Shown here piece by piece: positions 1 to 55,313 of a stretch of 55,313 bases of DNA (positions are counted from its first letter, which is position 1; each line of letters starts with the position of its first letter). The position numbers were made by a program, and so were the translations under genes. The stretch is from Asterionella formosa (taxonomy: Eukaryota), in assembly GCA_002256025.1 (NCBI GenBank), contig NKIB01013594.1, forward strand, positions 1 through 55,313, given 5' to 3'. The notes below the pieces were generated by a model. That model saw nothing but the letters and a program-made list of their open reading frames with translations. It was not told the DNA's origin and did not search any database.

Positions 1-60
1 ATGGGCAATAGTAGGCTAAAATTGACATTTATGCTAAATTTGTGGGCAGTAGGTAAGCGA

Positions 61-341
61 ATGACGCGACGATAGCTAGAGCGGGAATTGCCTCAACAAT
101 ACCCTTCTCGGCGGCTACTTGCCTTCTCGTATACATGTGTACTCTACTGGGATGGCACTCGTAGGGTGACCTTCTCGCAGCGCCGGGGGCGCCACTCGTA
201 CGGTCAACCTACTCGCGCCACCCAGCCTCGAACACATGTATACTCGCAGGCAAGAGACCACCTCGGGCTTGTATTGCCTTCAGTAATTCTTGATGAAGTT
301 CTACATAAGGCAAGAAATTAGTAGCCATCGTACGGCGACAT
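61..341 (-). ncRNA. Rod-like structured RNA element with periodic tandem G.A pairs (core hairpin 85-289, outer stem 61-78/322-341)
   Basis: Complementary arms include gtatacatgtgt 129-140/acacatgtatac 232-243, cttgcct 118-124/aggcaag 248-254, caatac 97-102/gtattg 271-276 and gtagggtgacc/ggtcaacctac. Nine exact CTCG motifs fall opposite one another. G.A and G.U pairings favour the minus strand. Confidence 0.7.
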
Positions 342-575
342 ATGTATGTGTACAGTTCTCCACCTCCAGGACATCTACGACCTAGAAAAACCCGAACAAA
401 AGATTGTCATGCTGAGCCGATGAGATTGGATACGATGGCTGGTGATGACTTTTGTTATCGCTTTCTTATTATATAGTGTAGCTAATATATGTACGTATGT
501 TCGATTATATTTCCATGAACTCTGATCTCGTGCTGGATCCTGCTCAGGGTACTTACCTTTTGAACCCTTAGCCAT
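209..575 (-). CDS. Putative 5' end of an unannotated spliced gene: exon 1 575-557 (MAKGSK), intron 556-382, 63-aa ORF ending at TAG 211-209; alternative acceptor at 16 continues out of the window
   Basis: ATG at 575, consensus donor AAG|GTAAGT at 557/556, T-rich acceptor TTTTTCTAG at 382, second acceptor AATTTTAG at 16 giving in-frame MAKGSKAYYCP. No homology recognised. Confidence 0.4.
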
Positions 576-3500
576 GACGGAACCGAGAGAAATGCTCCAA
601 GAAGAGACCTCATTTCATGATTGGTTGGCGATCGGGGAAATTGATTGCGCCCTCGCCGAGGGTCAACGAAATCCAAAGGAGGAAATCAGTCGATTGCCAC
701 TCTTTCTCCGCCTCTTGTCCGCTTCACAACCTCTGGCTGCGATTCCGGTCCTCCTTCCTAATCAGGTTTCGAGAAAACAAGAAATGTCTTCCGACCCGCT
801 ACTTGACAGTGTTGTATCCAAGCTAGAAGATGTGGCAGCAATGTACTCGGAAGCAGAGGGTATTGATGCGTTGACTGCGTGTCATGCACCGAACTTGACT
901 CGACGACTTTCGAAAGTAACACCTCTCAAGCGCAAACAAGGTGGATGGCTAACGTCGGAGTTGACTTCCACTGGTGGGCTTCAAAAGAAGCGTCGTCTTT
1001 CGAACGAAGTACACTACAACACTGCGTCTGAAAGCGACGATGACATGGTGATTGACGCTGATATCCAGACACCATTTGAGGAATTGCCGCGAGAAGCCGC
1101 TGATGCTGGTAATTCTATTCCGAATAATAATTTAATAAAAGAAATTGGAAAGTTGCATCGCAAATCAGATGCCACAATGTTGAAGGAAGACTCGCAGGAG
1201 GCGTTGGTTTCAAAAATCCTGCAGGAGTTGACTGGACTAGTTGTGGACGCTTTGAAAAACCCCGCACTCGACGACGACGGCAACCCAGTTGCACTGAAAA
1301 GTAAAGCTGACTCCATATTGGCTGAAGCTGATGCAACTGGTGTCGGGCCTACTCTTGCTGCATTGATGTATCATCTTCCTGTGCTTCGGCATGAACATGT
1401 TGCAAATTCTTTTTGCCGAACAAATTTGCCACAAGCTCCAGTATTTTTGCTCAGAATGGGGCAGAACTGCCCAGCGGCGGTACCTGCTATGATTAGAGGA
1501 TGTATCGCTGCTGTTAAGGAGTCTCCTACCACTGTGAAAACGTGTCTACGAAGTCTGGCTGGTTTGTCCAAACGAGAAGCATATCGTGTTCGATCCGCGT
1601 TGCAGAAACCAAATTTACTTGTCGACCTTCAATTGGAGATTGCACTTGATCACGATGCAGCTGGAGTGGCATGTATACTGAACCGGGAGTTGGAAGACAT
1701 GAAGGAATTTTGGGATCATGGCGATGCCACGCAAGATGTGCCAGTCCGAGTCAGTTCCGAGGGTGTTCTTAGGATGTCCGCTACTGGACGCCGGCAGTCG
1801 GCATATGCAGGAAGGCGACACTCGTCAACAAGCATTGAAATCGTTGAAGGAATGTCAAAAACTTTTGCAACCATCTTGAAGGAAAATTCTGCTCTCACCG
1901 TTCGGACGTATGAAAAGGTGTTGGACGAGGTTCAAATTGGTGGACAAGGCCGACGAATCATGTTCTTGCGAGCATTAACGTGGCTACTTTATAAAGTAGG
2001 AGGCACGTTCAATTTGAAAAAAGTTGCAACTGTTTTGAAAGAGGTTGGAAAGGATCATGGCTACTTTCCGTTGCAACTTTCCACTTCCCTGCTTCTATGT
2101 GCACGAGCGGTCGTTGCCGAGGGAATAACTGATCATGTTCGCACGTCATGTCAACGCCTGTTTTTTAACCTTATTTCTGAACGCGACATTTCATTACGAA
2201 GTAAAATTTTCGTGAGTCAAATGGCGAGTTTTATTCATTCGCATGATGTACAAGATTTGAGTTCTCTTATCGTTCACGTCATGAAAGGTAAAGAACCAGA
2301 TATGAGTGCGGAAATGGAGGTCGGTCTGAGCAAAATGTGCATTTGGACAGTTTCCAATGTAGATTTGATCAAATTTATCGAAAATGGCTTGACAGAGGAA
2401 GCGATTCTGGAGGACTCGTCAGCCTTGATGTGTGCAATATCCCGCCAGCACTTGTCAACAGTAGAAAATACAATCAAGTCAATATTTCGCTGCCCGGACA
2501 AGTGTTTCCACCTTCTCGCTCAGCTTTCTGTCATCAAATTGATACAAGAGGTAGCGGTGGTCAATCACAAGATTGGCACGATTCCTCTTGTCCTCCCAAT
2601 GGATCTAGAGAGCCTTTCCAGAAAGATTGATTTCTGTGCCAGGCCCTTAGCTCCCTGCCATGCCCAATTTTTGCTCCAATTTGCATATTGCTTGTGCATG
2701 ACCGAGAATAATCCTGATTCTCCATTCAGCGTTGAGCCAAGAGAATTCCCCGCAAATGAGGTGTTGGAGTTGTGTAAAATGAGATCAGAGTTGCTAGGTT
2801 TGAATGGCTTAGAGTGTTTTTTCCGACTTACTTTCTCCAGGATTTGTCCAGAAGTTTTGGTCGGTGTTGAGGTATACACGACAGGTCCATCACATGTAGA
2901 AGTGCCGACAAATTCGCGACATAAGATGATGTCCATGATTTCGAAATCAATAACGATGTGCGCAGAAGATTCAAATTTCGATCCATCTGGAACTGAGGCA
3001 GAGAGATTGTTTTTATCTGGAAAACGAAGGTTTCCCGCCATCGATGTCGACTCAATAGCAGTCAAAGCTCTTCTCACGACAACAAATTCACCCTCTTTAT
3101 ATCTTACGAACTCAATGTTGATCCGTGATCCCCTCGTCCTGTTCCGTTGCCCAGTGTTGGTGTGGAAGAAACAGGGCTTGCGTCGGATTATATTAGTAAT
3201 TCTCCAGCGACTTTTACAAGCGAATGCCTATGCGGTATCACATACATCACAAACCGAAGAAGTGGCTGAGGAACTCTTAGCCTCTAGAGACTCTGTGGTT
3301 ATAAGGTGTCTGCTTGTCCTGTCCAGCGGAAGGGAAGAGCGTATGAAGGCTTTGCACTGTTCTCGTGTCACAAGTATGATCCGATCGATACTATCGAAAC
3401 GCCAAGGACTCGTGACGGCTCTGGCGAAGCAAGGACATTTGACGGACTGCGCAGTTGATTTCCTCGTCGATTTCGTACCCGAGATTATCAACGATGCTGG

Positions 3501-3975
3501 TGCGCTAACATCGCTCCTTTCCGAAAGAAGTCCGCTCACAGCAGCAGAAAGGTTGAGAATGGCCGATGTTGCTCTGCGAATCGCAATTGCCCACGGTTCC
3601 AAGAATGAACAAGAAGCTAAGAATCTAGCATATGCAGCTCTTACCCAGCTAACGTTGTCCTTCTTCCTGGTCATTGGTCCGGTTGGTGTACCTGTCAATG
3701 TAATGATCGAAGAGTCCGGAAACGATGTAACGCTAGTGTGCCGAAGTGCTGCCCACCGTATGCTGGACGCCTTACAAAAAGTTCGGGGCGATCGAGCAGG
3801 GTTAAGGAATGAATGCGCCAATGCATTGCAGAAGCTTGCTGGAATGTGCAAAGGAGATAATATTATGAGTGGAGTAGGAGGTTCGGCTGCTCAATCTCGA
3901 AAGAAAGTGCTTAAGCAAATCTGGGAGAGCATTACAAAAGCCTGCAATGCCATGGCCACTGGAGTGCAAATCTAG
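574..3975 (+). CDS. INTS2: Integrator complex subunit 2-like protein (start may be ATG 592)
   Basis: 1133-aa helical ORF. C-terminal RDPLVLFRC...EELLASRDSVVIRCLL...KQG...DFVPEII resembles the conserved INTS2 motifs DPLIVLRC, LLAAQDSAAVQILL, FQG and DFIPELI. Confidence 0.75.
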   Translation: MTEPREMLQEETSFHDWLAIGEIDCALAEGQRNPKEEISRLPLFLRLLSASQPLAAIPVLLPNQVSRKQEMSSDPLLDSVVSKLEDVAAMYSEAEGIDALTACHAPNLTRRLSKVTPLKRKQGGWLTSELTSTGGLQKKRRLSNEVHYNTASESDDDMVIDADIQTPFEELPREAADAGNSIPNNNLIKEIGKLHRKSDATMLKEDSQEALVSKILQELTGLVVDALKNPALDDDGNPVALKSKADSILAEADATGVGPTLAALMYHLPVLRHEHVANSFCRTNLPQAPVFLLRMGQNCPAAVPAMIRGCIAAVKESPTTVKTCLRSLAGLSKREAYRVRSALQKPNLLVDLQLEIALDHDAAGVACILNRELEDMKEFWDHGDATQDVPVRVSSEGVLRMSATGRRQSAYAGRRHSSTSIEIVEGMSKTFATILKENSALTVRTYEKVLDEVQIGGQGRRIMFLRALTWLLYKVGGTFNLKKVATVLKEVGKDHGYFPLQLSTSLLLCARAVVAEGITDHVRTSCQRLFFNLISERDISLRSKIFVSQMASFIHSHDVQDLSSLIVHVMKGKEPDMSAEMEVGLSKMCIWTVSNVDLIKFIENGLTEEAILEDSSALMCAISRQHLSTVENTIKSIFRCPDKCFHLLAQLSVIKLIQEVAVVNHKIGTIPLVLPMDLESLSRKIDFCARPLAPCHAQFLLQFAYCLCMTENNPDSPFSVEPREFPANEVLELCKMRSELLGLNGLECFFRLTFSRICPEVLVGVEVYTTGPSHVEVPTNSRHKMMSMISKSITMCAEDSNFDPSGTEAERLFLSGKRRFPAIDVDSIAVKALLTTTNSPSLYLTNSMLIRDPLVLFRCPVLVWKKQGLRRIILVILQRLLQANAYAVSHTSQTEEVAEELLASRDSVVIRCLLVLSSGREERMKALHCSRVTSMIRSILSKRQGLVTALAKQGHLTDCAVDFLVDFVPEIINDAGALTSLLSERSPLTAAERLRMADVALRIAIAHGSKNEQEAKNLAYAALTQLTLSFFLVIGPVGVPVNVMIEESGNDVTLVCRSAAHRMLDALQKVRGDRAGLRNECANALQKLAGMCKGDNIMSGVGGSAAQSRKKVLKQIWESITKACNAMATGVQI

Positions 3976-4217
3976 TCCCTATTGTTACCGTGCAGTGCGA
4001 CGAACAAAGTAACAATTTTTATGATTCGTATTCAACATCCTTAAAAAGGCTGGGTCTGCCTATAAGTATAAGTAACTTCCCTTTGTCGTTAACAACGTTG
4101 CATCCACCTTGCTACAAAACCTGATGCTTGGACAATATTATAAATCGAGTCCTCCTTGGATCTACAGTTATGCTATTTGTGAGATAGAGGATGCAATCGC
4201 AAGTGGAACCGTAATTT

Positions 4218-4979
4218 CTAAACGCCGAAAATTGCTTCGTTCGCCTTAGCCATGGCCAGCTTTCCCACACGGGTTGAGCACACATGGGACAAACGAAGTA
4301 AGTAAATGGCAACGTCGGCAAGCTCTTGCCCAACTTTATCCAACTCATCATCCGTCAAGACACACTTCCCGTCACCCTTCCATTGGAAGATCTCAGCCAG
4401 CTCACCGAATTCTCCATTCAAGGCCAAGATCAGGTTTCTAGGAGTATGAAATCTGTCCCATAATCTGTCGGTAGAAAACTTGTTGATCATGGCCGAAATG
4501 TCGTCGATGGACTGTAGTTGGTCGTCAAGTACTCCTTCTTTGATTGTTGATTGACCTTCGTCCTTAGTGATGCCGGTTTCTTTCGAATATTTTGTGTATT
4601 TTCCAGCCTTGCCCTTGCATAGGTCTACAGGATACTTCCGTGCGTTGAGTTGAACCTTCTTGAGGATGCAGCTTCGCAAGTCCAGGTTGCAACTTGATCC
4701 AGTCAAACAGATAGCCCAAAGCACGTTACTCATGGCGGATTGAATCAAAGGATGAGCTTCAAACGGATGTGATGACTCAAGGAAGCATTCTTCTTCAAGG
4801 TTAGTCAGTACCTCCCGTGTGGGATCGGGAGGAGCATTGGTGAAGAAGGATCCTGAGAGGGTGCCGATCTGAACGCTCAGATTCAGAATTTGACTTCTCG
4901 TCGATTGATTTTGTGAAGGAAGAGATTGAAGATAGCTTCTCGCAAGGTTTTGCAAGGTGTCAAAGGTGACGGCTGCCAT
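4218..4979 (-). CDS. DCTPP1: dCTP pyrophosphatase 1-like (MazG family), internally duplicated
   Basis: WDRFHTPRNLILALNGEFGELAEIFQWK...QELADVAIYLLRL motif, plus KKVQLNARKYP tail motif in the N-terminal half. Confidence 0.88.
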   Translation of the reverse strand: MAAVTFDTLQNLARSYLQSLPSQNQSTRSQILNLSVQIGTLSGSFFTNAPPDPTREVLTNLEEECFLESSHPFEAHPLIQSAMSNVLWAICLTGSSCNLDLRSCILKKVQLNARKYPVDLCKGKAGKYTKYSKETGITKDEGQSTIKEGVLDDQLQSIDDISAMINKFSTDRLWDRFHTPRNLILALNGEFGELAEIFQWKGDGKCVLTDDELDKVGQELADVAIYLLRLSHVCSTRVGKLAMAKANEAIFGV

Positions 4980-7260
4980 TATTGTGCGAATGATGTGAGT
5001 TCGGATAGGCCGAGGTTGTCAGCAATCATAACTTGTATTTTATCAAATAATTATATTGTCCGCCCGAACAATCAGAATCGCGAGTATACCGGTAATAGCA
5101 CATCAAACCGATACTCTTTTTTTCATTTCTATATGCTTCGTCACGACTTCTATATATGTATAGATAGATATAGATACCTATATAAATTTATAAAAATATG
5201 TATCATAAATTTTGAATACAATTATTTATAGTTATAGATGAGGATCTACAAACAATATTATAGAATGGCGCACCCGAGATCGTTGTACCGGTACTGATGC
5301 ACGCGGTAAGCCAGGTACCGGTATGCCAGCTTACCGGTAATTACACTCTGGTCGTCGTGAACTGTAGTCCTCGTGACGGACGGAAATTTTGCCCCAGCAT
5401 GTCTGGTACGGGAATGTTATATAAACCAATGGTGGCTTTTTAAAGAATAAATCATCATCATTTCTTCACTATCTTCTAGAGTCGAATTTTTTTGCATTTC
5501 TTGGCCCTCCTTTTGATGGCTGAACCTCCATTGTTGATGGTACTAGGTAACGTGTTGCCAAAGTGAGCTCGTCATCTACGTAGTTATGACTCACAGTCAA
5601 CTGAGTCGACTTTTGATGTACCTAGCTCTGATCAGAACCACATGATATTATTCTGTTATAATGAGCTGGACAATTTAGACTATTTGGAAGACTGATAGTT
5701 TGAATCAAGCGATCAATGGTTATAAACCAGTGATCAATAAGTATGAGATAGACATGGGTCTATCTATGAATTTATGTTCTCACAAATGCAAACAGCATTT
5801 TGAGAAATAGTTTGTTTGATTACTCAAACTAAACAAACCTAACTAGTTTGCTTAGTATCTCACAATAAGAATCTAGAAACAAAAGATAAACAAATGTCTC
5901 TCTATCTGTGGTCTTCTTGTCTAACGATGGGCAGATCTATCAAATAAAAGGTAATGCTTTGACACCATGCACTATATTTGAGGTTACATGGACCAGGTAT
6001 ACCAGGTAGAGTACCTTGTACCAGTAATATAAGTAGTCATGTTCATGTGTAATAATGTATAATACCAGTGCAGGCAATAAAATGAAGCAAGCATGTCCAG
6101 TTAATCAGTTATGATTTGTACAGGAAAATTTCAATCGGGTTGATTGTTGGTGGTTCTTCGCTGCCTATCTTTGTAGAGGAATTTTTATGCCTGACATGGA
6201 ACTTGATGTACCATGTAGACAACAGATAAAAGTTTTTTTATTAAAAAATTGATATGGAGTCTTGAAGATTTGGGAATTCGCTTCTCTCACATGAAGAATG
6301 ATCAGGATGGATCAAAAGCTACTACAAGCCCAGGTGAGTGAACACAAATCCTGAAGACTTCGCTGTGTGGCCAATCACTGCTTTGTTTGCATACATGCAT
6401 GAGTGTTTACCCAGATATTCTCCAAAAATCCTGAAGGGCCTGGAAATTAAGAGTATTTTTTAGAAAGATACTCAAGCAAACTTTCACGAAGCAACAGGGC
6501 AACTTTTTCATAGCTATGACATTGATGAAATAGGCACCCATACTAGCAAATGAAAAGGTGCAATAACTTTTGCCTCCAGGTGATTTTTAGCAAACTCCTC
6601 AAGTGAATATTCTAGCTAGTTAGCTTCAGAGATGTTTATATGCTGTATAAGAAAGCATACTACCATTATATTGCTAGCATTTCATCTGGCTTACCGATAC
6701 TCTCAGCTTGGTTTGCTGTTTCTGAACCAAATTTTTGAGTGAAATGATCATTTGATGATAGTGCCATGCATGACCAGCTAATTGTTGATGGAAATGTTCT
6801 TGCTCTCCTATAGGTCTTGTTTGGCGATATCGTGCTTTGTACACAAGTTGTTCTTGCTGCTCTACAAGAATGAGTAGATCTTGCTTGTTTCATGTATCAC
6901 ATCGAGAATCTACAAAAAGTCAGGAAGTGCAATTCATTATCAATGCATTTTGCAGTAGTATTGCAGACATGAAATGAAATCGCAGAACTTTCAAATTAGA
7001 TTTTTGTTTGTCAATTGAAAATATTTGTTGCAATTACATTGACAGACATTCCTCTATGTATGTCGCTCACCTTGATACCATAGATGAGAGCAAATGAGAG
7101 AGGAATTTCTCTAAATCAGTTTTGAATTGCTGAGAGATGTGCAATGACTCCCAACTGCAATTGGCTTGGTATTTGGTCGATGCAGTGGAGATGCTCTAAA
7201 TAGTAGACTACCTCATGGAATTGTAGTTGCCATACATTACACATGATCATGGTACCGGTA

Positions 7261-7862
7261 CCAGTAAAAAACTGCATTGACCCACTAGGAAAAATTTCGA
7301 ACTGCATTGACCCACTGACGGTATAAAAAACACGTTTTGTTATGAAAAATCATTCATTTTCTATTTCTTAAGCTCCAGAATGTATCTTGTGCATATACCG
7401 GATGGAGTCATACTGTTAGTTCTCAACCGATTGGACGTCGATCTTTCGTTAATTTAGGTCAAAAGTGACGATCGGAAAAAAGTGAAAAGCACGGATTATC
7501 CCAAGTTTTTACTTTGTCAATTCTCACTGTTTCTTAATTATAAGATTAAACTAAAACTAAGTTTCAATCCCATTCATCACACTTCGAGAACCTGTTCTTC
7601 GTTTTCCCTTTTCGTTGATGTAAACCTTCTTCTGATTGATCTAAGACATCAATCTTGTTAGCAAGCTTCTTGACATGGGAACGCACCATTTGACTCATTG
7701 GACTATAGTCGAGTCCACAGTCCTTGTGACTCATTATAGCCATTGATGCTATATTCTTGACACAATACTTCCGAACAGATTTCAGAGAGAGGGGAGCTAA
7801 ATGTTAGTCGAACTAATCAAACGAATGGGATAAAAGAGTGGGTCAATGCAGCTTTTTACTGG
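7261..7862. mobile_element. 602-bp MITE with 26-bp TIRs and TA target-site duplication (Tc1/mariner-like)
   Basis: ccagtaaaaaactgcattgacccact 7261-7286 versus reverse complement of 7837-7862 (25/26 match); TA at 7259-7260 and 7863-7864; subterminal direct repeat at 7270 and 7300. Confidence 0.85.
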
Positions 7863-8496
7863 TACCAGTACCTGGTACTTGCGCATACATGGGCGGTATA
7901 GCATGTTGATGTGTTATGTATTATCTACAGCATACCGGTATGCAAATGATCTACCAGTAGTGAACTACTTAGACTGCTTAAACCCGGCATTTCAAATCTG
8001 TGGGAAATCGTCCACATTTTTCCGTCCAGTTGAGGCTGTTGGTGCTGGTGCTGCTACTGGTAGTCTACTGGTACCAGTACCAGTATATACCGCCTGCAAG
8101 TGCGTTGTGGTAATTTTGCTGAACCAAAGAGTTACTAGCTCCTATTCTCTCAGCAGATTACTATCAGTAAAGTGTTTGTTTAAGGTTGCGGCCCCGGCGA
8201 AACCCTAGTTTGAAGAAAAAATCGCTAGGGTTGTAAAATTGACGAGGAACAGAGAATTTGTTTCTGTGTATTCCCCCATGATGATGCAAGTACCTGTTTG
8301 AATGTTTAAACAAGTAGAAAATGGCGCCACATTGACAGAGTTCCTTTTCAAAAAGAATGGAGACATTCATATTATATCTAAATTGCTCAATTTAGATATA
8401 TTTTTACTCCCCACCAGAACACATGTATAGACTCTAGTTATATACCTCGAGCATATTTGAGCAACAAAATAACGTCGAACAACGCAACAATCAACC

Positions 8497-8943
8497 ATGA
8501 GTTCTATTGGATCGCCCCTATTAGTGAATGCCAATCCTCTTCCATTTAATCATGTTCCGTGCCCTACTTGTGTTGATCATGTCATTGACGAATCAGAAGT
8601 AGCAGGCTGTGGGAATTGCATCTTCTGCCAATGCTGTGACTTTGCATGCCCAGAGTGTCAATGTCAATGGGACAAGATGGAGGAGTTAGTTGAGCATTAC
8701 ATGGAAACAGACTTGGTTCAGCTTCGACTTGATGAAGATGCTATCACGCCAGGTCAAGGAAGAAACCTTATATATAAGTTTCTGGTCAAGACATTCTGTG
8801 GTTCACTTGGGAGAGGCATCCGCATGGAACTTCCAGATTGTTGTCTGAAGGGGGTTCGGTCGCTTCTCAAGAATAAGGATCCTAAAGAAAAGTACACTGG
8901 TTGTCAACCAGTATCTAAAAGGATTAAACGAAGTAGCAAATGA
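8497..8943 (+). CDS. KolX-like accessory protein (P2X7 C-terminal ballast-like domain), Cys-rich
   Basis: RNLIYKFLVKTFCGSLGRGIRMELPDCCLKGVRSLLKNKDPKEKYTG fits the ballast pattern R..Y...G.LG.G.R..LP.C...R...Y.G; N-terminal CxxC clusters; ATG start and no stops. Confidence 0.75.
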   Translation: MSSIGSPLLVNANPLPFNHVPCPTCVDHVIDESEVAGCGNCIFCQCCDFACPECQCQWDKMEELVEHYMETDLVQLRLDEDAITPGQGRNLIYKFLVKTFCGSLGRGIRMELPDCCLKGVRSLLKNKDPKEKYTGCQPVSKRIKRSSK

Positions 8944-9199
8944 ATGTTTGTCATCTATTAATTTTATTTGTTTACATTTGAAGTCGTCATTACATTTTTG
9001 AAAATATTCTATCATGATACTATCATAGTTATAATGGATACCATTGCATCATATAATTAATTAAACATGGTCATATGATGTGTATACTTTTGTCATGCAT
9101 CTATCTTAGCATGATCGTAATTCTCATCGATATCACTGTCTAAAATAGGATGAAATTAATCGAAATTTAGAACTATATTTAAGAATGGTTTTATGTTGC

Positions 9200-10606
9200 T
9201 TTCTATATCTTGAGTGGCTACAAAATGTTCTACAATGCTCTCATCGCAATGATTGGTGCTTCAGCTTTCACTTTCACTTCCACATTCCCCCCAATCCAAT
9301 TCTGAAGGTTGTTGTAGTAGTGCTGGTTGCCTTGCCGTTGTTCCCCTGCTTTGTTCCATTTACTCCTGACGGATCTGAGTTTGCATTCACGCACTATTGA
9401 ATCCGTTTCGTTGTTCCAATCAGCCATACTAACAAAGAGAAGCAATTCATTGTTAGCTAGCTGTTCATGTTTTGCTTACACAACAACATGCATTTCGCTT
9501 TTATCTTCACTTACCACAAATTGAGGAAGCAACTGATGCATATTTCTGTAGAAGAATGTGTCAGTTGAAGATTGACTGAGAAAGTTTCGATCAATAAATG
9601 GGCTCCAACTCTGCTCTTGTTTGTAACTTACAAATACTGTTTGTCTACCATTATCCTGAAAGAGGCAACACATCTGTGTTAATTTTTCTAAAAGTAGTAG
9701 ATTGATCCAAAGATGGCTGATAGCACTTACCGATTTCTTTTGTCCACATTGATGGTTGGCCAGGCACCAAATCGAAAAAGAGTCATTGAATCACTGAAAG
9801 GGGACGAGTCATTCCGTATTTGTAATCCCAGCAATTTATCATCCTGGCATTTGCTCTTGACAAACCGTGATGCTATGCACAGCTTGTTGATTCAGCCCTT
9901 CTCCATCATATTCACTCATTCTTAGCCGCATGGGTGCTGTATTGTCACTTCAGTTTTTCGCATCATGTGTTGCTTGAGATCCTTCATTTGAGGAAGTGGA
10001 TGCAGCATGACAAGAAACATGAAAGGCATTTGCTCTTGCCTTAAAGAAAAGATCTCAGGAGCAGCGCGTTGACTGCATGTTTATCCTTAAGCGATGACGC
10101 CCCACCTAAGGGGACCTGTTTCATAAAGAATGACTTCAGTGTCTGGCCATTCTATTCCTGGAGAATGAGCCTCTTGAAATCCTTTGCTCGATTATATGCC
10201 GCCTTTTCATGATCTTTTGGAAAGATCATGATAGGTTTGCCTTTTGCAGCATATTCTGCATCCAGCATTAAGCAGTTGCCAGAGGCATCCACTGATTCCA
10301 GCATAAAGATTCTGAACATGGTAGAAGAGATAAGGGTGTGACGACCTCTGTGAATTCATTCATCAGCATAGTATGGCATGTTGTTAGAAGCCAAGTTTGA
10401 ATTGAATAATATTGTGCTATAGACTCACAGTCTTCTTTGGTGGCAGAGTTCAGAGCATTATACCCAACAAGAGCCACCATCAAGGTCTCCGAGATTGACT
10501 CTCAGCATTCAATTCTTACTTTCGGAGTCTCAAACTTCATCATGGGATGGTGGATCATTCTTAGTAGGACCATTAGCAGCAATTGAAACAGGAGGAGGTG
10601 CAGCCG

Positions 10607-10638
<32 letters not shown>

Positions 10639-11990
10639 GCAACAACAACAACCACAGCAGGAGGAGGTCCATAGTAGAGACGAGGGAATGGCGGCTGCTG
10701 GTCACTGCGGTGATTGGTGTCATCAAATCTTGCAATTAGAGCATGCCTTGTTGTGGAACAGGCAAATCACTTGATCACTTGTACAAACGCATTTCAGTTC
10801 TGCCACTAACATTTGTTCTTATGTTTTGTTTTGTTCTGTTCCTTCAATGTAATTACTTTTTCTCGACGTGTGCGGTATTCCTTGTTGCCTTTTTGTTTCT
10901 TTTGACCTAATGAAAATTTTCGAAATTCGCTTCGGTTCCAGTGTAGTAGCAGCAAGAATTTTTTTTCAAAGGGCAAATGTTTGTGCAGAGGCCAGTACTC
11001 CTGGTGTTATCCTTTCTTATGTCCTTCTATCTGGTGGGCATCTGTTGTCTCCTTTTTCTTTCTAGCTTGTGCCTCCTGCTCAATTCCATTTTTCACGTCC
11101 TCACGTTTGCAAAACTCGTTAATTCTTCCAACAATTTTTCCAGCAAAGCCAGTGCGGAGGTTTAACTCATCCGGGAGAAGAGCAGCAGAAGTCTCTGAGG
11201 GCGCATTGATTACTATGTTCTGTTGCCGTTGAGTCAATTAAATCTTGTAGGTACATTTATTGTTTATTTCACTCACATAATCATCTGTAGCTTCAGTCAA
11301 TGCATTTTGCATCTGGAATTCGCTGCTCATTGAGGCAGCAATGGTGGCACCTTTGAGCCATCCACCAACAGTTGTTATCGTCCTGTTTGTAATTGTTTTG
11401 TTGTTATTTGTCTCCTAACTTTCCGAGGTAAGTGCGCGATTTCCTCCCGCCGTTTCATATGGCGAAGTGCCTTCTGTTAGTAGCTGACTATCATAACGTT
11501 CACTCATGCTTTCATTGTTATCATCCAATTTCTCCTCAACAACATGTGAATTATGAATGAGGTTGCTGGGAAATAGCACGGCAACGCTGCCATCAGCACT
11601 CAAAAGAAGTAGTTGTGAAGGTTCATACTGGTCAGGTGTCAAGATAGACATAGTTGCTGTTGATGGCTGCATTACTAGGAAAGGAGAAGAATACTTAGTA
11701 GTAACTTCTAGTTTATCACTTTGCTTTAATTCATTTTTCACTTGATTGACAGATATCCAAGGGAAAATTCATTGCTTCGCTTTTCCTATGCCTGGAATGG
11801 CACCGTGAGGCTTTTTTCACCAGTGTTAGCCTTCTTAGCTTCAAGCTCCATAATCACATTTTTAAGACAAATCTGAATGCATCAAGTTCTTCAGAAGGCA
11901 ATTTCTGTCGAAACAAGGCTTTACCTTTTCGAGGTGCTTTTCAGGTCATGATGATTGGTATTCTGATGGGTGATTGGTGATTGTTGTGCT
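9200..11990 (-). pseudogene. Decayed minus-strand gene of unknown family inside the Kolobok-type element
   Basis: Chain of co-directional protein-like ORF fragments (9230-9445, 10268-10483, 11007-11237, 11415-11741) broken by stops and frameshifts; intron-like GTAAGT...CAG near 9730-9657; boundaries approximate. Confidence 0.4.
10601..10660. repeat. (CAG/CAA)n trinucleotide tract
   Basis: Directly visible; ~20 triplets. Confidence 0.9.
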
Positions 11991-12424
11991 TTCATTAAAT
12001 TTTGAATTCATAATCCGGATGCGCCAGGACTTTCTAATTGATGTTTTCGATCAGTGTTTCGATCAGTGAATTTCATCTCTTTTTTTATGCTGCATGAGAA
12101 AAAGCACATTGACGTCGTAGACATATTAAATAAATGTTTGGGGATAGTACTAAACTAGATTTCTAGCCAAGGAATATTCTCATACCTGAATACGTATATA
12201 AACGGTGATGCTTGCTCAATCTTGAGTAAACATGAACATATCCAATTTTCGCAATTTCGCGTCAAGAACAGCAACCTTTGGGCGATAATACCTAATAAAC
12301 AATGTACATAATGCAACAATGCAAGTATGCAAGTATTTTCTCGCCTTATAAAGATGAACAAGTCATTTTTGACAATAAAGATCATATCTTGCAATCGATG
12401 TTCAAACTGTGTTTACTTCATTTT

Positions 12425-12479
12425 GCGGTGGCTTACATTTCAAAAGTCGCAATAGCGGTGGCTTACAGTTTTTAACTGG
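12425..12479. mobile_element. Orphan transposon terminus of the CCAGT/TA type
   Basis: Ends ...cagtttttaactgg|TA, similar to the MITE end ...cagctttttactgg|TA; gcggtggcttaca repeated at 12425 and 12455 (30-nt spacing, as in the 7261 MITE). Confidence 0.55.
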
Positions 12480-13854
12480 TACCAGTAAATGGTATATAAA
12501 ACTCTCTGACTGCCGCATGAAGGTATCTGGTTGAACAAGCAAGGAGGAATCCTTGAAAGAATTGGGCACATATCCACCATATCGCTCCCCTGAATCGTGG
12601 ATTTGAACTTTTACACTCATGTCATGTCCCAAGCGTGTCATTGTAAGTCACATTTTACACAGGCGAAAATATCCATTCTTTTAATATTGACGATTTAACA
12701 ACTCCCTGCAATGGCGATTTCACACCTGTAAGAGATGACAAAAGAGCTAGTCAGAGGCTGAAGTGATCCCGCATATGTTTTCACCAAAACTGATACTTTG
12801 ATCACAAGTCAATACAGGTTCACTTGTTTTGCGTGATAGGATGACAGCTTAGCCTTTGAGGGACTGCGCAACTTCATGAAAACTTGACTTGGAAAATATA
12901 TTGCCCAGTGAAGGGGAAGGAGTTCCTGTGCCAAAGACCTGAATGAGAAGTATATATTTCTTGTCCATTTTTGTTAGCTGCAAGGAAGGTTATTGTTTGT
13001 ACTAGCTCTTCTGGAGACTGATGCTGGACATGCCCTTCTGTTTGCAGGCAATGATAGGATTGTTTTATACTACAGATTCCTTTATTGAATGAGGGTTTCT
13101 TTGTACATCACTGCTTCGAATATCCATGTCAAAAATATGTGGAGAGATAGGTACTGGTCCAAGTCTTTGGGCAAATACAACAAGTTGTTTTGACCATGTT
13201 GAGTATTTCTATTTTGGTCATGAGCTTAGTGTTATTGGGTCTATGAGAACGTTTTTGCACATACAAATTCTGACTCCAATATTTTTGTAGATGCTGAAAA
13301 AGCCGATCGGGCCGACTTTTTGGAGGAGGATCGCTCTACATCTATGGGGTTTAATGAAGAATAAAATAGATAAATGTGTACCCTGTAACATCAGGATGTA
13401 ACTTTTGGAGAGAAGTGAAAGTTATCCTCCATAGATCTATTAAAGCTTTGTAGCCCCTCTTTTGGGGATACTTACGATTCCTATGGGGATAACTGCCACT
13501 TGTCTCCAGAAATGAGGTACTTACCATATCTGTTTATAGATCAAACCCTTTAAGTCAAGCAATGCCTGTATCTAAGCATATGCAAAGTGGACATACTATT
13601 GGTGAATGGTAATTTTTCTTTTACCATTTTATTTAGTTGTACGTACTGTGTAGATTGAAGTACATCATAAAATGATTTTGAAAAATTAAATTCCTCCTAA
13701 TTGTGTAACTATAGAACCACAACCTTGAATGCAGTATGTGGTACTCCCTCTATGCAAAATTAAGCACATCATTTCTACCTTTTCTTCTCCAGGTCCATTT
13801 TGACACCTAAAACCAAGGAAGCAATGGTGAAAATCAGTAGAAAAACAAAGCAAT

Positions 13855-14063
13855 GACAGACAAATTACTCTTTACTTGATCACAAATTATCTTCAGGACA
13901 TGGGTTATTGGCTGGAGTGCTTGCATCGACATACAAATTACTCTATATTTGATCACAAATTTTCTTCTGGACATTAGTTATTCGAGTGCTTGCATGGACA
14001 GACAAATTACTCTTTTTTGATCACAAATTATCTTCAGGACAAAAGTTATTGGAGTGCTTGCAT
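13855..14063. repeat. Tandem repeat, 3 copies of a ~70-bp unit
   Basis: gaca(g/t)acaaattactct...gatcacaaatt...gagtgcttgcat units start at 13855, 13928 and 13997. Confidence 0.9.
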
Positions 14064-14384
14064 GACAAGCAAGGAGTATACCACCATAAGCTGCACTTAT
14101 ACCAACGATAATAGGACTCATTGATTAGAAGAAGGAGCCGTAACAAAAGTAATAAAACTGAAATCAATAAGAGAAACATTGCCGGTATACGATGGTTCCT
14201 AAATCTGACATTGATATTCCTTTTTTCATCTTGACAAATTTTTCCTCCTCTGTTTGAAGTACTGGAATTTTTGCTTTTATGACTTTAGTCATCTCACCAT
14301 AAGCCATATATTTTAATTTAGCATTTCATCCACCTTTTTTTGGTTTCTTTTTATTACATCACAAGCCATTATGTTATCAAAAAT

Positions 14385-15633
14385 TCAATAACCTGCCAGG
14401 ACAAAACCCAGAATGGGAAGGAGCAAAAGTAGTGGTGAGTAGTGCTGATGATAATCTTTGCTTGCAATGGTTGCCGCAGTACTAAACAGGAAAGAATGGC
14501 CTAGAATGATCCAAGAATAATGCATTACTTCAACCTGCTGTACTATGTCTTCTTCCAAATGGATGCTGTCAATACGAAGCAACTCAGTGATCACCTTAAT
14601 CTCTGGAACCCATAATATAGTAGAATTATGTTTCATCAGAGTATTATTAAACATGGAAGCTTGTATTGAATCTTGGTAAAAGTGTTGAGCCTTCGCATAG
14701 TCTTTGTCTATGTCTTGTCCAGTACCAAGTTCAATGCCACGTTCATATATGATCCCTAACTCAAGGGAGGCTTCTGCAATAAGAAGCCCTGTCCCTGCAT
14801 CATGCAGAAATCCAATTCCCTTTAAAATATCCTTCTTAATGCCTCCAGTACCGTATATAAGAGCATGTCCATACAGATATTTGCAAAATGGAATCTTGCA
14901 TCCCAAGGCACCAATTTTGAGGTACCAGACAGCTTCACGTTCACCTCTCATGAATATTGGGGGGTCATCGTGATCAGGCCTGTCAGAGGGAAGGTCTTTT
15001 CTCATCAAATGTGCTTTTAGTTGTGGCATAATGGGTCATGGCAATTGACCAAAAAAATAATGTGTCACAATGGATTCTTCGGTTCTATCATTTTCCTCTA
15101 TACCTGTATTTAATATTGTCAAACAAGTTAATGAAAAGGTTTCTGGATTAGTATATTTCGCAACAAATGAAGTTGTGTACAGAGTCCATGTAATGTAGTT
15201 GTAGTTATTTCACTGCAACATGGAACAGATGCGTAATTTGCAAACAACATCATTTTATTGTATGCATAATGGCTCCAACCCTTGCACTTGCATTCTGTGA
15301 ATGGCCAACAGACTCTGTCATACAACCTAACTTTTGGCAACCCATCATTGTCAGTTTCATAAACTCCATTCACCATAGGAGCAATCATATATTTAAGAAG
15401 ATTGTTAGTTGGAAAAACATCAAAAAGTAGTGGGTCATCAGTCACATTATTACTATCAGCCCTATAAGTAGCATCATTTGCATCCCCATCTTCAGCTGCA
15501 GCCATATTTGCAGCATTACTATCTGCAACCATTTTGTCAGGTGCATTTACAGCAATTGCAAAAATTCGTCAGGCGCATTTACAGCCATTTCTTCAGGCAC
15601 ATTTACAGCATTTACAGCCATACCATCAGCCAT
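14385..15633 (-). pseudogene. Frameshifted Sel1-like repeat protein gene
   Basis: 14385-15029 encodes YLYGHALIYGTGGIKKDILKGIGFL and ELGIIYERG...KDYAKAQHFY (SLR pattern). Upstream fragments 15128-15532 and an AVNAP-repeat leader from ATG 15633 are out of frame. Confidence 0.55.
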
Positions 15634-16332
15634 TATTGCCCCAATGCTTTCTCCTTCTTTTGCTTCTTCAATAACAGATAATAAGAAATAATATATGAAC
15701 GTGTAACAATATTATGAAATATATATAATTAGGTCCAAGGCCATTGCTAACAGTGGACCAAAACGCCAACCAAACAGTGTTTTGGTTTCAGCAACCCTAA
15801 AAAACAATGCTATTGGGAGTGAAAAACCCAATGCAAACGCATTACGTTTGGGGGATTCTGTGCCCATATTCCAATAAGTTACCCAAACGCATTACGTTTG
15901 GTTTTATTTTGGTTTCCATATTGACTACTTTGAATGTAGTCACTAGAAACCCAATTATTATCGTCGTAGAATCACTACATATATAGAATACGACGAACAG
16001 TGTTTGATGCCAAACAAATATAGTGTAAGTTTTTGTCAATTGAATTGCTCGTTCGTTCGTTCCTTTCGACTCCTCTGCTTCTCTCACCATGGGAAGGGAA
16101 AACTGCACTTCCAATTCCAATCACTTGCTCACACCAGCCACATCTTCCATTGTTGTTCCATGTCTTTGCGTTGCCCCATCATTCGGTAATCCTAAACCCG
16201 TAATACCTTGAACTATAAAGTTTCATGATATATCTATAGTGTAAAGAAAAGTGTTGTTGGGATAACATTGGGCCAGAAAGTGGTGAAGTCCTGTTTCTTT
16301 GGGACAGGGATACTAACAATATAAATTATTCT

Positions 16333-19300
16333 TTAATCCCAACGATCCCATCCAGTTGTTGAATGGCTCGGAAGCAATACTTTCGTAACTCCAGGTGGAA
16401 CCTTCCCGGAACCGGCTAGAGTCTGAAGCCAAAGCCCGATCGTGGCCAAAGCGTCACACGCCATGTTTCGAATTTCAGGCCTTGAAACAGTATTGTGGGC
16501 AAGGTGAACCAATGTTGCCACAACGTTTCGAGTATTGGTGAGCGGGACAACTGCACCTGGCTCCGTCGACAAGTTGTAAAGGCCTGCAACGGCAGCAACT
16601 TGCTCATCGAAGTCCTTTCGCATTGCACAAATACTGAGTAGCGTAAGGACTCGGGAATTTGCAAGAAGGACTTTGCTGGCGGAATCCGATGCCACGTTTT
16701 GTATCGTCCTAAGCGCCCATATTCTATCTTCGAGCTTCTTTGACTTGCCGCACTTCAAAATGGTATTGACAAGAGCATCATTTCGGGCCATATCAGCAGT
16801 ATTGGAAGGGAAACGAGAAAAATTGCAGAGAATTTCGATGCATTTTGTGTGAATCGGATTTTCGAATTCTTTGGAAACCTTCACAACGCTGTCCAGAAGG
16901 GTATCATTATCGGCCAGCTCATTGGAGATGGAGCAATGCTTGGATAAGTGACTCAACGCAGCACAAGCATTTGTGCGGGCATGCTCGAGGAACTCTTCAG
17001 ATTTGTCCTTCTTCTGCCTTCTAATCGACTTGCCCAACTTCTTCTTTCTGATTGGGGATGGTTGGACCGACGAGACAGCAGACGAAAGTCCTAATGACGC
17101 ATCGTCATGAACCGATTCCGAATCCGCAGAGTTCGACCCAAAAGATCCTTTCGCTGAAGCTGCAACCGATTCCTGAACTGACCCTTGGACTGAATCAGAT
17201 GAAAAAGATGATGACCCGAATCCATCAGTATCCTCCGCGTCAGAATCATCATCGTCCCCTTTCTCCTGTTCATTGGCATATGATGGTCTGTCGTCATCAA
17301 TTGTACCAACTAGAACCTTGGCAAGAACAGTAACAAGGTCGTCAATATTGATCATAAGCTGCCGATTCAGCGGCGTTTTTGCTAGCATTCCTAGTGCCCC
17401 ACAAGCGTGGACCCGGGCTTCCCCTTGATCTTCTTTAATGACTTTAACGAGTGCATCAGCAACACCAGGATGAGTGAAAACCATGATGCGATTATCCTTT
17501 GGTTCCGAAACATTTAGCAAAGATGTCACCGCTCGACCTCGAGCGTCACGAGCAATTTCTTCTTCTTGGTCCTGAGGAATGTCAGTGCTGATTGCAAAGG
17601 CGAGAGCATCTAAGAATCCTCGTGTTCTAACCAATGTCATTTGATTCTTCTTCTTCATCGAAAGGACTTTCATGGCACCACAAGCGTTGCTTCGTCGTGC
17701 CAACGACGACCCATGAATAGCACATAACAACTTCTCAAGCTCGGGTTTGGGTTTTATCCAATGCTTGAATTCATCAGGGACCTTCAATAGGAAGTCTCGA
17801 CTTATTTCACCAGTAGAACGAGGCCTTGGAATAGGAGGGGGCAAAGGATATGGGTGCCTGAACTCAATTTCAGCATTTTCACTGACGTAACGACGAGCTT
17901 CAAGTTCCTCAAAGGACCCATTGTCGCTTGATTGAATAGATATGGGGCTGCTAGCTCGGGATGGGCTATTTTCTTTCTTCGATTCTGTTGTCTCACATCT
18001 CACAATTTGAGGGGATGGGAAACGCTGAGACGCTTGTTTGGTTGTCATGGATGGAATGGAATTGGATCTAGCCACTTCTTCATCAATGTTTTCATCAGCT
18101 GACTCACAATTGGAAATGTTGCAAGGCGTTTCAGTCACAATGGCAGCTTGAGCTTTTGTGTCGTCAGCGGGCTCCACTGATTCGACCTCTTTTGGCGGCG
18201 AGGTCCACCAGAGTTCCTTCTTACTTTGTTTGAGGGGTATTTCAAATCCGGCCTCAGCTTTCATGCTTTCTTGCTGTTGACCTTCAGTCTGGGGACTCTC
18301 TGTTGAGACTTTGACAGCAGGAATCGAAGCCTGCATTATCTGAGGTAACGCTTCTTCCTTTGGTGCTTCTCGAGATGATTGCTTTTCTGTATGCAGATGA
18401 TACTCATCAAATGGCGCCTCATTCGTTATCTGCGTTAACGCTTCTTCCTTTGGTGCTTCTGGAGGTGATTGCTTTTCTGTATTCAGATACTCATCAAATG
18501 GCGTTTCATTTTCTTTAGAGTTCTTACTTGTAACGGTTCTCGGAATGAATGCTGGTACCTGTGGAGATCCCTTGGTTGAGTTTTGACTCTTTGGAGTGTC
18601 TGCGATTGACTCAAGTGGAGATGTCGGGCCTTCATTGTATGAGGCTTCACTCTTTGGAGTGGTCTGGCCTGAAAGAATTGGAGATACGTGACCTGAAACC
18701 TTCGGGGTGCTTGCAGCAGATGAGACAGGAGATATCGTGTCTTCGTGACAAGAAGTTTGACGCTTCGCGGTGTTTGAGGAATTCAAAATCGGAGATGCCT
18801 CATCGTCAGCGAAAAAAAATTGATTCTTAGGAGTTGAGATCGCCTGTAATACCTGGTCTGCCCCAAAGCCTTTTTCAGCTTGTGGAGTGTTAGAGGCGGA
18901 CTCAGTTGGAGATCCCGTCAGCGCCCTAGACTTGATCTCGCCATTAGAGTCAAAACTACCAGCCTCCACAAGTTCCACCTCCATACCCTGTTCTGGGATC
19001 TCGTCGTCGTCAATAGTCTCATCGGTGTAATCACTATTGTTTAGATCGTCGTCCTCGTCTGTAACAGTCTCTTCTGTGTACTCAGAAGATTCATCGTCCC
19101 CTTCCACGTCATCGGCCTTGTTCACGGAAAGAATGACATCACTCCCAATTCGAGTAAGATAGGATGTATCAAGTACTTCTTCTTCTGTGAATTCCGAACC
19201 AGAATCACATTCAAGAGCACTAGTCTCCTTCTCTCCATCGATCTTTTGGGATGGCTCTTGAGCTGGATTGCTAGATGAAACGTTTTCCGCCAAAGTTGCA

Positions 19301-20310
19301 GCTGCTACAGCAAGAAATTGTGCGCTTTCGTCATTGGTCCGTTCAATCGCATTAGTAATGTCAGAATTAGTCTCCTCTACAACCACATCAGGAACTCTAC
19401 TATGTCGTGGGCTGCCCACGGGCATTGAGAACTCCTGAGTATTACAACTTTGTGTTGATAAGTTTTCGCCGAACGAGGATCCATAAATAATCGATCTTTG
19501 ATCTCCCTCTCGTCCTAGAATTTCGTCCAAGTCCTGTGTGGGTGATCGAGAAAGTGGCTGCTCCGAGAGACTTTCTGAGTGACTTGAAAGTATCCCTCGC
19601 ATGGAAAACGGTGAAATTGGCATCATTACTAATTTTTCAGGGCCGGCCAACTTGGTAGGAGAATCAATTGCATCAGGATTGGTCGCCTTGCCTACCGTCG
19701 CCGACGATGCAACAGCAGACAGTTGCGACGAGAAGGAGTACATTGGAATCATTCCCAATTGTTCTGGGCTAGAATTGGAAGAATGGATATTCAATACATC
19801 GGGAGGCGCGACAGGGGAAGTCTCAGTTGTTTTGGCTGCAGAAATCGCAGATGCACTATTTGTCGACGAAAAGGAGGAAACCGGCATGGTTCCCAATTTC
19901 TCGGGACTACTATTAGTCCCCAGCAGCTTGCTCTTACTGACTCTTTGAGACGTCGCTTTGCGAGCCCGACGAAGAGCACTGCTCACAAGAGCATTGACCT
20001 CATCGCCCGTCATTTCCCGATCGCCGTCTGTTTCCGTCGAAATGCGATAGGAGCGAGACGAGCCAATCGAAGCTATTGACAGTGTCGGTGACGATCGAAA
20101 CCCTGAACTAGCAATGGTGACAGGCGATCTAGCAGAAACTGTAGTTTGAGTGGAAAAAATGGGAGAATGATTTGCTGTGGGGGAACCGCCGGACAAGCCC
20201 TCAGCATCGACTGCACCTCTCGGTATGGCCCTAGGCGAGGGTCGGTATGACAGGTTGCTGATTGTATCATTCGCGTCGTCTCTGTTAGCGTCTCCGAAAT
20301 TGAACGACAT
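16333..20310 (-). CDS. Armadillo-repeat protein with long Ser/acidic disordered N-terminus
   Basis: First ATG at 20310 (MSFNFGD). C-terminal ARM-like repeats (ARSNACGAMKVL, ARVHACGALGML, ARTNACAALSHL, AAVAGLYNLS). Confidence 0.8.
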   Translation of the reverse strand: MSFNFGDANRDDANDTISNLSYRPSPRAIPRGAVDAEGLSGGSPTANHSPIFSTQTTVSARSPVTIASSGFRSSPTLSIASIGSSRSYRISTETDGDREMTGDEVNALVSSALRRARKATSQRVSKSKLLGTNSSPEKLGTMPVSSFSSTNSASAISAAKTTETSPVAPPDVLNIHSSNSSPEQLGMIPMYSFSSQLSAVASSATVGKATNPDAIDSPTKLAGPEKLVMMPISPFSMRGILSSHSESLSEQPLSRSPTQDLDEILGREGDQRSIIYGSSFGENLSTQSCNTQEFSMPVGSPRHSRVPDVVVEETNSDITNAIERTNDESAQFLAVAAATLAENVSSSNPAQEPSQKIDGEKETSALECDSGSEFTEEEVLDTSYLTRIGSDVILSVNKADDVEGDDESSEYTEETVTDEDDDLNNSDYTDETIDDDEIPEQGMEVELVEAGSFDSNGEIKSRALTGSPTESASNTPQAEKGFGADQVLQAISTPKNQFFFADDEASPILNSSNTAKRQTSCHEDTISPVSSAASTPKVSGHVSPILSGQTTPKSEASYNEGPTSPLESIADTPKSQNSTKGSPQVPAFIPRTVTSKNSKENETPFDEYLNTEKQSPPEAPKEEALTQITNEAPFDEYHLHTEKQSSREAPKEEALPQIMQASIPAVKVSTESPQTEGQQQESMKAEAGFEIPLKQSKKELWWTSPPKEVESVEPADDTKAQAAIVTETPCNISNCESADENIDEEVARSNSIPSMTTKQASQRFPSPQIVRCETTESKKENSPSRASSPISIQSSDNGSFEELEARRYVSENAEIEFRHPYPLPPPIPRPRSTGEISRDFLLKVPDEFKHWIKPKPELEKLLCAIHGSSLARRSNACGAMKVLSMKKKNQMTLVRTRGFLDALAFAISTDIPQDQEEEIARDARGRAVTSLLNVSEPKDNRIMVFTHPGVADALVKVIKEDQGEARVHACGALGMLAKTPLNRQLMINIDDLVTVLAKVLVGTIDDDRPSYANEQEKGDDDDSDAEDTDGFGSSSFSSDSVQGSVQESVAASAKGSFGSNSADSESVHDDASLGLSSAVSSVQPSPIRKKKLGKSIRRQKKDKSEEFLEHARTNACAALSHLSKHCSISNELADNDTLLDSVVKVSKEFENPIHTKCIEILCNFSRFPSNTADMARNDALVNTILKCGKSKKLEDRIWALRTIQNVASDSASKVLLANSRVLTLLSICAMRKDFDEQVAAVAGLYNLSTEPGAVVPLTNTRNVVATLVHLAHNTVSRPEIRNMACDALATIGLWLQTLAGSGKVPPGVTKVLLPSHSTTGWDRWD

Positions 20311-21241
20311 GGTCAGAATCTGACATTGTGAGGTAGATGAGAAGGAAGTTAGAGAAAGCAACGGGGGAAAGTTGGGAGTATGTCAGTTGTCAAAGGGAGC
20401 ACGAAACCACGCAAACCGCATCGTGCATCGCACAGATTCTATTTTCTCACTCACGCTTTCGGCCTTTATCTATGCTAATAAGGGCGAAGATGGGGATGAC
20501 TAATGAATACAATGTGATGTTGCCTGATTGTTCCTTCGCGACCACTGGTCGTTCAGATTTCAATTCGCAGTCAAGTACATAGACGTGAAAATATTATGTA
20601 GTTTCGAAAGATACCGGGACATATCTAGGTGGAAGGGTGGTTGGTATATAGATATTGTAGGAGCAACGACGGAAGAAAATTGAAAAGTAGGGCCACCGTT
20701 TTTAACATTTCATTTCACGAGAGTTTGAAATATGCGAGGAAAATGATTCTACCTCGAACACCAATGAATCTTCACGTACGATTAAAGTTTATTCATTTTG
20801 GCGAAATGCTGTATCGTCGCCAGCTCGCTCATGAATTCACTTGTACACAGTACTCATACCAACATACGTTAAAAAGTTGTGCATAATGTAGAACGGAGGA
20901 CAGGCAATGTACATAACGGTTCAAGTTAAAAAAATTGTTATTCTGGACGAGGGAAACAGGGGGGGGTGCGGGCACGAAGAGCGCACGCACCTGACAAAAC
21001 AAAGGGAAGAAACGAACACTCACATAAAACGTGCTCTATTGGCCCTTCCAGGTACCAGGTACTAGGAATTCCTGTAATGATCCCCTTTGTGCGTGAGTGT
21101 TTGAGCCACTTCTCATCTACTGTAGTAAAATGAAGGTCCCTTCATTGTCACCTCCACGTGTTTGCTTCATTTCACGCTCGACTAATTTGATGGTTGCATC
21201 CTCCATGTGTAAGCTACCTAGTACCGCACCAGGTACAAGGG

Positions 21242-21307
21242 GAAGGTCAGGTAACGAGAGATTTAGCTAAGTCTATTCTAAAGTAAAAAGTGTTTTACCG
21301 GACCTTC
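21242..21307. repeat. ~66-bp miniature inverted-repeat element, copy 1
   Basis: gaaggtcaggtaa...gagagatttagctaa...ttaccggaccttc; homologous to 23736-23802 and 34301-34370. Confidence 0.75.
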
Positions 21308-21695
21308 GAGGACCCTGGTACCGCAGTACTACTTCATGGTTAGTTTGCATACGTATTACTACAGATACGTATGTTGCCGGTACTGGGTACCAGGGTACTG
21401 TACCTGGTACAGGGACGTATGTGGCTGATAATTGACGAGCGATACATCACGGAGTAACTTTTTGTCAACCACATTGGCATCGCCGTCTGCCTACCGGTAG
21501 GCTGAGGACGATGGCTGGAAATTGATAAAGAAATGCCGGTATGGCAAAACTCGAATGTGAGGGGTGATGCACACCACTTCACCTTGAGCCGACAATATCG
21601 TATCTCATTTTGCTATCATCAGATAATTTAAGAAGCTGATCGTTTTTCCCTTGTGACCTCCCACATTTTACAAGTATTTATATTTCTGAAAAGAT

Positions 21696-22669
21696 ATGCG
21701 CACTTCTAGTATGGCTTCTTCTCTCCTTGTACTCCTCTCAGTCCCGAGGGCTTCGACAGCGTTCTCACTTCTTGCACCTAGAGGTGTCAAGTTTGGTGTC
21801 CATGTAAGTGACTGGAGGGTTGGTTGCCTTTGTCACACTGACGTTCATCCTCTCTCACACCTTGAATGCAACTCATGTATATTTGTTTTGTATTATTAGA
21901 CAGTTGCTCGTCACATGAGTACTGGTAGTGGCGGCATGCCATATGGAGACGATAAAATGCCATTTTACGCCTTGGGAACCAATCTTGCTGTTCAAGTTGG
22001 TGGTCAGGGTAGTTTCAAGACACTGTTGGAAGATGACGAATTGGAAGTAGTTCTTGAAGCCTTTTGCGACAATCTTCGGGGAAGTCAGCTTCACAATCCA
22101 CGTGAAATCTTGGGAAAGTATGGACCGGAGCTCAACAAGATTCTTCAAGATCGAACTGCCAACATTGTTGATCGAGTCAAGAAAGACGGAGAGGAATATG
22201 TTGCCAATTTTTTAGATTGCAATGAAGAAGCTATCAAAACGGAATCCGGTCTGGTTTATTACAGTATGAAGGAAGGTACTGGAGGTATGCCCACTCGGTC
22301 GAACACTGTGGAAGTTCACTACCATGGTATGTGTGGTTTGTGCCCGTGATTTGTACCTGTATGAAGGAGTGTGGAATTTAGTTTGGGAACGACTTCTTCA
22401 TTAGTACTCACGTTTGACTTTTTAATGAGATAGGAACTTTGACGGATGGAACAGTGTTTGATTCAAGTGTTGATCGTGGTCAGACTATTTCATTTCCGTT
22501 GAGTGGAGTTATCAAGGGATGGCAAGAGGGTCTGGCCATGATGAAGGTTGGTGGCAAGGCTACCCTAATCATTCCTTCTGACTTGGCATACGGTGACAGT
22601 GGATCTGGTGAAACTATCCCTCCTGGTGCTACCCTTAAGTTTGAGGTAGAGTTGTTTAATTACAGCTAA
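21696..22669 (+). CDS. FKBP-type peptidyl-prolyl isomerase (FkpA/Mip-like N-domain), probably plastid-targeted; exons 21696-21803, 21900-22326, 22434-22669
   Basis: [18 protein letters not shown]...VIKGWQEGL...[13 protein letters not shown]; two GT-AG introns join in frame; hydrophobic signal followed by STAF. Confidence 0.92.
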
Positions 22670-22895
22670 AAACAGAGTCGCCCTTGATTGAAGGGATGTT
22701 ATACCGACAAAAGCTCCTAAACACAAGCATTGGAGCAACGTGAACAGTTCAAATCGAAATAGAATAAATTGTCGAACCGCTAATGATAGTAAGCAAGGAC
22801 GTATCGTGCTGTCTATTAGAAACAGCGTCCCCAACAGGCAGTGACCACAAACGTGGGACGAGCATGGTAAAGTAAGTACGTTAGTTCGAATGAAA

Positions 22896-23447
22896 TTATT
22901 GGTCCGCCGTGTCACCACTTCCATCATCAATTAGTCCCAAATAATTATCCTTGATAGTTCCAATGGCTGTAATATTTCCTTGCTCAACAGTTCGTCCCTT
23001 AATCTTGAGTCGTACACCGCAACCTGACGAAATGATAATCTCCTTGTCATCACTCATCCATGCATCCTTGTCACCATCAAAGCCATTCATCAAGTCTTCT
23101 GGCATGCTATGTTTTGAAACAAAGATACGCAGCGGTCCCACAAAGGCAAAAAATCCCAGCGGAGAACAGATGGAAACGGTAGCATCCAAAACTTCATTGA
23201 TAAAAGGCCTGAGTAGGAGTGCTGTGTATTTGACGTAAAAGACAACATTGCCTGTATCGTATTCAATAATGCCACTTCTAATTTGATTTTCTGGCACTTC
23301 AATGACATTCACGACGTATCCGTAATTGGACAATGCAAGTCCTTCCACTTCTTCTTTTAGGAGGCGAACGATGGTCGATCGGAGTTTGGGGCCAAAGTGA
23401 ACTGGCTCCAACACAATTTCGTGTTCTAATTTCTTCACGTAAAACAT
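22896..23447 (-). CDS. RPB7: RNA polymerase II subunit 7
   Basis: MFYVKKLEHEIVLEPVHFGP...YGYVV...RPFINEVLDATV...GPLRIFVSKH. Confidence 0.93.
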   Translation of the reverse strand: MFYVKKLEHEIVLEPVHFGPKLRSTIVRLLKEEVEGLALSNYGYVVNVIEVPENQIRSGIIEYDTGNVVFYVKYTALLLRPFINEVLDATVSICSPLGFFAFVGPLRIFVSKHSMPEDLMNGFDGDKDAWMSDDKEIIISSGCGVRLKIKGRTVEQGNITAIGTIKDNYLGLIDDGSGDTADQ

Positions 23448-23735
23448 GTCACGAGAGTATTTAAAAAGGGTAGCGGAGCAGTAACACGTAGTCTAGCTTG
23501 GGTGATGATTGGAGATAGGTGTACGAACTTTATACTATGCAATGGAACAAGGTGTGATGTTCAATGTAATAAATAGGAGCTTCACATGAATGAAGGCTAA
23601 TAAGCAACAAGGGTAAATCAAGAATGTACCAGGTGTACCACAATGTAATGGTTGTCTTATCCATTACCGGTAGATACTCCGGATTCAGGAGCACACATAG
23701 ATACCTGGTAGTAACAGGACGCCGTACCCTTCTTG

Positions 23736-23802
23736 GAAGGTTGGGTAAATACTTTTTTACTTAAAAAACGTTTAAGCTAAATATCTCTATTACCGGACTT
23801 TC
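23736..23802. repeat. Miniature inverted-repeat element, copy 2 (reverse orientation)
   Basis: gaaggttgggtaa...agctaaatatctct...ttaccggactttc. Confidence 0.7.
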
Positions 23803-24112
23803 CTCTGGTAGTACAATTCAACGAGGTTTTCTCGATATAACAATTTCTCCTCTAATATATGTACATACAAATAAATAAATGAAAATATATATATGTAATC
23901 ATTCATATATGTAGAGGTATTGTTCATCATTCATTGCGTGATAGCATTCTTTGTTGCATCATCATCCTTTTTCTTTTTTCACAATTCGTGAAATGAATTG
24001 ATTGCTCTCGTAAGACTTTGATTCTGTCGTCAATGTTCTGCTCTCGTTGATACACCGCTTTTTCACGCCACAAGTTGTATCTAATTATAACTGTTTTGTT
24101 GAGTCCTACTGA

Positions 24113-27100
24113 ATGCGTCGCAGCATGAAAGAAGAAGACGACGATGAACAGCAGGAACCAGTCGTGACTTTGGAAGGAAATTTAATCGAGCATCGCGAGG
24201 AATTGCAGCAGATCGATCCGACATGCCCGGCTCCATTGAATCCTGAACGAAAGAAGTTCTGGAACACACGTCGAATCTTGCAACAAGTAGACCAGGGTAA
24301 ACTAGCAGAGGAATGGGCACGCCGACTGGAACACCATTCGCTGCTGCTTGTGGAGCGACTCTTTGAATATTTGTCTCTTATCACACCAGGAACGAATCAT
24401 TCACAAGGCATTTCATTGCCAGCTTCGGCTATTGGATGGCTGGCCACTCAGATTTATCCGACACACCATGATGCGGGGACTCATGCTCGACAGAAGGAGC
24501 CGCAGTGGATGGGTGCGTCCATGAGAGATAGGATTTCGTTACTCAAGTACCTCCTTCCACGAGCTACTCACTTGCGAGTAACTGCAGAAAAATGGCCTCC
24601 TTCAATAAAGAGAGGAAAAAATAGGGAGGGAATTGATACACCTGCTTCATTTGAAGGAAATGATATTTCTTTGAGTGAGATCTCGGTTCATTCCGCGTTG
24701 ACCATGGAAACTAGTTTGGCAGCACCTCCCAGCTTACAGGCATTCCTGATTTACTATCATGGAATACAGACCCGACCCCGAGTGGATATTAGAGTTTTTC
24801 CTAGCCTTTCCGTATTGTTTTTGGATCGCGTTGCCCCAGAATGGATCGCCAACCTTCCAGCCGACCTTCAGCTCCTTCGTGTGGATCGAAGCGGGATTTT
24901 CAATTTGACAATGTTTCTGTTTCGGCCACTGCCCGAAAAACCAGAATCAGAGGATGCTATCAGTTGTTCACAGTTGAAGAGCATGACACACTTGAAGTTG
25001 TCTCATTGTGCGATTGGAGAACTATCTGGTCTGCGAGGGACGAAGCGACTCGTTGAACGAGAAGGCGACCCATTGTCTCGAGAATATACATATATACCAC
25101 CTCCGTTGTCAAGATTACCCAATCTTTTGTCTCTGTGTATGTCAAACAATGAGCTTAGAACGGTTCGTTCTGCATTCGCGGGTTTATCGTCTCTCACAAT
25201 GTTACGGAGTGTTGATCTTTCGTTCAACTTTTTATCCACTCTGAAGGGATGTAATGGAATGGTTGGAAACATTAAAGAATTAATTTTGACGGGAAATAGA
25301 CTTCGGACAGTGAAAGGCCTTGACAAATGCTATAGCCTGGAGACTCTCTATCTTGACAGCAATGAATTTCAAGAAATAGCAGATGTTGCTACGCTTGCCA
25401 ATCTCCCTCAATTATCAATGCTATATTTGCATGACAATCCATTGGTGGAAAAGGATCCGAAAGGGTATCGCGTGCGAATTTTTGATCTATTCAAAGAAAG
25501 TCGACTTGGTTCACTGCTTCCAAATGCCACATATAGACAACTCCTAAACATATTGCCAATATTGGACGGTGAACCGGCGAGCAAGCGAGAGTTGGTTGGA
25601 CTCCGTGGGCTCACCTTCACACAATCCGTTGTTCCGGCTGGTATCTCTCTGCATTTACAAGTAGAGCAAATGGATCAAAATAATTTGCCAACAATAAATG
25701 ATTTGAGGGATGTCGATTTTTCTGGTGAGACTATATCCTCAACTTCGTTGTTGATATCAAGACCACGGCGAGTCCAGCGAAATGGCAAGCGACGACAAGC
25801 TAGAGTTGACGATGGCTTTGCAAATGACCGAATTTTTATGAAGAAAAGCACATATTCGGCTGAATCATTGGCTCTACCAGCATTGCAGTTTTCTGTCCAA
25901 GATGTAATTACTAGCTTGTCAACTCCAGTGCACACGGAGGACGAAAGTGTTGATCTCACCACGAGTGAACCTAGCGTTGATGGTGGACTTGTTAACGCGT
26001 TTAAAGTCATCCTTGCGGAAAAATCGATGGATGAGTATGTCGATGACACTAGAAATGAAGCTAAAAACCATCATGAAAATTATGCAAATGACAACAGAAG
26101 CATTCAAAATCCAGCATCCCCTTCGATGAAGTTACTGTTAGCCGATCACATGAATGGAATTTCGCATACTCGCGATTTGAGTGACATGTCGTTGTCGACG
26201 ATTAATGGCGACGACGAAAGTGCTGGTGACCTTGGTGCCGGCAAAGGCGACGAATGCAGCAATAAAATCATGCTTGACGGGCCGCCACTGGTCACCTTGG
26301 AGGAGGAGGAGGAAGGTAACGATACTCTTGAAGAAATGATAACAAGTGTTACGAGATCAAGCGTAAAGCCAATGAGATCTATGGCTCTGACGCTGAAAGA
26401 TGCACAACTAGACTTTGAAGAATACACAGATACTATACCGATATCTAAAGTCAGTTTTCCGGAACACGTCTGGGGAAGTAACAGTGATGCTCATTCGATT
26501 GCAAGTAGTCTTGGCACAAATACACATGACTTTCTCGCAGAGGATAAGTATCATATGGCAGAAGAGAACACTTTCTATGATGGTCCCGATCTTTATAAAC
26601 ACTTATCTGTCGTCACGAACTTAGAGCTTTATTTCAAGAGCTTTGTGTTTGTACCCGAAGACCACGCGAGCAACCGACCGTTTGCAGGGCAGCTAAGTGA
26701 AGAAGAATTGTCAACCAGACTGCTAGAAACCGCGCCAAGAATTCAACTAAGGCCTTTGGATCGGAAGACGATGGAGTCTCTGAATAGGGAACAATCAGTT
26801 GGAATTAAACCCACGGCCTTGAACGAAACGTTTCTCCGTGTGTGGAGAGAAGATGTTCTGGCCTGCGGAAAAGCTGCGGCAAGGCGAGTTACCCCGTGTC
26901 GTACTCCGCGGAGATCGTTTCATGGAGACTGTTTGTTCTCAAATGGAAAACTCGAGAAATCTTGTGAGACGAGGACGCTAATTATGTGCAGCACACACGC
27001 CGCTATCTATCTTATACCGGACTATGATCAATTGACGATCCAATCTCAAAGTAAACATGACAAGCGCCGATTTCCGTCCCCTATACCACGGGAAGCATTG

Positions 27101-27802
27101 TTTCAAAATGCCCCTTGGCCTCACGCCTTAGCGCGACATCCAATTCATACTTTAAATAGAATCACGATTGGGTTTGGATTTCAAAGACTCACTCTCCGCT
27201 TCGGGCCTGGCTCTGCTATTGAACAAACAGTATTGGGCAATGATTATTATACCTACGTTTTAAATACTTGCAACAAGCTGCGAACGGTGTCATTGTTGCA
27301 ACAACTTCAAGAACAAGCTAAAGAGGATGCGAGTAAGGTGTCAACTCTGGTAGTCACCAACATGACAATTGATAATGACGACAAACAAGTCTTGGACGCC
27401 CTCTCCGCAGCCGTTGCGCCCAGCAGTGTCGGAATAATCCTGCACTATCAAATTCTACAGCAGCGATGGAAGCATGGAGACCGAGGGGTTGTAAGGCGTG
27501 TCTGTGTTGTCACAGATCAACAGCTCTTTTTGCTGGACGAAGACTATGTTGGAGACGGCTCCGAATCCTTTGAGGCTGGAGCCAGAACATTTGGTGATAT
27601 TCTCTTTAGAATTGTCGATTCGGCAGAGCTGGTTCAAGTTTCGCAAGTCCAAGCAGCTGGGTTTGATCCAAAGGCAATCACAGTTGTCATTCGTCCAAAA
27701 AGTAGGCTCCAGCGGACTCGGAATTGGAGATTGCTTTGTCGTGACGCCGAGGGCGCCGAACGGCTGGTTGAAGACGTCCGGAAGGCAGTTAATTTGTCTT
27801 GA
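24113..27802 (+). CDS. Nischarin/STK11IP-like leucine-rich-repeat protein
   Basis: LRRs (LRSVDLSFNFL, IKELILTGNRL, LETLYLDSNEF, LSMLYLHDNPL), ITIGFGFQRLTL, and C-terminal VVTDQQLFLLDED as in Nischarin. Confidence 0.75.
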   Translation: MRRSMKEEDDDEQQEPVVTLEGNLIEHREELQQIDPTCPAPLNPERKKFWNTRRILQQVDQGKLAEEWARRLEHHSLLLVERLFEYLSLITPGTNHSQGISLPASAIGWLATQIYPTHHDAGTHARQKEPQWMGASMRDRISLLKYLLPRATHLRVTAEKWPPSIKRGKNREGIDTPASFEGNDISLSEISVHSALTMETSLAAPPSLQAFLIYYHGIQTRPRVDIRVFPSLSVLFLDRVAPEWIANLPADLQLLRVDRSGIFNLTMFLFRPLPEKPESEDAISCSQLKSMTHLKLSHCAIGELSGLRGTKRLVEREGDPLSREYTYIPPPLSRLPNLLSLCMSNNELRTVRSAFAGLSSLTMLRSVDLSFNFLSTLKGCNGMVGNIKELILTGNRLRTVKGLDKCYSLETLYLDSNEFQEIADVATLANLPQLSMLYLHDNPLVEKDPKGYRVRIFDLFKESRLGSLLPNATYRQLLNILPILDGEPASKRELVGLRGLTFTQSVVPAGISLHLQVEQMDQNNLPTINDLRDVDFSGETISSTSLLISRPRRVQRNGKRRQARVDDGFANDRIFMKKSTYSAESLALPALQFSVQDVITSLSTPVHTEDESVDLTTSEPSVDGGLVNAFKVILAEKSMDEYVDDTRNEAKNHHENYANDNRSIQNPASPSMKLLLADHMNGISHTRDLSDMSLSTINGDDESAGDLGAGKGDECSNKIMLDGPPLVTLEEEEEGNDTLEEMITSVTRSSVKPMRSMALTLKDAQLDFEEYTDTIPISKVSFPEHVWGSNSDAHSIASSLGTNTHDFLAEDKYHMAEENTFYDGPDLYKHLSVVTNLELYFKSFVFVPEDHASNRPFAGQLSEEELSTRLLETAPRIQLRPLDRKTMESLNREQSVGIKPTALNETFLRVWREDVLACGKAAARRVTPCRTPRRSFHGDCLFSNGKLEKSCETRTLIMCSTHAAIYLIPDYDQLTIQSQSKHDKRRFPSPIPREALFQNAPWPHALARHPIHTLNRITIGFGFQRLTLRFGPGSAIEQTVLGNDYYTYVLNTCNKLRTVSLLQQLQEQAKEDASKVSTLVVTNMTIDNDDKQVLDALSAAVAPSSVGIILHYQILQQRWKHGDRGVVRRVCVVTDQQLFLLDEDYVGDGSESFEAGARTFGDILFRIVDSAELVQVSQVQAAGFDPKAITVVIRPKSRLQRTRNWRLLCRDAEGAERLVEDVRKAVNLS

Positions 27803-27844
27803 GCGGGAGTGAGGAGCTGCACTCATATTTTTGAAGATTTTCTG

Positions 27845-29128
27845 TTACACTGAAAGAAGTTGAGCTTGTGACATGTTTCTAGGAAACACACGAGTTACTC
27901 CATTTGAAACGATAACAACAATGGAATCACCTGCGTGCTGCTTGATATAATCAAGTAGTGCGCCTTTTCGTTTCTGTTGACCACCAGTTGTATTCGGGGA
28001 TTCGTCTGGAAATGGCGTTTCTGGCCACACTTGTTTCCACTTCTTCTTGACATTTCCAACATCAAGTCCTTTATTGCCATACTCTAATAGCACTGCAATG
28101 AGTCTAGCTGTGAAGCAATCATCGTCGCTTCGTTCGCCTTGAGTAGAAGTAGCTTCTAACATAAGTTTCAAAGAATGCGCTGGATTCATTTGCTTTCCGA
28201 TTCCGTCTTCTTTGATAAGGTGGTCATATGCCTTTTGTAAGTCATCAAACTTGTTTACGTTCGATTCAGTGGCAGACATTCGGTCGGGATGCAAGGCCTT
28301 TGCTTGCCGGAGAAATGCTTGTCGTATTTCCTGTGGGCCAGCAGTAGTATGGTCCACTCCAAGAATTGCACAAGATCTCGCTCGATCCATGCTACATTCT
28401 CGCCTTAGATATGCCGCAATTTCTTTGTGTCTGACCGAATTCGCCATGTCAGCCAAGTCAGCTGCATAATTTCCGGCTAAATCTTGAGTGTCGTCCATCA
28501 TTCCATGTTCAACCTTGAGGTATTTAATGAGATCAAGATGACCACCCCAAGCGCTTTTATGTAGCGGGCTATGTCCCTGTCGCTGTTTATGGAGGAAATT
28601 CACTCCCGGCTGGTTGGATAGCCATCGGGCGAAAGCAATTATGTCTTCACTTGGCGTTAAATGCGGACACAATCCAATCCAGTGAACAGCTCCGCAGTCA
28701 AACTCGTTTGTTTGAGCTGGGTCGACCCCTTCTTGAACCAACCACTTGGCAATTTCTAGATGACATTGCCACACCGCCAACTGAAAAGGTGATACGAGAT
28801 GTTTGGCCCGAGCATCAACCCCTGCCCCAAGCTCCACAAGACGCTTGGCACATTCGATGTGTCCATTCCTACAGGCATAGTGAAGTGGAGTTCTTCCTTT
28901 TGCCTTTTTGGTGGCAACTATGTTCACATCGATATTCCTGTCTTTCACTAGATAATTTAGCGCATCCAATTGACTCGACCCTGCAGCCCAATGGAGACAA
29001 GTGCAACCGGAGTCGCATCGGGCGCTCAATATTTGTTCTGCTGTGGCTGTTTTCAATACACTAATGTCGCCGCAGGCTGCAGCATTTAGAAGTAGAGCGC
29101 TTTCTTTGTTTGACGCTCGAATCTCCAT
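27845..29128 (-). CDS. Ankyrin-repeat + DnaJ-domain protein with possible C-terminal LOTUS/OST-HTH
   Basis: GCTCLHWAA, GRTPLHYAC and GHSPLHKSA ankyrin repeats; ILGV...EIRQAFLRQAKALHPD...FDDLQKAYDHL J domain. Confidence 0.85.
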   Translation of the reverse strand: MEIRASNKESALLLNAAACGDISVLKTATAEQILSARCDSGCTCLHWAAGSSQLDALNYLVKDRNIDVNIVATKKAKGRTPLHYACRNGHIECAKRLVELGAGVDARAKHLVSPFQLAVWQCHLEIAKWLVQEGVDPAQTNEFDCGAVHWIGLCPHLTPSEDIIAFARWLSNQPGVNFLHKQRQGHSPLHKSAWGGHLDLIKYLKVEHGMMDDTQDLAGNYAADLADMANSVRHKEIAAYLRRECSMDRARSCAILGVDHTTAGPQEIRQAFLRQAKALHPDRMSATESNVNKFDDLQKAYDHLIKEDGIGKQMNPAHSLKLMLEATSTQGERSDDDCFTARLIAVLLEYGNKGLDVGNVKKKWKQVWPETPFPDESPNTTGGQQKRKGALLDYIKQHAGDSIVVIVSNGVTRVFPRNMSQAQLLSV

Positions 29129-29598
29129 TCCTCGTCCTGCGTGATGAACCGGAATAGACTACCCTCGGAGTACCAGGTACCTGGTACCTTATTGTTGCCA
29201 AGGACTGGAGCTATTATTTGGTAGACAACATCCAGGGATCGTCTGCAAGTTGCAGTCATTTTGCTTCAACTAAGATTTTAATCTGGGATAAAGATGGCTA
29301 AAGCTTTAGCTTCAGCATAATTACCGCAACTTGCTGGTCTTGTTGGATAGTCCAATTTCGCTCGTCAGGTTGCACTGGGAACCCTAACGCAAAGTAGGGT
29401 TCAAAAGAAACATGCATTCGCTATTTTACACGAGTTTGCATTCTCATGTGTTTAAACCATAAACAAGAATGCCAATGCTAAAAGTAGGAGTACCAGGTAA
29501 TTTAGGTGGGTATATGGTACCCAAGTAATAGAACACTAGATCTACTTATACTGATAGATTAAAGGATACACCATGGATTGCTTCCATCTACCAAACTT

Positions 29599-31869
29599 CT
29601 ACACCTGGTTTTCATAAAAATTGAAGTCTTGATGGGAAAATTGTGCCATGCTGGCAGCAGCAGCTTCTGCCTCAGCCTTCGAATTCAGTTTCTCCGTCAA
29701 TTTACTTCCATAGGGAGCATAGTGCGCACGAGGTTGCCACGCAAAACCAAGTTCTTCCAATTGCTGTCGTCGCTCAGTCGTCAACGAGCTCTTTCTCCCT
29801 TCCTGCCAATTTTTCCACTGCTTTCGTTGTGCTTTCATCCAATCAAGCAATATCTGGTCATCTGGAAATATTTCGCGGGCCTTATTGCAGTCCCCGCAAA
29901 TTTCCTTGACGATGCGGAGTTTCTCGATGCGTGACTTGTATTTGTCAGGATCGGCTCTGCGACCTGAATGGCCATGCTGAATATATGGACCTCTTGGTTT
30001 TTGGACGCGTTCAAAACTAAAACCAAGCTCCTCCAACTTCTTGACTCGTACCCTGTCCAACGAACTTTTCTTTCCAAGCAAGTAACAAGTGTTGTATTCG
30101 TCACGCTGACGTTGTACCCACCTGCGAAAGCTCATAACTTCAGGGTCGGTGCACTCTTCTTCCTCTGGAACTGAACCTGACCCTGTCCCTTCCTCATTAT
30201 CGATAGATAATGTCATTTCATTTCCTTCTTCACCCATGTCCATCCCCCCAGGCATTTCATCGTCCATACTGGGCTCTCCATCGAGAGCTCCAATGTTGCT
30301 TCCTTCTAGGCTTCGCTGCTGGTTTGTGACCAAAGGGGGCGGGGGTACATATAAATGCCCGTGCTCGCGTCGAAAGTCTCGGAGTTGCTCCATTCGAGTT
30401 TCGAAGGTAGGATTAGCCTTTTTGATATCCCACAAAAATCCCAAGTTGTCTAATTTTTCAAATCGCTCGCCCATAATTGATGGCAGCCTCTTTCGATAAT
30501 TTTTTCGCTGCATGTGAACCCATTCCGACAGCTTTATATTCTCTTTATATCCTCTTGGTACTTTGCAATGACCGTGTATGGCTTTGAATTCGACTAACTC
30601 ATTGAAACGCATCTCCCAAGGCACACTTTCTGTTAATTGAAACTCAAATCCTAATTCCGCTAACCGCTCAATACGCTCAGCATTGAGAGACCAGGGATCG
30701 GTGGAGTTCAATTTTTCATGTTGCCCTTGTGGGTTGGCCATTATGCTTCGATATTCTGAACGCATTTGTGCTACCCAGCGCCCTAAACCAGGAGTGCGAA
30801 CAGGCACGCGACAATGATTGTATCCTTTGTGAAAATGGAGTAATTCCTCGAAGCGTTCTTCCCACTGGGGAGCGGTAATGTTCTCTGTTGGGATCCCTGC
30901 CTTTGCAAGTTCCAACTTGCGAGCAACGACTTGGGCACGCTCTTCTTCAGACAGAGGGCCAGTGGATACATTTCGCTTCTTGATTTCTTCTGCAATCTCA
31001 GCCTCAGTGCGGGGCCTTGGTTTTGTTATAGTGGGAGCCCTGCTCTTTTTAGACTCTGATTCCCGTCGCTTGCGTTCTGCCTCGTCTTTTACCATTTCAA
31101 TTTGTTCCCTTTCGGCTGCCAAAGTCTCGAGTTGTTTCCGTAGACGATCCATTTTCTTATTCGCGTTTCTCTTTTCTTTTGTCGCTTCTTTCCTCATGCC
31201 GATGACGAGGTCCTTGACGTCATCAGGAACATCCGTGCGCTTGCCAATGTTGGCTTGCAACGACAATGGCTTTACAGGATTCCTAGGTCGGCCACGTTTC
31301 GGGGAATCGCCACCACCTTCCAAATCATGCCATCTGCGCTTGCGACTGTCGTCTGAGGCATGATCCGGTTTCTTGATAATTTCATGTAGGTCCTTGTTTT
31401 CCCGTTCTAGCCTCTTGATTTCGTTCTGTAACTTTGAAATTAACGACAGATGATTCTCATACTCGGAGTTGTAACGAAGTTCAACCACGGGCATAGAATT
31501 GTAGAGAAAAGAAGAGCTTGCGAGATATGGAAACGAGTTTGCCATTTCGTCTAAGATACCTTGATAGACATGTCTGTTGGCAGGAGGATGTTTCTTGAGT
31601 TTTTGCGCGGCAATAGCTTCTGTACTTTGGTGCTCAGCTAAATTAGGGTTCTCAATGACAAACGCAGCCTTCTCTTCTTCCTCTTCGAGACGTTGAAAAT
31701 AGTGATAAATGGAAGCATGAAAGCAAGCTCGCTTATCAGCGTCCATAATGGGGTTTGCTGTGATGCTAATAGGTTCGGTCAAAACGATTTGCTCCTGGCT
31801 TGCAAGGTCTCCATGTTCTGGATAAGCCATTTCAGTACCGGTAGGTGCAGTCACAGGAAGACGATCCAT
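29599..31869 (-). CDS. Helicase-associated (HA) repeat protein with coiled coil and AT-hook
   Basis: Four HA repeats (WEERFEEL..HCRVP..LGRWV..LAELGF etc.); PKRGRPR. Confidence 0.88.
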   Translation of the reverse strand: MDRLPVTAPTGTEMAYPEHGDLASQEQIVLTEPISITANPIMDADKRACFHASIYHYFQRLEEEEEKAAFVIENPNLAEHQSTEAIAAQKLKKHPPANRHVYQGILDEMANSFPYLASSSFLYNSMPVVELRYNSEYENHLSLISKLQNEIKRLERENKDLHEIIKKPDHASDDSRKRRWHDLEGGGDSPKRGRPRNPVKPLSLQANIGKRTDVPDDVKDLVIGMRKEATKEKRNANKKMDRLRKQLETLAAEREQIEMVKDEAERKRRESESKKSRAPTITKPRPRTEAEIAEEIKKRNVSTGPLSEEERAQVVARKLELAKAGIPTENITAPQWEERFEELLHFHKGYNHCRVPVRTPGLGRWVAQMRSEYRSIMANPQGQHEKLNSTDPWSLNAERIERLAELGFEFQLTESVPWEMRFNELVEFKAIHGHCKVPRGYKENIKLSEWVHMQRKNYRKRLPSIMGERFEKLDNLGFLWDIKKANPTFETRMEQLRDFRREHGHLYVPPPPLVTNQQRSLEGSNIGALDGEPSMDDEMPGGMDMGEEGNEMTLSIDNEEGTGSGSVPEEEECTDPEVMSFRRWVQRQRDEYNTCYLLGKKSSLDRVRVKKLEELGFSFERVQKPRGPYIQHGHSGRRADPDKYKSRIEKLRIVKEICGDCNKAREIFPDDQILLDWMKAQRKQWKNWQEGRKSSLTTERRQQLEELGFAWQPRAHYAPYGSKLTEKLNSKAEAEAAAASMAQFSHQDFNFYENQV

Positions 31870-33031
31870 TGCTTCCTACGATTTTTTGAGTTCGAGGCTG
31901 GGAGATGTACCAACGATGCGAAAGCAAGTCTGGGGCTTCTTATCCCTGTTCATATATATACTTATGTTTGATGTGTGTGACGGTCTTGTCGGAGGGAGAA
32001 AATGTATTTGAACGTCAACGAGACAAACGAAGCAAAGGGGATCAATGACAGGATCTGGGTGCTTCAATCGAGCCATCGTCGTTCAATTTAGGGTACCTGG
32101 TACCTGGTACCAGGTACTCGCGCGGCTTGGCTGGCTGTTACATCGCCAAGCACCGTACCGTATTATCCAGCGCGGGAGGATTTCTTGTTGTTGGTTGTTT
32201 TCTGCCTTGGCCGTTTATGCGAAAATAGCACTACGTAAGGTACAGTAAATGTAGGTATGTACGGTACCAGTACATAGTATACAAAAGCAAGTGGCTCCTC
32301 TGCACATCGCCTGAGTTACTTCGACTCAATTACCGACTTGTTCGACTGACTTTTCCTGCAAATATTTCTCTCGCTTCTCCTCAATAGTTAATCTTTAGAT
32401 GCGTAGTTGGGGTTTTTGGTTTTGGTTCTATGTGATATGATTCATTTCCCCCCTCTATAGCTGCAGTCGAGTTTGCACTTAGCCGTGGGTGGGATGTAGG
32501 GAGGGTGAATTTTATCTATTGACTATAAATTTTTGCATGGCTTGGATTCAACGATGTTGCTTTGCTGAAAGCTGATTTGAAGAAATTTGGGCTTTCTGCC
32601 TTGAAACCCTTACATGGTTGTTTGTTGGCTGATTGACTCTTCCTTGACCTTCTCTTGCATCGTTTACTGTCATTCACTAGCCATCGAACTTCATCTTCAT
32701 TTTTTGGCTAGACACCAGAATTAGCACCCGTGGTTGCTAACTCGGCCTCCACCTCAAATTTCGCTTGCTTGTAGTTTGTTTGTTGTTCATTCCCTTGGTT
32801 TCAATGCGCGCTTCGTGCACATCCCTGTTTCCCTTTTCTATAATACTAATTCTGATCATGATGATCCCGTAAATAATTGTTTCTGTACCTAGCCTGTGTC
32901 TGCTGTTGTACGTACATATACTACAGGTAACAAGTTTAGACCTACAGGTAACAAGTTTAGACAAGTTACCAGTACCTTCCACTCAACGAAAGAATTAGCT
33001 ACCTTTATCCCAGATTAAATTGCTTATTTAA

Positions 33032-34219
33032 GGTTGCGGCCCCACAGATACACATCGTGAGGTCTGTTTTCTTCCAAAATAATTTTATTATGTACTTCAA
33101 TCTACACAGTACGTACAACTAAATAAAATAGTTAAAGGTAAAATTAGCTTTCACCAATACGACCGCTTTGCATATGCTTAGATACAGTCATTCCTTGACT
33201 TAGCTAGGGGTATGATCTATATCCAGATATGGTAAGGACCTCATTTCTGGAGAGAAGTGGCAGTTATCCCTCTTGGAATTGTAAACATCCAAAAAATAGT
33301 CAAAAAAGGGGGCCATCAAGCTTTTAAAAAATCTACGAGGGATAACTCCCACTTCTCTGCAGAAGTTAACTCCTGACGTTATAGGGTACACGGCTATCTA
33401 TTTCATTCTTCATGAAACCCCTTAGATGTAGAGCAATCCTCCTCCAAAAAGTCGACCCAATCGGCTTTTTCAACAGTCGCCAAAATATTGGAATCAGAAT
33501 TTGTACGTGCAAAAACGTTCTCGTATACTTGGAGTCTTGCATACCGGTAGGTATGTTTCGCTGAATAATTCTCAGTCCGGAAAGACTCCAGGGTAAGTTC
33601 CCGCGTCACTACACATATTCTGATTGGTTGAATTGAATTTATTCACCAGCTTCAGATCCGCTGAAGTATCCTGGTCTTGTAAAATCTCGCCAGCCACACT
33701 TGAACCACACGTATTAGATGTACTGAATCCTGGTTGGTAAAATCAGTACTGGTACTACAGGTAGTACTTCCTGTTCTTCATCATGATGAACCAATATTGT
33801 GTACTACTACCTGGTACTCCGAGTACCGAAATACCGTTACCGGTACTCTGGGACTCCGGTACTGATTCAAACACCGGTATATACCTTTGTGCGTGGAGTG
33901 ATATTGAAACTGCAGACAGCAATGAAGATTCAATATAAACGTATAAACATGAGCAATGAGCAGACATGCTGGCATACTCCTAATTTATATATTTGATTTG
34001 GCGTTGAGTAAAATTATGTCTACATTCAGCAACGAAGAAAAAGGATAAATGTTTAAATATCATGGAATTCTATCAATCTGGCGCCGATTCCTATTTATTC
34101 AAATATTCAAATGGACACTCGAATCGTGGGAATTCATTGTAGGAAACTCCCTGTTCCACGCCGTTTTTACAACCCTAGCGATATTTTCTACGAACTAGGG
34201 TTAAGCCGGGGCGGCAACC
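33032..34219. mobile_element. 1.19-kb non-autonomous Kolobok-type element
   Basis: TTAA 33028-33031 and 34220-34223 flank ggttgcggcccc / ggggcggcaacc TIRs (11/12); homologous to both ends of 8184-13724. Confidence 0.85.
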
Positions 34220-34300
34220 TTAAGCAAAATGACAGCAAATTGCTCAGGTACTCCTACCCGGTACCTGGTAGCATGCCACAGCCATAGGTACCTGGTACCA

Positions 34301-34370
34301 GAAGGTCCGGTAATCGAGAGATTTAGCTAAATCTTTTCTTAGGTAAAAAATGTATTTTTACAGGACCTTC
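34301..34370. repeat. Miniature inverted-repeat element, copy 3
   Basis: gaaggtccggtaa...gagagatttagctaa...ttacaggaccttc. Confidence 0.75.
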
Positions 34371-34455
34371 CTTGGTTCCTACTCCTATACCGATGAAATA
34401 TAGGGAAATATTGTTAAAGCACTGTATACATGCAGATAGATACAGTGTACAGTAT

Positions 34456-35914
34456 TAGTAAGCAAAATATTAACAAGCGCTGAACATATCACGACGAAAG
34501 CATATGCCGCCTGACACAGAGAAAAACAGTTACCAATTGTTTAATTCTACTAATGTGTGCTCTATAAATTCATTTCATTCGCTGCTGGGTCAGCATACTG
34601 CAGGTAGCAGTAATATGCTGTCTGTCATAAATCCATAGTATATTGAAGTACTGGCACAAACATACGTGTTGGACATATGTATCTTCCAACATACTACTGT
34701 TGCTGTTCACCATTGAATCACCCTATCAGAGGTATGCTGCAATATTTCTCTGCTAATCCCCTTCATTCAATTCTTGGCCTACAATTATGGTCAACAGGTA
34801 ATTATTCCCATGTGTCTCAAATTAACACAGACCTGCTGCAGCAATAATTTTCATCAATAATAATCTCCAACCAACTCTAATGAATTGCTCATCAATTCAT
34901 GTTACGGAGTAGAGTGTGCATGGTTCCCATTTCCATCCAATGGCTTGTTCCTCTGGCATTTGGCGTTGATATGGCACTGTCTGGGGTAAAATATTGTGTG
35001 ATTGGGTTGCCATTTTAAGAATCATAGGGCTGCCTTTTCCATCTTAGGCTTTGAAGTATCTGTTGTGTTTCTGTGGTGCATTATATCTCCCCTGTCTGCT
35101 GTCTTTCCACTCAGTTGTGTTAGTGTGATGAAGTAAGATAGGAGTGTTCAATATCTTCCCTCTTCTCCCAAGAGGGAAGGTGAGCGCTGAGCCGACAAGG
35201 CAAGCGGAGTCCTTGGCTGTTGGGAGATGGAAGTAAAGGAACAACGAAGTAAGGAAGGAAGAAAGGAAGAAAACCCCTTGTTAGGCTCTTGTGGGCGTTG
35301 TGAGCATCTTTTATACTCAGTACAGAGTAGAGTGTGATGGGATGGGGGGCACAACCAATTCAAGCATGTATCCAACGGAAGTGGGTAGTGAGGGCTTGCA
35401 ACCATGATGCACAGGTGGCGGTCTGCAACAACGCTGGAGTGCCACTATGGGCAGCGAAGGTCCACCAGAAAATGCCTTCAACAGCAAACTTATGGCGCGC
35501 AACGTTTCAACACGTTGACGATTTGTATGCAGCAGCACTTGCTTCTGTAGGACAGCAAAGCCCTTCACAGAAGTATGTTGGGTCCAAGGCAAAGGAGTGG
35601 TAAGGTCTGATAAACTAGTAAGTAAAATATAAACAAGCGCTGAACATATCATGACAAAAGCATATGCCGCCTGACACAGAGAAAACAGTTACCAATTGTT
35701 TAATTCTACTAATGTGTGCTCTATAAATTCATTACATTCCTTGCTGGGTCAGCATACTGCAGGTAGCAATAGTACGCTGTCTGTCATAAATCCATAGTAT
35801 ATTGAAGTACTGGGACAAACATACGTGTTGGACATATGTATCTTCCAACATACAGCTGTTGCTGTTCGCCATTGAATCACCCTATCAGAGGTATGCTGCA
35901 ATATTCCTCTGCTA
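34456..35914 (-). mobile_element. Small non-autonomous LTR retroelement (TRIM-like or deleted Copia); LTRs 34456-34755 and 35616-35914
   Basis: ~300-bp direct repeats; 5-bp TSD AGTAT (34451-34455, 35915-35919); minus-strand PPT gaatgaagggga before the 3' LTR; PBS-like gtttatcagacc after the 5' LTR. Confidence 0.85.
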
Positions 35915-36332
35915 AGTATTATGAATTTGATGTCTAACAATACGCATAATGTGTACATCACGGAATACATTGCTTGCTCGGGACTTCGGTTGTTCCACAC
36001 ATACGATGTGTACACCAGGTACCAGGTGCCCAGGATATGACAAAGGGTATATACCGGTATATACGTGATGAAAGTACTGATATACATCAAATGTACCGGT
36101 ATCATACCTGTGTACATTTTCCATTGACAATATAATTCGGGCGGGATACAAACCCAAAGTAGTCCCCATGATTTAAAACTGAAGTGTATCAAACCTCGAT
36201 TCCATTCTATTGGAGTACCCCTTCGTCTTGTGGAAGGTGCATATATCAATTAGCCACAAACAATCGCAATTGCAAGTTTGCTTCGAGAGAAGAAGCACCT
36301 AGTTGTCAGATAAACGTTGATCCTCTTGGAAA

Positions 36333-39300
36333 CTAGTCCAGCTCATCAGTCACATCGGTGAACAGTATTCCGCGGAATGTCGACTGCATCAAGTGCTGCA
36401 CCAGAGGAATAGACTGGTTGACATCAGTCATAGGCTCCAGTAGAGACTCAATCTCACCCAGGTGATCTTCGGAACTATGACGTTCCTTGATTGCGACGTT
36501 TGCAAGCCGCAATAGCAATGACACAATGAACGAGTTTATCAGAACACCAAACAGCAAAACGACAACGTTTGTTCGAACGGAGGCATCGACTGAAAAACAA
36601 ACGTCATCCCCGGCAATAAGATCACGGAAGTTGTCACGTAGTAAGAGATTTATAACGTCACACTTGTCACCAATGATAAAGCTGGCGAAAGTGGAGATCT
36701 GGAATAACGCTGCGACCATCGATAAAGCAAACACTTCAATAGCACTCCAGGCATTTGTTACCTCTGCCAGTACCATGAGACGCTGCTGGTGTACCAGAGT
36801 TAAAGGGAATACCAGGACAACGACTAAAGCCAAAAGACAACTGAATGGAGTGATGATTGAATAAAAGAAATAAATCCCTTGAAGGCACTTGATGCCAATT
36901 GATGATGGGTCTTCGACACTTTGGGATATGGCAACACCTAAAGTGATCATTGAATAACTCTGTCGACTATTGTCGCCCAAAAGCGTACCAGCCAATCCAC
37001 CAATATCAAACACAAAACTTTTCTGAGTGGCTCCAATCGCCAAAAGAACAAAGGCAGCAATGAGAAGAACTAAAATCAGTGCGCGTGAAAACCATGAAAG
37101 TCTCTTCCGAAACACGCCATGAACAAACCCATGTTGGAAGAGGGATTCTTTTTCGCTCGATATAGATTGGTTTGACTTTACCGCATGTCGGTGAATAAAT
37201 AGGGCAATGTGGCCTGCAACCAAAGAGAGTGAGGTGGCCAAGAGAAAACCATAGAATCCAAATTTAGGGTTTACATAAACGTCCAATGTAGATCCTCCTG
37301 CTTCTAGATGGTACCGGAAGGAAACCATCATCAAAACAAGAACAAAAGTGTCAACCAAGGAAAACTTCCCGAGTGCGTCAAGGGAGAATAGAAGATCCCC
37401 ACGTTGTGATTTGCTCAAGAAATCTGGAGGTGCCACCCAAGCAACAAGCATTAGCGCAAGTTTTAGGTAGGGCCAAATACCACTAAAGACGACAACCACT
37501 AATAGGAGGGTCCAGATGCCAGCGCTGTACATTTCTTCAATGGTGTGCCCGAGACTGAAGGCAAAAAGTGATGGAATGGCATAAGGTGCTTTCGTAGGTA
37601 ACGATATGGTCATGTCAACGGAAGCTCCAACACTGAGATTGCTAGCAATCAGAAGAGCTATTGTTCCAATTATTAGTATTGGAAAGCAATGACGAGTCAA
37701 AGATGAGAGTTGTTTCGTTTCCAGTATAGATTTTGGTTCAGCAGTATAAGTCAAAAGATTATCATCGTCGTCGGAGTGAGCCTCAATAAGTGGACGAAGG
37801 AAAACATGACTGTCCGCGAAATCCTCGTTGTGGACATCGTGGAACCATCTCCTGGCCATTTCGTCTCGGAAGACGACAAAAGCAAAATTTGCAAATATAA
37901 ATAACATGACAAGCCAAAGTAGGTCTACTCCCACATTTTTCGTGATATCATCATCATCCTCATTTTCATTTTCGTCGGTTCCCTTACAAATCGAGTTGGA
38001 TCTCGAAAGCAAGTACGACGACAAATTATTAACTGAGTCAAACACTGTGGAAACTCCCCATGAGAATATTGACTCGACTATAGTAGGCAACAAAGGATAC
38101 TGTGCGGAATCGAATCTGAACTCAATGATATCTGGGGTTAGACCTTTCATTGCTGCATTGATCATGATTTGAATCTTGTTCAAGGTAGCGGCAACATTGT
38201 ACAAGACAAAGTCGTTCGCTGGCACAGTAAAACAATACCCAGACTTCATCAAGTCAGCTATTGACATGGGCCGAACCTTGTTGAGATCATACAGAATCAG
38301 TGCAATAGCGGAAACAAAAGTTTCTCCTTTCGATACTGTGATGTTGGCTGTACCCGTGAGATTGGTAGCATTGACGTCAAGAGACGATGCGAATGTGGAA
38401 TGACCAAAGGCAACGTTATTTTGCAACCGCAAACCATCCTGGTCCGGCGATAAAAATGCCAACGATTGAATGCTCCCAACCGAGCCAAAACTTAAATTCC
38501 GCAAAATCCAGGTAAAATCAGCAAATTTTGTTCGAGGCGATCCCACCTGGAGAACAAAATTTTCAGCAAGGCAATTTAAATAGGTGTTGGCTGAAGCAAG
38601 CACTTTGGATCGATTGAGGAATTCGTTCATCTTGCTAAAAATTCCATACTTCGAGAAATCAAAATAATCTGTAGCATTCGAAATTTCAACATGTTCACAG
38701 GTGGCGAGAGGAAAATTCTTCCGGAGTATTTCAATCCATTTAATAGAGAGCCTATTAAGTGCTTCGCGACCAGGGCCCCGTACATATCCATCAAATGCCT
38801 CGCTAACAAAATCAGGATATTCGCCCAGAAAGAGCTGAAGCATATTATTGAGTATAGCATCCATGTCATCTTCCAACGATAGGCTAGAAGGTCCATCGGG
38901 ATCAAAGGCTACACCCTGCAGTCGCAATATGGCTGAAAGGCTGTGCACTTGAATTGCCAGTAGAGGATTTACTAGGCAACCAAGGATGTGGTTGTTCCCT
39001 TTGACTGCAGATATAACGTGACCAACTTGTATCTGTTCGAACAATGATAAATCTATGTCAGTATTCAACGTCACTCCAGAAGTTACGTTTGAAACATCAA
39101 CGTAAATGTGAAAGGACTCCTCCAAGGGGTCGCCTTGAAACATTCCACCATCAATAGGAGAAACAGTGATATTTAAAGCAGCGGAAATGTTGAATCCAGT
39201 CTGTGATTTAAGAAATGAAGAGAGTGAGGATCCTGCCGTTACTTTCATAAGTTGAATAATATCCAAGCCATCCAATCCAGAAAACTCTATGCGCTTGATT

Positions 39301-40292
39301 TGAACTGTCAAAAGTGCGTAATTGGGAATCGCATAGGTGAATTTGCTATTGATGGGAAGCTTCACGTTGATTCGGCCATTGACTAATGACTTCACAAGTC
39401 CGTTGATGCCTCGAAAAGAGTAACCACAGTTATAATCCATGACATCCTCGTAACCCAGCCATTCCATGAAATCGAGGAAGAGGCCCTTGTTCAAGTATCT
39501 ATTCACGAATAAATTAGCCAATTCCACCATTGAGACCAAGAGTGGCGTATCCCTTCGGAAGTTGAGAGCATCGTGAGTTGAAACTAGTGCCCTTTGTTCC
39601 ATGAGTGCAACGGAATTATATTCAGTCTTGTTTTCAATCCAAGCCACCATACAAGCATCTACTTTTTCAATCCAGCTTGTTGCCTTGTCATTGATGAGCG
39701 ACGTCAAGGGAGGACACAATTGCGTCGACAGAGCTGTGGATACGTATCCCGAAATGCTTCCCTTGAATAAGTCAATAATTCTGGCACTAATGGACCCCTC
39801 GAAATGCAGCGTGTCTGCGGGAACAAGCAAGTCGGAGGTGCAATTCTGTGCTGACACCGACGTGGCCATGTGGTGTTCTGTACTGTTGGACCGAACAAAG
39901 ATCGACATGGCCAAGGCTGGTTCGTGCGGCGATAGTACCGAAGCCGTGACCACTCCCGAACAGCCAGTAGTCTTGTATTTCCCATCACATGTGGCAGATA
40001 TAGCAGCGACCGAAATAGGTACGTACGGGTCCATCACGTCAGAGGAAGGAATGTACTGACTTGCAATGTTGGTAAGTTCAAAATTACTACAGACCATGTC
40101 GTCGATTTCAACCTTAAATATTCCTTCTCTGAACTCCTGGTTGGGAATATGAATGGCAAGCTTCCATAGCCAACATGTGAGCGGATCGTATCGTGATGTC
40201 TGAGCGTCGCAATCAGGTGGCGTTCTTGAGCTGCCAGCTCTGTCGAATGAGAGGAGACAGAAGGCGAGGAACGAATAAAGTCTAATTCGCAT
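36333..40292 (-). CDS. Multi-pass membrane protein: signal peptide, BPI/LBP (TULIP)-like ectodomain, two PqiA-like domains
   Basis: First ATG 40292 gives MRIRLYSFLAFCLLSF signal. NCTSDL..HFEGSISARIIDLFKGSI..LSTQLCPPL is BPI-like. VFSGIWPYLKL..LGKFSLVDTFVL and YSIITPF..NAWSAIEVFAL are PqiA motifs. Confidence 0.8.
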   Translation of the reverse strand: MRIRLYSFLAFCLLSFDRAGSSRTPPDCDAQTSRYDPLTCWLWKLAIHIPNQEFREGIFKVEIDDMVCSNFELTNIASQYIPSSDVMDPYVPISVAAISATCDGKYKTTGCSGVVTASVLSPHEPALAMSIFVRSNSTEHHMATSVSAQNCTSDLLVPADTLHFEGSISARIIDLFKGSISGYVSTALSTQLCPPLTSLINDKATSWIEKVDACMVAWIENKTEYNSVALMEQRALVSTHDALNFRRDTPLLVSMVELANLFVNRYLNKGLFLDFMEWLGYEDVMDYNCGYSFRGINGLVKSLVNGRINVKLPINSKFTYAIPNYALLTVQIKRIEFSGLDGLDIIQLMKVTAGSSLSSFLKSQTGFNISAALNITVSPIDGGMFQGDPLEESFHIYVDVSNVTSGVTLNTDIDLSLFEQIQVGHVISAVKGNNHILGCLVNPLLAIQVHSLSAILRLQGVAFDPDGPSSLSLEDDMDAILNNMLQLFLGEYPDFVSEAFDGYVRGPGREALNRLSIKWIEILRKNFPLATCEHVEISNATDYFDFSKYGIFSKMNEFLNRSKVLASANTYLNCLAENFVLQVGSPRTKFADFTWILRNLSFGSVGSIQSLAFLSPDQDGLRLQNNVAFGHSTFASSLDVNATNLTGTANITVSKGETFVSAIALILYDLNKVRPMSIADLMKSGYCFTVPANDFVLYNVAATLNKIQIMINAAMKGLTPDIIEFRFDSAQYPLLPTIVESIFSWGVSTVFDSVNNLSSYLLSRSNSICKGTDENENEDDDDITKNVGVDLLWLVMLFIFANFAFVVFRDEMARRWFHDVHNEDFADSHVFLRPLIEAHSDDDDNLLTYTAEPKSILETKQLSSLTRHCFPILIIGTIALLIASNLSVGASVDMTISLPTKAPYAIPSLFAFSLGHTIEEMYSAGIWTLLLVVVVFSGIWPYLKLALMLVAWVAPPDFLSKSQRGDLLFSLDALGKFSLVDTFVLVLMMVSFRYHLEAGGSTLDVYVNPKFGFYGFLLATSLSLVAGHIALFIHRHAVKSNQSISSEKESLFQHGFVHGVFRKRLSWFSRALILVLLIAAFVLLAIGATQKSFVFDIGGLAGTLLGDNSRQSYSMITLGVAISQSVEDPSSIGIKCLQGIYFFYSIITPFSCLLALVVVLVFPLTLVHQQRLMVLAEVTNAWSAIEVFALSMVAALFQISTFASFIIGDKCDVINLLLRDNFRDLIAGDDVCFSVDASVRTNVVVLLFGVLINSFIVSLLLRLANVAIKERHSSEDHLGEIESLLEPMTDVNQSIPLVQHLMQSTFRGILFTDVTDELD

Positions 40293-40708
40293 TATAGGAC
40301 CGTCTGCTTGATGATTATGATTGTGGAAGTATACCACTGGTACTTAGGAGCAGAGAAGTTTGATAGAGGGAGTAGGGCTATGAAACTTCAGTTGCCATTG
40401 TCGTCAGCATACAAAACGAGGCAAGCAAGGAAAAAAAATAAGTACAAATGCGAGGACAGGGCAGGCAGCCATGCTCTTTATTTTATCGGATTCTTTGCTG
40501 CTAGCCTGATTTCAATCTAATAGACTGGATTCAGTCTGGGTTTTCAATCCCTTGCCCCTATATCAATTCAACGAATATTTCAATTCTGAAAAGTTTATCT
40601 CAACCTAAAGAACTGTAGGTTTCTGGAGGTATGCATGGCAGTACGCTTATATATATGTTTTGAAGATTTCGGATTCATGACAAGTCTAGTACCAGCCATA
40701 TTTGCAGG

Positions 40709-42385
40709 ATGGCACGAAAACGAAAATTGACCATTGACAAAGGTGCCACCATTTCATGCATTTCCAAATACATTCACCCCTCACTGTGGGTCGGAAATCA
40801 TCATCTTAACATTGGAAAAGGTCATCAACTTGAAAGAATTAAAGTTATGCAGAGGGAGCTCAAGAAAATTAGAGGTAAAGAGGTGATAGCCATTGTGGTC
40901 AAAGGCCCCAGGACTGTGGATGATGCTGATACAACTGAGCTCTATGCTCTTGAAAAGCCCTTCACGATCATTTCTGAGGGTGCTCTAGAATAATTTTACT
41001 ATGGTGAAGGCAATTTATGTACCTGAGGAGGCAGTAGAAGATGAAGAGATGCATTTCAAGCTCTTTGAACTTGTCAAATGCGGCTAGTGGCACAATTTAT
41101 GATGCCAATGAAGTTGGCCTTGCATCTGGATTTGTTGCTATTGATGATGACAATGCCCCTTCACCTGAAAATTTTTCTCCTTACAATGAAGTGATAAGCA
41201 ATTTGTTTGGGAGTTAGTGGGGACACTCAGGAATTTGCTACAGGACGAGACTGACAGGTGGTGCATCAAAGCAATTGCGATCCAAGACTTTGTTCATCAT
41301 TTCCACTCAGTTGAAACCAACTGTCTTCAAATTGTTCGAATTATTTTTTTATTCAAACATAATTTTTTGTTTATCATTAATCCAAAATAAAAGGCAAATC
41401 TGTCACCTGTGGTGAGGAGCTACTCAGATGGATCGGAATATGGTTTTTAATGGCAACAACATAGGGAACAAAACAGCATGATTTTCGGTCAGTTGCACCT
41501 ACCAATATTTTCGACAATGCATCATTTCGGCTAAATCACCTCATGTCTTTTGTGATCAATTCGATTCGATTCAATTCAATTCTTAAGGCTATAGGCTTCA
41601 CAATTTGGCTAGCACTGGATTACTTTGTGGACCATTTTCATGAAGTAAGGGAAATTATTGAAGCATGGAATGAAAACATGTATTATAATTTAAAGCCAGG
41701 ACACATTGTATGTTTAGATCAATCAATTTCTATATGGACAAACATGCACACCTGTCCTGGATTCATGTTTGTTCCCCAAAAGCCTTGGCTAGTATTTGGA
41801 AATGAATACCACAAAGTTTACTGTTGCAATACAGGAATCATGTTTGCAATGGAAATAGTGAAGGGAAAAGATGCTTCCCAATCACGACAACATCAAGAGT
41901 CTTCAAGAGTTTGATGATCTTGGTGGGAAGACTGTTGGCCTATTGCTTTGCCTCTCAAAGTCAATTTGGGGGTCAGCAAGGATAATCATTCTTGACAGTG
42001 GATTTTGTGCACTGAAGGGAATCATTGAATTAGGAAGAATTGATTGTATGCATTAGCACTGACAAAGAGACGCCGCTTCTTGCCGAAATGCATCCGAGGA
42101 GGTGAAGAAATCAAGGCATGCTTCAAAAGCCTTGAGTGTGATTTTGCAGATGACTGGCCAGGAAAACTAGACAACATTCCCTTCCATATATATATATTGC
42201 ATGAAGGAACCAGACTACATGATGTCTCTAATGTCCTCTACATATGGGAATTAGAACCAATTGGAAAGGTTTCAATGGAAAATTGGGTGGTAAAAGGAAC
42301 AAACCCCAAAAACAGGTTTCATATACTGATGTTATCGACTGATAAAAAATATGGAACCCAGCAAGTCGAGAATCAATATTTTTAG
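40709..42385 (+). mobile_element. Decayed piggyBac-like transposase
   Basis: PGHIVCLDQSIS...PGFMFVPQKP..FGNEY, GKTVGLLL..IWGSARIIILDSGF; many stops and frameshifts; TIRs not identified. Confidence 0.8.
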
Positions 42386-45300
42386 TGATTAGAAACCAAG
42401 ACCCATGACATGCAACATTTATTGACAAATGACTGGAGATACTTACTTATTGACAAGCGAATGAGATGCTCACTTATTGTAAAAGTAAGCAAGATCATTT
42501 TGACGGGATCAAGGAAAGCGAGTGTGAGAAGTCTTGTTCAGCATGACATGAGTAATCAGGCAAGAACAAGACTAGATAGACTATTAACAGAAAGCTCACA
42601 ATATTACAAAGGCACTGTAAAGTGAAAATACGTTTTCAGCTATAGATCTTAAAAGTAAGATTTGTGATATTTCAACTAGACAATTTAACATGTTTTAAAA
42701 CAAGCCTAGCTACAGGTCTAGAGACATGGTTACAGCCGATGAGAATTCAGGTGAGACAGTTTGCTTGATCATGTTTGATGGAAGCGAGACTGCTTGGCAT
42801 GAGTGGAGTATCACGACTCTTCAGCTTGCAAAATCTAAAGGTTTTAGGCTTGTGTCTGCTAAAGACACGAAGCCCATCGATGATGATGCCTATTTGGTGT
42901 ATACTGATGATGACGAGAAGAAGAAAGATGAGTTGAATGACAAAGCATATCAGTTATTGATTCTTAGTGTCAGTGGGATTGCATTTGGGATTGTGAATTC
43001 ATCCAAGACATATGATTTGATGGATGGAGACGCTTTTCTTGCTTGGCAGTATTTGGAGGATCTCTATGCTCCTCATCAAGTTACTGATTTGATTCAGCTA
43101 ACAGGCGAATTCAACGATTGTACTTTAGAGAGTACTAAAACAGACCCAGATGAATGGTTGATTGCTCTCTATAACATCAGGAGCAGAATACTTCAAATTG
43201 ATACATCATTCGAAAAGAAAGAGGTTAAAGTAATTGCGCACATGATGAACAAGTTACCTAAAGATTACAGTGAAGTCATTACTGCATTGAAGGAATGGGT
43301 ACTATTACTTTATCCCACAAACTTGAAATATGAACCAAAGGAAGTTCAAGGATGTAAATACCAACAAGATTCATTTGTCTTTAAATGGTAAGCAAATTCA
43401 AGGGACTATGCAAGAATTGTGCAAAACAAGGACACAAGGACACAAACAAGCAGCTGACTACCGATCCAAGAACAATACATGAGGCGCAAAGAAAGAAACG
43501 AAAGACAAAGGTGTGAAATCTTTCAATTGAAACAAGTATGCTGTTCACATTTCCAAGGATTTTCCTGAAGAAAAAAACGAAGGAAAAGAAAGAAACTGGA
43601 TTGTTTGTTGGTATTGTTGAAATGATCGAAATTCATGAAGGAAAGTCTAATACAGATGATGATTTTGACATAATTGACTTGACCACAAACAACAAGACGT
43701 TTTTTGACTATGAATATGTTTAAGACACCGAGGTTGTCACTACATGCAACGAAAAAGAATATGCATGTGTTGGAGTGACAATTGAAATTGTGGATGAAGA
43801 GATCAATCAAGCACACCATAAATGCATCCGAAACAGTGAGGGTAAAATTTGCGCATCAAGTGATGAAAATGAACGTTGGCTAGCAGATACAGGCGCTATC
43901 AGTCATATTACTATGTGCAATAAGCATATGACAAATGTGAAAGCAGTAAATTTACGCATTGTTTCAGGCGATGATAAAGAAGTAATTTGCAAGGAACGCG
44001 GAGATGTCTGCATGCGAAACAATCAAAATGACCGATAAGAAACTCTTGCTTGGTAAGAATGTCCTAGTATATACACCTGCCTTTCATAAAAATATTATCA
44101 GCATTGATACCTTTGTATGTGATGGTAAATACGAACTTGGTATGGAGCACAATAAAATGACTTTGACAAAAGCGGGAAAAACTGAGATGCTAGATTTCAA
44201 ACATGATCATTCAGATGTTTTGTACTATTTCCAAGGAACTCGTGAAATTTACCAAGAGGGGAGCGATATTTTATCTGCAGAGGTCATCACAACGAAATTG
44301 ACCTGTATGGACATTAATGAAGCTCACGCTAAATACAATGGACACATTGGGGAAGCAGCGTTGCGGGCTACTATGAAACCGCTTGGTATCAAAATGACAG
44401 GTATGATGTATACATGTGAAGGATGTGCACGAGCTAGTAAGGCTAAAGCAAAAAGTGTTCCTAAAGTGACTATGAGCAAGGCTACTCAACCGGGCGAACG
44501 TTTATGCACTGATATCAGCGGTCCATATAAAAAGTCGATTTCAGGAAACGACTATTGGGTCCTTGTTGTTGACGACTACACCAGAAAATCTTGGAGTTTC
44601 TTGGTTAAGAGGAAGTCACAACTTGCTTCAAAGATTGAAGATTTAATGACTAAACTCAAAACGGGTGAGTATCTTACCAAGTTTCTCCGTTGTGACATGC
44701 TTGCGGGTAAAAACATTTCAGGTTTGACAAAACTATGTGACAAATTCAATATTCCAATTGAGGTTACGGCACCCTACATGCCACAACAGAATGGAATTGT
44801 TGAGCGAAAGTTTGTATCCATTCATCAAAGAATGTTTTGCTCCAAAATTTAGTGACGAATTTCAAGGTTTACTTTGGGCAGAGGTCATCAATACCAACAC
44901 GCAAATCATGAACATTGTGGCCGCATCTAATGATATAAAAGGTGCAGATGAGAAGTTTTACAAAAAGGTTCCGATGATTTACGATCATCTAATGCATTTT
45001 GGAAGGATCGGATGGGCGAAAATTGGTGCTAAGAAGAAAAGAACTCGAAGAAAAGGCCATTAACTGTGTGATGGTTGGTTATTCTCACAATCATGCTGGA
45101 GACACTTACCGAATGTTTAACCCTCAGACAAAAAAGATTTTAAATAGTCGAAACATTCGCTGGGCTGATTGGCATACTGTTCAAACAAGTGCAATTGCAG
45201 GTTTGAGGGATTTCAATGTGGAAGAGTAGGGGACAAAGAAATAGTTGATATTACAATTGATGATGAAAAGCAGGACAAAGATGGTATTCCTGTTGTGCCA

Positions 45301-46240
45301 CCTATCCAGCAGGTTATTGACTTGGAAACAACTGTTTCAGTTGTGAAACAAACCAGATTTCAGTTATCCGAAGCATTGGGGAAGTTAGATGATGAGATCA
45401 ACAAAGATGCTTCAAAGGAAGCAAAATTGGAACAAGAATTGAAACGCCTTGACGGTTGGAAAGAAGGTACTGGCAAACTCAGTGCTCGGCGCAACTTACA
45501 ACTAGATGACAAGGACAAAGTATCAATTGAAGAGATAGATTATGTTGAAGCGGTCTATCAAGATGTTGATGAACTATTTCAAAGTGAAGAAGGACTAGAG
45601 AGGTTCTATGCATGTTCTACGACTCTTGCTTCCTATCCTGGGGATCCAAAGCATTACAAAGAGGTTATGAAAGGAGACGAGAGCAAGCAGTGGACCGCTT
45701 GCTATAAAATATGAAACCAACAACTTCTACAAGCAATATGTTTGGAAAATGATTCATGCTGAAAACCTCAATGGCAGAAAACAGTGACTAGGCACATGCT
45801 GGATATTCAAGAAGAAATGACAGCAGGATAAAAATTTTTGATACAAAGGAAGTATCGTACTAGTGAATGGCTATGTTCAGATCCCGGGACTGGATTTCAC
45901 TGATTTACTTGCTCCAGTTACAGCAGATGCTTCAATTTGCTCTCTCGTTATACAAATGGAAAGAGGCTGAACAAAAGCGATGGGTTTATGAAATCATTAA
46001 TGTTGAAGCTGCTTTTCTCGAAAGAGACATGGAAGAGCAAATCGGTATTAAATGGCCAGATGGGTTTTTAGAGTTTGGTTTCGAAACACAAGAAACAATG
46101 AAAAATAAATGCGTTAAGTTGGAGAAGGCTATGTATGGCTCTGTGTTAAAATCTGTCTGTTATCAGAAAATCAATGATTTCGTCTTCTCTGTTTCTAGGT
46201 TGAAAACAGAGCGACTGGCTGATGACGATGAACAATAAAC
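42386..46240 (+). mobile_element. Decayed, 3'-truncated Ty1/copia retrotransposon (putative 5' LTR ~42386-42690)
   Basis: Gag 42726-43391, CKNCAKQGH knuckle, protease WLADTGA, integrase TDISGP..VVDDYTR..PQQNGIVER, RT fragments (INVEAAFL, KLEKAMYG), in PR-INT-RT order. Confidence 0.92.
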
Positions 46241-46959
46241 CCATTACTTTCGCTGGTACAGCATCCTACGAGGAAACTTAAGTACACAAAAAAGCGAAAA
46301 TAATTCAAAACTATCATATTTGCATAAGAAAATTCCAAAAAGGTAACTATTTAATTTATGCATGTTAGATGATATATTAAAATTGTGCAATCATATGATA
46401 GGCAGCATAAGATGAAGGACATGACTAAGATGTTTTCTATTTGCAGATAATGTTCATTACTTCATTGATATTTTCCACAATTTGAGAAATATATCCCAAA
46501 ACACTATTTCTTTCATGCAATGTGTGCATATCATGCCCTCCCTGAGTTGACTTCTTGGAGCAAAGATGAAGATCTGAGGAGTCATGTTACAAAGAAAATC
46601 GGTTTCTGTACTTCTAACTAGCTTTGCTGGGGGCAAAGTGGCTGGCCGGGCCAATTTGTTTGTTACTCCAAGGCTATTAAAGGTGATTATGTGAATACAA
46701 AAGGGTTGGAAAATTTTCTTTTCACAGCCACCCACACAAATATGCAGAAATAAAATTCTTGCCCATTGATCTTAATAAATACTTTGACTGGTTACACAAC
46801 AATTTTGTAGAAGCAACCAAATGTAATTAGAAGAAACTAAGCTAGTACTATCACAGCGATCCGACTAGCACTGGTAAGCACCTTTCTCACCATGGAGGAC
46901 AATAAATATTTACAGTTGTACCATCAACTGCGTCAGTTTGAGCGACACTGCCATTACAA

Positions 46960-47371
46960 CGTATACAACACGCTATACTAAGCATATGAAGAACCACAGG
47001 AATTGACAAGAAACTCATGGAGATAGACCAAAATGACTGACATCCACCCAACAGCATCATTACATTGAGTAAGGCTTTTGACGATGTCCACGCATCCAAA
47101 TCTGATCCAGATAGATTGTTTCCGTTGCACCACACATACACAGTATACAACACAGCCACTACTACAAGCAGAGGAAAGAACCACAGGAACTGACAAGAAA
47201 TCATCATGGAGATAGACCAAAATGACTGACATCCACCCAACAGCATCATTAAATTGAGTAAGGCTTTTGATGATGTCCACACATCAAAATCCGATCCAGA
47301 CAGACTGTTTCCATCACACCGCACCACCCACACAGTATAAAGCACACTACGAGCAGATGAAAGAACCACAG
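46960..47371. repeat. Tandem repeat, ~2.2 copies of a ~185-bp unit
   Basis: aagaaccacag at 46989, 47176 and 47360, with shared catggagatagaccaaaatgactgacatccacccaacagcatcatt core. Confidence 0.88.
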
Positions 47372-48536
47372 ACCAATCAAAACAAAGGAACCAACAGAGA
47401 AATAGCACCAAGGAGTGGGACACAAAGAAAATCCTTTACCCAATCGCCACTTGCAATCCAATTCTCTGGCCGACATTAATAGTTCAGTCTATGAGAACCA
47501 ATTCAAGAACAACTCTACCACAGCTTTTTTGAACCCTACTTCTGAACAAGGAAGTGACTTCCTATCACACTTATAGCTAGCATCAAATGATCAGACATAT
47601 AAATATACAAGTATCATAAACTGAAAAATCCTATGCCGCATACTGTATGATTTCCTTGATAGATTCAATATAAATGACACTTTTTGCGGAATTTTTGTTA
47701 CATGATAAAGTCTTCTATGAGGATGTCTGATGCAATATCCAAATTCAGGAAATACAAGAGAGGTAGGCCTAACTTCATCACAAGGCCATATTTTCCCCCG
47801 TTCCCATCAGTGGTGCTATGATTCATTTTATTATTATCTCATTCCCTAGTCAGGGGGCAGTTAGCCTATTCACGAAACTCATTTCTGGGATTTTTAAAGA
47901 TATTTTTCATGCATTCACTATGAATGTGACGCAATCAGGAGCGACAAACCGAGACATCGCGCTTTTTTTGGCTGATTAGTGGTGATTTATGACTCGACCG
48001 GCCACCTTTCTACGCAGCGCCGGTTGCCACCCAAAGAAAGAGGAAAAATTAGTATGGTGAATGCATTGACAGCATCATGATGATGGCAGATCATCAGCGA
48101 TGGATATTTTTGTGTAGTGTGAAAATATTCTACAGAAATGGCAATACAAGGAGGCTCACTCGTTTTGACTTAGCAGTCGATGCATATGTCTCCACATCCT
48201 TTAGACTCATCAAGCTCATCGTTACGAGCAGTAAAGTTAATCGCTGTTGTATTGGGAGTGAGGAAGGTAGCCTAAGAAGTAGGAGAAACTTCATCTACCC
48301 AAAAACTTATTACTTTTGTCTGCCATCATGATAGATACAGTTATAATAACAGTTGTGTTGCTCTCAACATCATACTACTAAGTTTGCAAGGAAAGCAATC
48401 AGTAAAACTGCCTGGTATCAATCTACAAGAAGTATGTGCTTCAACCTCTGATATAGATAAAGATTAGCTATAATCTTATCGGGTAACCCCTTGCACGTTT
48501 GTGCTGCTAGAAATCTTAGCATCGACATGATATCAA

Positions 48537-50400
48537 TCATGGATGGCACTCATTTTTGGCTTTGAACGAATAACTAATCACTACCATGAGCTGTTTCTGC
48601 CATTTCTCTTCTCTATATAACCACTGCACCTGTTTTCGATTAATGCTAGCTACCCACTGAGGATTTTTACATCTAGTGCCATTGTTTATTCTTTCCGAAA
48701 AATTCCAAGACACAGCAACTATCACAAAGTTGGGTCCTTTTATTCCAATTGAATGAATGTTCTTGGAACAACCATGTCATTTTTCCAATGATTGAATGAC
48801 CAGGTGAATCAATGTCAGCTATAATCATGATTTGAGTGCTTCCATGTTTTGTCTGGAAATTTGGCATGAAATTGCTCAATGCATCTTTCCACCCTTTTCC
48901 ACTGCAAGCTTGTGCCATGATATCTTCTACTTTTTCCTCCTGGGATTATCTCCTGTCATTATTGATTTACTCTTTTTCCAATGCATATTGCAATTGGGTT
49001 TCTGCGGCACTTTCACAAAATCATCCTCAAGGTACTCATCCATAATTCGAACAAAAAGTACAAATCAGCCGTGTCTGCAATTTTATTTTCTTCTCTTCAT
49101 GCAATCTTGGGCAGGGCTTTGTGATTAGTATCAAATACGGTGGCGATCTGGACATAGCAAAATCAATGCGCCTGAATGAAATCGCCCATCCAACCACATC
49201 AAGGTTCTTTACGAAAAAAATGGATTTTGATCTTCAGTAGTTTAATCAGTTCCTTGATCCGCACTATCAATACTAGTGCATTGACTACAGGCAAGGAGCG
49301 AGTGACGAAGGCAGGCAGGTCAACAATTGAAAAGGGCAATGATCAAAAAGTTGATTTTGAATGGATTACATAAGCAAACTAGTTTAAAGATCGAAGTCTT
49401 AACAGTAGTTGAATACATCAACTTTCAGATTGGAATACATCACCCTAATTGTTTGAACAAAGTAACCTGTATGAGATACGGTACATCACCATATTTATTG
49501 ATCATTTCTTCCTCATTTTTTAAGTTCCTTCAACTAATTTTTCGTACAAATTTCGAATTTGGTTCCACTCATTTTTCGAACTTCCTTCATCTAAGCAATT
49601 TTCGAACTTCTTTTAACCAATTTTCTAAATTTCATTGAACCAATTTAAAAGCTTTGTTTAACACATTAAAGGATTCTATCAAGTAAAATAGTTGCCATTC
49701 CAATGAACACCGAAACGAAACTCACAATGCAATAAAAAGTCGTTCATTAAGAACAGACAAGTGATCACTCTGAACAGACATATTGTTACAATAATCCAAA
49801 AAGGAAGGCACCATTCTTTGTTTCCTTTGTCACCATAGATCATGGATCGGCTTGAAGAATAGCATTATCGCATCATCTACTATTTGCATAGCATCAGTGG
49901 TGTGTCAATAATTACTTTTGAAATACAACAGTCAAATGCAGTACACTCACGATTCAACTGTTTTGCGAAGCCCTGTTCTTGGCAGCAACACAGCAGTGTC
50001 CTTGTACCGCAACAAAAAAGTACAATCTTGGCTGAAAAATCTGGTGCTTTCTTGCAAATAGGTTTCTTCGAAAAAATTCTGAGCCTACAAATAAGTTGGA
50101 AAAATAAGAAAAGAAGGAAATGGCACAGCCTGTGCATTTTGATAATGATATCAGCTGCAATTTGGATTGAAAAATTCAAATTAAAAGACTGATTGAAGTG
50201 TGCGTTTATTCTACATCATAGAAATTTGTTTCATCCTGCTTTCTTCACCAATTTCTATGTGATTCATGCATACCTTGGCATCGGAGGCAACATTTAGACA
50301 TTTGCATGTACTTGAATAGGATTGCTTTGCGCTTGCCACAATGAAATATGAAATAGGAAGATTACCTGAAGAGTACCTTTCTGGTACTGCAGTAGGGCAG
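48537..50400 (-). pseudogene. Heavily decayed ORF, possibly a transposase
   Basis: Co-directional Cys-rich ORF fragments; DSPGHS and HWKN/HGCS motifs near 48760-48815; boundaries approximate. Confidence 0.3.
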
Positions 50401-50856
50401 GTGAAAGCTTGTTTTCAACCATCTTTAATTTCGTGTTTCAAGCGCCGAAAATTTGCTTCAGATTGAATTTGTTTGAGTCGACTTCATTGACCCATCACAA
50501 ATGCATGTGAATGCAATATCAAAAGATGAAATGCAAAATTATTACTACGTGATATCTTATTCTACTGTAGGTAGGTAGGACAGACGGTTCAGGTCTAAAC
50601 CACACTATCGGTAGAATTACCTAAACCCTTGTTTTTACCACCAGTAAATTTTCCTCATCAATTTTCTTTCGGGAACTTCAAAACCTGGCTTGAGTACCGA
50701 TAATACATACTAAAGGTGCTATACTGGAATATCGCTTCTAATATATCTTGCCTTCATCGTTTGCTTTTTTCGACATTAGTTGAATTGAGTTGCCCCTTGA
50801 ACGATCTTCTCACCTCTCGTAAACCATAACACAAGTACAAAGGAAAATTCGACAAT

Positions 50857-52629
50857 ATGGCGGAACAAGTCCAAGCAACTCTCGATACCATGGTAGCCCC
50901 ATTAAGGGACCTTATGGATCGAGGCATCTTTTCGGACGAAGAAATCAAGGCCATTGTGTCGCGTCGAAGAGCAAGCGAATATCTACTGCGAAGACGAGCA
51001 GCTCGCAAGGCTGATTTTATAAGGTATATCGAAGATGAAATCAAATTAGAAGAGCTGAGATCTCTTCGGACTCGCAGACTATTTGGGTCCAATGAGACCC
51101 CGAAATCGCAATTACCCATTGGCGATGTTCACATAGTACAAAACATTCATCTCCTCTTCGTCCGAGCCCTTCGCAAGTTTCGGGGGGACATTAATCTGCA
51201 CTTACAACATGCGGAATTTAGCAAGGCATTTCATTCATATGGACGCCTCTCGCTTATTTATACCGAAGCTCTGCAGGTGCATCCTAGACATGTGCCACTC
51301 TGGATCGAAGCTGCCTCATATGAATTCTTTGGACATGAGCACAATGGCAAAATGCTCGGTGGTGGATCAATTCAAACAGCTCGGGTATTGCTCCAACGTG
51401 GATTGCGCATCAACCCGACATCGTGCGACTTGTGGTTACAATACTTTTCTTTAGAAATGCATCATGTGCAAAAGCTAAAAGGCCGAAGAGAAATATTGCA
51501 AATCACTGCGGGGGGTGATGAACCAGCACCACTATCACTTATTCCTAAAGTCGTGTATCAAAATGCAATCAAAGCTATTTCAAAGGATGTTTCCTTTCGA
51601 TGTAAGTTTTTGGACCTTTGTCGATTGTTTCCTCAAACTCAATTGTTGCAAAATGACATTACAGCTTCGATGGAGCGGGATTTTAGTCACATTCCTGAAG
51701 CTTGGATAGCACGAGCTGCACATTTATCTGAAACAAAAGAAGAAATCAAAGAGGAACGTCTCGCGAAGCGTCCCAAACGTATTGGATATACTGATCCAGT
51801 CTTGACTCTTCTTCAACATGGAATGAAGGAGATTCCTACAGCAGACATGGCATTGAAGTGCCTTATTTTTGCGAAAGCGTACGGGGGAAAGCTGAACGAT
51901 AAGACTCAGGTACAAATGTTTGTCGTCGATTTGTTTGAAAAGTGTCATAAGGAAGGAATTCAATCTTCCGACTTGGTTTTGGAGCAATCGGGCTACCTTA
52001 CAAGTCATGGCGAGGCAGATGCATCAAGGAAGACCGTGCGTCAATTTTGCGAAACCACCAAGGATGCTAGTTTAGCTGTTTGGATTCGGTGGGCACAGCT
52101 TGAGGAAGAACCTGAGACTATCCTAGAACGAGCCTTGGAACAAGCTTGTATCGATAGTAATGATTACATTGTTCTCTTGTTGGAACTCTTTGGCGTGCTC
52201 TTGCACAACAAAGCTGATGAGAATCGAGTGAAGGATGTGTTTGAAAGGATTTTACTCTTGACACCAGGAAGAGCTATTGACGTGCACGCTGTCTTTGGAG
52301 TGGAATCCGTCGCAAGTGCTTGCCTCCAATATCTTAGATATGCCAACACAAATGGTGGACTTGACAAGGCACGCGAGGTTATGGATCATATGTTGTCACG
52401 ATCCAACTACTTAGCCACTACAGTTGGCAAGACTGAGACTGACATGAACCTACTGTTGAATTTTTTCGAAGAGTGTATTGATCTTGAAAAGGCAAACTGT
52501 AGTACGAAAACCAAGAATCAGCTTCGACGTCTGTATGATGCTGCAATTCACCTCTTTCAGGAGCCTTTACCGAGTATAGCAAAGGCCTTCCGGAGGAAAC
52601 TCGACAATGACGTTCGTTTTGCATTGTAA
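50857..52629 (+). CDS. UTP6: U3 snoRNA-associated protein 6 (HAT repeats)
   Basis: MAEQVQ..LRDLMDRGIFSDEEIKAIVSRR..EYLLRRR..KADFIRYIEDE; ARVLLQRGLRINP..LWLQYFSLE. Confidence 0.92.
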   Translation: MAEQVQATLDTMVAPLRDLMDRGIFSDEEIKAIVSRRRASEYLLRRRAARKADFIRYIEDEIKLEELRSLRTRRLFGSNETPKSQLPIGDVHIVQNIHLLFVRALRKFRGDINLHLQHAEFSKAFHSYGRLSLIYTEALQVHPRHVPLWIEAASYEFFGHEHNGKMLGGGSIQTARVLLQRGLRINPTSCDLWLQYFSLEMHHVQKLKGRREILQITAGGDEPAPLSLIPKVVYQNAIKAISKDVSFRCKFLDLCRLFPQTQLLQNDITASMERDFSHIPEAWIARAAHLSETKEEIKEERLAKRPKRIGYTDPVLTLLQHGMKEIPTADMALKCLIFAKAYGGKLNDKTQVQMFVVDLFEKCHKEGIQSSDLVLEQSGYLTSHGEADASRKTVRQFCETTKDASLAVWIRWAQLEEEPETILERALEQACIDSNDYIVLLLELFGVLLHNKADENRVKDVFERILLLTPGRAIDVHAVFGVESVASACLQYLRYANTNGGLDKAREVMDHMLSRSNYLATTVGKTETDMNLLLNFFEECIDLEKANCSTKTKNQLRRLYDAAIHLFQEPLPSIAKAFRRKLDNDVRFAL

Positions 52630-53169
52630 AAAAATACAGCATTATCCAGACCGATGACTTTCTCCAATAATGCAAAGGGCCGAAGTAGAGGTAAAAGTGG
52701 AAACTAGTGAATTTAGGGTAGGTGTCACCCCGAATCGTCGCATGGAATGCAATAGCAATGGTCTCACTGATTTGTGTCCTTGGTATCTCCTACGTAGTTC
52801 CTCAGTATAGATTTTGATCCAACACATTGGGAATAAATTCCGCTAGGAAATTCTAATTGACAGCTTTCGTATATATATTTTAGACATTGTGGGAGTCAGT
52901 TCAAAGCATTGAAGCAAAATTCCCTAGTTCAACCTCAGTCATCAGCAACTTTGTGATTGTGGTCAAACATGCATGGGATTGGTGTAGTGTTTGTTCTCAT
53001 TCTCGAATACATTCGTCTGTGTGACTAATTATCAGCTTTTACTTCAAAGTCTGCTCATCTGCACCTATGTCCTCATTTGCTTTTTCTTTACATATGAACA
53101 ATAGGAAATTTCGAATGTAAATCTGTTTTTCTATATTTATGCTCATACAATTATTTCCCTTTCCTTTGG

Positions 53170-54765
53170 TTACTGTGAAATTTCGAACGAGGGACACCAT
53201 CCCTCTGGCAAGTGTTGCAACAGTTCATCTCGAATCTCTTGATTTTGGAGGGGCGATGTGTCATATGGATCTTCTTTTGTGTTGTACAAAAGTTCTTGCC
53301 AGATTTGGCCTATTTCGATGTTAGGAACATTCTTTGGCTTCCCCGGACAATTCCCCTGGCAGCAAATGAGCTTGTATGATGATCCATGGGACTCCTTCAC
53401 CACAAGTCTCCAATTATGAACCCCTGAACTAACAAATAAGCGTGGAGTTGATGCAGTACTGTCAAGTAGCACAGGAAGGAGGGATTCGACAGTCATCAGG
53501 TCAGCTTTGTCCACAGAAGCTAGGTCAAGAAAGGTTCCAGGCAAATCGAGTGTGGATACCGGTCCTTCGTGAATAGTACCCGTCGCAATATTTGGACCAA
53601 AGCAAACCAAAGGAACACTGATGCTTGATTGCCATGGCATTTCTTTTCCATGGTTACCGTGATCTCCAAGTAGTTCACCATGGTCGCTAGTTATGCAGAC
53701 GACTGTGTCTTCTATTTCACCCCTTGCAATAACTGAATCGACAACGTTTCTAATAAGAGTGTCTAAATTCTCCAGCTGAGCAGCATAGTTACATCTTTCT
53801 CCAGATGCTGGCTCAAAATCGTCATTTTCAGACTGTGGACACCCCCCCATAAATTCTTCTTCACCTGCTACAGGCAAGGGCCAAACCCGATCACGAACCG
53901 ACTTGGCCATCATGGCCGTTGATATGATGGGTGGATGAGGACCAGGAAAGTTGACCTGTAGATACCACGATTTTCCTGTCGGAGCTCGGTCAAGTAGGGC
54001 GATAGCCTCGTTCTTAACAAAATCATCTGGGTAAATTTCTGATGTGAATGACGTAGCATCACAGTCGGTTCCTTGTCCCGTGGGTCCTTGTTGACAGGCT
54101 TTAAAAGCCTCAATACCAGACACTGTTTTATTTCCAATCTCCAGAGGCATTCTGCTTGATAAAAGATGCATTCGGTACGGCTCTCCGCAACTTTTCTTCT
54201 CTTGGATGACACGAACCTTTCCAGCTGATCGCGAGGCATCACTGAATCCCAAATCCATGAATTCCTTGTAGACTGCGTTTGGATCGAACGGGAAGTTGAT
54301 GTCCCCATGAAACAAATCGTCTTTGCCACACGACATGACGTGATAGTTTCCGTGATCTCGCAATAATCGATAAAACGTCACGGTATCAATGGGCATTGAA
54401 TCGGCGTGATTTCCATTAACACCAGAGTGATCGTACTCTTTTCCAGACGCTAAACAAGCTCGCCCTGGTGCACAGAGTGGGGATGGCACATATGCTTGAG
54501 TAAAGCGGACTCCTCGATCGGCGCATGACTGGAGGAAGGGCATTTCAAGTGGCAAAGGGCCATTTGGAGTGTTGGGATGGAGACCGTCCCAATCATACCT
54601 CCATTGATCCAGCACTAGCAAGAGTATATTTGGTTTCTTTTCTGATACGAGCTGCCGTTTTTCTTCGTGATTTGTCTTTGAAAAGCTGTGATAGAGTACT
54701 ATTACTGTGGTAGCAAAGACTAGGGCTCGAACGCGGATGATGGTCATGGTAAATTTTGCCGCCAT
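53170..54765 (-). CDS. Formylglycine-dependent (type I) sulfatase with N-terminal membrane anchor
   Basis: KPNILLLVLDQWR, CAPGR active-site motif, GPHPP, TSDHGELLGDHG, ELLYNTKEDP. Confidence 0.92.
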   Translation of the reverse strand: MAAKFTMTIIRVRALVFATTVIVLYHSFSKTNHEEKRQLVSEKKPNILLLVLDQWRYDWDGLHPNTPNGPLPLEMPFLQSCADRGVRFTQAYVPSPLCAPGRACLASGKEYDHSGVNGNHADSMPIDTVTFYRLLRDHGNYHVMSCGKDDLFHGDINFPFDPNAVYKEFMDLGFSDASRSAGKVRVIQEKKSCGEPYRMHLLSSRMPLEIGNKTVSGIEAFKACQQGPTGQGTDCDATSFTSEIYPDDFVKNEAIALLDRAPTGKSWYLQVNFPGPHPPIISTAMMAKSVRDRVWPLPVAGEEEFMGGCPQSENDDFEPASGERCNYAAQLENLDTLIRNVVDSVIARGEIEDTVVCITSDHGELLGDHGNHGKEMPWQSSISVPLVCFGPNIATGTIHEGPVSTLDLPGTFLDLASVDKADLMTVESLLPVLLDSTASTPRLFVSSGVHNWRLVVKESHGSSYKLICCQGNCPGKPKNVPNIEIGQIWQELLYNTKEDPYDTSPLQNQEIRDELLQHLPEGWCPSFEISQ

Positions 54766-55313
54766 GGTGCTGAAATGCTATCTAAAGATCAATCGACCTG
54801 TGAGTGCCCTGCTGTATGTAATCGCAGGTCCAACAAGTTGTGACTTGAGGCCATTCGATCCCTATTTTCTACTGGGTTACTACCGGGTATGTATCTACGT
54901 AGATGGTACCGGTACCAGGTACAATCACGTTGTCCCTGTCATCAGTTCAGTTCTATGCACCAGACAAAATCCACGAAGTTACCGACTCATCCGACTGCAT
55001 TTTCTTCAAATGTTCCTTTGTTCCTTTTCTGATTCTTTTTTGAGGTTGATTTGTTGCGCCAACTAATCTAGACTCATAGTTGGTTTTTTGAATTTGGTTC
55101 TAAGTACCGGTAGCTTGGGTAGTTCCTTTCCTCCGGGTTTTCCATAGCTACAGTGAGTTTTGCACATTGTTGAAATTGCGTCCCGAAGCACTCTATGCTT
55201 TCTTGTATCCTGTAAGGACACGTCAGGGACCAAATAGGCTGTAGATATAACAACGATGTCTCCGTGATCGATTGTAATCGTTCCTAAGAGTTTTAATAGA
55301 ATTATGGGTTTTT

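Follow-up and report, generated by a model that had tools for sequence, protein, structure and literature searches.

Tandem sheared G·A pairs are best known from kink-turns, box C/D motifs and SECIS cores, where they are bound by proteins of the L7Ae family. Among the satellites of centromeres, the human AATGG repeats and the Drosophila dodeca-satellite form fold-backs that G·A pairs stabilise. Imperfect palindromes, in turn, serve movement or replication in single-stranded form at the ends of IS200/IS605 elements, in the 3' hairpin of Helitrons and in the terminal hairpins of parvoviruses, which carry an asymmetric bubble. Here we describe a palindromic module close to the left end of a 55313-base stretch of diatom DNA (the window, by which we mean the whole stretch that was analysed), the minus strand of which is predicted to fold into a long rod with regularly spaced tandem G·A pairs.

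Several described systems resemble this module in part. Like kink-turns, box C/D motifs and SECIS cores, it has tandem G·A, A·G pairs between Watson-Crick pairs; however, its loops are symmetric 2x2 loops within a continuous helix, and it possesses neither C/D boxes nor an AUGA quartet. In the centromeric satellites, as here, tandem G·A pairs help to hold a hairpin of one strand which the complementary strand does not form, but the satellites are simple tandem arrays, whereas the module is a palindrome of unique sequence with G·A pairs only at phased sites. The hairpins of IS200/IS605, Helitrons and parvoviruses are alike in principle only, in that imperfections distinguish the strands for a protein; they measure 20-120 nt and have one or two irregularities, in contrast to six phased ones in a rod of 240 nt. 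Foldback elements and MITEs are, similarly to the module, short noncoding palindromes that occur in many contexts (in the case of the module, across records from mixed samples), often near genes, leave deletion derivatives and form a long hairpin as a single strand. Their arms, however, are inverted copies with random mismatches, while the module shows a single dinucleotide in the same orientation and at regular spacing, and neither a target-site duplication nor a terminal signature was found for it. Finally, viroids and the circular RNAs of retrozymes share with the module a size near 240 nt, the rod shape and abundance in RNA samples; in contrast to these, the module has DNA copies in a nuclear contig beside ordinary genes, and no ribozyme was found in it.

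The hairpin and its motif pattern

On the minus strand, window positions 85-289 are predicted to form a single long hairpin with a minimum free energy of -110.6 kcal/mol, a rod of about 100 positions per arm. Shuffled sequences reached -64.9 ± 4.1 kcal/mol on average (z -11.2) and none of 200 shuffles folded as well, which bears out the nearly continuous helix of about 100 bp that an earlier, sequence-only reading of this DNA had described here. Folding both strands, as that reading had proposed, favoured the minus strand, since the plus strand adopts the same hairpin less well (-85.5 kcal/mol, z -7.5). The apical loop region (185-189) is closed by a G+C-rich stem of positions 178-184 with 190-196. 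At the base, positions 69-84 extend the palindrome on the left; their partner is present in the metagenome contig L001 (760-776) and missing from the window copy, the right end of which is shorter.

The plus strand of the 205 nt carries the word CTCG nine times, starting at 107, 126, 158, 174, 195, 212, 227, 243 and 262, where 0.47 occurrences are expected at the window-wide rate (Poisson p 2e-9), and CGAG does not occur on this strand within positions 1-400. Mirror pairing of these words (174/195, 158/212, 126/243 and 107/262) results in four exact CGAG/CGAG loops on the minus strand, each of which reads C-G, G·A, A·G, G-C in the pairing ladder. From the apex outwards, these are 174-177 with 195-198, 158-161 with 212-215, 126-129 with 243-246, where one further G·A pair is adjacent, and 107-110 with 262-265, which lies beside a 2-nt AA bulge. 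Between the second and the third, the motif at 142-145 is CTCT in the window copy, opposite the CTCG at 227-230, and is spoiled by the single base T145; in L001 and L003 it reads CTCG, and position 145 is G in every other copy seen. The outermost pair, CTCA at 92-95 with TTCA at 279-282, is degenerate: on the minus strand its tandem G·A lies between a U·G and an A-U pair, and a bulge adjoins it. The window copy thus holds four exact motifs, one nearly exact and one weak motif, so that the six proposed from the sequence hold exactly in four cases and in reduced form at 142/227 and 92/279.

The motifs are spaced 15-19 nt apart on both arms (15, 19, 16, 16 and 16 nt on the left; 17, 15, 16, 19 and 17 nt on the right), in agreement with the figures given before. 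The stems between them lack mutual similarity and a tandem-repeat scan found no family, indicating that the hairpin is not a tandem repeat. A simple inverted duplication would face CGAG with CTCG, and the CGAG/CGAG pattern does therefore not originate from such an event; on both points the earlier interpretation was right. Apart from the hairpin, the window holds one long inverted repeat, at 33227-33382, which served as a control: its 59-nt arms are imperfect (76% complementary), its strands fold equally (-63.1 and -60.1 kcal/mol), and it is without any such motif. The hairpin structure and its motif pattern are real and non-random.

Strand preference and choice of mismatch

The minus-strand fold contains 10 G·U pairs, at the sites of which the plus strand has A·C mismatches, compared to two G·U pairs in the plus-strand fold (binomial p 0.039). 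A gap as large as the 25 kcal/mol between the strands arose in 6 of 300 palindromes for which decay was simulated (z -2.6), and with null palindromes this extreme, we rejected the energy asymmetry as strong proof of the strand. Where a paired position carries a single-site variant, the pair is retained in 7 of 15 cases on the minus and in 5 of 15 on the plus strand. With DNA parameters the gap is smaller (-47.9 vs -40.8 kcal/mol), a result which does not decide between RNA and single-stranded DNA. Taken together, the folding models modestly favour the minus strand.

Tandem G·A pairs might be expected at these sites if they were the most stable mismatch. When the eight exact motif copies were given each of the 16 possible dinucleotides at their centre and the minus strand was folded, G·A (-110.6 kcal/mol) did not surpass loops of the AG, GG or UU type (-110.9 to -112.2 kcal/mol). 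We rejected this explanation accordingly, as several tandem mismatches are equal or better in the folding model and stability does not explain the choice of G·A. Neither an inverted duplication nor random decay can yield the pattern. The same dinucleotide, in the same orientation within C...G and at regular spacing on both arms, would rather point to recognition of a shape or a word. The module may constitute a phased array of protein sites, and docking of a protein on the G·A pairs is a possible functional likeness to the kink-turn.

Copies of the module in other sequence contexts

A search pattern derived from the right arm identified three metagenome contigs (L001, L002 and L003), and together with seven open reading frame translations from protein databases and many metatranscriptome contigs these make up the copies of the module; all copies besides that of the window come from mixed samples. 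Across them, the left flanks fall into two kinds and the right flanks into at least a dozen. The window copy, L001, L002 and L003 are 96-99% alike over the module, and beyond window position 287-289, where the short form of the module ends on the right, the sequences of all four DNA copies are unlike. On the left, window positions 1-68 belong to a noncoding sequence (flank A) which is common to the window, L001 and L003 and continues in the two contigs about 470 nt further left of the window start; over 719 nt, L001 and L003 are 91.7% alike. Positions 538-776 of L001 hold a complete palindrome of 239 nt with five exact CGAG/CGAG loops, the last 17 nt of which are lacking in the window copy. 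Also in these contigs the minus strand folds better than the plus strand, with -150.3 vs -121.7 kcal/mol for L001 and -112.6 vs -90.8 kcal/mol for L003. A second copy was not found within the 55-kb window, and the pattern had no matches in viral contigs or contigs of prokaryote genomes.

The neighbouring genes differ as well. To the right of the hairpin, the window holds an INTS2-like open reading frame, a weak match with 23.6 bits that is below the Pfam cut-off of 25. In L002, which begins within the right arm, a clear tocopherol cyclase gene lies 258 nt downstream of the module. As the module lies upstream of different genes and within differing flanks, it is not a single-copy gene tied to INTS2. 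This speaks against the locus-specific RNA gene upstream of INTS2 that the sequence-only reading had suggested. Numerous dispersed copies had been named in advance as evidence against that view, and such copies were largely what was found among metagenome contigs, translations and RNA contigs.

A stop-free frame runs through the hairpin on the plus strand (window 76-321, 81 codons; 106 codons in L003), and its translation was used as the query for the protein database search. The seven translations that contain the module (P0001-P0005, P0009 and P0010) stem from separate database contigs, all are singletons without names, and none matched a Pfam family; these 'proteins' are spurious, being artefacts of gene callers on hairpin frames. 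By tblastn on L001, the left side of P0001-P0003 is the reverse complement of the right flank of L001 (flank B), followed by the hairpin in plus orientation, and in P0003 half a hairpin in opposite orientation precedes the reversed flank B. P0010 consists of flank A and a hairpin with an internal deletion, and P0005 has a partial duplication that is followed by the long-form end and flank B. P0009 likewise carries deletions, and alignments judged by reading give each of P0002, P0004, P0009 and P0010 a different right continuation.

Both flanks of L001, over positions 193-880, are rich in the word GGCAAT/ATTGCC, which occurs 12 times in 1185 nt, as opposed to 0.56 times per kb in the window. 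Such enrichment resembles the subterminal repeats of DNA transposons. The possibility that flank A is a diverged inverted copy of flank B was rejected, as local alignment scores lay within the range of shuffled sequences.

Occurrence in RNA libraries

Parts of window positions 40-340 are present in 18 sequencing runs, 13 of which are recorded as RNA; the 18 runs belong to 12 studies, which sampled estuary, lake, wetland and further freshwater sites. Contigs were examined in detail for X1, X5, X6 and X10, four of the 21 listed runs; in these, 58 contigs match window 1-2500, many of which are variants of the module. Contigs of this kind give no strand, ends or even transcription, and the summed depth, to which every organism in the sample contributes, reflects expression poorly; with this limit, the summed word depth in X6 is about 1500 per bin over the module and 6-13 at the neighbouring open reading frame. 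Position 145 is G in the entire contig depth of all four runs, and no contig is thus shown to derive from the window's own copy.

The RNA contigs do not stop at the ends of the module. They pass through it into flank A and into unlike right flanks, and at 282-289 they leave it into at least five further unlike sequences. Contig cover is absent at window 337-504 in all four runs, which says nothing for or against transcription or DNA carry-over. A single contig of X5 (window place 289) joins the right end of the long form, via a short loop-like stretch, to the start of a slightly different unit. This might represent either a tandem pair or, less likely, the junction of a circle; as the next unit is unlike the window sequence, it looks like two neighbouring DNA copies. 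A go-back joint was not listed among the contigs of the four runs.

Decay and constraint

Among the 23 variant sites listed in the RNA contigs, 13 are CpG transitions, several of them within CTCG, and internal deletions occur as well. Of the 62 motif instances that could be assessed in the seven diverged database copies, 49 still agree with CTCG and the loss of 13 is certain; this count is based on 12 alignments, 8 having been dropped as weak or as palindrome echoes. An unfiltered count of 48 of 95 was discarded, because it included weak alignments and echoes of the opposite strand. In X6, C>T changes at the motif positions 197 and 214 account for 615 out of a summed depth of 1074 and 615 out of 955, respectively, mostly due to one contig of depth 600. 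The dominance of these changes at two motifs indicates that abundance does not need intact G·A loops. Judged from the sequences, such decay by CpG changes, deletions and partial duplication is typical of repeats. The window copy itself is not depleted in CpG (observed/expected 0.96, compared to 0.76 for the whole window).

At the same time, L001 and L003 are identical in 216 of 222 hairpin columns (97%) and in 443 of 498 columns of flank A (89%; Fisher p 7.6e-5). The greater conservation of the hairpin, along with the shuffling result, agrees with the earlier proposal of a structure beyond chance and under constraint.

Comparison with known families

The best Rfam match of the module (Rfam 15) is MIR3454, which scores 20.6 bits (E 0.35) where the gathering threshold is 142, and over the module in L001-L003 there was no match at E up to 1; from the sequence, too, the hairpin had not been recognised as a known RNA family. 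No snoRNA or SECIS match to the module was obtained, and self-cleaving ribozyme families were found neither in the module (E up to 10) nor in L001-L003 (E up to 1); the contigs contain one tandem-like junction. With regard to kink-turns, the binding sites of L7Ae, 15.5K and SBP2, tandem G·A, A·G beside a Watson-Crick stem is present at the level of sequence (four exact in the window copy, five in L001). However, the 3-nt bulge directly 5' of the tandem G·A, by which kink-turns are defined, is missing from all six motifs: four form symmetric 2x2 loops, a 1-nt bulge lies close to the fifth, and the 2-nt AA bulge of the sixth is on the wrong side. Membership in the kink-turn family thus fails, and the analogy to kink-turns and L7Ae that had been drawn from the sequence does not hold.

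As in MITEs and foldback elements, the module is a short noncoding unit of two inverted arms (239 nt in L001, 205 nt in the window copy). The records of it, which come from mixed samples, show two left flanks and no fewer than a dozen right ones, and the 55-kb window holds one copy. The left flank is common to the window, L001 and L003, while the right flanks differ. By eye, no duplicated bases flank the palindrome of L001. Neither a transposase nor a reverse transcriptase was found, no open reading frame of the unit has a family match, and no HUH or Rep gene was seen. The copies lack the CTRR 3' end of Helitrons, as they end near ...AATTC or AATAC with a hairpin of 205-239 nt, and ARAGORN predicted no genes in L001-L003 that could provide the tRNA-like head of a tRNA-derived SINE. 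Scans of L001 for tandem repeats and for promoters and terminators of bacterial type gave nothing useful. No such hairpin was found in the available parts of the literature on diatom hairpin small RNAs and MITEs, tandem-GA transposons and G·A satellites, although the repeat library of PMC7466962, of which likewise a part was accessible, may list relatives.

Origin and possible role of the module

We consider it about an even call that this hairpin forms the palindromic core of a diatom repeat family which is dispersed, noncoding and probably mobile, and of which the window holds a right-truncated copy. With respect to type, the best reading is an unclassified family similar to foldback elements or MITEs, the window copy of which merely happens to adjoin an INTS2-like gene. 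The dispersal part of this reading is much firmer than the mechanism part: as neither a target-site duplication nor a transposase or reverse transcriptase was found, mobility is something we can only infer, and the same holds for the acting strand and the protein reader. The module would act as a single-stranded hairpin, either in a transcript or in a single-stranded DNA intermediate. With the same word CTCG, and not its complement, on both arms, the two strands would fold into different objects, the CGAG strand into an unbroken rod that bears tandem G·A pairs at intervals of ~1.5 helical turns and the CTCG strand into a rod with pyrimidine mismatches. Presumably, a protein of the propagation or processing machinery of the element would read this regularly spaced strand mark.

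Other explanations assign the function to an RNA. A noncoding RNA gene of the host would produce a discrete minus-strand rod in which phased G·A pairs dock an L7Ae-like or another protein, and the copies would represent a gene family. The high summed depth and the occurrence in RNA libraries of several studies, the conservation of the hairpin beyond that of its flank, the better fold of the minus strand and the lack of a match to known families are all in line with such a gene; yet there is no synteny, the flanks differ in every copy, and deleted, duplicated and CpG-decayed copies are present. In addition, the 3-nt bulge is missing from all six motifs, and the RNA contigs run past the ends of the module into flank A and unlike right flanks, all with G at 145 and none shown to come from the window's copy, and we therefore regard this gene as unlikely. 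Alternatively, read-through transcripts of a transposon-derived foldback might be diced and feed silencing, in which case the G·A pairs would be incidental or tune the dicing. The occurrence of a dispersed inverted-repeat family in RNA libraries fits, the CpG decay is consistent with methylated, silenced repeats, and diatom small RNAs have been mapped to repeats, as stated in the accessible part of PMC4247016. However, silencing asks for no particular mismatch at fixed spacing and orientation, and the perfect runs between the motifs, at only 12-15 bp, are below the length of small-RNA duplexes, which leaves this explanation unlikely. The module might further be a genome-encoded, viroid-sized rod RNA similar to retrozymes or retroviroids, circular or multimeric and recopied into DNA. 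This would suit its size of about 225-240 nt, its rod shape, the high summed depth in RNA libraries and the X5 contig in which the long-form right end is joined to the start of the next unit. That contig is a single one, though, and its next unit differs from the window, resembling two neighbouring DNA copies; moreover, no go-back joint is listed and self-cleaving ribozyme families are missing from the module (E up to 10) and from L001-L003 (E up to 1), so that a very slim chance remains for an RNA of this kind.

The two remaining explanations dispense with the hairpin as the functional form. In double-stranded DNA, ten CTCG words in one orientation at ~16-bp spacing could be read by a transposase or another factor, the hairpin being secondary. 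While all nine or ten CTCG words indeed lie on one strand over both arms, and the flanks hold another repeated word with GGCAAT, a word of 4 bp is too short for specific binding, and both the complementarity of the arms between the words and the G·U-type asymmetry would be left unexplained; we give this a slim chance. That the module represents functionless, neutral remains of an old inverted duplication was already disfavoured and appears hardly credible. The many decayed copies and the ordinary inverted repeat elsewhere in the window (33227-33382) would agree with it, but random decay cannot give the same TC/TC mismatch within C...G at five to six mirrored places, nor does neutrality fit a hairpin that is more conserved than its flank (p 7.6e-5).

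A bolder and unlikely reading may be put forward, namely that diatoms harbour a family of genome-encoded, mobile, viroid-sized rod RNAs which are marked by a sheared G·A platform of fixed orientation every ~1.5 turns and coated or measured by a dedicated protein. If this were true, it would imply both a new code of RNA-protein recognition and a new class of non-autonomous elements that is abundant in the RNA of freshwater plankton. More generally, should the phased G·A pairs be read by a protein, they would provide a natural strand-marking code in a long helix and a route to study the propagation of unclassified diatom repeats, which account for a large share of some diatom genomes, as indicated in the accessible part of PMC7466962. 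Should the design be idle, the module is a warning that a striking hairpin near a gene may be the copy of a repeat and not a local regulator. In either case, it constitutes an unannotated repeat which is present in RNA libraries and the translations of which have already entered protein databases as spurious open reading frames.

Further repeats in the window and the flanks

The window starts inside flank A, 84 nt to the left of the hairpin; if its 55313 bases are the whole contig, the assembly break would have fallen inside the repeat. In L001, the A+T-rich flank A contains a direct repeat of 44 nt (369-411 and 437-480, 91%), both copies of which end in ATGGGCAAT, and the second copy ends where the window begins. 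The junction at flank B in L001 would, with the hairpin removed, read as a GGCAA|TTGCC palindrome. In the interval that separates the hairpin from the INTS2-like open reading frame, a weak inverted repeat (28 nt, 71%) is located at window 305-332/431-458. The control repeat at 33227-33382 is an ordinary inverted repeat, MITE-like in appearance.

A second short dispersed repeat, 81-90% alike, is found directly to the right of the hairpin in L002 (164-258) and at three intergenic sites of the window (29245-29338, 32985-33032 and 34220-34271). It contains GGTACC-rich runs, which also occur at window 32092-32117 and in L003 at 747-776. Among named organisms, the nearest relatives of a window protein are in Fragilaria crotonensis (47%) and Nitzschia (42%), with closer ones at 63-67%. 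In the Protein Atlas, the matches were confined to generic clusters of eukaryotes. Finally, an open reading frame at window 42726-43391 with a match to a copia-type gag (E 1e-6) is the remnant of an LTR retrotransposon, which is unrelated in sequence to the hairpin.
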